A stretch of DNA of 64,000 nt from assembly GCA_024704765.1 (NCBI GenBank), contig JAKMXF010000350.1:62001-126000 (forward strand), read 5' to 3'. The position numbers were made by a program, and so were the translations under genes. Below are positions 1 through 64,000 of the stretch, piece after piece (the first letter of the stretch is position 1; every line of letters begins with the position of its first letter). The notes under the pieces were generated by a model. That model worked only from the letters and a program-made list of their open reading frames with translations, did not search any database and had not been told where the DNA came from. The DNA is from Oopsacas minuta (taxonomy: Eukaryota; Animalia; Porifera).

Positions 1-875
1 TATAATTAGAGCAGGGCATCTCTGGCCAACGGGGCATGCCCTGGGGCACGAGATTTTGCCAGGGGGGGCTTTGCCCTCTACGCCCCCCGTGGCATCATAA
101 CCGATTTACATTTCGTTTCATGCACATTACAGAATCACAATAATGAACTTTGTTATATTTCCCTATTAACTAATATTCAAAGAAATAGAATAGTCAAAGT
201 TCAGCTAATTCGTATATTTTTGTTAATATAAACTGACTATGGATAGACAACTAGAATTGATTCACTATGTTATATTCATGGTTCTGATCGATGAGTTCAG
301 ATCGTTTACGCATTATATAGTATATTAGATGAATAATGGGCGATACCATATCCCACCGACAAAACTACCAAACCAGCCAACTAATTAGCGCCAGCTAATC
401 CGGTGTATTAAACAGGTGCGGGGGTAATAATTATTAAACATTAAAGTGGCTTAACTCCCTCATATACAGGAAGATTTTCCGACTGTCCTGTTTGTGAGAC
501 AATCAGTTTTACGGATTTAAAATGAATGTTTTTTCCGGTCGAAACGTTCCAATAAGCAGAGTCCTCCCACTTTTCATTAACCAGATTAGCCAATATACAC
601 CTACCATTCTCTACTAAGTCTACTGTAGCTGTATATTCGCTCTAGTTGTTATGCGTATTTAGGAAATTATCTTATTAACAATTCAATAAACATCCTTAAA
701 TTAAATAATCAAACATTTCAAAATGTATTCAATTGTATGCAGCCCTTTTGTGTTAAATAATCTATGAAATAGAATGTGTAACTGCTCTTTATACATAAAT
801 TTAGTTAATTCCATCTGTGAATTCAGTCATCTCTACAGCCCAGCAGAGTGTGTTATAAAATTTTCCTAAATGACA

Positions 876-1421
876 CTATGGCGCGCGTCTCTTAGTCTGT
901 GTGGCGATCCACTCTAGACCGTTGTATAACCCCTCCCCCGTGAGAGCGCAGCAGCTCTGAATGTGCCATATACGGTCCTTGAGAGAGGTGAGGTTGAGAT
1001 ACTTTGATATTTCTGTAGCACTCATAGCATCAGAGAGATCCTGTTTGTTAGCGAATACAAGAAGTCTAGCTTTCTTCAGTTCTTCATTCTGTATCATGCT
1101 GTGTAGTTCTTCCTTCGTTACAGGCAGTCTCTCCCTGTCTGTGCTGTCCACTACCAGAATTATTATTTCAGCATTAGAGTAGTATGATCCCCACGAGGAC
1201 CGGATAGCATCCTGTCCCCCGATATCCCACATTATGAATTTAGTATTATTCCATAGAATCTCCTCTACATTGCTGCCTATTGTGGGAGATGTGTGTACTA
1301 CTTCATTTGTGAGGAATTGGTATAAGATGGTTGTCTTTCCAGCATTATCTAGTCCCACTATAATAACTTTATGATTCTCATTACCGAATAGACTCCAAAG
1401 CTTGCTCCATAACAATCCCAT
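876..1421 (-). CDS. ARL5: ADP-ribosylation factor-like GTPase 5 (single exon, 181 aa)
   Basis: MGLLWSKLW myristoylation-type N-terminus at ATG 1421, P-loop [21 protein letters not shown]5-like [15 protein letters not shown]. The 23 extra N-terminal residues in the ORF track are probably not translated. Confidence 0.88.
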
Positions 1422-2305
1422 ATCTTGAATATCTATTGTGTTACTATGATTAATAAACAAATAAATAATTAATACAAACGATGATACCATACCTAGTGTT
1501 AAAATTGTTGCAATACGTATTATAACAGATACAAAACCAAGTAATACGAATAAATAAATCTATGAGATTGTCATCAAGTTATATTTAATTTATAATCCTA
1601 ATTACAGACACAACACTAGCCTCATTATATATTTACAATAAATATTATGTATTCTATATTATACAAATGTCTAAATTCAAATTGTGATCAAGAAAGTTTG
1701 AATAGAAGTTATAGAGATAATTCTTAAATAAGTGATAATTCTGCATGTAACCTGCAGCACCACAGGGTTGAGCACAGGGGCGGTCCCAGGATTTTGCATA
1801 GACCGAGGTAAGGCCGAAGCAAAGATTTCAAACCCGGAGAAAAATCTTATTATATAATGGGCAGTGGTGGCCTGAGGATCTGGTAAAACCGGGGCAAATC
1901 TCTCTCATACAGGGACATAACTAAACCCGCATTAACTGGTGCGACAGCAAAGAAGCGGGATTAGCTATATTAGTACGGTAATATAAGTAGTGTATGAAAA
2001 TTGGTGGCACAACATTAATTTCCCCTCTGCTTACTTATCTGCTGTCATATATATAATTGATAATTCGTAATAAAATAAACATTTGTGCTTGTGCATTAGT
2101 AATATTGATTACACATGTTAATTAATTATAGATCTTAAATATATTTGCAATAATGTACTCAATTATTATTATACTATTTCCTGGGAATACTTCCTCCCTC
2201 ATTAATTAATACCCCAATCAACAAAGAATGTTACAATATATGGATTATATGCGAATACGTATTTTTTTGCATTCCTAAATACATACGTATACTATTTCCC
2301 TACAG

Positions 2306-2925
2306 ATCCATACATCTGGTGAAGAGGATGTACTAGAGGGGAGGAAACAAGTACAACACTCTATTCCTAAAGATGGACCACTTAAGTTTTCTATTCAAGG
2401 AGGAACAGATACGGTACATGGTGGTAGAGTATTAATCTCACATATCCAGGAGGGAGGAGTAGCTCATAAGTAAGATATGTTCCTTGTAATTAAATAATTA
2501 TATGATTACTGTCAAATTCACAGAATGTAGGCTTAAATATATATCGTATTTCGCTGAATTTGAATAAGCGCCTCCCAAAGTAGTGGAAAAAATTGTTATT
2601 CTAAATATCACGAAAATTTTTAAACCTAAAACTCGCCACGAAAAACTAGCCCAGGGTCGCTTATTCAGGCCAATACGGTATGTATCATCTATGTCTGGAC
2701 ATGTATCCTTTCATGGAATAATTGCCCACTTTAGCGGAGTGACTTTATGCTATAATATTTCTTTAGATATGGACAAATACACGTAGGGGATCAGATTTTG
2801 AAAGTAGATGGAGAGAGTTTATTAGGAGTTACTCATGAACAAGCTGCTATGGCGATAAAAACAGCGATGGCTTCTAAATCCCCAACTCTCAATCTTCTGC
2901 TAGCTCAAATACCAGAAGGTCGTAC
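2306..2925 (+). CDS. two exons encoding a PDZ domain (gene incomplete, host unidentified)
   Basis: Exon 2306-2469 (acceptor tacag, donor gtaag) joins in frame to the exon starting 2767 (acceptor ctttag) to give PKDGPLKFSIQGG...VLISHIQEGGVAHKYGQIHVGDQILKVDGESLLGVTHEQAAMAIK. The second exon ends at 2918 or 2925 (two candidate donors). Confidence 0.75.
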
Positions 2926-4558
2926 GTAATTACACTTATTCCCGTTATAATAAAGTCAGATATAACGACGCCATGCTCAGGGAGTACTTCCATCTAATTG
3001 CATTACAAAAACTTCGTATATACCAAAATGGATATAACGAATTTCCGCTTATAACTATGTGATTTATAATATCCCATATAAGTATTTAGTTAGAATTTTA
3101 CTCCCACAGTCCAGCTACGTACAACATGCAGAGGTACGGAGCACTTTGTTATATTCGGGTTCACTGTACAGAGCCGGTATGGCAGGTTTGGCCATGGCCT
3201 GACCATTATTTATTGCCGAACCTAGAAAATCTGCATCCGTCGGGTCTGCTAAATCTAGAGCTAGGATATATTCTGATATATTACTGGATGTTGTAATTGT
3301 GTAGGTAAAGATGGCCAATCTTCCAACGTGCTTTCTCAGATATAAAGCAACTATGTATCACTTATAGAATTCCAGAATACTTACTACCCTAACATTATAT
3401 ATTTATATATTCTATTTTCACTTTTTAAAGATTTGCTTTTATATACACGTGGTCCTGACTAGAAATTACGCAAGATTGGTAACCAAGGAAGAGGTACTAG
3501 CAGAAATTGAAATACAGAATATCTGCGTCGCATACGTATGCAAATATCTACATTTGCTGATCTGAACCTATCTATTCTGAATAAACTAGGATTCATGAAA
3601 TTGTGAAAGGGATTCTGCAACTAATCGTCATAATATTAATAGTGAGCAAGATACGTATGTAAACTGACTGCGTAGTCATTTTAGAATCATTGATTGGGTC
3701 ATGAATTAAATCATGAACCACAAAGAAAGTAGTCAAAACACATCGAAGTGATATCGTAGTCCATCAGGATATAAGACGAGAATAATAGACTGATATACGA
3801 TCAATTAACTAAACAATTATATCTCTGGTAAAACACATTTGTTAGTTTAATAAATCAGATACACAATGAATTATTTCTCAACAGAAAACAGTCAACAAAT
3901 TAAGGTGGTTTGGTGGAGATATCACCAAAAATTATCTAATAACTCTTGCAGTGTATTAAATAAATTTGTGAGCGCAAACACAGAGAATTTATCTCGCGCG
4001 GCGTATATAGGGTAAATCTCTTATACCAGGTACACGCTTACCGAAACATTTGCTTGTAAGTATAGATTTTAACTCGTACTAGCAAGTGAGGTGGCATCGA
4101 AGATGAAAGTATGTCTCTGTTATTTCCCTAAATTGAAAGATTTTGAATTAATTTTGTCATTAACCCAACAATAAATCAATTGATCGCCTAACGGATAAAT
4201 TATCAAAGTCACTCTTACACAAAAATGTAATTAATTTCATCACTAGAGGGTGAATCTGTTAAACTATTTATAGTTCAACAAATTGTATTAATTTATGAAT
4301 TAGTGTTAGTGTTGGGTCTAGTAAATTAAATATCAGATTTCTCTTACTAATATTGTAGATGGTAATTATATACTATCAGGGTAAAGTTCAACATAAGGCG
4401 GGCTACTATTTCAAAGTATTGGGAGTTGCTTGAATTCTCAACCTCGTGTGATATAGTATTTGTGAGCTAATCAATACCCATCACCCCAGGAGTACTACAT
4501 AGGAATGTCAATAATTTCCAGTCTAAAAAGAATAGCATAACTATCTCCCTAACAACGG

Positions 4559-5872
4559 TTATACAATTTCCATATCTCCTGAAGAATTCTGGCTCTCAAC
4601 TTTATCAGGAACGATTAGAAATTTTCTAATAATAGGTGAAATGCTGTGATGTCTCTTTTTGTCTGTCAGTCTAGTTAATGCCTGTCTCTGATCAGCAGCC
4701 ATATCGTGACTGTATGTCTGTACTAATACAAGCAGACACTGATGCCATAACACAGGCAATGAGTGTTGATTTGTATCAAACCTGATGAAGTAATTCACGA
4801 GGCTATCTAACACACGATAAGGTAGACAGTATTGTTTGTTGATTAGTACTCTCATAAACACACTAACTGGTCCTGAGTAGTGAACGGTCTCTGCTAGCTT
4901 CATGAGACAGGCCCCGGAGTGTAGGACAGGAATACTGGTCTTGACAAGTAAGCTAGATATGATGCATGCTTCTCTCAGGGAGCAGCCCTCAGTAGTAGCC
5001 AGAGGAAGGAGGATTGATTTGAAGAAGGCTGCTGGTTTGAAAAGAGACTTCTTAAGTGCAGCATACAGATGGTAATTAAGCTTCCCAAACTCTGTGATAT
5101 CATCTCTAATCCTGGGTAGTAGCACTAGTCTATAGAAACGCTCTACTCGAGAAGGAACAGCATTAGAAGCGAAGAGACGAGTAGCTTGATACACAGTTGC
5201 TGCTGTCCAGTTATCAGGCTCTGTCAGTAGTAAAATCTCTTCCCATCTCTGTAGCCGGGGCAGTGCTTTGAATGCTTTAGGTATCTTCCCAGCTCTGTAC
5301 TCAGATAGAATAACACCAACCTTCTTGAACAGAGATACTACAGGTGCGTCTAGACTCAGACCTGTACTAGCACCTGACATATGAGATCTAACATCAGAGA
5401 GCTCCCCCCGCTTCTCCTTGAGAGCATGCTCAATCAGATCAGATATCTTATAGCGCCCTACTCCCTCAGCTGGTAGGAACTTATCTATAGAGTCAGCGTC
5501 CTGTTTACCTAACTCCTTCTCTAGGGTTCTAGCTTCTCTTACTGATTGTTCGTAGTTTTCATCTATGTCAGACCCTGAGTCTGATGATGTATCTGAATCA
5601 AGATTAGCTGTGTGTACGAGTGAAGGAGCAGGTAGTCTGTCAGGTGGGTGTGGGAGGTGTTCTTCCATTAGCTCCTGTTGCTGTTCACGAGCTAGTCTTA
5701 AGATCTTGCTAGACATAGAGGGAGCTACAGCTACTGGCTCTGCTGTATCACCTAGAGGGACAAGTTCTGGAGAAGGTGACTTTTTCTTTGCTCTGTCTGT
5801 ACTGAGGATCTGCTTGGTTAGTGTCTCTCTGCGCTCTTTGTAACTTCTCTTGATTTTCTTAGTTTTACCCAT
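4559..5872 (-). CDS. BYSL: bystin / Enp1 40S biogenesis factor (single exon, 437 aa)
   Basis: Bystin motifs GKIPKAFK, WEEILLLTEPDNWT, KLNYHLYAALKKSLFKPAAFFK, LPVLWHQCLL. Confidence 0.93.
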   Translation of the reverse strand: MGKTKKIKRSYKERRETLTKQILSTDRAKKKSPSPELVPLGDTAEPVAVAPSMSSKILRLAREQQQELMEEHLPHPPDRLPAPSLVHTANLDSDTSSDSGSDIDENYEQSVREARTLEKELGKQDADSIDKFLPAEGVGRYKISDLIEHALKEKRGELSDVRSHMSGASTGLSLDAPVVSLFKKVGVILSEYRAGKIPKAFKALPRLQRWEEILLLTEPDNWTAATVYQATRLFASNAVPSRVERFYRLVLLPRIRDDITEFGKLNYHLYAALKKSLFKPAAFFKSILLPLATTEGCSLREACIISSLLVKTSIPVLHSGACLMKLAETVHYSGPVSVFMRVLINKQYCLPYRVLDSLVNYFIRFDTNQHSLPVLWHQCLLVLVQTYSHDMAADQRQALTRLTDKKRHHSISPIIRKFLIVPDKVESQNSSGDMEIV

Positions 5873-7629
5873 CTTATAATTCTAAGAATTCTACTGATTG
5901 CATACAAATTATAATTTAGCATCTATCCATGAGTACAGGTGGGTCCTAACAATTAATTAATTAAACTCCCAATTGACAAATATTCCTAAAGCTTAACGGT
6001 GCAGGACACCAATTCAAAGTTTGCTGAAAGTTGTTTTTCTGGCAAGATGGCACCAAAAGCAACCTTTTTGCTTTTAGACCTAAGCGATCAGACTCATGGT
6101 TTCGAGATTCAGTAGAATCTTGTTATGCGTACACCAGCGGACCTTCGATATTTGTACTTCCTATCCGGAGTACGTATTAAGCGTATTAATCGGAGTAATG
6201 CAGGGACTAGATTTTGTGTACATATTTTGTTCGTATTAAAAGTGTAATCATACTAACAAGGTTCTATAATGTGGCAAAGATTTCGCCTAGTTAGGGACTC
6301 AGGGTCTGTGCTAGCTATAAAACAGTTTATAAGAGGTCCAATCTTCTAGAACTGTAGTGTTAAGTGTGACTTTAAGGTAACCCGTAACAGAGCAGCTGTT
6401 AATAACATGTTTCATAGACCCGAACCTATAACTTTCCTTATGCTGGTCATCATACCGTTTTTACGGTTTATTGCAAAATATAGACAAGTGAGGAAAATAG
6501 TTTCGATGAAAATATTGCCCTGACATAACATTGAGTAGTAAATTAAAATAATTTTCAAGAATAATTCGAATTTTTAAAATTTCATAATACAAGCTATCGC
6601 TACAAATGCTGATCACTTGGGGTGTATGATGTTTCAGCCCATAAAGTCACAGGTAATGATGCATCTGGATATTTGAGCGATTGGTTTTCATAACCATTAC
6701 GAATTTCATTATCTAGTGACATTTTCATAGGTAAATTACTTTGATTAGAGGTGAGGAATTTGATAGTTTGCATGTTGTACGTAGTAAAATAGCTATTTCT
6801 ATGCACTGGCGTAGTCAGGGCTAATATTTTGGTATGGTCACTGGTGGTCAAGGTTAGAATTCTTCCACACTCATCGTAAATTTAATGTTACAATATTCGA
6901 ACAAACACGTCTGAAGGAAGTTTCTGATAGTGGAACTAGTTCAGTAAATGGGACCCTATACCCTAGTAGAACTGTACAAGTAAAATACGAGAATAAATCG
7001 ATATATCATCCAGGGGTATAGCTACTGGCGGGGGAACTTTGGAGCCCTGCATTTACATTTTTCGGGGTCGCGGCCCCCCTTAAACTAACCCTGATGGATT
7101 TTATTTCGGATTTTAGCAATGGTGGATCTAGACAGTTTCCAAACCTCCTTTGGCTACCGAATGGAGTGAAGTTCCCTATCAGCAACTTGCTTTTAGGTTT
7201 ATCACTTGAATTACAGACTTGTACTTCTCCCTGTCTCCCAGATTTCAAAGCCACATGGCGCAGAGTCTAGACTCTAGAACATCTCTTCATAACACCCCTT
7301 AGATATTAAGTGAAATATTTAACTACAAAGCATTGGAAGCAATTACAACTGATTCTGGTTAACCTTAACACCACTAAGGGACCGTTAAATTAGTGATATA
7401 CAGTAATTATAGAATTACATATCAATACACAGTTTTAATATATGAGTACTATAATATCGAAATCTACATACATTTAGTAATTTCTAATTATGAAAATAAT
7501 TTCGTAACAAACTAATAGAAATCTACCAAAATTAGACAATCTGTTGACTATATGACCTAAAGGGGCTAATACAGAGATATAATTAATTAACACACAAACC
7601 ACACTGAGTGTTCTAGCTATATGAGGAGT

Positions 7630-10197
7630 CTATGCGTCTTCAGGGGCGTGCAGTGCTGGAGCACCGCCGACTAGGCCTTGAGCTGTGTTGAAGAGATTTA
7701 TAGGGTTAGTACCGTCTGTAATGAGGGTGGATTTCAGGCCGAGGGACTGTAGCAACTTAACCTGCATCTCTGGTCCCGATACAGCAATCGCACGGATAGT
7801 ATCAGATCCTATTGCTCCTACCATATTCTTGAACTTGTCTGTCTCAATCGCTGCCATATCTCTAGCCTTGGTAATCTCTAGTTCGTTCTGCTCCTTCACC
7901 CACTTGGCGTCAGCTTCTCGTTCCTGTGTGAGTCTGTTTAGTTCGGACTCATGCTCGATGTTAGAAGCCTGAGCCTTGAGTCTAGCCTGTTCTACTGAAG
8001 CTTCTCCCTCTATCCTAGCAGATTCTGCTCGAGACTGAGCCTCAGCCTTAGCTTGTCCTGTAGACTCTACAGCAGCACTCTGAGCTTGTAGCTCCAACAG
8101 TTCCCTTCTTGACTTCTCAGCCTCAGACTCATCAGTGATCTTCTGACGCTCCAGTCTACCTCTGGCCTCCTGCTCTACACGCTCTGCTTCATGCTTAGCT
8201 GCTGCTTCCTGAGAGTTAGTAGTGATCTCTATAGCCAGCTGTACTGACTTCTGTAGCGAATCCTTTGTACGCTGATCTACTGGCTCTACTGACTGGATAT
8301 CAATAGAGGTGATTACGAGCTGATTCTGAGGGAAGTTGAACTTCTCACGCACTTTCATGTTAGCATCTAGACCGAATACAGATGACCTAATAATCTTAGC
8401 AGAGTTCTTATGGAAATCATCGAACTGTACCCCCGCTACATTTCCTCGGATACGAGAGGCTATAGCTTTACAAGCATCCCCTACGAAATCTGGCACTGAG
8501 AATAAATTAGCAGCTTCTACAGGGTCCGCCTTGTCCTCTACTTCAAATCTCCAATTATATGCTAGTTGTAGTTGTAGACGAGCGTGATCAGCTGTTTCGA
8601 TTACAATGACGTCAGTACAGAAATCGGGTCCCAGCAATAGACACAGAGATTTGATTACATTAGGCTTCTTAGGCTTTCCTCCTGACAGGGATAGCTGAGT
8701 AAACTGTTCGTCTGGTCCCAGCATCACCAGATCAGGACCGAATATGACACGGGCTCGCTTCTCCTTATAGTCATAGATCTGTACACATGCGTTATGAGGT
8801 ACACGATAGGCTACCACTTTAGTCTTGTCACGCTTAGTGGTGGGTGCAGTGGGCTTGTCACCACGGTTAGCTAAAGGGTCTCTATGCTCAGAGAGTAGAC
8901 CCTCAACACCTGGGGGCAGTTCCTTCGACCACATCTCCTCGTCTTGATCCATCATGTAGGTCTGACCACAGACAGCTCGTACTTTACCAGTCTTAATGTT
9001 CCGCACATATATTCCCTCATTCTCATCTAGAGGGATAGCCTTACGTCTGGATACAACCTCAACCTCTACACAGGGTACGTACTCAGCTGGACCACGGATC
9101 ATCCATCTGTCTCCTGGTCTCCTCAATACCTCTGCTTCAGCATCTTGGAATATTTCTAGTGCTCTAAGGATCAACCCCTCATCTTCGCCCAGGATATACA
9201 TGTTCTGTATTCCTTTCTCTAGTCTCTCACCTGGCTCCAGGAAGAAGGACTTCTCTCCCTTTACTAGTTTGCGCTGTCCCAGTTGAGGCTTCCCATTCTC
9301 CCCTACAGGATCTAGAATCACACAGTACTGCCTACTAGTTAGTGTAGTGATGTCTACTACACCCACAACCTCCTCATACACCCCTGGGATGTGTGCTTCT
9401 GTATCCTCCATACGGATAAGCCATTCCTCTCCGTTCTTACGTGTCACACCCTTATCGTCCTCAAATGTGCGGGTAGATCGCATATGTAGAGCTACTTTCT
9501 CAGTCAGGACGTATGCATCTACGATTTCAACTACTTCCTCATTAGCTACAGGCAGATAAGCTCCTATCTTCTTCACCAACCATTCTTCCCCTGTAACGCG
9601 GAAATGACCCCCTCTGTCGTCAGTCTCCCTGCGAGCTCTCAGCTTCAGAGCTTGATTGGGTTTGATAACTGTCGCACGGATGGTTTCCTCGATCTCAACC
9701 TCCTTCTTGGGTATGTAAGTACCAGGACCCTCAAACAACCACTCATCTCCAGCAACTCTCTTCTTGCTCTGTTCCTCATCCACGAAATCTAGTGTAGCAC
9801 GTAGACGTAGCGCAGTGTTAGCCTGTACTACTCTCAGTGTAGTAACGCCCCCTTTCAAACCTTCTCCCGGGTATAGAGGGAAAGGATCCTGAGCCAATCG
9901 TACCTCTAAGTCAGCATGATACAATTTTATCTCTCCGCTCTTGTCTGTCATTACGTTACCCTTATCGTCACGCATCACGGGGTTCTCTACGATACAGTAG
10001 TGTCTGGGAGGTACCATTATCATCTTCTCAGGGCCTAATATGACCTTCTCATTGTCCTGTCGAACGTATGTGAGCGGACCGGTTACAACTCGTGTTACGT
10101 TAGTGTTGTAGTCCAGAACATGGAGGTAGTAGTTGGGAGGAATACGGAAGATACTCTCTCCGTCTCCATCAGCACGACGAGGGGGAGCTCGGGACAT
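7630..10197 (-). CDS. MVP: major vault protein (single exon, 855 aa)
   Basis: MVP repeats ([34 protein letters not shown]), shoulder domain ([33 protein letters not shown]), cap helix ([17 protein letters not shown]), LITDG near the C-terminus. Confidence 0.97.
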
Positions 10198-10243
10198 ATT
10201 CTAACTTTTGAATATCTATAGAATAAGATTATTATAAACAGTA

Positions 10244-10316
10244 CAGTAAACTCACGTTATATCGAAGTACAAGGGACCGCGATAATTACTTCGATAGATG
10301 CCGAGTTAGATATAAC
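10244..10316. mobile_element. fragment of a TA/CAGT-type (pogo/Tc1-like) MITE
   Basis: Begins ta-CAGTAAACTCACGTTATATCGAAG. Its reverse complement matches the internal part of the element at 11580-11731 (TATCGAAGTAATTATC...CTTCGATA). Confidence 0.45.
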
Positions 10317-11579
10317 CAATAAGCTTAGGTTTGGGCGCTTGGGACCATATATTTGTACAATTTCACATTTAAACAGGGTTCAAGTTATCCGGTTCGATCA
10401 ACGGAGGATATAACTAGGCATAAATACAGCACAAAGCTGTAAGAAATAGAAACACTACCTATATCAACTTGAAAGTTTTCCTAAATTGTATAATAGAATA
10501 ATTACCTGGAAAATTGTAGTTGGGAATAGTTTCGGAAGAAAAAGCAAATGAACTAATAAATGTAATCAGACTATAAAGTTGAACTATAAATACTCGGGAA
10601 GATGAGACTAATTTTAGGTTCAATCACAAAGTATCAAATAGCTAGGAATATTCTAGTTCATTATATGTCATAGAAGTTCGTATCAGTTACAAATGAGTTA
10701 GAAGAACTAAAATTAAACTGTGAATGAGAAGAGGCTGCTTTTAGAATTGTGGTACGAAGCAGAAATAATGTAATCGAGAACTCATTTTATTTTCTTGAGC
10801 TAAAATTAGCAATAAAACTATTACACAAACATCTAATTTCCTGGTCCTGTTTTCATAATATTCCTAGATAGTGGATTATTATGGATCTCTCCCAGTTATT
10901 GCAATCTAAGGCGCTCTTTAAGCCAATTATACACGATGCAACAAAGTTGCATTCAAAAATTAACATACACGATGTATGTTGGGCTTTACAAATAGAGATT
11001 AGAGGTGAGTAAGTACTTGCGGTTAAGTTAGTTCTTTGCTTATTGGGGATAGATCTAAATAGATTTAGGATAATTATATAATATAATACTCTATTGTAAC
11101 TATGCAGTGCTCCCATAGGCTCCTAATAGAAATAATGTATTTGAATACATTGTGTAAGTGTGTAAGAGGCCATAAAAAATCATAATTCATATGGGAATCC
11201 TACGGGATATCTTGGAGAATTCCAATAGAAATTCTTGCCTGTCAAAGAAGGCAGCATTTTGACATTTGATATTCGACGGTTTGTATATTAATATGAGGGG
11301 CTTTGTATATGAATTATACTTTGCATACGTCTTAATATTCGTTACTCTAGTAAAATAGCTTGGCAAAACTCGGTTGTTTTACACATTATAAATTGAAAAT
11401 ACTAAAATTACTTAAATATCCTCCTAAGAAACCTAAAAAACCTCAAGTTTTACTTAACCACCATCTACTACCCTCCTAGGGTAACTAATCCTAAATATTT
11501 GTGAAACGAAATATCAACACAAACCAAATAACATCTCATCAACTCTTTACCTTGGTAGCAGACACTGTTAATAAAAATA

Positions 11580-11731
11580 CGGTCAACTCCCGTTAAATCG
11601 AACACGAATATATCGAAATACCCGCTTATTGTACGAATAAGGTCACAAACCTTTACATTTCATTGGTTATATCGAAGTAATTATCCCAGTACCTTGAGCT
11701 TCGATAATAACGATATAACGGGCGTTGATTG
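11580..11731. mobile_element. degenerate MITE, same family as 10244-10316
   Basis: Imperfect inverted ends CGGTCAACTCCCGTTAAATCG / CAATCAACGCCCGTTATATCG. Confidence 0.5.
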
Positions 11732-12354
11732 AAAGTCACAGCAATACATCATTATGACAATATCATGTACTTAACTATCTATTCATCATTAATAGCGTGT
11801 AACTTTACACAAATCTTCGTATAAATTAATTAATTCTGATAACAACCAATTTCTTAGAAATCTGACTCTCTCAGTAATTCAATTGCAAATGAAATATTAG
11901 CTTTATACAGTTTTGTAAAATAACAATTACGTAATAGATACACACTCTGGTTAATTTTGACCATGTGGAGTCATTTTAAAACAATAATATATACCTGCAG
12001 ATGTTTTGTTCGGATTAGCGAGAGTTTGAATTAAAGAGATGAGGTGTAAGCACTACTGACCCTAACATTGTCTTGAATACGTTAATTGTTATGGTAAACC
12101 TCACGATCATATATTGAATGGTTTAGAATTCATGATTACAAAAGTTGAAATTGCAATGGATATGAACCATCTCCTTACACCCCATTCACCCCCGCCCCGC
12201 CCCCTAGTTACGCCCCTACTATGGTTATACGTACTATGGCTAAGAAGTTGAATATCTACCCTAAAATTCTATTTTATTTACGTTATTAAGTATAAATAAC
12301 AACAAATATACATCTAATAAGTAATTGTAACACTACAAAGTCGTAGAATCGCTG

Positions 12355-14865
12355 CTATAATACAAAGTAATAATTTGTTACTTTCATAAAACTAACAACA
12401 CTGATTGCAATAACTAAATTAACAGAGTGACATATCTCATACAAGAACTTAGGTGCAAATACGCTCCAAACGAATAGATGGTATCTGAATGTATGCATTA
12501 CAAGAAGATATATGAATAGTGTGTAGAGACGGAATGATAAGAATAGATGCAATTGAGACCAGAGGAGCTTAGGATTCAAATGTGCGAAATGAAAAGATAG
12601 AGTTATAAAGAACATAGAGAATACAGACAGATATGTTTGAATTGTAGCTCTTGGCTCGTAATGTGAGCTCATTCCTTTAAACCCAGCCCCCAGATCTACA
12701 CTAGCGAAGTGATTAGAATTACCGCAGGCATAATGTGTAGCATAGCACACCCATAATATATATACAGTAATGGTGTATCCTCTGCTACTCCTCAGTAGTA
12801 TGTATGGGTATAGTATAGCATGTGATATCAGTGTTATCAATAGGATAAGGCTATAATAAGGCTTTGTTAGCATCAGGAATACTACCTGTAATCCTGTGAA
12901 CAAACCAAACAGTAGGTTGGATTCTCTTGTATAGGACATGACTAATAATAATGTTAATAAGAGGATAAACCAACTCTGCCACACACCATGAGAATACTTC
13001 ACTAGTTGACCAGTCATCGTCACCTCTCCAATGACAAGTTTAAAGTATAGAATAGCAAGTAGAGATCCAATAAACAGCAGTTTATTGTGTGTACTAGCTC
13101 TTCTTATCAAGAAAGCATTATTCATAATACAAATAGTGAATAGTGTATAGGAATACCCTACTAGATAATAAAAGTCATTTCCTTCTCTCTCTAACCAAGT
13201 ACTAATATCCTCAAGATGTATCCAGTTTATTCCAGTCTGTTTCAATGAGACCATAAGCTTAGAACATACCACCAGCATGATAAAGCATACAACACTTGTA
13301 ACACCTGCAGTATTAGCTGTAGAACTGATAAGCAGTATAAACTGGAAAGTAGTTAGCCAGTAATACCAGAGATTGTGTTCTTCTTCCACACAACTACTGG
13401 AGAATAGCAGAATAGGATATAGCAAGCTACCACACACTAATACCTGTGTACAACCAGATGACACAAACATACAAATCACAGCTCTCTTATAATAATATAC
13501 TTCATGTCTGAGTATGTATATCCAAACAAAGAATACGATCACTAGGAGGTAAGCACACAGGAAGAATAGAAATATAGAAATAACTATAATACAGTATCTG
13601 TGAGGTAGTCTATGGGTTATGAAGCGTGGATACTCTAATACTAATCTCAACAGAATACTTACACTCAACTCTAGTGTAACAGCTAGTATGAATAATCCAG
13701 AATAGAGATATACGTGATCATACTCACTAGTCGTAGATAGCAATGCATTTTGTACTAATCTAGCTTGTTCTACTAATAATTCCAAACTAGTTTCTAGTGA
13801 CTTATCCAAACACTTATACTCATCTCTCTGAGATGGTTTCAACAGTCTACACAGATGTAATATGTTATTTCTAACTACTATCAGCTGATCCTGTTCACTA
13901 AGCTCACTCAACAACTCTGGTATAACCACACCCACACTCTCTAGAGGAATACTCAATCCCATCAGTACAGCTAAGGTAGAAGTAATGTCTATCTGCATTA
14001 TGACGTCATCTATATTAGATGTAATATTATCATTATTGAATAGAGAACTTATAAACAGGAGAGGGACTAATGTCTCGTCTCTTGTCGCCCCACCGTGACT
14101 CCCTGTAACACTCATCCCATGATCTCCTAGAGCTACTAACAAACTCCTATCCTCACTTACCGCTGCGAACACTCTACTGATTATATCATCCATCTCTCTC
14201 AATTTAATATCAATCAACTGGCTTCTGCTACCAAAAGTGTGTCCTATATGATCTAGTCCTAGATAGTGTAGAATCATAACGTCCCAGTCCTTATTAGCTA
14301 GTTCTCTGGGGAGATGACGTGTCACGTTGTTATCTACCTCTGTAAAGTCATTAACAAAGAAGGATACAGTACCATCTTGTCGCATGAAGCTATCTGGAAA
14401 TAGTTTTATCCAAGTATCATCTCCATAGAATACAATTCTCTTATTCGTAGCTACTAGTTGTGTGATGATATTATCTTGCTTGAGAGCTGGAGATGAGATC
14501 TGAGTTATCATATCGAAGAATCCGGGAACTGTTCCGGTTGTGAGAGCCTTGATACGAGGGAGTGTTACTGTAGGTGCGTGAGCATGTCCTGTGAAACATC
14601 TCGCAGAATTATTCGATAGCATACCACTAACAAAACTCATCGGAGAGTTTGGTGATAGCACAAAATCATATCTAAGAGCATCGATAACAATGATTACCAG
14701 TTTGTCATAAAGAGGAGGGATATGAGGCTGGTGGTGTGTAGGGGGGACAGATTCTATTGAATGAGAGAGATTGAGTGGGAAATATCCTAGGAAGAATGTA
14801 GATAATCCAATACAACTAAATATTAATAGAGATAGTGTGTGTGGGTATAGTCTGTGTTCTCTCAT
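12355..14865 (-). CDS. PIGG: GPI ethanolamine phosphate transferase 2 (single exon, 836 aa)
   Basis: N-terminal TM, alkaline-phosphatase-like domain (IDALRYDF, PTVTLPRIKALTTG, GDDTWIKLFP, SFFVNDFTEVDNNV, ILHYLGLDHIGH, GDHGMS), many C-terminal TM segments ending WSVFAPKFLY. Confidence 0.88.
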   Translation of the reverse strand: MREHRLYPHTLSLLIFSCIGLSTFFLGYFPLNLSHSIESVPPTHHQPHIPPLYDKLVIIVIDALRYDFVLSPNSPMSFVSGMLSNNSARCFTGHAHAPTVTLPRIKALTTGTVPGFFDMITQISSPALKQDNIITQLVATNKRIVFYGDDTWIKLFPDSFMRQDGTVSFFVNDFTEVDNNVTRHLPRELANKDWDVMILHYLGLDHIGHTFGSRSQLIDIKLREMDDIISRVFAAVSEDRSLLVALGDHGMSVTGSHGGATRDETLVPLLFISSLFNNDNITSNIDDVIMQIDITSTLAVLMGLSIPLESVGVVIPELLSELSEQDQLIVVRNNILHLCRLLKPSQRDEYKCLDKSLETSLELLVEQARLVQNALLSTTSEYDHVYLYSGLFILAVTLELSVSILLRLVLEYPRFITHRLPHRYCIIVISIFLFFLCAYLLVIVFFVWIYILRHEVYYYKRAVICMFVSSGCTQVLVCGSLLYPILLFSSSCVEEEHNLWYYWLTTFQFILLISSTANTAGVTSVVCFIMLVVCSKLMVSLKQTGINWIHLEDISTWLEREGNDFYYLVGYSYTLFTICIMNNAFLIRRASTHNKLLFIGSLLAILYFKLVIGEVTMTGQLVKYSHGVWQSWFILLLTLLLVMSYTRESNLLFGLFTGLQVVFLMLTKPYYSLILLITLISHAILYPYILLRSSRGYTITVYILWVCYATHYACGNSNHFASVDLGAGFKGMSSHYEPRATIQTYLSVFSMFFITLSFHFAHLNPKLLWSQLHLFLSFRLYTLFIYLLVMHTFRYHLFVWSVFAPKFLYEICHSVNLVIAISVVSFMKVTNYYFVL

Positions 14866-15334
14866 CCCTCTGGCCCGTAGGTAGCACTAGTATCGAGCTA
14901 TTTAGCATTCTAATTAATAGATAAGGTGTCTTAGTAGTCAAATGTGATAATTATATAATGAATAATTACATTAATTTTTACAAGTATTAAGTTTCTTTAT
15001 CCGTTGACGGAAAGATGGTCGCGGAAGAATTTACACGAGCTATTTGTGTCGGAGTAAATTCGTAGTTGTTCTAGGCCTTTGAGGCACTACTGGATTGTTT
15101 TGGTGGGGATTTACCCTGGAATATTGGCCATACCTGCTTGGATGTTGTTCCAGATAATTTTGAGGAACTCCTGCGATGGTTGGGGTGGAGATCTACCCTG
15201 AATTATTGTTTATACCTGCATGGATGCTTCCGCCACCAACTTTCGGCCATTCATCATTATCACAGGGCCGTAGGTGCCGGTGTGGGGCTCGCCACACCAA
15301 TAATTCAGAATTTCTATTATTATTATGAATGGTC

Positions 15335-15369
15335 CACAGTGGTTTAATAGGGCAGTTAGTAAAGAATAG
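15335..15369 (+). repeat. long-spacer terminal repeat of copy A: heptamer + 16 bp + AGTAAAGAATAG
   Basis: CACAGTG (15335-15341), GTTTAATAGGGCAGTT (16 nt), AGTAAAGAATAG (15358-15369). Confidence 0.8.
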
Positions 15370-15736
15370 CTATTTTGGTGTGAGATAGCCATATGAAATG
15401 TATTATTTACATATAGATTATTATATATAAGGAACCAGTACAGCTTGTCATAACAAGTATATGGCCTAAAATTTCCAAGTTATGACGTCATTGATATATG
15501 TGAAATTTTAAATTTTCTTCAATAAATACATTTTACTCGACTTTATCGCCATGAAATCTATTGATTACATATGGGTTATCCGTATTTGGCAATCACCTTG
15601 AACTTAAAATTTTGTTGTAGGGCTTGTATTTATAGAGTTATGACGTCACACTTATGATGGAATTTATCTTATTGATTTACAAAATATACATTATATTCAT
15701 ACTTAAGTTCATGATAGGCAATCTGTATTGGAGGTT

Positions 15737-17954
15737 TCAAGTCGTGAATAAAGTCTGTATACTAGTTTTCTGATTGTTCATAGCACTGCAGCGTTTAGAT
15801 CTCGTTGTGTGTACAGATTGACCACATCGTTCACAAGTCAAAATTCTTCGATAGTTTACTAAGGTTGGATCACTTTGAGAAGTTAATCTGACGAAGATAT
15901 CCATATTATTGGTCTCAAAACTAACTTTACGAGCTAAATTCTCCCCATATTTTCTAACTAATTTGTTGCATGATTCTGTGCCTTCTTCTGAAAATGCCTT
16001 TAAGCCATAGCTAGAATTCGACTCACGTATTAACTCCTCGGAATGGGCCAAGAGCTTGTGCAGGGTTGGAGTCAAGCTAGCCCAGGGGAAAGAATCTAAG
16101 ATGACAAGGTAGGTATCCTTGCACCACTTCCCCAATTCCAAAGTGTTAACCTTGTGACTTGAATTGAAAACCCGAAGAATGGCTGAAAGCTGAGTATGTA
16201 TATTTGATAAGATTGGGCGATATTGTATTGCTACAGTTGATAGAATGCATTCAAGGTATTCAGTTTCATCAGAAAAGGCTCTTCTAGCAACATTCCCTGT
16301 TGAGGTGGTTCCACCGCTAGAATTAGGCTGGTCAACCTTTAATCCTGTCTTCTCCTGAATAAATGTTTGAAGGAATTTCATTGACTCCTTGATAACTGGT
16401 GAAGTTGGGGACCAGGTAAACTTTTCGATGCGAAGATGATAAACCAGCAAATTGAACCACCTAAAATTGGTTTAATTATGTGAAGACAAATTCTGAATGA
16501 TTAATGGAGTACTAGATTACTTACCTAAATACGCCTGTGTATGAATGAAGTGGAGATGCTGGATGTATGTTAATCTCTGAAATTGGTTGATGAGTTGAAT
16601 TGAAGCGTTCATTAGTCGAAAGAGCAAAGAACGACTCAATGTCATCAATGTGCGAAAATAACTCGATTGCATCTGTGATATTTCTGTTGATGGGGAACCC
16701 TTCAAGAACTAAATTCCGGTCCTTCAAATCTTTATGTGTGGCAGTGCACATCTGACAACTGGCTCCTCCAGCTCCAGAGAGAATGGCTGCCATCTTCTTA
16801 TCAAACATTGAGCGGATAATATCGACATTGACAACACCATTTTCTAAAGGAATCCCATTTTGCAACATCGCTATATCGGGATTAATCATAGTCTCCATGA
16901 AGGAACGAATATTTTCTTCGCATTCTGTCGCAGCGCAGAGAAAAATAGGTCTTTGAGCGAAGGGTGAATTAGGGGATTTATTCTGCCAAACAATCCTGTT
17001 TGTTACAGTGTGGATGGAGATGGGCTTGAAACAAAACAGAATGAAGTTTTTGGTGAAAGTATTAGTTGTCTGCTGGTTGTAGATAGTGTGACAACCAGAA
17101 CCATCTAAGCCATCTGCGATTTTAAATGTGAGTGGGAATTCTTCACTTGTGGGGCGATCTACCATTGATAATATTCTTTCCAGGGTTTTCTGAACTTGAA
17201 GACAATATGGTGCGTGTATACCTATTAGTTTAGCTGGATTAGGATATAAAGTTATACTGGATCGCGAAATCATGACATCTCTCAGATTAGCTAGCTTGCT
17301 GTAAGATGGGAAATGTATATTGTCTGGTAGAAGTGTTTGACGTAATTGAGTGTATTTTCGTCTGCCCACTTCAAGTAAATCTAGCAGGAATAAGGCTTTA
17401 TCAACTGGAACATGCTTGTTACTGAGGTTACAGAATCCTCCACTGACAATAATCTCTTTGGCCACCGTAGCAACCTGACGATTATTCTCCTCATTTGCCA
17501 ATAGTTGTAATGAGAGTGCTGCAATGCTTATTTCTGTAGTATTCTCAATAACTGAGAGTGACTTAATGCATTCTAGCGGACTTGACAATCGAGTACGCTG
17601 TTGTTGCAGAGAGAGATCATCAAGATGCTTTCTATGACTCACTGAATGAATGGGAACTTCACCATCATCAGAAGACGACTCTAGTAAATCAGAAACACGA
17701 TTTTTCTTTAACTCAGGTTTCATGGAAATGTTAGAATGCCACCATTCTCCTTCTAAACAATCTAAAGATCTCTTCGCCTTCTTGAATCTGTCCCGAATTC
17801 TTAACAGCAACGTTTCCAAGAGTTTCGTATTATCAGAGTCTATTTCAAAGTGTTCTTTGAAATATTTTGTCGTTTTCAAGATACAATTATTATTGTCTTT
17901 CAGGATTCTTGCCAATTCGAGGCGGGACTTTGGGAAAGTTAACTCTTCTGTCAT
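15737..17954 (-). CDS. RAG1-like (Transib) transposase, two exons join(17954..16525,16460..15737), 717 aa
   Basis: The two ORF-track entries are joined by a 64-nt GT-AG intron (16461-16524, AG|GTAAGT ... ttttag|G) that restores VFRWFNLLVYHL. NBD-like RKHLDDLSLQQQRTRL. Catalytic equivalents IADGLDG (D600), SMFDKK (D708), SEEGTESCNK (E962). Zn ligands CQMC and LHKLLAH. C-terminal CERCGQSVHTTRSKRC. Confidence 0.9.
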
Positions 17955-18601
17955 TGTTTTCAAGAAATTACGAAAAATATGTTGTATTATTCAGTAGATT
18001 ATATATATAAGTCACTATAATAAATTTCAAGAACGAAATTCAATACTATTTCATTCCATTGTTGCAGTATGCTACAATGGGAATTTCCTAGCAACGAAAA
18101 GTTGTAATGGAATGTCATTGAAAATTATAGGTTGCGCACTGTTTCGGGTTTTGTGGTTTTAGATTACGTTTTTAGGAATCGTAATGCGTGTATCCGATTC
18201 ATTTTGCGCTGTTGTTTTGTGTTGTTTATTTTTCCTGACACTTTAAGTATTCCTCTTTGTAAAAATTCTGTATGGATTTTACTAGATTTTAGAAATCTTA
18301 TGTTCACGAAATGTATACAAGATACGGTCATGGAAACAAGATATTTAGAATTAGCATAGTCGAAATATATAAAGTATACCAGATTAGTAACATTCGATTA
18401 TGTAATTGCTCTTACAGGTTCATTTGAAATTGTGGCTAAATTTGGAAATCATGAAGCCGCAATTTTCCTATAAATATTTTGCATCTTTGATGAAGAAATT
18501 TTACAGCTTCTAGGGTCTCAATCGCTTAGATATTTTAAATGAGAATCATTTAAACAATATAAAATGAAAAGAAACCATCAAATACGGAATCAATTTTTTG
18601 T

Positions 18602-18627
18602 CTATTCTTTGCTTCTAAACCACTGTG
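18602..18627 (-). repeat. short-spacer terminal repeat of copy A: heptamer + 7 bp + AGCAAAGAATAG
   Basis: Reverse complement reads CACAGTG GTTTAGA AGCAAAGAATAG, followed by ACAAAAAAT. Confidence 0.8.
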
Positions 18628-19314
18628 TGGTCATATGTGAGGAATGCACCACCAAAATCAATGTACCTCTCCGCACCAATATTAGTTGCTCCTGACGTCT
18701 CTGTATCATAATACAAACAGAATGTCAGTAATGTAGTATTGCTTTTAGCAGATGAACCTCCAATATCAAAAAATGAAAAATGAATATCATAGACATAAGT
18801 CATATAATAAACGTAACGGTTCCGAATATTTAGTACCTAAGTCAGGGAGTTATACAGGTTATTAGGAATACACTGCTCCCAAATTTTCATACTCTTAAAT
18901 CAGTAAATTAGTGTTATTGTACAGTGGATGCCGGTTATAAGGACACTTCATATAATGTTTTAAACACATGTGGACATTATTATAGAAAACTGTTCTCATA
19001 TATATTGTATAATTTATTCCGATTTTACAAACATACCGGTAATAAGGACCAATTTTATTACTATTCTAAGAGCTGACTCTTTGAATTAAGAAGTGAAGAG
19101 ACCGAGGTTCCCCCGTGACTTGTTTTATTCTGTTACCTAAATCTTTACAATTTACAAGTCCACTGAAACTAAACATATCTCAGCAATTTGGCGAGAAATC
19201 CATAAAATGGGACACAAACGATAATGGAAAAGACCCAGCTGAACTAAGGAAGACAAGTAGAATTTGAAACATTCGATTGATAAACAAAACCAATAAACAA
19301 TGAAAATGATTAAA

Positions 19315-21039
19315 TTATGTTTTTCTCTTGGTTTTCTGAAACCTTTGAATATGCTTCCTCCTAGTTTTATAAGATAATTTAGTAACAACTCTAATGGGTT
19401 TCCTCTTCCTAGCCTTTCTAGCTCTCTTCTCTCTTTTCCCAGGTTTCTTTAACTCTAACATCCATGGTTCAACAGAGTGTCCTGATTGATGAATAGCAGT
19501 AGCAATACTCCTCAGATTATTGATGTCTCCCTCAGTGAATAAGGTAATAGCTCTCCCAGGTCTACCAGCTCTTCCTGTACGTCCCACACGATGTATGTAT
19601 GATATCAGAGAGCATGGCATATCGAAGTTAATAACCATATTAACACCTTTGAAGTCCATTCCTCTAGCTACCAGCTCTGTAGCTATTAAGACCCATAGCT
19701 TACCAGCACGGAACGCCTTCACTACATTGTCTCTCTGTGCCTGTGTACGCTCCGAGTGTATGACGTCAGCATTAATCCCATCGTATATCAGCTCACGCAT
19801 GAGGTCTTTAGCTCTCTCTACTGTCTCTAGGAATATCAGTACAGGAGGGTGTAGATCTCCTTCTTGCACCATTTGACGGATAGCAAGTAGCTTACCGTCC
19901 TCACTGCCTACAAACTTAAGCTCTTGTTCAACCAGACTACACGCGGAATTTCTCACCCCCACAGTGACTCTAACGTAGTTAGGCAGGTGAGCTCTACACC
20001 ACTCGTCCACCTTATCTGGTAGTGTAGCTGAGAATAGACCTAGTCTAATATCTGGATGAGAGCAAGCAGTGAGAATAGCAGATATCTGTTCTACGAAGGG
20101 CTGCTTGCTTTGAGCCTCAAATAACTTATCAGCTTCATCCAGTACTAGCCAGCGGACTGATTTGAGTGACACCCCAGGGGGGTCGGTAGACAGGAGGGAC
20201 AGTAACCTCTTTGGAGTAGCTACAAGGATATCAAGCCTTAGAGCACCAGCTGGCGAGTATATCTGAGCAGCTGATGAGGACTTGGTTAGAAGATGGATTT
20301 GGAACTTAACGCCTATAGACAGACGTATGAACTCTCTGTATATCTGAGCGGCTAACTCACGGGTAGGGGTAAGCACGAGTGCACGGAATCCAACTCTCTG
20401 AGGCTGGTGGAGGCTAGATAAGATAGGTAGTACGAATGCTGCGGTCTTACCAGATCCTGTAGGAGCACAACAGAGCACATCTCTGTTATGCATCATTAGA
20501 GGAATAGCCTGCATCTGTATAGGGGTAGGAGACATAAACCCTGATTGAATGAGGTTATCCAGGAGACAGCACGGCATTTGAGAAGTGTAGTTGTCATGGA
20601 GAGATTGGAATGTATCATGTGGGGCTGGTATATCACTGCCTTTAACATGTATTTTATATTGCTTACGTAACAGAGCAGATTGATCAGGGAGAGGGTCAGA
20701 TTTCTGAGTTAGCTTTATCTTCTTAGATCTAGATAGTGTGTTATCTGATAGCAGTTGTATGGTATCCTCTGTTTCTGCGGAATCTAACACATTCCCAATA
20801 GATTCACTAATCTCTACAGACTCACTCAGTTTATGCTTCTTTCGTTTTCTTTTAGAGGAATCAGACTGTTTTTCAGTTTGAGACATATCTTCAAAGAAAT
20901 CCAGAGCTCTCTTTGGATCAATATCTGATGTCTGGACATGTGTATTAGCAATAAACTGATTGAGAACATCTTTGTTTGATTTACTATTGAAACTGGTTCC
21001 TACCCTCAGTCTCTTGAATAGATTGTTTGTGTCTACCAT
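19315..21039 (-). CDS. DDX52: DEAD-box RNA helicase 52 / Rok1 (single exon, 574 aa)
   Basis: Q motif PTPIQMQAIP, APTGSGKT, PTRELA, DEAD, SAT, ARGMD, HRVGRTGRAG. DDX52-like IHVKGSDIPAP and VEQELKFVGSEDGKLLAIRQ. Confidence 0.88.
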   Translation of the reverse strand: MVDTNNLFKRLRVGTSFNSKSNKDVLNQFIANTHVQTSDIDPKRALDFFEDMSQTEKQSDSSKRKRKKHKLSESVEISESIGNVLDSAETEDTIQLLSDNTLSRSKKIKLTQKSDPLPDQSALLRKQYKIHVKGSDIPAPHDTFQSLHDNYTSQMPCCLLDNLIQSGFMSPTPIQMQAIPLMMHNRDVLCCAPTGSGKTAAFVLPILSSLHQPQRVGFRALVLTPTRELAAQIYREFIRLSIGVKFQIHLLTKSSSAAQIYSPAGALRLDILVATPKRLLSLLSTDPPGVSLKSVRWLVLDEADKLFEAQSKQPFVEQISAILTACSHPDIRLGLFSATLPDKVDEWCRAHLPNYVRVTVGVRNSACSLVEQELKFVGSEDGKLLAIRQMVQEGDLHPPVLIFLETVERAKDLMRELIYDGINADVIHSERTQAQRDNVVKAFRAGKLWVLIATELVARGMDFKGVNMVINFDMPCSLISYIHRVGRTGRAGRPGRAITLFTEGDINNLRSIATAIHQSGHSVEPWMLELKKPGKREKRARKARKRKPIRVVTKLSYKTRRKHIQRFQKTKRKT

Positions 21040-21471
21040 TAAATAAACTTATAAACAGTAAACTCAAAAAGTAGTACGTAATCCCGGGGTTTGGCTTATG
21101 AATCAGGGAAATATAATATTGGATATTTATGGCTTTTCTCATTAAAGAGGGAAATTTCGGGATACGGACAGTTCGCTAATGGACACTTTGCTATATTGTT
21201 AGTGAGGCTTACATAGAGAAATGTCATGTGTATCTAATAATCAATATATTCATCCATAGCATGCAATGGTATATAGTAAATTTTATTTTAACTAAATAAA
21301 TCAGAATACAAGAGTCACCCGAAGAGGGTACCTTCTTCGGGGACTAAGTGTTCGAAGGCTGTACAGCGATAGCCAGCATGAGCCTGCTAGTTAATATTAT
21401 ATATCGAAAATACATTTTCGATTTATTTATTCAGCGAATGGATAGCGGAGTAAACATGTAAGCATGTTAAA

Positions 21472-21540
21472 TCTATATTATTAAATCTCAATTGTTGTCT
21501 GTTTGTTTGTCCGTTGTCAAGGAAAGGATTTACGGTATGC
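21472..21540 (+). repeat. dispersed repeat resembling a Helitron 5' end
   Basis: a|TCTATATTATTAAATCTCAATTGTTGTCTGTTTGTTTGTCCGTTGTCAAGGAAAGGATTT. Two further copies at about 23945-24021 (+) and 24201-24285 (-). The Helitron assignment rests only on the A|TC start and GTCTGT tract. Confidence 0.45.
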
Positions 21541-21589
21541 GATTATGAAATTGTCTCATAGCTATGTATTAATCGTGTTTATCAAGGGA

Positions 21590-21960
21590 GTAAATAGAAT
21601 TCAAAAAACTTCACTAAATATATCGAACAAGCTGAATCTGATTTTCACACTTTTGGATTAATCACATGTAAATTTATTGTTGTTTTATGAAAGTAAAGTA
21701 AACAAATTATCCAAATCTCAAAATATATGTAGAGACTTGCTATTAACACAGCAACAATGGGGTAATCAAGATCAAGTAGACTTAACCCGAATTTCACATA
21801 TATTCAAGTTTCTCATATGCGAATTTATTGTTGTTTATATGAATATAAAGTAAACAAATCATTGAAATCTTAAAATACAGGTAGGCTGAATCCGAATTTT
21901 GTATATTAAAGTTTCTTATTAAATTTAATATATGTAATTTTATTGTTGTATTTATGAATA
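21590..21960. repeat. degenerate internally repetitive element related to 51941-53470
   Basis: Shares GGGGTAATCAAG, CCGAATTT, CATATGYRAATTTATTGTTGTTT and AAAGTAAACAAAT modules with 52990-53470. Confidence 0.6.
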
Positions 21961-21962
21961 TA

Positions 21963-22067
21963 CAGTAGACTCCGCTTAATAGAGCCACCAGTAAATTGAG
22001 TAAAGCTGAATAATCGGGTCACAATGGCCACCAGGTCCGATGTGACCCTATTAAGCGAAATCTACAG
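21963..22067. mobile_element. 105-bp TA-flanked MITE
   Basis: Inverted ends CAGTAGACTCCGCTTAATAGAGCCAC / CTGTAGATTTCGCTTAATAGGGTCAC, TA on both sides. Confidence 0.7.
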
Positions 22068-22625
22068 TATGATAACCGAATCATTAAAATATTTAAATAA
22101 GGCCATGTAATATAAATTACTGGTTTCTCATCCGGAATTTCTTCAGGAACTGGGACGGCGGACGGTATTCTATTTTTTATAAGCCAGTTATTATGTAAAT
22201 AAGATGACTCTTCGATTATTCGATTATCTCATCATTTACTTCCTGGACAGAAAGATATTGAATTTGTTCAAATATACAAGTATTAAAATGTGGATTGCAC
22301 ACTCTGTAACCAAAGAACTATCCATAAATTTGGAAAGAATACAAATAAATCTGTCCGGACGGGGACAAATTTTGGGACGGAAGGGATGAGAAACAAGTAT
22401 ATTACTTCACATGGCCTAAGCGTAGAGACTGACTCTTTTCTGAATTAGTATAATAGCTGCAGGTGTAACTGAACAATCTGTTTAATGAATAATTGTTATA
22501 TAATCCTATAGGAATCCGCTACATCAATATGGAGAGTAGTAATACTGCAAATACATTCTTACATTTGAATACTTTATCAGTAGATTGGGTTAGAGGTAGA
22601 ACAAACACATTTGTTGAATATTGTC

Positions 22626-22627
<2 letters not shown>

Positions 22628-22661
<34 letters not shown>
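22628..22661. repeat. (TAA)11 microsatellite
   Basis: Direct reading. A shorter (TAA)n tract lies at about 23103-23127. Confidence 0.95.
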
Positions 22662-22662
<1 letters not shown>

Positions 22663-23194
22663 GTATACAACAAATCTTTACGATTCAAGAACCTTTCTAC
22701 GAAACTATTAGTCAACCACCTAACGAAGAACCCGATAATACTCCAGATGTCACAATCAATACCACAATTACAACTGATTTAGAATATATTAGTTCAGAAA
22801 ATTCAAATGATCATCTCTAAACCAACATGATTACATAGCCTGTCAGCAATCAACTTTTTCAGAAACCACCATTGCTCAAATCCACTTTATATAGTAACTC
22901 CCATAAATAATATTAGTAAGCCCATATACGCTTTATCATCCTTTGTTACTCAGAAATCTAGAATGTTCCTTCAAACCTTAGAATAGCAGCAATCAGTTAT
23001 ATTTAGTACTATAGTTGTGTTTGTACTGATGAGCTGGATAAATAGCCAGCGAAACAAATTATGTTATTGTCTACTACTATTAAATCTACATATACTCTTA
23101 GTTAATAATAATAATAATAATAATAATGCGAAATAATAAAAACAAAAATATATAAAAAATGTTAACAATCAATTATCAAATTAATTCTCCTTCC

Positions 23195-23796
23195 TTATGA
23201 GGGTAAGCTAGTACCTGGCCTGTAATTAATGAGGTAGCCTGGATAAGCTAATCCATTTTCGTATAGAATATATACCTTAGTACCAGCTGGGTGTATGCCA
23301 GTTACAGAGTGGTAGCCTTGTCGAGGTCCAAGTAACTCAGAATTAGCCTCCTCATACCTTGCGTTTCCCACAAACACTTTAGAGAGAAACATAGAACAAA
23401 TACCCGTGCTGTCCTTATAAGCGAGACCATGTGAGTATGAAGCATTTTGTGCGAAATATATCCCTCTACCCCACATACCCTCCTTAGCATACTTAACATT
23501 AAACCCTACAGGATCTTGTATGATGACCTCAGGATCTGTGCTAGAGGATCCATGGAAAAGTGGTTTGATTAAAAGTGTGTTTTCTCTAAAATTCGAACTT
23601 CCATCATCACCATCTTGAGGCTCAATTTTTCTCTTAATATTCTTAACAAAATTGTCCCAGCATGTCTTGTGGTGTATCTTGAGTACAGTCATTATCGTAG
23701 CATTAGGTAGAGTATTCATAAAGTTTCTAGCTACAGCAGAATATTCATCACTATCTGGTAGTAATTCTTCTTTAGTCAGGGTCGGGTATAGATCAA
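23195..23796 (-). CDS. PARP-family (ARTD) catalytic-domain exon, predicted last exon of the sacsin-like gene
   Basis: LFHGS, WGRGIYFAQNASYS, MFLSKVFVG, KVYILYENGLAYPGYLINY, giving an H-Y-V triad. No ATG before residue 32 of the ORF-track entry. Acceptor ccccaatctag at 23797, phase 1. Confidence 0.85.
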
Positions 23797-24390
23797 CTAG
23801 ATTGGGGTAGAGCAATTAATATTGTTACTAATCATAAATGTAAAAAGTACACACGATTAGAGCCTGCTAGCCTGAGGTCGAATTATTATCTAAATTGACG
23901 GCAGTCAGCAGTATTTTTGACTTTAGGTAATCTATAGCTAATTAGCTATACCTATTATTAAATATCAAATGTTATTCGTCTGAGTGTTTGTCCGTTGTCA
24001 AGGAAAGGATTTATGGTATGCTATTTGAATTCGTATTTTGCAAAACCCAGATGTAGTAAAACTATGACTTTATCGTGTTCACCAAATGATTCAACACACT
24101 TTACCCCAGTGTAGCTTTTTGAGAGCATGTACGTCTCTCATGTATTCTGAGATGGATCGAATTTGTTTACTTAATAATCATAAACGAAACAATAAAAATA
24201 GTATGCCATAAATCCTTTCCTTGATAACGGACAAACAAGCAGAAAGACAGACAACAATTGAGAATTAATAATATAGATAATGAACGTGTAAATATGTATT
24301 AACCAACTGTGGCCCCAAAGGAGCCGATTTTATCGCGAAGCGACTGGCCCAAGCCCCATAGTTTAATAATAAACAATAAATGTTCCTTAC

Positions 24391-27300
24391 AATTCTCTAT
24401 CTGTGTCATCATGAGAGATTGAGCTGTAGGCTGTATCCATATCTTATCGTCTTCGCTGAACATTAATTCTTTGAAAGTAGGAAATTCAGATTTCACAATT
24501 CCTAATATGTCAGACGTATTCTTAATAGCTTCTCTCGCAGTGGTAACTGAAATATGCTCCATTGGTATACAACAACCAATCCCTGGTGTCATTAACGGAT
24601 TTTTAGCATTTTCATCAAAGTTTATCAGAGACACACAGAGAGAACTGAAGTTGTTATAAGCTATCGTAGATTTGAAAAATATCTTGACAATATCCAATAA
24701 GATGTCTAGGTTCCTCTGACAAGATATATTAGCCTTGTTGTATTTGTTAATATAGAGAATAGCAATACAAGTCTTCATTGCACACTCAAAACAGTTGGCA
24801 CAAGCGTGTGGTGGGAATATTGCACCATCAGCCTCCTCACAAACTAACTTCTTAGCTGCTCTCAAATCGCATTGAGCCGTGCGGATCCATAGTTTTGCAA
24901 TGAATTTATCTTCATTTGAGATTACAGCAGAGATTGTATTAGAGATAAGTCTTATAGGAGGAGTGTGAATTATTTGTAATAATGTTGCTCTTGTTACACC
25001 AGCTGGACGAGTAGCTGTCGGGTAATGAGATGTAGAAGTACTGCTTGGAGTGAGTCGTGATGAGCTAATGGGTGTGGTACGCATTACCAAAGATGTGGAA
25101 CTTTTCACCGATGGTAGGTTAATATCATCGATAAATGGACAGGCTTGTATGTTAAAGGAGTCTAATTTCTTCATAATATCACAAGTATTATCACAAGATA
25201 AACATAGTTGAAGAGCAAATAACATATCACTGAATATATTCCCAAAATGTAGATTTAGTGCATAGGTCAGGTCATGGAAGAAATTCACGTTTTTAATATT
25301 TCCACCATTTGCATATAAAACTGAGTTTTCAATAAAACAATCGTAAATTCCATCTTTGGTAATTACAGCACCACCTGCAACCTCAGTGATTTGCATTGAG
25401 AGCGTAGATACTATTGTGATTGATAATTTTTGTAAAATTTGAAAACAAGTCAAATACAGAGGATCATTTGCAATCCCTGGTTCCTTAGAGATATCCTTTA
25501 CATTACCATTCTTTATACGAATTAGACTTAGATCGCCTTTTCCATCAGCTATGTTGGAATGATAATAAATACGAATTAGTCCTTTAGCAAATTCTCTACA
25601 CTTAAGCAAGTATTCCATCTCAAGACACTCATTTCTATACCGTGATATCGTGCCAGCATTCTTTAAAGCAGGATCTAAAGTCGCACTGATAATCTCACTC
25701 AAGTGTTTAATTTTGAGAGAAACAGGTGGTTTACATGACCCCAGAGAGTTCGGAGGTAATTCAAGCAAAAACTGAAGGTTGGAAAGACTCGGGAAACTTT
25801 CTATATGTATCTTAAGTCTTGTATTATCAATATATACTACGTTAGGTATAGGGACAATTTCATAAATATCAGATAATACCATTGTGTTCAGAGGATCTAT
25901 ATTAATAGTACAGTTAGACTGTTCTGCTTTCCTTAGGGTACTGATAAACAGTTGAAATGTTGTTTTACTAATCTCCTTCCTCTGTTCATTTCTCAGAGGC
26001 CTATCATGGTAGATATCATTCATAACAGCTGCGTAATGAAAATAATCAGCTGATTCACTCACTCCTACAAGTTTCAGAAATGCATGATAACTCTTGAGAG
26101 CATCTGGAACTTTGAATAAATACTCGAGTATTATCGTGTTTAATGAAAATACCATGTTCCTGGGATAGAACAGTTTGTTTTCATAATAAATGCATTTAAT
26201 ATTGGTAAACTTGTTTTTCAAATTTTGACTACAATTTTCTTGTAAGAATCCATAAGTTTCAATGAATAAATTGTCCATAATTGAGTGATGATGAACGTGA
26301 ATTTCGTTAAAATTATCACAAATCAACTCAAGATGGCTTATAACAGTTTGTATGTCAGGTTTGGAACGGATATTCAGATATAATTCTGTATTATATTTTT
26401 TAGTGTATGTGTAACAATCGGAAACTAATGGATTATGGATATGTGTAGCCATGCAGCAAGAGTATTTGAATTCACACAACTCAGCCTTACTAAAGCTCGA
26501 TATTATTTGAGTATTTGCACTAGAGTTTGGGATACATTTCCAAACAGGTAGGAATTCAATTTTAGATAATTGTTGTAGTAGAGATGTATTATGAATATTC
26601 AAATTAATACCCTTAGATATCAACTGAGCTAGTGCAGATAGAGGTACAAGATAATCACTTGATGTGTAGATAAATTTTCTACTTTCTATCTTCTGGGCAG
26701 CTGTGAGTATTGATTCTAGATCTGCTTTATCATGCAAGCCAAGATTACATAAAATCTGAGAACAATTTCTATAACCATAAGTGTTAGACCATTCATTGGG
26801 TAAGAGGTCTTCTGAAAAGAATATTTTGAACAATCCTACTTCTGGTGAATAGCAGTCACTGACTAATCTATTTCTATGAATAAACCTTACAGATTTGAGT
26901 TTATGAATAAAATCCATTTCATAAGATGTAGGAGTATTTTGAATAAATAGAAGTAATTCTCTTTGCCCATTAATGTCAAGTTGTGTAAAATATCGCAAGA
27001 CATAGACTAGGAAGAAATCACTCTCAGTCACCATGTGTATTCTAAGAGTTTTTGCGATGTGTTTAATAAGTGCTTCTTGTTTTTTAGAAGCCTTAAATAT
27101 TGTAACTCTTTCGTTAGTTAGTTTGTTGATCAGTAAGGCTCCAATGTTATATGTAGAATTGTGAATGTAAAAGTTATCAAATTGAGCTATACAACACAAT
27201 ACATCTTGGTGGGATAAAAATATCTTCAGTAGAGAGATTATCCTTATCTCCTCACTCGTTAACTCATTTAACTTAGTATTAGGCAATAGATTCCTCAGTG

Positions 27301-30300
27301 AAGTAGCCTCGCTCTTATCAAATCTCACACATTCTATATTAATGTCAGATAGTTTTACTGCTGATATGAATAGAGGGAAAGTTATAGTACTGGAGATGAC
27401 TAGAGGCTGTAAATACATTGCTAGCGTACTCACATCGAAATCATCTTTAGCTAGTTTGTCTAGACATAATACATAACAATTCAGTTTAATCAAGGAGCTG
27501 TATAGCTCTTTATTGGAAGATGCGTTACTTGAGGTATTGAGTATAGCAGGTAGATTTGATATCAACGTATACTCTCCAGCAGGGTTATTCTTAATAGGAA
27601 CTAAAGGAAATTTCCCAAATTTCTGTATTAAATCATAGGATTGGAGTCCTGATTGAAGTATGAATTTCCAAAACAAACAACATTCCTGTAGCTGGAATTC
27701 CTTAACTTCTAAATTATTCGATAAATAATCAGGTGAAAGTTCTTGCATAAAACCATGCGCACATAGTATTTGTATGCTATTGATAGGAAATATAGATGAA
27801 ACAAACATTCCAGCACGATGAGGAAGTAGACTCCCGTATGCAGGCGTGAATGTAGGTTTAGTTTTAGTAAAATGTCCCAATCCTCCATTAAAATCAATCT
27901 TTAATGGAATTTTCTGAAATAATAGAATACATTCAGGTTTGGCTGAGAACAGATATTCTAATAAAATATCTATTTCCTTCATACTTAATATGAGAGCATT
28001 AAAAGCAGTATATTCAATTCGGTTGAGGAATGATAGTAAAATAGTTTGATCCAATCTAGTTAGGTAACATGAAAATTTCTTAAAACTGTGATAAATGTGA
28101 TCTGGGGCACCAGTTAAAGGTAATCTCAATTTCTTGAGAGTTAAATATAGTGAGTCTTGCTCTAAAGAGTGTTTCCGACTCTTACTAGCAGACAAAAGAT
28201 TATGTGATGATGAGATACCAGATAATCTTCTAGAGCTATCTGGGAATATTCCTCCATGCTCTCCATGTAGAGGATGCAAACGCTCATAGCATCCGCTGCT
28301 GATGAGTATTTTCTCATTACTACTATACATTAGAATGTATAACTCCTTACATAGTGCGTATAGGAAGTTGGTATACACTTGATTACCTTCAATAAGTTTA
28401 CCCATGTCTGGGTATAGAGAGTAGTACCAGTCGTAGTAATCAGAATCTATAAAATTTGTTAACTCAGTATCCGCTCTACTCTTTAGATAGATAAGTAAAG
28501 AAGCAAATAGCGGTGCTATCACGTGCTGGATAATAGATGAATGCCAAACATCTTCCCACTCCAATTTTTCAGGAGAATCTCCACTCACATCTCTGAAGCG
28601 AATGTGCTGTCTCTCAGGCTCAAGGATAAAAGGAGCATTAATCAGAATTGGAAAGTTCACAGATCTATCATCCCCTATCGGGAGATAAGAATACAAACAG
28701 CTTCCTCCTGTTGGTGTCCTGCAGCTTGCATCAGTTGGAACATGTACCGCTATTCCACCATACACTTGATGAGTTAATTTTTCTCTCTCATAAATACTTT
28801 TGTATTTAGTAATTTGAGGAGAACATTTTTCTAGATCCTTCATAGACCCTTCATGCGTGAATAGGATCCATGAAGATGTATGTGGATAGCTTCTATTTCT
28901 TTTTCCAAGAATACTAACATTTGGTTGATTTGGTGAGATTGTTGTAAATTTTTCATGTATTATTTCTCTTTTTGTAATCTGTATAGTATTCAAGAATTTA
29001 CAATTGAGTGAAATTGGAGGTGGATATGGATTCAGGGGGGTAACCAGTAATTTAAATGTACCCATCATAGTTGTGCTATCTTTATCACGTTTGTAGATTG
29101 ATATTCTCTGAATATTATTTAAAAAGAGATTGAAATTTGACGAGTTTTTAAGAAAATCAGATAATATTTTCTCGACTTCAGTTTCAATACTAGATTCCAT
29201 AATAGGAATTCTAAAGATAGTATAATCTCCATTGGTTAAGGTAGGGAATGTATTAGCGGATGTAGTGTTGAGAGATTCTAGAGAGTATGGAATAAACTGG
29301 TCAGGGAATTGATCTATGTTTTCTGACTTAAAAGTAAATTTCATTCCAGGTAAGTTCTGAGGAGGGAGTATTAGGAATTTACGAAAAGGATCAAAAATAC
29401 AAAAATAAATTTCTCCACCGTTATTCCTTCGTGTTAGTAAACAAGGAGAATCAGTTAAATTATAAACAGCATTAAATCCTAGCCCAAATTTCCCAATCGT
29501 ATGGCTGTCCTTTTTACCACCAAGACCAACTGACTGTATTCCTTGTAAATCTTTATCACTGAACGTACTATTGTTATACACAAGTAATGATGTATACTGC
29601 TGGTATTTGTGCCAGTTTGGCTGTTCATTCTCGCTCAAACATAGGGTGTTAGTCCTAGAAGAATATTCTGTAGTATCTAGTATAAAAGCTACTTCTGTTG
29701 CTCCAGCATCTTCTGCATTCTGTAACAGCTCTTTGAGTATTGTAGTACCACATGGAAATGCTCGCTTAAGGCCTCTAATTCTATCAGCGATATCTTCATA
29801 CTGTCCAAACTCTTCAAACGCAGAACTTGTGTAATATTCACTTCGCTTACTCCTTGCACCGAGATTAAAGGCTGCTATCGGGTGAATGCGTTTATGAACT
29901 GTATTGGATCTGTTCAGAGAGGGAGGGTATCCTGTCTCCTCCCAAGGCATATCATTGATCACTAATTCACAGCCAGGGCACAGTTGTAATTCTGTTGAGA
30001 GGAGAACTTGTTTAGGATTGTTAGAAAATAGATATTTTTGAACATTATGGAAAAATAAATTGGTGAGTACAATAATAAGATCAATAAGGAGTTCGTCATG
30101 GATATTAGAATTCTCTCTAGCAATAAGATGTAATATCCTGTGAGCATCTGTTTGTGAAATATTTTCCTTTATTTCTAATCTTTGTAAGAATGATTCCCTT
30201 AATCCCTTATTCTCATAATTCAGTTTGTAAGGAAATGTTAAAAGGAATTTACAACTGTAATGAGAGAATTTCTCAGAACTGACTATATACGATGTATGAC

Positions 30301-33300
30301 GAAATGATCCAGAAACTGGATGCCAAATGTAATTAAGAGTTTCTATAGAAACGGCAGGATCGTTTACCCAGTGTTTGAATATGGTAGTGTATATATTTTC
30401 TGCCCTTGCTGATAATTCATTTTGAAGATTAAAGGAATGAATTTGGCCTTCTTTTTCTCTCAAGCTCTGTAATAATGAGGCGAGTGTGCGAATATTAATA
30501 GATTTCCATGCTTCGCGGATAGACAGGAATGTTTCAATACATTTAAGTTTGTCCACTTCTTTTGTAACAGCGTAACAATTTGTAGACATGAGGTACCGTA
30601 GGTCATAAGAGTAACATTGACTCGGACTAGCAAACTGAGTACATCTTTGTAATCCTAGTCGTATGAGAAATAAATCATTCCAAACAGGAATTAATTTAAT
30701 GTTCACTAATTTGCTTTGTATCAATTTTAAATCCCTGTCTTCGTAGCCAGAAGGAGATGATGAAGACATATTGTTAAGATACTGAAGGATAGTCATACAA
30801 TGTTCAAATCTTCTTGGATTTAAGAAACTTATCTGACATTCACAACGTTCAATGAGATCTGATACTGGTAATGTATTCTCAATTATTTTTAATATCTTCA
30901 AAGCTTTGTAATGAATTGTTTTTGGTGCAAATAACTTGTCTAAATCTGGATGAATAGTTCTCTTATCACTAGGACAATATAGTCTAGCTACAGGTGAGCG
31001 GGGGCTAATTACCTCTGAAGGTTCGAGAAGTGAGTAATCTTCTCCGGCACCACACGGAATACATGGTACATTAGAGAATAACTCTTTGACCCAGTTTTGA
31101 GATCCTTTGTGTATAACTGGTAACAAGGATGTGAGTACTAGTTTAATATCTGGGAATGAAAATGTAGAAAAATTAGGGAAAATAACTTCACGACAAATTC
31201 TTTCCAAACTAAAAATCTTGTCTTTATTATTTTGCAAAATAATATGAAATAGATGAGTTGATTGTAAGCTAATACCTAAGTCTACTAAAGATATATTAAA
31301 TTGTAAACATTTTCTTCTAGCAAAGTTATAAAACTCTTTCAAAGAATTGAAGTCGGAATAATCCTCATAAAATATAAAGTTAGCTTCATTATAACCAATC
31401 CACTCATTTCCCAAGCCGTAATAGAATAGAGGTGTATCAGTATTCATGACTCTAATAGCAAATGCTTTAGGAAATTCTCTCCAAATGATTAAATGAGGTT
31501 GAGCGTTGAGAGGCCACAAACGATAGAACTCATATATTTGTTCTTTTCCTTTAGAAAACTCCCCTCTTATTTGAACAAACAAATTGATAAATGTATTTAC
31601 AAGGCTGTCATTGACAAGAGCTATATTCCATGTAGTCCTGTCACTACCATCCTCAGTACATGCTATTCCTCTTCTAGATTGATCTAATGCAAAACACCCG
31701 TTGATGTACATGGGATAAGGTGAAGTGACAGGTAGAGGTAGATAACAGTACATGTAGTAGTTATTTTTCTTTGGAGGAGATTTTCCTATTGAATTAAGGG
31801 GAAGTGCAACTGAAGTAACAGGCATGTAATTTGATATCTTTCTATGCGAATTTTCCTCCAGAAACTCTATACATTGCTGAATTCCAGTCGAATAGGAAAT
31901 AATGAAACTTTTTGATTCCTTTCCTGAAAGTCTTTCACATGTGATAGTAACCTTTTGATGATGCACAACAGGTGTAACATTAGGGGTAGTCAATAACTCG
32001 TCAAAATGAGCCAAGTTTTTAGAAATAAAAGTTTCATGAAGTTCAAATGGCTGTGTAATTTCCTTTTTAGACACTTTCAGAAGCAGAACTGGTTTCGAAG
32101 TTAGTGGTTTTTCGTATATTTCAATACATTTAATATGCTGAAGGAAACGAATGCTTGATTCAGCTTCCAATAATATCCGTGATTTTAGTTCCCCTATCGC
32201 AGAGCTATTATAGACAGTACCGGATATATCAGATGACACAGTACGGAATGGTAATCGAAAGAGAGTTCCATTGAATGGTTCAGGATCAAAAACATCACAG
32301 CCAAATAATTTTAGGTTAAAAACACTGAATTGATCTCGAAACTCAAACGTTTCGGTATTGTTAAGTACAAAATCGACCTGAATACCTGGAGGGTTACTTC
32401 GATGAAGAAACTTCCTATTAGGATCCAACATGTGTATATACCTCCCACTCACAAAACTAGGTAAATCTGTCAAATGGTAAACTGTGTTGAAACCTAATCC
32501 GAATTTTCCGATTTTCAATTTATCTTCAAGTTTCGTTTCACCAAAAATTTCCATTATGTTATCAAAGTCAGCATCTGTGAATTGTGCATCATCATAGAAA
32601 TACAAAGCAGGACCTTGCCATTGCTTCATTGTAGGCTCTATGAGTGAATCTGTAGGGAAACTATTATAATCAATGAGAATACGGGCTGTATTAGCTTTAG
32701 CGTCATCTGCGTTCTGTAATAATTCCTTGTAAACATCAATATTTGATTCATATTCCTTTAGAATACTACGTAACCGGGTGGTTAACTCTTCAAACTGACC
32801 TTTGAATTTAAAGAAACCCAACTGATCACCCAACATTGTTAGTTTAAATGATGTGGCTCCAAATTTTAAAGCAACAAGTCTAGATATATTGGAGTTTACG
32901 ATAAAATACATCTTATCATTTTTATTAACTTGAGATTCCTTTGAGGATTGTAAAGGATTGTCATATACCACACACTCGGTGGCTAAATGAAGCAGATTAT
33001 CAACTCCCAATAGGAAATGATCGCTAAATGATTGAGTCTGAGAATTATAGAGACTATGGATTATGTTAAGGATGAGTTTTACATTATGAGGTCTAGAATC
33101 CATAGATTGGGATTGATATAAGGTATCCAAAATCTGGTATAATTGATTATCAGAGAGAGATTCATTTGCTCCACAGTTTTCGAATAATTTCCAAGCAGCT
33201 TCAGAGTAATTCAGCTTTTCAAAGGAATAATAAAATGGCTCTAGAGAATAATCTAAGTTTCTAGCAACTAGTTTCGCTTCAATAAAACTATTTGTATGTT

Positions 33301-36300
33301 TCACATACACAAAATGTGTTACTATCTCATCTATCACTGTTAGGATAGATGGTGAAGAATAAATTCTATTTAATAAAGAGTGAATCCTTTTTGGGTCGGA
33401 TGAGTGGATTGATGTGAGTGAAATTTTATTTAATTGTTCAGCCATCATTCCACCTGTTACTTCAGTATTACAATTGAGATGATTCAGTAGTTCATTAGAT
33501 TGATTGTCTTGATAAGATGGGAAGAATTGTACACATATCCTTACACTGGCAATAAGGGAAATATCTATATCGTTACAGAACACGACTGACTGTAGTTGAG
33601 TTAACTTACGTTCTCCTAAGAAGGGTATACATTTGGGGTAATCACCAGGACGAGTATATGATGGTAACACAATACTACTACTCAACAGGATTCTAGAAAT
33701 TGGATCAGTGTTAAGGTTTGAACTTTTCCAGCAAGATGTAACAAATTGAAGAAGTGTAGAAAAACGTTTTCTCCATAATTCATTGCAATTAGGAACATTA
33801 ATATCCAAATGGAAATAACATACAGCTGATTGTGTAACTGCTTCAAACATTTTCTGATTAGTTAGTTGTGTGGAAATGAAAAAAAGTTCCAACTTCTTTG
33901 CCATGTGAAAATAATCTTTGTAGTCTTTATGAACGAAGAAATTAGATTTAGAAGGTAAGAGTATTTTTAACATATCATCATCAGGATAGAACAGCTGATT
34001 AGGCTGACGATAGTTACAAGGTTGTGATATGGAATTTGAATTGTCTACAATCCATTTAGTAGTTTTCAAAACCTGAATATTTTGATAACTTACTTTATCC
34101 AGATTGTTTAACAGCCATATACTCAAATTAAAATGTTGAACAAACATATTAGTCTCAATCATAACTTGCATGAATGGTAATATATTATTTATAAGGAAAT
34201 TGTTAAAATCTGGAGCAGTTATACCCAACTTTCCATATAACGTATTTACATTGTAGATATCTGGAGATAGAAAATTAGCTGGATACTGAAACTGTGAGGG
34301 AAGGTAAATATTACCTGGTACTCTCACAAATGTAGATACAGCGATAGAAATATGATTCCCGTTAATAGTCGGGAATATTGGGAGCTTCTTAATTAATTGT
34401 ATTTGATTATTAGTAAATCGGGAATCGTTGTTCAGAATATCGATAATGAGTTCGAAAAGTTGTTCATTCGTATCTTTTCTGAGTTTGTTAATAAACGTAT
34501 TTAAGATGTTATTGTTTGTCTGCAATAGAGTCAATAATCCATTTGGAATAGGACTAAGGACTAAACTATCTAAACATTCGACAAATTTATGTGAGTGTAT
34601 AAATACACTCCCACATTCTAGCAGTATATTCTCTAAGGGTTTGCACTTATCACCTGTAGAACATTGAATGTAATTGCTACTAGTATTAGATGAAACAATA
34701 GGCAAGAGTTGGTTATTGATTGAATACAAGTCATGCGTTGGGAGCAAGGGTAGATCACCTAGGGATCTAGCAAGGTTCTCATCAGATCCTATAAAAGACC
34801 ATACGAGTTTTATCCAGGATTTATTGAAGGGAAAAAAGTTAGGATTCCATTTTAATGGGGGGGTCGTAATCATAAAATGTGATTTTATTGATAATTCGAA
34901 TAAACGTTTCAATAAATCTAAATCTGTTTTGATGTTAGATATATCTTTGAGGTTAATCTTTCCTTTACATGTGTGAGATAACATTAAGATACGAGAATAT
35001 ATTTCAGTAGGTATACCTCGATCTACAAATGAGCCTTCTGTTCCAGGGAAAAGGTTAACAAAATCAAAAGTATCATCATAAACATAATAATAAGTTTTTG
35101 GATTAATAGAAAATTTGAAAATATGTGGAGTAGCTACTTTCAAAAGTGGGATACTATCAAGTTGATTCGAAAAATTACTATTATGAACTGTAAAGTCTGA
35201 TAAAATGAAATTTAGAATAACAAATGTATGATCTTTAAGATTTGCAATAAAAAATACATTCAATGCAGGATTATTTGAGTGTTTCACCAACAGCTGACGA
35301 AGTAGAGCGGGTGTTACTCTACGTCTATCAATATCATTCTTAACAGAATCTATTCTGTTAAATAAAGTTAGGATAGTTTTAGGAAGAAGGACTAAGGGTT
35401 CTTTTAAAAGTTTCAAGAGCTTTTCTAACGGGCAATTAATATTAGTATTAACATCAGATAGGTATATTCCTTCTTCAATTTTAATCCATTCATTCGTAAT
35501 GCAAGAATATACAATTTTCTCATTCGCTAAAATCCTTAATCCCTGGTCAATTAATATAGAGGATTGCTTCTTCAACGTACTTGCTCCCAGCATTTGATAA
35601 TGGTAGTTACCAGGGTTGCCATGATGAAAAGAGTTGAGGAGAATACTGTAGAAGATAGCGTAAGCACTCACACCAAGCTGTTCTATCAATAATTTATTCC
35701 AAGTAGAGTCTGTGTCTTGTGAGTCAACACTCGGCCATTTGATTTGACGTCTGTCATTTGACAAAGCAAAGTATCCATGTAAATTAAAAGGTAGATCTGT
35801 AGGTTCAGGAGTAGGAAGAAAACAGAATAATTTACCAGTATCAGCTGATAGTTTATGATTAAAACGAACTGTTAAGTGAAAATTAAAATTTTCAAGAATT
35901 CTATAAATAAAATCCAGAAGGTTATTTCCGTCCCAATCATCTTGGAAGTTCATAGCTTTTGATGTACCAAGTTGATCACTTGTTATACCAGTTTCCATTG
36001 CTATTCCTATCCATGGTAGATAATTAAGGTTACTCTTAGAATAAAATTCATAAAGTTCAGTTTGTGATTGAGGAAATCCGATCATATTTAAAACGAGCCA
36101 TACTTTATCCTCTCTGCTATTCAATGAAGAAATAGGAAATAAATTTATCGTCACTTTGATAGATTTGTGAAAATTCTTTTGCTCAACATGATTTGATAGT
36201 AATCTATTAGAGTACACTACGTCATCAATATAATTATTTGGTATGTTAATAGAGAATATCTTCTTCGTCTCAATTCCAGATTTTGTGTAAAGAGTAATTG

Positions 36301-36633
36301 ACTTAATATTTTTAAGAAATATTAGAATATTACTAGATTCCTCTTGCAAAGGTTTAAATAATTTAGCCATAACACTATCAGCTGTGTATAGCCCAGCTGG
36401 TTTGATTTTAGATTTTGATTGTTTGTTTCGAAGTGGAAATCTGAATATTGTCCCGTCATACTTACTAAGGCCATTATAATCGAAATAAGAACGGAAACAA
36501 TTCTGATGAGCAGAATATACTGGATCTTTAAAGAACTTTTTCAGTTTTATTCTCTTCCCCGGTTCATTAGGATATATCTGTTGCTGTGGATCCAATATTC
36601 CAATACTGTTATTACTCAAAATCATAGGGACAT
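24391..36633 (-). CDS. 12.2-kb main exon of a sacsin-like protein (GHKL repeats 2 and 3, HEPN-like domain)
   Basis: ELLQNADDA and ELLQNAEDA, GKFGLGFN twice, YLPLP/CFLPTP and NGCFAL/HGYFAL sacsin-repeat motifs. C-terminal AKLWIRTAQCDLRAA...ACANCFECAMKTCIA matches the sacsin HEPN pattern. No HPD J-domain motif seen. Acceptor at 36634, donor gtaagg at 24390. Confidence 0.9.
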
Positions 36634-36967
36634 CTATTCAGAATAGAATAAATAAATTATCATAACAATATCACTGCTTAGACCGTAAAAAAATACACTT
36701 GCCTCCTATCACAACTCGTTCCCACCCAACCAACGAAATTAATGTGCAGTGTACACGACATATCCAGATCCCTGGTATGCGATAGAATATGAAGGATAAA
36801 CTATCAACTGTATAGCTTGATACATATACAATACTTAACCATAGCTAATACATGGCTATTCCTAATATAAAAATACGATGCTGTTCCCTGTTCATGACAA
36901 ACAATGGATGAAATACAATAGTAATTTACTATGCATGGCTGAATTATATAATATACTATCATAATAC

Positions 36968-39147
36968 CTGTAATATGATAGACAGCTACAAATCCCAATC
37001 CAAATCTACCAACTTTCAAAGTTTCTTCTACTTTACCACTAATCCCAATATTCCTGATCCCCTCCCAATCACGTGTTTTGAATTTAGCATTATTCCATGA
37101 GTATAGAGCTTCTCCCTGATACAATGAACATACAGGCTTTATAAGATTAACACAGCTGTGTTTAGTGTAATCTAGAAGGAAAGCTACCGAGGTAGCTTCT
37201 GCATCATCTGCATTCTGTATTATCTCCTAGATAGATATCAATAATTGAGTATAATGACATGCTTCAAAAATCACAATAATAGAGTTTCAAGTTAAAATAA
37301 ATATACGATATAAGAACGAGAATCTGAATATCGAATTCATTGTTTGTTATCAAAGCGTTTGGATAAGGTATTACATGAGTAATAGAGGTTGTAACGTAAA
37401 AGCATCGGAAGGGTTAGGATGGTGAGATTACTACCAAATGATTCAAGGTATGAAGTGAGGTAGAATCCGTAAAGCGACTATTTGAGGGAATTTACAATGC
37501 TACATGCTCCAGCTAGAGATAAGTGGACACTTGGTCCTCGGTAAGTTCGTAGCTAACAATTCTCTATGAAAATTGTATATTGAGTACTTATACTAACTTA
37601 CTAAGTAGTAATAGTTAGAATAAAACACAAAAATCGCTATGGAGGAATTCAGGACAGCTTTCTACACGTAAATAGTACATACCTTCAGGATTTGACTCCC
37701 ATCTGGATAACTGTTAAGAATACCTTTAATATACTCTATTAGAGGAGGAGTCCTCTGGCCAAAGTCTCTCTCATCTGTGAACAGAAAATTATCAATTTAG
37801 GAAAGTACTAAAATAGAATAAGGGGAGTCGGACAATTTGGGCTAGGGCGGGATTAAGAGAAGTAGGGGCCTAAGCCCAATTATTGATTGGCCACCCATCA
37901 CAATTTGAATACACTGACATCATATCGTGATAAATTCATATGAAAAATTGATGGCTAATAATTTGTAACTGTATATAGGGCCAGCCATTACTAGCCTAGT
38001 TCACGCAGCCCAATAAGAGCCCTGCAGATGGATAAGTCCTGAAACGGTGGTTATCCAAAAGTTGAGGGCCAGTAGCTGAGCCGGGCATTTCTAGTGGGGA
38101 TAATTCATCAGGGTCCTAGGAGGCCCCCCAGTGGGGTCTAGGAGCGCAGCCTGAATAAGACAAGCTATAATTAGTACGTATAAAATTAGTTCCCTTTGTA
38201 CTGTCACATAACTTCTATACTTGTACATATGGTTACTACCCCATAACCTTCAGTCCGTAGATCAATTCAAGGTATTTACGAGGTATATACGAAGTATATA
38301 CCTGAGATTTTGGTGAAATAACATGATGTTAAGGGTAAAATGTGAGCGAAGCGGGCCCAAAAATTTATTGTTTGTAATTTGAGCTCAATAACGAAACAAT
38401 TGAATAACATGAACATTCCAGATAGTGTATAAATATCCTGAAGGGTTACATCCTCCTAGAGGATCCGCCACTGGTGGGGCACCCTAAGGGTGGGGGCCTA
38501 AGCCATGACTTAGTTGGCTTATAGGTTAATCCGGGCCTGACTACCGCGAGTTGACTCTGCCATTATATAAAATGTATAGGTGGGTGCTGGGTAGGCATGA
38601 CGTCATCTCTGTACACCCAGCTCATGAGCTTAGTTACGCCAATAGTTGGCTATCACCAGGCGTATCTATTTAAAGTTTAACCCATGATATTTGAGAGGAA
38701 ATTTAGTAGAGACTCCATGTAACAATATGGTAATAAATATTGTGCTATTTGGGTTGCTGCCATTTCAATAGCTAATGCAGAGCAGAAAATAAATGAATTG
38801 AGTAGAGAAGATTAGAAAAAACTAACTTACCCTCACTGCTAGAATCACTTGATTCATCATCTAGAAGAATATAATATGGTATATGTAATATTATTCTATC
38901 GTTAAGTCAAGTAATATTTTAGTAAAAATCGTCACCCATGACTGAGTTTTATTTAGGTTATAGGATCTTTTCTGACCAACACAGAATTTGTTACAGATAG
39001 AATAATATAATTTGTGTTGATAATGAGTAATACAAGTAATAGCCGAGCTGAATTATAAATGATATACTCACGAGATATTTGTTGGCGTTTTGGATTATCT
39101 GTTGTTATAGGTGCATCTCTTTTTCTTCGGGATATGTTCTCAGCCAT
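36968..39147 (-). CDS. 5' exons of the sacsin-like gene: 39147-39072, 38860-38831, 37774-37683, 37226-36968
   Basis: GT-AG junctions are phase-compatible and give MAENIS...[54 protein letters not shown]...GRFGLGFVAVYHITDVPMIL (first sacsin repeat). All six exons sum to 13302 nt = 4433 aa + stop. Exons 1 and 2 are less certain than exons 3 and 4. Confidence 0.75.
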
Positions 39148-39321
39148 TGTAGTCAGCTTGAAGGAGTCATAAAGGTAGCTATCGGGAATAACAACTGACT
39201 ATAGATAATAAGCAATAGAGACACAGCGATCTAGACCGACCTACAAATGTCAACCCTGTCCGCTCGCTGGAGTGCCTGGACCAATGCATTTCTACTAAAC
39301 AGGTTTTGCTTAACCAAACTA

Positions 39322-39488
39322 CAGTAGAACTCGGTTAGCACGTACCCTGGACAAGACGTACTTCGGCTTAGTACGTACTAAATTTTATGAACCAAAATTC
39401 ATTATTACAATAGGATTCTATGTAAATACAACTCGGATAGTCATACTTATTAGACTTCGAGGGGGTACGTCTTATCCGAGTTCTGCTG
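39322..39488. mobile_element. 167-bp TA-flanked MITE
   Basis: CAGTAGAACTCGGTTAGCACGTACC / CAGCAGAACTCGGATAAGACGTACC inverted ends, TA on both sides. Confidence 0.75.
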
Positions 39489-40640
39489 TAAATTTAGCCC
39501 AGAATAAGTTAACATGACATAAGTCATAATTGTAAGAAATTAATCAGAATCTAATATAATACATCGATACCAACCTAGCGTCTCAACAATCTTGAAGGGA
39601 CTTCACCCAAAATTACTTGGATAAAATGAATATAGCCATATAAATATGTTGAGGAGTCCCCCAAATTTTGGGGGACTTTCCCAAATGAAACCCTACATAT
39701 AAGGTTTGTACAGGGTGTTAAGAAATTGATTTCCTCTTTCAGGAAAATGTAAACAACTGTTGTATATTATCAGATCTTCTTGTTTGTTTTAATAAAGGAT
39801 TCAAATATATTATCGATAATTTCAATAATAATAATCCACCGAAATTGCGAATTTCATAGTTTTTCAGAAGGTGATACTTTCCATGTAGGGTTTTGGTATT
39901 TATTTTAGCGATTTTTATTGTCGATTCTACTCGGATTACTAAGTTTCCACAATTGCATAATAAAAGGATTTCACTTTCTTTTTATGCCAGAAAGTTACAT
40001 ATCCATTCATCTTTCACTTAGGTAGCAACATAACCACTTTGAGCCTTATTAATTTGCATTTAGGTTGTGAGCTGAGACAAATTTTCCAAGGAGAATGTTT
40101 CAAACATGTTTCGTGAAAATAATTTGGTCGTTCTACTATAATCCCAGTATTGTTGAAACGAATCAATGCCTATCTATAAAACGTTTCCAAATCTACATTA
40201 AAATAATTCATATTTATTATTAATTTTGATAAGGACTACAATATCAATTGGCATTGTTTTCGCAAGATGAATTGAACATATAAATCTAACAGGAAATCAA
40301 TTTCTTAACACCTTGTATGTCAAGAATTGATTGAAGAAACTGGAGGAACAGCAGGGCTGATTTTGGCCCAGATTACTATCCAAAAGCCACGAGAAGCCCC
40401 AGTATTACCACAGAAGGCCATTAAATGGAATTTGGATGGATAATAAATGAATTATAAACAATGAAATCGGGATAACATAGGTCCTGACGATACTTGCTAT
40501 GGGAGTCGGGATAAATGAAATGAAATCACAAGGGCCTCGTGATATACTGTCACAAACTGTCCAACCTTCGAGGCTTGGACAGTGCTAATATATTAGGCCA
40601 CGGAAATTGAATACGTTGTTTCCCACCACAAGTACAAGTA

Positions 40641-40865
40641 CAGTAAAACCTCCAAAAGGTGAACACCCTGCGGACCAGCAAAAATGTTCACTTTTCATGA
40701 CCGGAACAATTCAACTGACATGGACCACAGATTAAGTGTTCACATTTCACTTGTTGGAGGTGTTCGCATTCTAAAGGAGTGACCACCATGTAAAACAATT
40801 GGAGTAATTTGGGACGAGAAAAAGTGTTCATATTTTGGAGGTGTTCACTTTTGGAGGTTTTAATG
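40641..40865. mobile_element. 225-bp TA-flanked MITE
   Basis: CAGTAAAACCTCCAAAAGGTGAACACC / CATTAAAACCTCCAAAAGTGAACACC inverted ends, internal GTGTTCAC repeats, TA on both sides. Confidence 0.75.
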
Positions 40866-41868
40866 TAGTATATTAGTATTATACATAGGCGCAGAACCCG
40901 GGGGCCAAGGCCCGCGAGAGGGAGCGAGTCTGGTACCAAAGTACCAGGGCCCGGGTCAGTTGGGGACCCCATAGCAATGTGTCCGAGAGCCAGTAATAAT
41001 TTAGGTTAGAGAGAGAAAGGAGTAAAGTGTAAGTGATGAATTCGAATATAACAGTTAATTGGAAAGATAAGGCCTGAGTGAATGCCGCCTACGATTGTTT
41101 TTCTGATAATCCTTGTACGATTTACTGGGCTGACTATACTATAGTGTAGTGCCCAGTTCTGAAATGAGCGGTCTGTTTTTTTGTTGTTTTTTATGTTTTA
41201 TCTCCCCTGGCCACACCATTTGTGTTTCAGGGCCCAAAGTTATACTCAAAGTTACACATATTCTGCTGAGTGTAAATTTAAGTAAAAATTTCCTACGACA
41301 CATCACGACACAATTATCACACTTTTGACCATTTATACAACCAGCAAAATTTATCCATAATTTCTAGACCAAAATACATTTCTTAAGATTCACAAGGAAA
41401 TTCTTCAGATGATAGCTCTTCAAATTTTTTGAAATTACTCTTTATTTCCCACAAATTAAAGAAATAGACGCCACTATCCAACCATAATGTGCATCTATAA
41501 TAAGCCTGAATTATTAATATAATGTGTTACTAATAGCACTATGTCATCGGTAATAATTCTATATTTGTTCATAGATGCAAATTATTTATTAGTTCAACGA
41601 TAGGTTCTTCTAGTACTGTATAATATGGATTAATTGAATATCTAAGTTTAATAATTGCATTTAAATATATTAAATATTTATGAATAAAAGATTTTTCAAA
41701 TTAACAAATCTCCTCCAGTATTCTCTTCTATTAATATTATTTAGTCAACTTATAATTACTTTAAACAAATTGAACATTATGTGGACTGGATCATCATAGT
41801 ATAATGTACATATATTGTTTGATGGATTTTACATCCGAGCGGAGCGAGAAAAAATATAAATTTACAAC

Positions 41869-42140
41869 GGGGGTCGTGTCGTTTGTCCAAATTCGTATGT
41901 ATATGCATTAGTCCAAATTTCATATGTTTGCGTTAGTCCAAATATCAAAAATCGGTATTAGTCCAAATTTTTGGTGATGCTTGCATGAGTTGGATCTGGA
42001 GCAGGCTGTGAGTTGCTGAGAGTTGCTGAGAGTTTTAGATTCAAAACAACAAAAGTAAATGACTATATTTCTTCGCGACGAAATTTCTCCTTGAATGCAT
42101 GCATTCGATCACCAAAAATTTGGACTAATGCATGCACCCC
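41869..42140. mobile_element. GG-ended MITE with 8-bp TSD (Merlin-like by terminal features), copy 1
   Basis: TSD TTTACAAC (41861-41868 and 42141-42148). Ends GGGGGTCGTGTC / GGGGTGCATGC with repeated TTAGTCCAAAT subterminal motifs. Internal part matches 59303-59700 in inverted orientation. Confidence 0.8.
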
Positions 42141-42142
42141 TT

Positions 42143-42315
42143 TACAACCTGTACCGACAGCTTAGTCTAGTAATTTAATTTGTGCAAAAGTGACACTATT
42201 AATTGGAGACACAATGAAAGGTTAGGTTTATCCCAATACACATAGTGCCTCCAATTAATTGTGCCACTTTTTACACAAATTTAATTACTAGACTAAGCTG
42301 TCGACATAGGTTGTA
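42143..42315. mobile_element. hairpin MITE with about 70-bp imperfect arms
   Basis: TACAACCTGTACCGACAGCTTAGTCTAGTAATTTAATTTGTG...TTGGAGACAC mirrored by TACAACCTATGTCGACAGCTTAGTCTAGTAATTAAATTTGTG...TTGGAGGCAC on the opposite strand. Confidence 0.75.
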
Positions 42316-42445
42316 ATTATGTAATTTTTCTATATAACGAAGAGATTTTTCTAAAATACAGCTACTACAGCAATCCTATTAAACTAAATTCTATACAAAT
42401 TCATAAAATCGTAATAAATATGAGCCACTAACACCTGGCCAGCGA

Positions 42446-43991
42446 TTGGAAAGAGATATGATGAGATTGTCTACTTTACTCGATGAAATGGAAGACGTGA
42501 TAGACTGGGTTGGAGTAATTGTAGAAAAGTTAACTTGGGGATTGTTAGCAATGTTATCGACATTATACATGGAGTACAACAGAAAAATTACAATTGAAAT
42601 GCTGCCTACCATTATCAAAGATTCTTTCACGGATCGATACGACGAGCATATCAAAAAGGTTACCCTAATGGTAATAGAAGACTATGTCCCGATCGAGTAC
42701 AAAGACAGTCTCTTCTATATAGAGAAGACTCTAGAAGAACCTTCCCTATCTATGTATGTGAGGGTATAGAGGAAGATATGAAACCATTCAATCCTTTCGC
42801 GAGAGACCTGCTTCCTTGGGTATCACACGTGAGGGATACGACATGAGGTTGAGCAGGCTCAGCATGGATTATGGGATAGCTCGTGACACTTTGGACCAGG
42901 AATGCCAGTAATGTAGAAGAAAAATGCAAATGGATTGAAGAAAGGTTTGAAGATTGTACATTTAATATCACTTTCGTATTCGATGAACTATATTCCTTAC
43001 ACAAAGATGCTAGATCGCCCGACTACCTTGTGACCAAGAATGAAGACGATAAATTGTTGAAGGAAATTTATGATACTGTAAAAAGAAGAATCCGTCACTA
43101 TGTTGATAATAGGATAAATATTCCACCTATTGCCATCACCAGTGACGACTATCCCATGCGTGCAGCTTCGCCCAAAGAGGAGAGGAACATCCCTGTAGCA
43201 TCTGGCGTTGACAGAGGTGGCGTTGAAGGCAACCAATTAGACACTCTAGCCGGTGTAATCGTTGTTGACAACAATGTAATACTGGCGGATAGATGCGGTC
43301 ACCCAGTCACAATCTACAGAGCTCAGGATCTAGCAGCTGATACCCCAGTATCATTAACTTAGAACCGTTCCTGTTCGTATGCTATTCCGGTAATTTGGTA
43401 CAATACACTTTCAAATGGAAAGATAGTGATGATATATCTAGCTTTGACCACTATAACCACATCTCGATATCACAGGCTTGTTGTACAGCCGCTAATACTG
43501 AGAATTTATATGTAGGAACTCTCAAGCCCAGTCTCATTCGCATGGAACTAGATCCTCTTAAAATATCACAGGAATATCGGTTCAATCATGTAGTGCATCC
43601 AAAGAGTAAGAATAGATATGCGTGACTACAGGACATGAAAGTTACTGACGTTTTCGTTGCCTGCCTATTCACAGGATCTCCCTCTCCTTTCCAGCTGTTC
43701 TCACTAATTGGACAACACATTGTTTCTATCCCTATTGAGTATGAGATTATAGGAGTATACAGTTTCGATCTATTTCTTAGTCCTCTTACGGATCAAGCGA
43801 GTATCTACGTCTCCGATTTTTGGGGTAATTCCATTAAAGTTTTTGATATACGAGGATTTTTCATTGATAGAGTTAGTGAAACAGGACATGAATTGTGTCA
43901 AACATTCTGACCTACTGGAATATTCATAGAACCTACTGGATTTACCACATTTTGTGATATGAAAGAGGACAACTGTTTACAGAGGCTCTAA
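42446..43991 (+). pseudogene. fragmented NHL-repeat (beta-propeller) family gene with helical N-terminal region
   Basis: Consecutive ORF pieces separated by stops and frameshifts: GNQLDTLAGVIVVDNNVILADRCGHPVTIY, SIYVSDFWGNSIKVFDIRG, and a final PTGIFIE...NCLQRL resembling the NCLQLF end of the intact gene at 54958-55863. Confidence 0.6.
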
Positions 43992-45257
43992 CTCACAACT
44001 AGTATGTATTTTGAGTAATTTGACTAGAATTTCGAGGGTTTCATTTGCATAAAAATATTTCAATTGTATAAATATATATATCCGCCCACCAGATTGAATT
44101 TGTTCCTAGATTCAAAGCCACACGAAGCCACTACCGAACTGGATGGTTATGCCCAACTTGAAATTTATAGATCAACCATTAGGCTTGCCTCCTGCAAACC
44201 CCGTGAAAACACCTTGCCTCTCGCCCTGCCCACCTGGTAATTTATTTGCCTACCCTATGTGGAAAATCCTGGCAACGTCCCTGATATGAACCCGCTTAAT
44301 ACCATATAAACTTTCTCTTATAATTAAGCCAATTGGTTGTCTCAATAAAATCATTCCCAAGTTCGCTTAATATGGAGTCTCGTTATTGTGAACAAGATTT
44401 TGGTCCCATAGGGTGTCACAACAAACGACCCTGACTGTATTTACATTTGTAGCTTAATATTATATGCTACTTTTATTCTTTATATACTCTCTAAATGGCA
44501 GAATGCAAGACCCCCGTATTTAAACATTTTGATGATGTCCAGATCTGGAATCATTTTCTTCGATCCCTATGTGCCAAATTTGCACAATGTAGAGCGTATG
44601 AAATTGTGCTAAAATGCTCTGGTGGGGTTACGAAGGGTTAAATAACATCTCGCAATAATGTATTCGTGAGATTAACTTCCGGGATCCCCCGATTGGAACA
44701 AAACCTCAATCCCGAAATCTCGGAATCACAAAATATACTCTGGATTGTAAGCCCTATTGGATTTTGTAATGTGCCATTTTATATATTGCAAATTTGTTGT
44801 AAAAAGAAAATAGTAAATTGCGAGAAACAAATAATCTTCTGCCTTATAGTAAACTTGCTTGTTATTTAAAATGTCAAGGAAACTTACAAGGTTTTCAGTT
44901 TCTACTCACACAGTTGTCAAGTCTCACTGATCAAAAGTGAGACTCACGTATTTGAACACATTCTCACATTGATTTTACTTTCTCACTTTAACTTTCTCTG
45001 TGGAATTTGAAGTTATTATTTACAGTGATTATTAAAGAAATGCACACTAATACACTATTATGTGGGTAGAATTTCCATTGGCCATCTATTTTATCCCAAA
45101 CACTTGCGAAATTCAACTGTTCCTAAGGATATCTCGCGAATAATTGTTTAAAAATTTGACAAAAACAGTATTCGACTAAAATTTAGTATCAATTGTCCGT
45201 TCCGTAAATTATATATGCCCAATAAAGAAGCTATCATCAACACTATAGAGTGTTAAT

Positions 45258-45338
45258 CATTGGCGCAACTAGGCTCATAAGTCAGGGTGTGCAAAGACGA
45301 CGTCATGCCCACCCAAAATCGTCCTAGTTGCGGCTATG
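45258..45338. mobile_element. 81-bp hAT-like MITE
   Basis: Inverted ends CATTGGCGCAACTAGG / CATAGCCGCAACTAGG, 8-bp TSD GTGTTAAT (45250-45257 and 45339-45346). Confidence 0.75.
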
Positions 45339-45641
45339 GTGTTAATTAACAAGTAATCTGGGGACACATAGAGTATATACGTAGCTAGGCTGCTAGGGGG
45401 TTACCGGAAACCCCTGGATTACTGGGGATGCTAGCTGAGATAGAATTGCATGAAACTGATCAGGGTTGACATACCAGTTAAATTGGTTCAAAGTGCTATA
45501 ATATATTGAGCTTTTTACCTTATGCAAACTCAATGAATTTCAACTCAGACCAGTCGGGCCTAGCAACGCCGCTGCTAATATCCACAAACAAATAATTGGT
45601 ACGAATAGTACCATTTCTGAATATTTGTATAAAATATCTCA

Positions 45642-46544
45642 CTATGTTTTGGTTAGAATAGGTTTGGTATTTCTACACAAATCAGATAAAATTTTAGCAG
45701 TTCTACCATATGAGTCCTTGATAGCGATATCAGCTCCTAGAGCAAGCAGGGTGCTCACAGCTGCTTCATGTCTTTCTCTCATAGCATAGTGCAATGGAGT
45801 CATACCATTATTTGCCTTAGAATTCACACACAAGCCAGTCTTTGTGAGCAATAGATAAATACACTCATTCGTCCCAGCTTCAGCAGCAATATGCAAAGCT
45901 GTCCTTCCTAGCTTATCCAATATATCTGATCTAGCTCCTATCTCTAATAAGAGCATCATGCCAGTAGTGTTGTGTAGTCTACAAGCATCCATTAGAGGAG
46001 TGACTCCGCACACATCTCGTAGGTTAATATCTACGTAGCAATGTTTTAATAGAAATACCAGTACTTGGTGCTGGTTATTTATAGCAGCAGTGTGTAAGGG
46101 TGTCCGTCCATTATTACTAACACAATCCGAAACTTTATTGTCTACTTCAAACAAATATTGAAGGGTAGAGATGTTTCCCTGACGACAGGCAATCATAAAT
46201 GTGTTCCAGCCATCCTTATTCTTCAAATCTAATCTACTTCCAGCATTTACAAGTAACTTAATAATCTCTATGTTATCTCTAGTACAAGCTAACATTAATG
46301 GAGTCCAATCTCCTCTCTTAAGAGCATTGGCATCTGATCCCGCTTCTAACAATAATCTCACACAATCTAGTTGTGAGTGAATACATGCTTCGTGTAGTGC
46401 AGTCTTACCGTCTCTGTTCTGCTGTGAGAGAAGGTTACCCACGTCAAAACAGGTGTTAAGTATGTGTCTAACTAGATGTGTATCTCCAGTAATGCAAGCT
46501 TGAGATAATGTAGGGTCTTTTGGATGAATAAAAATACGATTCAT
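45642..46544 (-). CDS. ANKRD16: ankyrin repeat protein, ANKRD16-like (single exon, 300 aa)
   Basis: Multiple ankyrin repeats with ANKRD16-type KRGDWTPLMLACTRDN, KNKDGWNTFMIACRQG, RTPLHTAA, RDVCGVTPLMDA. First ATG at 46544 (the ORF track starts at an upstream TTG). Confidence 0.78.
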   Translation of the reverse strand: MNRIFIHPKDPTLSQACITGDTHLVRHILNTCFDVGNLLSQQNRDGKTALHEACIHSQLDCVRLLLEAGSDANALKRGDWTPLMLACTRDNIEIIKLLVNAGSRLDLKNKDGWNTFMIACRQGNISTLQYLFEVDNKVSDCVSNNGRTPLHTAAINNQHQVLVFLLKHCYVDINLRDVCGVTPLMDACRLHNTTGMMLLLEIGARSDILDKLGRTALHIAAEAGTNECIYLLLTKTGLCVNSKANNGMTPLHYAMRERHEAAVSTLLALGADIAIKDSYGRTAKILSDLCRNTKPILTKT

Positions 46545-46631
46545 TATGTTCGGTGATTTTCTAGCCAAAATTATGTATATTTTTAGCCTTTGATCAATCG
46601 ATCAAGTGATTATAATGGGTCACGAAAATGT

Positions 46632-46938
46632 TTTATCCAATCGCAGAATATTTCGTCTGATTTGGGTATTCATGTGCTGATGCAATTTGACCGAGCTATG
46701 AACCACCTACTCAAGGATAATGTGCACAACAAATTTGCTTTCAACGCCTCTCCACGCATACAGATATTGTGACAACGTGTGGACCTATGTGCTCAAGGAT
46801 ACGGAGTTCAAATCAAGCGAAAGAGACGGGAGTGACGGAATAATTCAAGTTTCGAAAGTAAAGCTTGTCGCATGTGAAGCACTATTCAGAAAAGTGCAGG
46901 AGAGACTTAGAGAGAGAGCAGACAAGCAGTCTTTCTAG
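46632..46938 (+). pseudogene. GTF2A2: TFIIA gamma (small subunit)-like copy, 5'-truncated and frameshifted
   Basis: FIQSQNISSDLGIHVLMQFDRAMN in one frame and LHAYRYCDNVWTYVLKDTEF...VSKVKLVACE in another, shifting at about 46749 (AAC GCC T CTC CAC). The expected YRNTTLG N-terminus was not found. Confidence 0.7.
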
Positions 46939-47102
46939 GATGTACAAATTATTATTCATACAAATAATATACATTAAATATTTTACATTTTAACACTTTA
47001 TATAATACTATCATTGACGTTTCTGATAACTAAATAGTAATATGAATATGGACAATCTCACGATTGGGAATAATATTGTTAAGAGAAATAATAAAATAGG
47101 AT

Positions 47103-48559
47103 TACGCAGTTATGAATAAATAGATTTGCAAACAAACATAAAATAATTTATTAAACTTTATATAACCAATCCTAACTTGTGAACAGAACTGAGAAGACAG
47201 GTAGTATAGAAGAATAGTTTAGCATACATATAACGGTTTGTCTTCATACAGTAAACATTGGATTTAACGACATCGGCTTTAACGACAAATCGCTTATAAC
47301 GACTCATTTTGCTTACCCAGAATCTCGCAGCATTATTCTGCACACACCATACCTCGGGTATAACGACCTGTCAGATACGACAAATTGAATTTAACGACAT
47401 ATTTTCTGTGTCTGCTCCATGCAAATCCCATCGGATATTACGACTTTTGGGCTGTCTGTACCGTGGACTTCAGAAAAGTGTACTAATTAGTGAATTATTA
47501 AGGATAATAATTGCTTTAATTATATAGCAATTAAAATCTCCCCTGTTTTGAATCAACAGCAACTGGCTTCTTACGAAAAAGTATTTGTAGCATAAACTGC
47601 TATGATAGATTTTCCATCTTCTCAATACTGCCATAAATATAATCAAACTTAAGAGCTAAACAGCTGCATAATCCTCAAGATATTAAACTGACTACAAATT
47701 GTGTAGTCTTAAATGTGTGCACAGATCTGTGTATCTCAGGGACTGGAATAAAATCGTTACATCTATAGTGAGTATAGTCTATAGGAAGTAAGGGAAAGAT
47801 GAGAGGAAAGTTTACTACCCTATTTGTAAANTACGCAGTTATGAATAAATAGATTTGCAAACAAACATAAAATAATTTATTAAACTTTATATAACCAATC
47901 CTAACTTGTGAACAGAACTGAGAAGACAGGTAGTATAGAAGAATAGTTTAGCATACATATAACGGTTTGTCTTCATACAGTAAACATTGGATTTAACGAC
48001 ATCGGCTTTAACGACAAATCGCTTATAACGACTCATTTTGCTTACCCAGAATCTCGCAGCATTATTCTGCACACACCATACCTCGGGTATAACGACCTGT
48101 CAGATACGACAAATTGAATTTAACGACATATTTTCTGTGTCTGCTCCATGCAAATCCCATCGGATATTACGACTTTTGGGCTGTCTGTACCGTGGACTTC
48201 AGAAAAGTGTACTAATTAGTGAATTATTAAGGATAATAATTGCTTTAATTATATAGCAATTAAAATCTCCCCTGTTTTGAATCAACAGCAACTGGCTTCT
48301 TACGAAAAAGTATTTGTAGCATAAACTGCTATGATAGATTTTCCATCTTCTCAATACTGCCATAAATATAATCAAACTTAAGAGCTAAACAGCTGCATAA
48401 TCCTCAAGATATTAAACTGACTACAAATTGTGTAGTCTTAAATGTGTGCACAGATCTGTGTATCTCAGGGACTGGAATAAAATCGTTACATCTATAGTGA
48501 GTATAGTCTATAGGAAGTAAGGGAAAGATGAGAGGAAAGTTTACTACCCTATTTGTAAA
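47103..48559. repeat. apparently exact 728-bp tandem duplication separated by one N (probable scaffold-junction artefact)
   Basis: 47103-47830 and 47832-48559 read identically by eye, with n at 47831. The ORF track gives identical peptides offset by 729 nt. Confidence 0.9.
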
Positions 48560-48915
48560 TGACATCTCTAAATTAGAACATGTTCGTTACGTCTTCTAAG
48601 TTCTAATCACTGTAGCGTTCAATATTCTGTTACCAAAGCGAATATTGAACTAACCTTACCTAATATCAATTCATATCATACTACATTATAATCTAATTCA
48701 ACGGTTCAACTTAAATCGTTGAGACGTTACAGCAATTAAAGTACTATTACAATTAACTTAAAATTGCATATCGAATTGCCCTTTATGCTACGAAATAATT
48801 TTAGGATATCAAAAATCAGATTTTATGCATATCTTGGATATGAAATAAATTTAAATAAACAAGCTTGATGTACACTAAATAATAGATCAATAGCTCAATT
48901 AACACAATATTAATC

Positions 48916-49094
48916 TCACATAAAGTAATCCTCCAAGCGGGTAGCGTTAGTCTCTAGCTTTTCCCGTTCATTATTCAAGTCTGCTTTGGCAATATTCATC
49001 TCATAAGTTTCTAGAGAGGTATGCACTTCCTGTTTACGAACCTCTGCATGAAGGGAATTCTCATCCCTCTTATCGTCCATGGTAGTCATTTCCT
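48916..49094 (-). CDS. possible terminal exon of an unidentified gene
   Basis: Acceptor ctttccattttag, then open EEMTTMDDKRDENSLHAEVRKQEVHTSLETYEMNIAKADLNNEREKLETNATRLEDYFM-stop with coding-like composition. No recognisable domain and no upstream exons located. Confidence 0.35.
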
Positions 49095-50779
49095 CTAAAA
49101 TGGAAAGCGTAGAAATTCACTAAATATTTTGAAAACATAATAGTCCTAGATAGGTCAGTCAGGGGCAGCAATATCTTTAAAGAATAAGGTAGGGGCTGAG
49201 GGAGGACATAAATACACATCTCTCGTACAGCAATAAAAATCGCATATTATGACTTGGACAGCGAGATCTTGGTAAATACTATATCAACAGGGAGGGCAGA
49301 TATGAGAACTGTAGGAATAACAAGATCTTTTGCACCGATAGTAGACGAACAACGTGGATAAAAGTTAATTTCCAATATTTTATACATAAGGATCAATGAT
49401 AATAAATCTTCCTTAGAAATAATAAGATGATATATATTGTACAAGTGACTCAGTAGCGGTAAAATTCCAATAATCCCATCTATATCCAATTTATCTTGTT
49501 TGGCTTTTTATGGTATCTAATTATTGGTAAATAATTATATAATAAATGACACAATTAATACTATCTATATCTGAGATTAGGTACGAGCTGAGCTAAGGTC
49601 AAAAGGTCCGTTGTGTTTATTATCATGAATATTAGCATCTTATGCCAGATGGGGCGTCACTGGAAATTTCTCCCTCGGGATAGAGGCCGATCTGAGGTCT
49701 AAACAAGGCGTGAAAGTTGGTATATCTGGCTCGGACCAAAAGTCAGCTGGGCCAAAATTCCGTGACAACCTCTGTATAGACTTTCTTCAAGCAGAACTTG
49801 GAATTTGGGTATCAAAAAGTCCGTTCCGTTGAGTGAAATAGAGAAGGCTTTGTTCTTTTTGTGATTGTGCCATTAAAATTCTTGTAATTTTGTCATTCAA
49901 GTGAATATTCTTAGTGACAGGTTGTGGTTTTTCTCTGAGAGTAACAGGCTAGTGCTAGTGAAAGATAATTGTGGGAATAGGAATTATAGAAGGTTTAAAC
50001 AACTTAGATCTAATATACTGTAATGCACAGATAATTATTCACGCTGCCACTAACACCAGCCAATAAAATTACAAAAGGATTTGACTGAAACATTAAAGCA
50101 AGCCAATCCAAATCAAATCAAATCCACAACCTGGCGGTGTCACTGAGAAAAATTATACTCCTGACATTTGCTTCTAATTATATATTTTCACTTTTATAAA
50201 GAGATGCTTTAGTTCCATAGGCACTACAGGTTGAAGCCTTGAAGGTAGATATATTTGAAAATGTGTATTTCTGATTGCCACCATTAAACATATTGGAACA
50301 ACAAAGTATATTTAATCGCCATCACTGACTGCTCATTATTTGCAATCATTCTATTCTAGAGTTCTGTTTATTTGTGTTTGGTTTTCTTTTCTTTTCTATT
50401 TGCTCATTAGCTAATACCGAATATATGTCGTCGAGTGATAGCTATTCTAGTACAAGGGTACATTCTCCAAGAGTCTGTTGATAATTCAATCACATCTAGT
50501 GTATCATATTCAGAAGACTACAGGAGTAACTCACCTCCTCCTGTCGATGCTCCCTATGCTACCATCTCACCTCTGACATCACTTCCACCTGAACCCACAT
50601 CTTCCCAGCACCAGTCAGTCCATCTACACCGGGGATATCGGGTGTCTCTTCAGTCTGAATTCGCACATGTGGGATCGCAATCTCAAGACCTACCCTTCCC
50701 GACCTACAAAGCGAGTGGGTCGCCCTCATAAGCGTCTCTACGGTTTCCAACGCTGTTAGCATACCAAGTACCACCTTAG

Positions 50780-51063
50780 AGCCAGACCAAGCAGCAAAGC
50801 CCACTCACAAGCCTTGACTATGTCGCTGCTAATTACTCTACAGTAATCTTCCAGAATCGGGAATCAACACCTAGTAAGCTGTCATCTGGTCCGCAGGTAC
50901 TACTCAATCATGTGGCAGGGATTCATTCAAGCTGCCCTACAGGAGATAACTCATGGTGTCGTTGGAAAAACACTTCTGGTACTATAGCTGTTCTTTCAAC
51001 ATCTGTCCTAACAGCTAATAGGTCTCATATTAGAATCAGCACTGGTACTTTTGGAATTGATTG
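50780..51063 (+). pseudogene. possible Mutator-like (MULE) transposase fragment
   Basis: ATG-less open frame containing LLNHVAGIHSSCPTGDNSWCRWK, which resembles the H-x-H-x2-CP-x-G-x2-SWC motif of animal Mutator-like transposases. No catalytic core visible. Confidence 0.4.
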
Positions 51064-51940
51064 ATATATTTTTTGACTTGATTGAAACTTTTGAGCACTG
51101 CTATCGCTGTTCTAACGTTCAACGATTGGTAGCTGTCAATAATCGGTATTCTTGACGGACTGGGTCTGTCTCCTACCTGTAAGGAGTACAATTCTATCCT
51201 GAAGAGAGAATATATGTCGGATTATTCCGAAAAGGACACTTTTCCAGAGAAGAAGACGGATGCGATACGTCGAACAGCACAGAGAAAAGCCTTGTAAAAA
51301 TCTGAGGGCAGGAGAAACTACAGAGGAGAGGGTTTGTAGCAGAGAGTGTACCATAGGAGAAGAAGCGACTGGGTAGGGTTCGAGGATGGAGAAGACGGAG
51401 TGGTGCAAAGAGGAGAATGAAAGAGCGCAATGTCTCTCCTAATTCGTGCAACAGTTTCGGCGAGTCTGATACCCTGTCCAGCATATTGTTTTGACGAAAA
51501 TAGTCCCCCGGACCAATTTCGTCAAATTAGATTATTTCGTCAAATTAGATTATTTCGTGGCAGGAAAAACTAGTCAGGACTTCAGGAGTAATACAGGCAT
51601 TAGTCATTAAAGATAATGAGTTAGGTGAAATTTTACAAAATGTCCAGCCGACAGACTGGTAGTGCAACACAGGGTTATGTATGTATTCTTTTCAGGGGGC
51701 ACGCCTCCCTGACCCCCGTGTAAATGCCACAATGCATCGGAACTGAATGATTTTTGGCTCCTAAGTCGGATAAATGTTTCAGGATTTTCATGATTATTCG
51801 TCCTCTAATGTACTTCCTGTCCTATCTTCAAATCTTATTGATAGAATTCCTAATAATTACCTTACAATTACCTCATGCCTAACTTTTGAAGCGAAATCTG
51901 TAGCATCAATTTGAAATATGTTCAAAAAGGCACGAAAATA

Positions 51941-52650
51941 TGATTAATCATATGATAAATAATTTAGCTATAGATTTGAAAATGTCAAAATTGAAATCTA
52001 CATACTTGATTACCCCTTACTAGCAGTTAAAACGAATTCTCTAGCATGATTTTGAATAATATGCACAAAGGTGTGAAATACGATTAATCATATAATAAAT
52101 AATTTAGCTATATATTTGAAAATGTCAAAATTGAAATCTACATACTTGATTACCCCTTACTAGCAGTTAAAACGAATTCTCTAGCATGATTTTGAATAAT
52201 ATGCACAAAGGTGTGAAATACGATTAATCATATAATAAATAATTTAGCTATATATTTGAAAATGTCAAAATTGAAATCTACATACTTGATTACCCCTTAC
52301 TAGCAGTTAAAACGAATTCTCTAGCATGATTTTGAATAATATGCACAAAGGTGTGAAATACGATTAATCATATGATAAATCATTTAGCAATAGATTTGAA
52401 AATGTCAAAATTGAAATCTACATACTTGATTACCCCTTACTAGCAGTTAAAACGAATTCTCTAGCATGATTTTGAATAATATGCACAAAGGTGTGAAATA
52501 CGATTAATCATATGATAAATAATTTAGCTATATATTTGAAAATGTCAAAATTGAAATCTACATACTTGATTACCCCTTACCAGCAGTTAAAACGAAATCT
52601 CTAGCATGATTTTGGAATAAAATAGAAAGGTGTGATAACATGATTAATCA
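51941..52650. repeat. 140-bp tandem repeat, 5 near-identical units
   Basis: GATTAATCA recurs at 51942, 52082, 52222, 52362, 52502 and 52642. Each unit contains CTTGATTACCCC. Confidence 0.95.
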
Positions 52651-52759
52651 CGAAAAGGTGTGATATATTCACAAATTCTAACTCGATGTGCAATCTCAGA
52701 CCTTAAAAGTATTTGTATGTCAATTCTCTGATAAATTCGGCTTTTAGATGATGCTAGAT

Positions 52760-52985
52760 CAGGTTTAGCAGGTTTAGCCTGTTTAACAGGTTAAGCAGGT
52801 TAAGCAGGTTAAACCGGTTTAGCAGGTTTAACCGGTTTAGCAGGTTAAACCGGTTTAGTAGGTTAAACAGGTTTAGCAGGTTTAGCCTGTTTAACCGGTT
52901 TAACAGGTTAAGCCGGTTAAGCAGGTTTAACCGGTTTAGCAGGTTTAGCCTGTTTAACCGGTTTAACAGGTTTGCCGGTTTTGCA
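52760..52985. repeat. 9-bp minisatellite, about 25 variant units (CAGGTTTAG / CCGGTTTAA / CAGGTTAAG)
   Basis: Direct reading. Adjacent units create palindromes such as TTAACCGGTT. Confidence 0.95.
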
Positions 52986-52989
52986 GATT

Positions 52990-53470
52990 GGTCGCATTTT
53001 TAATTTTCTCATATGTAAATTTATTGTTGTTTTTAAATGTTGAAATCTCGAAATATACTCAGAGACTTGCTCCCAATGGACATATAGGGGTAATCAAGTA
53101 CGCTGATTCCGAATTTCGCATTTTCAAGTTTCTCATATGTAAATTTATTGTTGTTTTTATGAATACAAAGTAAACAAATTTCAAAATTGAAGTAGAATCA
53201 TACTTTCAACGACTATCCTGGGGTAATCGAGTATGCTGAGTCCGAATATGATATTGTAAACAACATATTGTGAATATTTGTTTACTTTTAGGTCCATAAA
53301 GTAAACAAACTTCAAAATTGTTGTAGAAACATACTTTCAATGGTTATACTGAGGTAATCGTGTATGCTGAGTCCAAATATGGTATTGTGAACAACATATT
53401 GTGAATATTTGTTTACCTTTAGGTACATGAAGTAAACAAATTTCAAATTTTCAGAGTATACTTGTTTTGA
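52990..53470. repeat. degenerate tandem modules, inverted relative to the 140-bp array
   Basis: GGGGTAATCAAGTACGCTGATTCCGAATTTCGCATTTTCAA aligns with the reverse complement of the 140-bp unit (GGGGTAATCAAGTATGTAGATTTCAATTTTGACATTTTCAA). Confidence 0.7.
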
Positions 53471-54202
53471 CTTAAAGCTAAGAATCGTACTATCAACACA
53501 TCCATTAGCAACAGTATAGATAACAGGGTTCTTAAGAGTATCCAAAGATAACATATCAGTTTAGCTGTTATAGAAATCGTAGTAAATGCTAAAAACGAAT
53601 ACTTGATACTAAGATAGGTTCATCAAATTCGAATTGAATAGTTCCGACATCGTACAAATAAATATCCAGGTGCATGTCTAGATGAGAAAATACATATAGG
53701 CACCCATTTCAGACTTTCGCACTACAGCCATGCAGACGTACGGATATCTCTATATAGGGTATTCACTAAAAAATAACCATCAAGGGTGCAACAAAATGTC
53801 CTGTAATGAGATGTTGGTATCCACATTATAAACACGAATAAATCACATAAATGACTACCGCACAGAACATCCCAAATATACACATAAATACATAATACAA
53901 ACATGTATGTATTATGAGTTGCCACTATTGAATGTTCCAATCTGGTTGAAGAAAACCAGTGTCGGAGGCATTGTCCCATCCCAATTAGGGAACCCAGTGG
54001 AATTTGTCTCCCAATCTCCTGTGGAGTTATATATATATCTAGTCGGTCAAAGATACTGCAGTAGACTTCTCTCCTTTATACTCATTTTGCGTTTAAGACA
54101 TATGTATATTAAAATCGTTAGCGCCTCAAAGATTAAGCAGCTCATTGGGCCGTACAAATTCCAGGCGTTAGAATATAGATTATTCCCAGTGGACCCATAG
54201 AT

Positions 54203-54886
54203 CAGTGGTTCTCAAACTGGGGTATGCCAGCACTTTTCCTAGGAGTACGCCGGTGTTTCACCTAATCATATACAAATATTTCGAGTTGCACTCCATTATG
54301 TCAACAGACTCAGCACATAGATAGTAATTTCATGCCAAATAATTAATATGTATCAGTTGCAATGGTTTCATCACTAATTATTATCACCTTTGAATATTTA
54401 TTGTTTGAGGTTATGCTAATTAAGGATTCCATTGTCCATAAATATGTGTCAACTCATATTAATTTCAATATCACACCCACCCGTGTATCGTATTGTTCTT
54501 ATAAAATGGAATAAAATGGAAATTGGAAGAGTATTTCTTTGAGACCTTAACTTTATTACCAAATTCATATGGAATCTGCTAAGAACGGAAATATAATGAA
54601 GATTATATCAAATATGGATTTATATCCATACTTAAAGAGGGGACGGGAACTACCACAATGTGTAATATGTTATAAGGTGCTATCTGAGGGCTCGATGGAA
54701 CCAAGTTTTCTAAAACACCATTTAAGCGGGTACCACCAAAATCTTGCAGATAAGGATATAGATTCCTTCAAGGACCAAGAGGTTGGAGTAAAACGAATCC
54801 GTATAGATCACAGAGAACAATTGAGTCAACAGACTCAAGCAGGTCTTCGTGCCTCGCACATGGTGGCTTTGCGAATCGCTACGTAG
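54203..54886 (+). mobile_element. 5' fragment of a hAT Buster/Charlie-type transposon
   Basis: Terminus CAGTGGTTCTCAAACT at 54203, preceded by CCATAGAT (NNNTANNN target pattern). ORF 54569-54886 encodes PQCVICYKVLSEGSMEPSFLKHHLSGYH...LRASHMVALRIA, a Buster BED-finger region. No right end found. Confidence 0.8.
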
Positions 54887-54957
54887 AGTTATGAAAGGGA
54901 AAGTAAAGAAAATGAAATATAGAAAAACACACAAAGATAGAGTTGTATATACGTATA

Positions 54958-55863
54958 TCAAAATAATTGTAGACAGTTTACAGTATGCTCACACACAACT
55001 ATAACTCTATCATGATAGTCTACTGTTACTGATGTTGGATGCTCAGAAACTGGAATATTGTGAATTGATTGGAATTCAGGATTGAAGATAGAAATAGAAT
55101 TAGAAGCATAATCAGCAATTAGAATGTTGTTAGAATTGTCAATAGAGAATGAGTAGGGATTAAGGACTTGATTTCCTGGACCGAGTGAAATTACACTCTT
55201 CTGGAGTATGTGGTTATGATTGAATAGATGGATACAAGGATTAGATTCATCTAACACATAAATGTATTCTTTAGAGAGTTTAACATCAAGAGGGTGTGTG
55301 AATGAACCAAATAGTGATTTGAATATGAAATCTTTTGAGAGTATTTGAACTCGATTGTTAGAATAATCACAAATATAAATATCATCATTAGATTCATTCA
55401 TTACCATAACACAGGGATTGTAGAATTCGAATTCTCCTTTTCCTGGTTTACCAATTCTAGAAATAAATTCACCATCAAGGTTATAATTCAGTATACCGTG
55501 GTTATGAGAAATTAGAATCCTACTCATACAAATAAATAAACTTATTGGATAGGACATCTTTCCTTCACCTCTACTGTCACCAAATTTGAATATATATTTA
55601 GCAGTACTGTCGAATACTTTAACACAGTGGTTCAAACAATCTGCTATATAAATATTTCCAGTCATGTTTTCAACTGTAACAAAAAGTGGACTGTTAAGTT
55701 CATCATTTTCTTCTCCTCTCTTACTAGCACATACTAGAGGTTGTATCCTACTTGTGTGATCAATTACAGTTTTCACTCTCTCTGGTTCAATAGGAGTAGC
55801 TGTGGCCATGGTCGCTAAATTTATAGAAAGAGGAAGTATACCTGAAATGAGCTCAGATTGCAT
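54958..55863 (-). CDS. NHL-repeat beta-propeller protein (single exon; start 55863 or 55809)
   Basis: Repeated NHL motifs: GNIYIADCLNHCVKVFD, DDIYICDYSNNRVQILS, FTHPLDV, NNILIADYASNSISIFN. No RING or B-box in this ORF. Confidence 0.85.
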   Translation of the reverse strand: MQSELISGILPLSINLATMATATPIEPERVKTVIDHTSRIQPLVCASKRGEENDELNSPLFVTVENMTGNIYIADCLNHCVKVFDSTAKYIFKFGDSRGEGKMSYPISLFICMSRILISHNHGILNYNLDGEFISRIGKPGKGEFEFYNPCVMVMNESNDDIYICDYSNNRVQILSKDFIFKSLFGSFTHPLDVKLSKEYIYVLDESNPCIHLFNHNHILQKSVISLGPGNQVLNPYSFSIDNSNNILIADYASNSISIFNPEFQSIHNIPVSEHPTSVTVDYHDRVIVVCEHTVNCLQLF

Positions 55864-55878
55864 TGTAGAATACTATAG

Positions 55879-58800
55879 CATAGTGTGCCAAAATCGCCAT
55901 AATGGAGTATTAGGGTAACCATTACAACTAGGCATGTTTTAGGTGGTCTATATAGTAAATCGACACCGTAAATTTCAAAAATTCATTTAAATTTCCGTAG
56001 TATTACCACTATTGGGAATATGACGTCATTTCGGTGATTTCATTATATTTAACATTCATGGTTCAATAATATTATTTGTGAATTCTATTATTGAATTAAT
56101 GGTATAAAGTCAAGTTTCCCATTAGAAGGATTATAGCATATATATAACTAACTATTATATAATAAGGAAGCAGGGGTGTAGTTTTTCCCTTTACTACATA
56201 TTTGAGGGGATTATACCTTGTGGAAAACTTACTAAATATATAAACTCAATCTCTAATATTCTTTAATTAATTATCATTCTCCAACACTATGCTATTATAT
56301 AAGATATCTTGGGGGCTATTTGGGTCATTTGCACTAGAATTCCTCGTCTTGGTGGATGTAAAACGATTCTGCACTAATAGGGGATCACGACAACACAGAA
56401 GGCGAACTAGAATATCTCGTACATTGTCAGAGAATGATGTTTTCTGGCAAGATTTTCCCGATACCGCCTCAGGAACATATTACAAGCTTCTAAACATTCT
56501 TCTGATAGATTCTGTAATCCCCTGCCATTATTATAGTCTCCAATAATCTTGAAAGAATGGGAAAGTAGCTTGTGTAAAGAGGAGGTGATGTTCGCCCATG
56601 GAAACTGAACTAAGATGTATTCATACGTTTCTTTACATAATTCTTCCATGTTGCTATAATTGATTAAGTTACCGCTGTTCACAAGTCGTAACACCACGGA
56701 TAGATTAGTCTGGATCTTCTATCATAAGGGTTTATCAGATGGATTAATCGAGGAAGTCGCCCATTTTAAAAAGTTTCGCTGATCCATAAAGCAATCACGT
56801 GCAATGTTCCCAGTAGTTGATGTACCACCCTGACTTGAAGGAATATCCACACTGAAACTACACTTCTCTAAAAGAATTGCTCGAATCTGCAGATAGATGC
56901 ATTTACTTTGTGATTAGATGGTGACCATACCTTGTGACCCGCATCAAGATGGTATATTAATAACATATACCACCGGAATACACATAGGTAGGCATGCAAA
57001 GGGGAGGCAGCAATTATATTGATGTCAGAGGTGGGTTTGTGAGTTATACCCAAGCGTTGTTTGGATGGGAGTTTGAGGAAGTCATCCTCATTAACATCAT
57101 CAAAGAGCTACCAAGCATCGCTAATTAACCTGTTTATGGGGAATCCAGAACGAATCCAGTCAATGCTTTTAATTTCTTCATCAGATGCAGTACATAGATG
57201 ACAAGAAGCTCCTCCAGCACCATCTAACAGTCCAGCCATTTTGGTGTCAAAGAGAGAACGGACAATATCAACTTGCACATGTCCTCCTATTAGGGATAAT
57301 CTGTTCACCAATATTTGGTCGGTTTGGGGATTGACAATTTTATCCATGATAAAATGAACATTATTATAATCATCTTCCAATGTTATCAACGCAACCGGTC
57401 TGAAATAAAAGGGGGAGTTAGGAGAATGGTTGTAGAAGACATTCTTTCCAAGTGTATCTGCTATTGATAATATTCTGAATCCAAATAAGATGAAATATTT
57501 AGTACTAAAGACAGGGTTATTATTTTGTTGGTTATAGGTGCGATGAGACCCGGAACCATCTAATCCATCTGATATCTTAACTGTGAGCGGATATTGTGAA
57601 ATAGAAATTGGCACTAACGTTGAAATCAAGCGTTCGACTGTAAGCTTTAGTATCGAATGATAGGAGATACAAGTTCCAATTGAGAAACCTTCAGGATCAT
57701 GGACTATCTCAATCTCATCAATCAAAGTTATTTCTCTACGATATCTGGAGATAAGCTTATAGGATGGTAATTTTACTTGACATTTAAGGACTTTTTAAAA
57801 TTTTTATATTTGCTCGCTCCAATCTCTAAACAGTCCAACAGAAAGGCAGATTTATCGATTGGCGCTTTGTGCAAGATTCCACTAAAAGAACCCTTGTTGA
57901 TGATCTCCTTACACACTTGTGAGGTATCGCGATCGTAAGAATTGTTAGATATTAATTCTAAAGCCAGAGCAGCTAGTTGTTTAGGCTCGACATTTTCTCT
58001 TTCAGCTAAGAAATGAATATTATCTAAAAGAATGCTCAGTCTAGAATTGGAAGTTTGAAGATTGCAATCAAGTAATTGCTTTCTGGAATCATGGACAATT
58101 TCTTCAGAGAAATTTCGACTTTCAGAAATAGAAACTCTACGAAAAGGTTCTAATCCAGGATCGAGTGAAATTCTCTTCTTTCTCGGAATGGAAGTTGATA
58201 GAGGTGTAGTATATGATGGAAGGTCAAATTCTCCCAAGTCTCAAGATCACTTTTCTTCTGGTAATACTCTCTGGATGATATAAGGGACTTGAACTTATAT
58301 AGAATAGTATCATGCTCTTCCTGTAAAATATTATTATCATCAATAAGATACTGCGCAGTGGCTTTAGGGCTTTTGCCCATTGAAATATAGCTAACATATG
58401 CTTCTTTGTTGGTCACAACAGAGGCCATTACTTCACTGGGAGCTATTATTAGATAGAAAAGATTAAAATTATTTTCGTACATCATCTAAATTTACAGGAG
58501 GGCAAGAATTTATAGAATTTACTTGAATTTCAAAAAAATTCTAAAAATACATTTTCCGATTTTTTGTCCGGTCCAAGCATTGATGTACTCAAAATATATT
58601 TGTGCACCCCGGTGCACGTATGAAATTGGTGTATAATTTCAAAAATGTAAACACTAAGCGATTAACAATAAATTATCGTCCTCTTTTGTCACCTGATAGA
58701 TGCAGCACTCCAAACACTATGTTAAAACTAAAATATTTCCCTCCAGGCCTTTAAAACTAGACAGCCAAACAAATTTTTTTAAAACATTGATACTAATAAT

Positions 58801-59016
58801 AATTGCATAACTGTTCTAATATACGAAATACGTCAAATTGATGATTAACTACAAACGTTATATAGTATATATTCGGAAGAAAATCGTTGCTAAGGTAGGT
58901 ATGAGTCATACATACAATCATCAATATTTTCCTACTAATTCGACGATGGAGATTTACAAAACGTAGTTAAATTCGTAATTGAAATTTTGCCTAATACGCC
59001 ATATCGGCACACTGTG
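55879..59016 (-). mobile_element. Transib/RAG1-like DNA transposon, copy B (3138 bp, non-functional)
   Basis: Termini CATAGTGTGCC (55879) and CACAGTGTGCC (reverse complement ending 59016). 5-bp TSD TATAG at 55874-55878 and 59017-59021. Second block ATGGAGTATTAGG / ATGGCGTATTAGG at 16 and 7 bp from the heptamers. Confidence 0.92.
56267..58428 (-). pseudogene. RAG1-like transposase pseudogene (in-frame stop and several frameshifts)
   Basis: Collinear fragments homologous to copy A: KISDGLDGSG, SLFDTK, CHLC, GGTSTTGNIAR, LHKLLSH, LSEECLEACN. Premature TAG at 57108-57110. Frameshifts near 58200, 57770, 56870, 56710 and 56440. Confidence 0.9.
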
Positions 59017-59302
59017 TATAGTAGCCGGAACAGCGTGCAGATTGGGGGATCTGAGTTGAACACATATTCTGATGATCTAAATATTAGTGTGTGAAACTTG
59101 CAGAGAAGCCGTAGATCAGAAATGTCTATGGTTAGTGTCATTCTAGCATGAGGTAATGGGATTGCCGGTTACGAACAGGATGGAGGTTGGGTATCCTGTT
59201 GGAACAAATACGAATTCTATCAAATTACTAAGTGTGTGAAACGAGCAAGGGTACTATATATCCATGGTTTGTGTGATTCTGGTATACAAGAGGGCTACTC
59301 AT

Positions 59303-59700
59303 AGGGCGCATGCATTAGTCCAAATTCGTATGTATGTATTAGTCCTAATTTTTGGTGATCGAATGCATGCATTCACGGGGAAATTTCGTCGCGAGGAAAT
59401 ATAGTCATTTACTATTGTTGTTTTGAATCTAAAACTCTCAGCAACTCACAGCCTGCTCCAGATCCAACTCGAATCCAATCTAACACCACACCAGTTATCT
59501 AAATAGTCTACTGAAATGCTCATGTTCTCAGCTCAAGCCAATCTAACTAGATAATCCACGAAAATACCAATTCTAGCACTTTCCAACGTGAGTTCTAAAT
59601 ACACTCAGCAACTCACAATATAAGATTGAAGAATATCGACGCAAAGGAGGTAAAACTAACGTAAACATCACCAAAAAATTTGGACTAATGACGCGACCCC
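59303..59700. mobile_element. GG-ended MITE with 8-bp TSD (Merlin-like), copy 2
   Basis: TSD CTACTCAT (59295-59302 and 59701-59708). Ends AGGGCGCATGCATTAGTCCAAATT / GGGGTCGCGTCATTAGTCCAAATT. About 130 bp shared with 41869-42140. Confidence 0.8.
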
Positions 59701-61032
59701 CTACTCATGTAAATAATGAGAATTTAGTACACGAAAAAAGAAAGAATATAGCAATGAGTCAAAATGTTAAACGCGGGATTTCTTTGGAAATTAGTGGGGG
59801 AAGCAAAGCTCCCCCTACATTACACCCCTCAATTATATACCCCCGACAAATGGTTCTGGGCGGAGAGTTATGACGACTGACCAATGTATCCGTCAGGTTT
59901 ACACATTTTACCAAAATTACAGGACTATACAACTATTCCCAGTAAACCTGGAGCTGGACAATAGCGTACATAAAATTACCTTCGACAACATTGAATACAT
60001 TGTATGGATAGGTCATAGATAGGTGTCCTCAGTACTTTAATACAGGGTCTGGTCATGTATGCAAGCATGTAATCCTTGGTAGAGGATTTAGTAACAACTT
60101 TGCGATAGTAATATTAACAGAATAATTATAAACTCTATTTATACGCGTTTTGTAACTATCACCTTATATAATTTATTATGTCTAAGTAAGACTGATATAC
60201 AAATTTTGGTATACAAATATTTCATCCAACGAATTATTCTGAACATTTGATCTTTTATTACAGTCTCGATGTATTTCTCTACTTCAATAGCTTGGCTTCT
60301 AGCACAAATTTGTATATTTCAACTTTTCTTATTATCAGGTATTAATTTACTTCATTGTTATACTACCACTAATCCGAACTGATTCTACCAATTTCAATTG
60401 AGGTTCGGATTAGTAGAAAAGGTCGATATTTATTGTAGTTATATACATACCTACTAACTCCTGGGACTTTCGAAAAATTCCCTGTACTCCCCAGTTTTGC
60501 AATCCATAATTAACAATTTCAAGCTTTTCTTGGGGAAATTAGTACATAAATATTCAAATATTTTCCTGGATTCTCTTGTAAAATCCTGGGAAGGTTGGCA
60601 AGTTTGCATCTATGAATGTAGGGCCATTTCGTAAAGCATGCGACACTGTGAATAGATTATACTGGAAATTCCTGTTATACGAAAGTTCTCAAAGATATGG
60701 CGTATGCTGATCTTTGACAATCATACTAATTCTTGTAACTTTTGATTTAGCGCCCATCACTTATATATTTTTATCGTTCAAATTCTCCAATTGGTTAGCT
60801 TATAAGAGAGATAATATAGCTAAGACTTGAACAACCTGAAAACCTAACTTTGGGACATTACTCTATGCCATTAGATTATTAATCGTGGTTTGTACCCTAT
60901 AGGCCTCTCAACTATCCAGAATTTGATTTCTCTATTATAAATAGTGTTGATTTTATTTATTTAAGCTCACGTTTGCCTCTCGCTTGTTGATGCATCATAC
61001 ATTTTATAGTGTATATTCTATTTCTCTTCTAG

Positions 61033-61341
61033 CTACCCTCGATACAGTACATTTACGAATAACGTCAGCTGGCAGAAAGCACATAGTATCACTAGACACA
61101 TTATCTTCAGGTGTTAGCCTACTCTGTTCAGTAGAAGCATACACTACCCCTGCTATAACATGGTACTATAACAACTCTATTATAGTATCTCCTAACTACA
61201 CTGACACATCGTCAATTGCTAACAATGGTATCACACAAATACATAATACATTATATGTAATACACACAGGTGTGTATTACTGTAGAGCAAGTGTAGCACT
61301 AGGTTCTATCAGATCTGATGATAACTCTATTGAATTATTTG
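61033..61341 (+). CDS. immunoglobulin-domain exon (phase 1-1)
   Basis: Acceptor ttctag, donor gttagt, 309 nt. VSLLCSVEAYTTPAITWYYN...GVYYCRAS has the Ig Cys-Trp-Cys pattern. Confidence 0.8.
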
Positions 61342-61945
61342 GTTAGTTTTGTTACTAGTACTTTTATTCTAGTTTTATTAATTGTATAATTGCTAATTAA
61401 TTATATAGCATAGTCTCGTGTCCCTCTGGGAATGTATTATATTAATTTATCTGTCTTCTCTAATTGATAATGCATACTCCTGACTGGTTTCAAATACATT
61501 TACCATTCTAGTCTTGTTAAGATATCGACAGCCCTCAATGGAGTCAGATACCTTAATAATTCTTGTTCACATTCTGACATTTGATAAGTGTCTTGAATTT
61601 ATATCTTTGTATTCGCCGTATTGTTATTTTAATACAATGGAGCTTCCGAACCATGCATGAGTTTTGGAGAGGTTGTCCCTTCAAGGCGATTCTTTGATAT
61701 ATTATCTATGACGTACATATTTGTAGTTTACAATCTACTCAATACGCATCCTCTCTTTGACAACTGCTTTCGCTGTATCTGGATTTCGCATTAACCAGAG
61801 TAATTCCAATATTGTAGAAACCTTATTTTGTTCAAATAGTTGTTCGTCTTATCCGGAAATTCGTATTAACCGTGTTCGTATAATTTATAATACTTCATTC
61901 ATCTGCTCTAGCATTTACACTTTACTACTATATCACTATTTATAG

Positions 61946-62236
61946 CTCCTCCTGATGTAATTACATTACAAACACAGAACCCAACATTAACTATACCACA
62001 TAGCTGGAGTATTACACTACCTTGTCTGTTTACTTATCAACCCTACTTCTCTATAACTTGGTGGTATAATCAGAATGTATTGATATCTCACAACAACCGT
62101 TATATATCTCATAACGGAAACTTACACATATATCAAGCAAGCACTGACTTTACTGGATTCTATAACTGCACTGTAGTTAACAAGTTTACTAATGAATCCT
62201 TCTCTGGACCTTCAATCAAGCTATTCGTTAGCAAAC
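61946..62236 (+). CDS. immunoglobulin-domain exon (phase 1-1)
   Basis: Acceptor tttatag, donor gtgagt, 291 nt. ITLPCLFTYQPYFSITWWYN...GNLHIYQASTDFTGFYNCTVVN. Confidence 0.82.
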
Positions 62237-63301
62237 GTGAGTTAAATTATTTTACTATTTGAAGAGCATTCAATGCACTTTATAAACGCGATTAGACACA
62301 AAGATTACACCTTTAATATTTATTGGATACCTCATGATATCGATATTATCGACTCTCCGATCTGTCAATTATCTGGCTTAGCATCGATTGATTTATACTT
62401 ACTCTAGGGGTTTGAATATAATACCCAAGAACTAACTACGATAACATTATCGAAATAGAAGTACCGATATTCCATAGAATCCTGCTATTTCATGAAAACA
62501 ACCGGTAAAGTAAGCGCATAGAAGAAATCTAGAAATTCATAAGCAAGGGGTCTGTATATTAGTCGTTAGTAGAATAATTCCAATAGGATTTGTATTAAAT
62601 ATTTTAGCTTAGTAAGAAGTAGAATCTCTTTATAATGAACAAGCTCTTTGACCTTCGGTATAAATATACAACCCTGTTTACAATATTTAAGAATTTTATT
62701 ATAAGTACTCTAAACTTTGTCTAATATCATTATAATTATATAATTATCCATAATCGGGTCTATCTACTGATGACTGCATTTATTCAGGTCAAAAGTGTGC
62801 CATTTAGCATTATCAAAATATATAGAATTGTTTTAGATATTTACTGTTCTAGTTTATCCCTAGTCCAAATGTATTAATTACATCGGAAATTAGTGTGTAT
62901 AGCTGTCATCATGTTGAATTAATCCTAATTTTCCAGTTTGTGAAAAGTTAATTAATTCTTATTTTTTACGCGAAATATTTTGGCCAAATTGGACTCACAA
63001 GATATCTCTGCAAACTATATTATAATTATTATCGGCTCTGGTAATCGGATCACTTTGGGTTTAGCTGATAATTAATCGGTGACCCAATAAGCATATGTTA
63101 CTGAACTTATATGGAGGCCATGCAGTCAGTGCTGTCTTTCGACACGATAAATCTTGAGACGAGTACCTCAACTACTAATAAACTGTAGAGAGGAATTTGT
63201 GAAAGAGTTTCCCCCTCAAGCGATCTAGCCCGAGTGCTCATTTTTCTAGAATAATAATTTTATAAATGCTGAAACGAAATTTATTACTCTATCCTTCTCA
63301 G

Positions 63302-63559
63302 TTAATCTTCAAGTCCACAACACAATCTCTCCAATACAACAACCCAGCATTATATACGTATATCCTGACAGTGTATTTAACCTGGAATATAACAGATACT
63401 ATGAGCCTCTCTACAATATTACATGGCTGCTTCAAGAACAGAGTAATCAGCGTATGGCTCCTGAGATATCTAATATAACCATCTCTACTAATTACACAGC
63501 TGTTGTGTTTACAGGAGTACAAGAGCAAAGCAGCACTCAAATACAAGTTAAAATTATTT
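63302..63559 (+). CDS. cysteine-less Ig-like/extracellular domain exon (phase 1-1)
   Basis: Acceptor ccttctcag, donor gtgagt, 258 nt open: NLQVHN...YNITWLLQ...STQIQVKII, with N-glycosylation sequons. Same phase as the two Ig exons. Confidence 0.6.
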
Positions 63560-64000
63560 GTGAGTTATTTATTTACTATTGTAGTTGCTTCTTTTGTTTA
63601 CTCCTATTATTCACATAGTCCTTGCGCTTGTTTTACTGCTTCTCATTATCTTAATTCAATATTTTCTCATAAAGTGTATGTACCCTAGGTCTAGGGCAGT
63701 GGAACCTTTTTTCACCATGGACCCCCTATATTCAGCTTTTGGGGTCCACTGATCTCCTGTCATTAACGTTAGTGCAAACTATGGGGAGTCATAGACTCCT
63801 TCTGGGCCGCTAACACCAGTTGAGAACAACTCACACCAGTCATCGTTGCTAGTTTCTGTATATTCCTTCTGTTACACATAGTGTACCTAAACAACAAACA
63901 AATATGAAAATATAATCCTCGAAACTTTGATATTACAAAGCTCCAATACACCCATTTGATAACTCAGTATTTGACGTGTACGCACAATATATAGCAGTTA

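Follow-up and report, generated by a model that had tools for sequence, protein, structure and literature searches.

Gene structure of the locus

The minus-strand locus of Oopsacas minuta described here is a single six-exon gene, which encodes a sacsin-like protein of 4433 residues (Table 1). The window, that is, the whole stretch of DNA that was analysed, is 64,000 nucleotides long. The exons were mapped against the NCBI protein "Sacsin-like [Oopsacas minuta]" (P0001; UniRef name "Poly [ADP-ribose] polymerase"), which is 100% identical to the six-exon model over 4433 aa in each, so that the length given by an earlier sequence-only reading of this DNA matches the GenBank protein exactly. GT-AG borders were read at all exon junctions of the model. 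The two open frames, both on the minus strand, span 24299-36625 (4108 aa) and 23195-23815 (206 aa). Exon 1 encodes a basic stretch, RRKRD...KRQQ. Exon 4 was placed by positions 63-115 of the Pfam SACS profile and by a PF25794 match in the organism's own genome (C350:98963-99235). Exon 5, which also holds long repeat-associated regions and ends at its 3' side in a phase-1 donor, is 100% identical to P0001 over aa 153-4233. The protein runs from a short basic and acidic N-terminus through three sacsin repeats, a HEPN domain and a conserved linker to a PARP-type ADP-ribosyltransferase (ART) domain, and the peptide IENFDLYPT at residue 4231 of P0001 marks the junction with the last exon. This gene structure and architecture are very probably correct. 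The genes neighbouring the locus are ordinary housekeeping genes.

Table 1 Features of the sacsin-like gene and its product (positions in the window)
Feature	Position	Strand	Content and basis
Exon 1	39072-39147	minus	ATG at 39147; aa 1-25 plus one base; donor C/GTGAGT; P0001 mapping
Exon 2	38831-38860	minus	30 nt, acidic Ser-rich run; acceptor ttcttctag/, donor G/GTAAGT
Exon 3	37683-37774	minus	92 nt, leads into SACS repeat 1; acceptor ttcacag/, donor AAG/GTATGT
Exon 4	36968-37226	minus	SACS repeat 1, first half, with EIIQNADDA (GHKL motif I) and GRFGLGF
Exon 5	24391-36633	minus	12,243 nt; rest of SACS repeat 1, repeats 2 and 3, HEPN
SACS repeat 2	32102-32791	minus	P0001 aa 1434-1662; ELLQNADDA; PF25794 match C350:94102-94791; GHKL ATPase-like
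SACS repeat 3	29066-29797	minus	ELLQNAEDA; PF25794 match C350:91066-91797; GHKL ATPase-like
HEPN and conserved linker	24392-24916	minus	P0001 aa 4059-4233; profile, fold, alignment
Intron 5	23797-24390	minus	594 nt, phase 1, GT..AG; sequence and junction contig of run X4
Exon 6	23195-23796 (coding to 23198, then stop)	minus	PARP-type ADP-ribosyltransferase, 199 aa

Sacsin repeats and the HEPN domain

Pfam finds the SACS family (PF25794) three times in P0001, with an E-value of 9.6e-182 and 602 bits against a cut-off of 32.8, and exon 5 alone gives an E-value of 3.6e-133 over three stretches. Motif I of the GHKL ATP-binding site (E..QNA.DA) and the glycine motif (G.FG.GF) are intact in every repeat, at residues 67/139, 1456/1528 and 2454/2533 of P0001, in agreement with the three GHKL domains noticed earlier. 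The absence of a UBL and a J domain noted in that reading also holds, in that neither PF00226 (J domain) nor PF00240 (UBL) matches P0001 at E <= 0.01; the sequence has a single HPD tripeptide, at residue 2047, and no J-domain match covers it. Because both domains are absent, the protein belongs to a family of sacsin-like paralogues and is not an orthologue-grade sacsin.

Judged by its profile and predicted fold, the domain preceding intron 5 is a true sacsin-type HEPN. Against the HEPN tails of nine canonical sacsins, profile-profile comparison (hhalign) yields a probability of 98.4 and an E-value of 7.7e-15. The AF2 model of the domain has a pLDDT of 78.5, and its best PDB matches in Foldseek are 3o10, 1wol and 2hsb, with a probability of 1.00, yet with weak E-values of 0.02-0.09. 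Pfam reports no HEPN at E <= 10 in the last 500 and the preceding 700 residues, and phmmer against the PDB with the last 400 residues finds a chance match only.

In the alignment of ten sponge HEPN sequences, the position of the canonical His is occupied by Arg in every family member (R at 24713-24715 in this gene). Canonical invertebrate sacsin HEPN domains carry [ST]H.L..L, whereas all ten sponge sequences have [EQ]RNL, and R68, N69 and L70 are invariant among them. A His five residues after this Arg occurs only in the C300 paralogue. The alignment thereby bears out the lack of an R-x4-6-H RNase motif. The HEPN of human sacsin is also without the RNase motif (PMC3710099). Most HEPN domains of solved structure are homodimers. 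Prediction of a HEPN homodimer scored 0.80, compared with 0.00 for the best control, although the predictor may be recalling the solved HEPN dimer of human sacsin, 3O10; 21 of 30 solved pairs reached this mark, as did none of 23 single chains. The contact agreement of at least 53% between the homodimer runs and the partner pLDDT of at least 82 are subject to the same caveat.

The ADP-ribosyltransferase domain

Exon 6 matches PF00644 with an E-value of 4.4e-17 and 62.7 bits, well beyond the curated cut-off of 26.7, and the PARP match on the full P0001 has an E-value of 5.4e-14. The nearest solved relatives by sequence include PARP12 (E 2.5e-12) and ZAP (E 5.9e-9; phmmer against the PDB). By fold, the nearest are PARP12, PARP14 and PARP15 (Foldseek E ~1e-11, TM 0.61-0.73), for a model of moderate confidence (pLDDT 69) in which the loop 145-174 has low predicted confidence. 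The codons of the triad lie at 23552-23554 (H), 23456-23458 (Y) and 23273-23275 (V, in the place of the catalytic Glu). H81, Y113 and Y120 are invariant in ten ART sequences diverged to 39% identity. V174 aligns with the triad Ile of PARP12, and V or I stands at the Glu position in all ten, as expected of the mono-transferase-type H-Y-V triad described in the sequence-only reading. The Pfam, profile and structure comparisons suggested there recovered all three SACS repeats, the HEPN and the PARP domain.

Splicing of intron 5

The donor of intron 5 reads GAG AAT T/GTAAGG on the minus strand, with its GT at 24390-24389, and the acceptor reads ccaatctag/TT GAT, with its AG at 23798-23797, so that exon 6 starts at 23796 and the codon across the joint (T+TT) encodes Phe. 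In the ART frame, Met first occurs within the PF00644 match, which begins at frame residue 22; the ART exon therefore has no start codon of its own, as had been supposed.

Four public sequencing runs (X1-X4) were compared with 2,801 nt around the intron. In X4, one contig without ambiguous letters joins 23796 to 24391 at a depth of 460 and skips 594 bases, and the ends of the skipped segment are CT..AC, which is GT..AG on the minus strand. The depth of the flanking exons in this run is about 550-650, and that of an unspliced contig crossing the donor (record 27) is 16. We infer from this exon and intron depth pattern and from the study description that X4 is RNA-like. The source study placed RNA-seq and DNA-seq under a single BioProject (PMC10280926). 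Both intron borders are crossed unspliced at even depth in X1 and X2, and the donor border is crossed in X3; the exact joint is absent from these three DNA-like runs. Support for the joint consists of one contig from one sample of one study, and its shorter side is 30 letters against a bridging threshold of 31, which is the length of overhang (k-1) that a junction unitig should have at k = 31. The transcript joint proposed from the sequence, from the phase-1 donor at 24390 to the phase-1 acceptor at 23797, is thus present in an RNA-like run. The splice is also more than a chance pairing, because a homologous phase-1 donor and acceptor occur in nine other loci.

Conservation of the HEPN-ART tail

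The succession of giant frame, phase-1 intron and ART exon is found again at three paralogous O. minuta loci and at six loci of four related assemblies (ENA ERZ25072730, ERZ25072740, ERZ25766962 and ERZ20067936), with a PARP frame downstream of 6/6 related giant frames fetched. The nine loci have a GTAAG or GTGAG donor and a pyrimidine-rich acceptor, both of phase 1, at homologous positions, and across all ten loci sequence conservation ends and resumes precisely at the splice sites. The tree of the HEPN domain has the same topology as that of the ART domain. The alignments and trees indicate that the HEPN-ART tail is passed on as a unit. Consistently, among the O. minuta SACS loci, the sponge-type HEPN and the ART are both present in four of four and both missing in the two others. 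The compact genome of 61 Mb holds four ART-bearing paralogues and two other SACS genes.

For unsaturated pairs, dN/dS is 0.16-0.23 for the HEPN and 0.25-0.35 for the ART. By this measure the ART exon is under purifying selection, and values well below 1 give no sign of an arms race.

The kinship of the four assemblies with O. minuta was deduced from one neighbouring gene, which shares 59% identity with its O. minuta orthologue; other named matches reach at most 31% over partial length. A tblastn search with the neighbours of three related loci (L001, L004 and L005) gave no match in the window, and the O. minuta orthologue of the RRM/F-box gene downstream of L001 sits some 68 kb away on the same contig, on the other side. 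Because of these two observations, there is no tight synteny.

Distribution of the fusion

A PARP domain is absent from all 95 of the other long sacsin relatives compared (one long relative, P0011, was left out). Both Pfam families are also annotated on at least two other O. minuta paralogues, P0012 (5363 aa) and P0106 (KAI6660974.1, 2722 aa), each with SACS and a C-terminal PARP. All three records, P0001 included, come from automatic prediction under the names "Sacsin-like" or "Poly [ADP-ribose] polymerase", and the HEPN is unannotated on all of them. An exhaustive search with the ART covered the best 150 of 2651 matches, with P0001 and P0012 standing behind cluster representatives without the ART; among these 150, the nearest non-sponge matches are macro-WWE-PARP proteins, and fusions in more distant organisms may exist beyond them. 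A word search for long proteins sharing the ART returned only P0001 itself, at a low sensitivity that missed the paralogue P0012.

No published description of a sacsin-PARP fusion was found in the literature searched, nor any discussion of P0001, P0012 or P0106 in the genome paper. The sequence-only reading did not recognise the architecture and allowed that the fusion might already be common in databases. With regard to the literature searched, its novelty stands; with regard to databases it does not, as the model is already in GenBank and UniRef and the paralogues are annotated. The fusion is nevertheless rare there, and the family looks restricted to glass sponges.

Comparison with known sacsins and PARPs

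Vertebrate sacsin is composed of a UBL, three sacsin repeat regions, XPCB, DnaJ and HEPN. It is the ARSACS disease protein and acts in proteostasis and on the cytoskeleton rather than in immunity, and its giant ATPase scaffold with HEPN is poorly understood. The O. minuta protein shares with it the giant size, one huge exon, three GHKL repeats with motif I and a HEPN near the C-terminus. However, it lacks the UBL and J domains and has a PARP catalytic domain after the HEPN, which is therefore not terminal. It is also only 23-30% identical to named sacsins and belongs to a multi-copy family rather than being a single gene.

Sacsin paralogues with fused DEATH domains have been described from the sponge Amphimedon (PMC3710099), sacsin-TRADD-N fusions have been reported (PMC8195603), and the oyster match P0051 carries the CARD family PF00619. 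The DEATH, CARD and TRADD-N sacsins of Amphimedon, oysters and cnidarians resemble the O. minuta family in joining the scaffold to a lineage-specific signalling or effector module and in having expanded in an invertebrate that is marine or branches early. Their adaptors are mostly N-terminal and their HEPN stays C-terminal, whereas in O. minuta the ART follows a HEPN that has lost its His. The O. minuta ART resembles PARP12, PARP14, PARP15 and ZAP in its catalytic fold, in having an H-Y-hydrophobic triad and in standing at the C-terminus of a multidomain protein. In that group, however, the N-terminal partners are of the CCCH zinc-finger, WWE or macro type and include no GHKL ATPase or HEPN. 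These vertebrate PARPs are known chiefly from antiviral responses.

Proposed mechanism and alternative readings

Analogy and family context suggest that the protein could be an ATPase-gated sensor with an ADP-ribosylating effector. The GHKL repeats would form an ATP-driven scaffold that binds a client or ligand, as in sacsin. The HEPN would have lost RNA cutting and would pair two chains. With NAD+ as substrate, the C-terminal ART would then attach single ADP-ribose units to the bound client, to a partner or to the protein itself. Such a reaction would let the O. minuta protein label targets or take part in signalling during stress or a host-parasite encounter; the position that other invertebrate sacsins give to an RNase-competent HEPN or to death-fold adaptors would be filled by an ADP-ribosylating effector. 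Taken together, the gene, its architecture and this mechanism make up a reasonably likely explanation. A scaffold hard-wired to an ADP-ribosylating enzyme suggests that a chemical mark is delivered to whatever the scaffold binds. Research on ADP-ribosylation gains a partner that has not been known beside PARP catalytic domains, a GHKL ATPase with HEPN, in one of the animal lineages that branched off earliest.

A role in conflict or stress surveillance, as opposed to housekeeping proteostasis, is a tentative suggestion by analogy and less likely than not. A more specific version is speculative and on the improbable side: an old glass-sponge surveillance family in which the sacsin effector was swapped, the HEPN gave up its RNase His and became a dimerising platform, and a PARP12/14-like mono-ART was spliced behind it. 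If the surveillance reading is true, ATP-dependent recognition by the GHKL repeats would lead to ADP-ribosylation of a bound protein or nucleic acid of viral or transposon origin. The family would then be an animal counterpart to the interchangeable HEPN and ART effectors of prokaryotic defence, and would hint that the ancestral sacsin-like job was conflict sensing, not neuronal proteostasis.

Alternatively, the protein may be the housekeeping proteostasis sacsin of glass sponges, without J and UBL domains and with mono-ADP-ribosylation of clients or co-chaperones in their stead, and with no part in immunity or conflict. This reading, which seems rather unlikely, is consistent with the co-chaperone role of vertebrate sacsin (PMC3710099). 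The low dN/dS, the ordinary neighbouring genes and the word depth in X4, substantial and even over the exons, also fit it. However, four ART-bearing paralogues and two other SACS genes in so compact a genome, and the death-fold adaptors fused to sacsin paralogues of other invertebrates, argue against it, as does the mainly antiviral role of the vertebrate PARPs nearest the ART.

PARP domains of the H-Y-hydrophobic type can be inactive, as the PARP-like domain of ZAP is, and the catalytic Glu is missing here as well. Because the ZAP domain ranks so close among solved structures and the loop 145-174 is predicted with low confidence, the ART might be a pseudo-enzyme like ZAP/PARP13, a PARP fold that binds NAD+, ADP-ribose or protein in a pure chaperone or scaffold. 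This is unlikely. The triad of ZAP is Y-Y-V, without the His, whereas His and both Tyr residues are invariant in the sponge sequences; the third position is kept as V or I, a feature shared with PARP10, PARP12, PARP14 and PARP15, which are active mono-transferases; and the exon is under purifying selection. The ART is thus, on its conserved residues, probably a catalytically active mono-transferase.

It is very improbable that the sacsin-like gene stops at 24299 beside a separate or unexpressed ART exon and that the GenBank model is a prediction chimera: the RNA kind of the runs is not on record, a low-depth unspliced contig crosses the donor and intron 5 contains a repeat insertion, but the separate-gene reading is rejected because the X4 contig joins the exact predicted borders (460 against 16) and the splice phases and conservation boundaries agree in ten loci, while the ART frame lacks a start codon ahead of its domain, the HEPN and ART trees are congruent and a search of the organism's own genome found no second 100% copy. 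For annotation, the result identifies "orphan" PARP frames beside giant frames in sponge assemblies as terminal exons. The repeat inside intron 5 is a MITE-like inverted repeat.

Gene structure and database record

The gene occupies the minus strand and consists mainly of an uninterrupted open frame of 4108 codons (24299-36625) and, 483 bases downstream, a small open frame of 206 codons (23195-23815). Pfam detects three stretches of the sacsin repeat (SACS, PF25794; E 3.6e-133) in the large frame, an additional SACS piece in a short frame at 36804-37124, and, in the small frame, a PARP catalytic domain (PF00644) that scores 62.7 bits (cut-off 26.7). The small frame, which encodes the PARP-type ADP-ribosyltransferase (ART), contains no Met ahead of the domain start and so lacks a usable ATG, as the sequence-only reading had stated. 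A phase-1 donor (...GAG AAT T/GTAAGG, GT at 24390-24389) and a phase-1 acceptor (ccaatctag/TT GAT, exon start at 23796) bound an intron of 594 nt, and the split codon is Phe.

In a word search of the protein database, the large frame is 100% identical to P0001, a 4433-residue protein named "Sacsin-like [Oopsacas minuta]" at NCBI and "Poly [ADP-ribose] polymerase" in UniRef, whose record carries both PF25794 and PF00644. P0001 maps onto the window as six exons with GT-AG borders throughout and includes the junction peptide IENFDLYPT, encoded across the donor at 24390 and the acceptor at 23797. The six-exon, 4433-residue model built from the sequence alone is therefore the same as the GenBank model.

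Exons of the sacsin-ART gene and the giant SACS genes of O. minuta that lack the HEPN-ART tail
Feature	Position	Strand	Source
Exon 1	39147-39072	minus	P0001 mapping
Exon 2	38860-38831	minus	P0001 mapping
Exon 3	37774-37683	minus	P0001 mapping
Exon 4	37226-36968	minus	P0001 mapping
Exon 5	36633-24391	minus	P0001 mapping
Exon 6 (ART)	23796-23198	minus	P0001 mapping
Giant SACS gene without HEPN-ART	G000:C354:~243000-258400		O. minuta
Giant SACS gene without HEPN-ART	G000:C11:~459500-477800		O. minuta

The first two exons (38831-39147) encode a basic stretch (RRKRD...KRQQ) and then an acidic run rich in Ser (SSDSSSEDE), which together look like a candidate nuclear-localisation signal. An (ATT)n simple repeat lies immediately beyond the stop codon (23095-23162). 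Because read contigs break at this repeat, the 3' end of the transcript has no placement.

Removal of intron 5

Four public sequencing runs (X1-X4) from one sample and one study, none of them on record as RNA, were compared with the window over 22800-25600, and the read evidence for splicing covers intron 5 of the six-exon gene. X1 and X2 show equal depth (~86-104) over exons and unique intron parts and cross both intron borders unspliced, and hence they behave as genomic DNA. In X4, exon depth is ~440-1700 against 0 or 16 in unique intron parts. One X4 contig starts exactly at 24391, and a single contig free of ambiguous letters joins 23796 to 24391 at depth 460, skipping 594 bases with CT..AC ends; the sole unspliced contig over the donor has a depth of 16. 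X4 therefore behaves as RNA-seq, a library type inferred from the depth pattern, and the exon joint proposed by the sequence-only reading is seen in one contig of one sample. The O. minuta genome study (PMC10280926) produced both RNA-seq and DNA-seq libraries, deposited under a single BioProject.

The shorter side of the junction contig is 30 letters long, one below the bridging rule, and this is exactly the k-1 overhang of a junction-specific unitig (k = 31) at the branching of the spliced and unspliced paths. A retrocopy as the source of the joint is excluded, because the joint is absent from all three DNA-like runs and the ART exon has only one full-identity copy in the O. minuta genome.

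Intron 5 carries a MITE-like element (23979-24243) with inverted arms of 53 nt each (23979-24031 and 24191-24243) that are 87% complementary. The arms fall in bins with a word depth of 10^4-10^5 in all four runs, which marks the element as a high-copy repeat that was inserted into the intron. An X3 contig over the ART exon differs from the window at 23331, 23755, 23760, 23761 and 23783, and derives either from a second haplotype or from a very close copy.

Domain architecture

The protein contains three GHKL repeats, a HEPN domain with a His-to-Arg change and an ART of the mono-transferase type. GHKL motif I (E..QNA.DA) and G.FG.GF are kept in every SACS repeat, and P0001 has neither a UBL nor a J domain, as anticipated from the DNA.

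The 175 residues before the donor have no match in Pfam or PDB sequence searches. Profile comparison between ten sponge sequences of this part and nine canonical sacsin HEPN tails identifies a sacsin-type HEPN domain (probability 98.4, E 7.7e-15), in place of what had been called HEPN-like. The first matches of its AF2 model (pLDDT 78.5) are human sacsin HEPN (3o10) and archaeal HEPN proteins, with weak E-values. At the motif site, where canonical invertebrate sacsins have [ST]H.L..L, the ten sponge sequences all have [EQ]RNL; the RNase His is lost, in agreement with the earlier statement that no obvious HEPN RNase motif is seen. The HEPN domain of the paralogue on contig C300 (L018:8001-8525) reads ERNLRFH, with R-x4-H spacing and a His missing in the other nine members, and may have kept or regained an RNase-like site.

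Modelling predicts a HEPN homodimer with a score of 0.80 against 0.00 for the best control; the score passes a mark that 21 of 30 solved pairs and none of 23 single chains attain. Contact agreement between runs is at least 53%, partner pLDDT is at least 82, and the predicted interface includes most of the invariant residues in helix 1. The solved dimer of sacsin HEPN may have contributed to this positive result.

In sequence comparison the ART domain comes closest to PARP12, PARP14, ZAP and PARP15 (E 2.5e-12 and weaker); in fold comparison it comes closest to PARP12, PARP14 and PARP15 (E about 1e-11). His81, Tyr113 and Tyr120 are invariant in the ART family, and Val174, which aligns with the triad Ile of PARP12, is Val or Ile throughout. 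The H-Y-V triad without the catalytic Glu is thereby upheld, and its H-Y-hydrophobic form is the pattern of mono-transferases.

Conservation of the HEPN-ART tail

Six related giant frames, 28-53% identical, occur in four ENA assemblies, and each is followed, at a distance of 0.4-2.9 kb and on the same strand, by a PARP frame. The O. minuta assembly (61.46 Mb in 365 contigs, the number given in the genome paper, PMC10280926) holds three more giant-frame/ART pairs: P0012 on C354 (5363 aa, four SACS stretches and PARP), the C300 paralogue, whose intron is 430 nt long, and P0106 (KAI6660974.1) on C22. At all ten loci, conservation of the giant frame ends at a phase-1 GTAAG or GTGAG donor, beyond which read-through gives "CK", "SK" or "CE" and then a stop within a few codons, and conservation of the ART frame begins directly after a pyrimidine-rich phase-1 AG. 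Separate trees for the HEPN part and for the ART exon agree in topology. The dN/dS values of unsaturated pairs are 0.16-0.23 for HEPN and 0.25-0.35 for ART. Sponge-type HEPN and ART occur together in four of the six SACS-bearing loci of O. minuta; the other two lack both the sponge-type HEPN and an ART exon downstream, and the genes that come next are those of a DHX37-like helicase and Med11. The shared splice sites, congruent trees and co-occurrence show the HEPN-ART tail to be an old unit inherited together.

The ENA assemblies seem to be close kin of O. minuta, since the only close named relative of a neighbouring RRM/F-box gene is in O. minuta (59% identity, full length), all other named matches reaching at most 31% identity with partial query coverage.

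Rarity and possible function

Among the matches listed, only two of 97 long sacsin relatives carry PF00644, both from O. minuta, and the fusion is accordingly not common in databases. A word search for long proteins sharing the ART exon gave P0001 only. In the exhaustive ART-exon search, the sole SACS-bearing protein among those scanned in the best 150 of 2651 matches was P0106, and the other long matches scanned were macro-WWE-PARP proteins. The best match, the ENA protein P0098 (1154 aa), has five tandem PARP catalytic stretches in one open frame and appears to be an unusual all-ART array. No paper linking sacsin with a PARP or ART domain was found, and two glass-sponge genome papers make no mention of sacsin, PARP or ADP-ribosylation. 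The architecture had been taken as unfamiliar, and no published description of it was found; however, the exact model was already a GenBank and UniRef entry. Sacsin-like proteins are fused to DEATH domains in Amphimedon (PMC3710099), and fusions to TRADD-N are on record (PMC8195603).

The ATPase scaffold would bind a client or ligand, the HEPN domain would pair two chains, and the ART would mono-ADP-ribosylate the bound target or itself. Alternatively, the protein may have a housekeeping role in proteostasis, or the ART domain may be a pseudo-enzyme. Several features hint at a role in the surveillance of stress or conflict: the family has multiple copies in a compact genome, relatives of the ART are of the antiviral type, and other invertebrate sacsins include fusions to death-fold domains.

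The genes around the locus are of ordinary kinds: on the downstream side lie a DEAD-box helicase, a PIGO/PIGG-like gene, major vault protein and bystin, and on the upstream side there are ankyrin and NHL genes. The major vault protein frame (7630-10197) is intronless, has 855 codons and lies within the window's only G+C-rich stretch (0.48 versus about 0.35).
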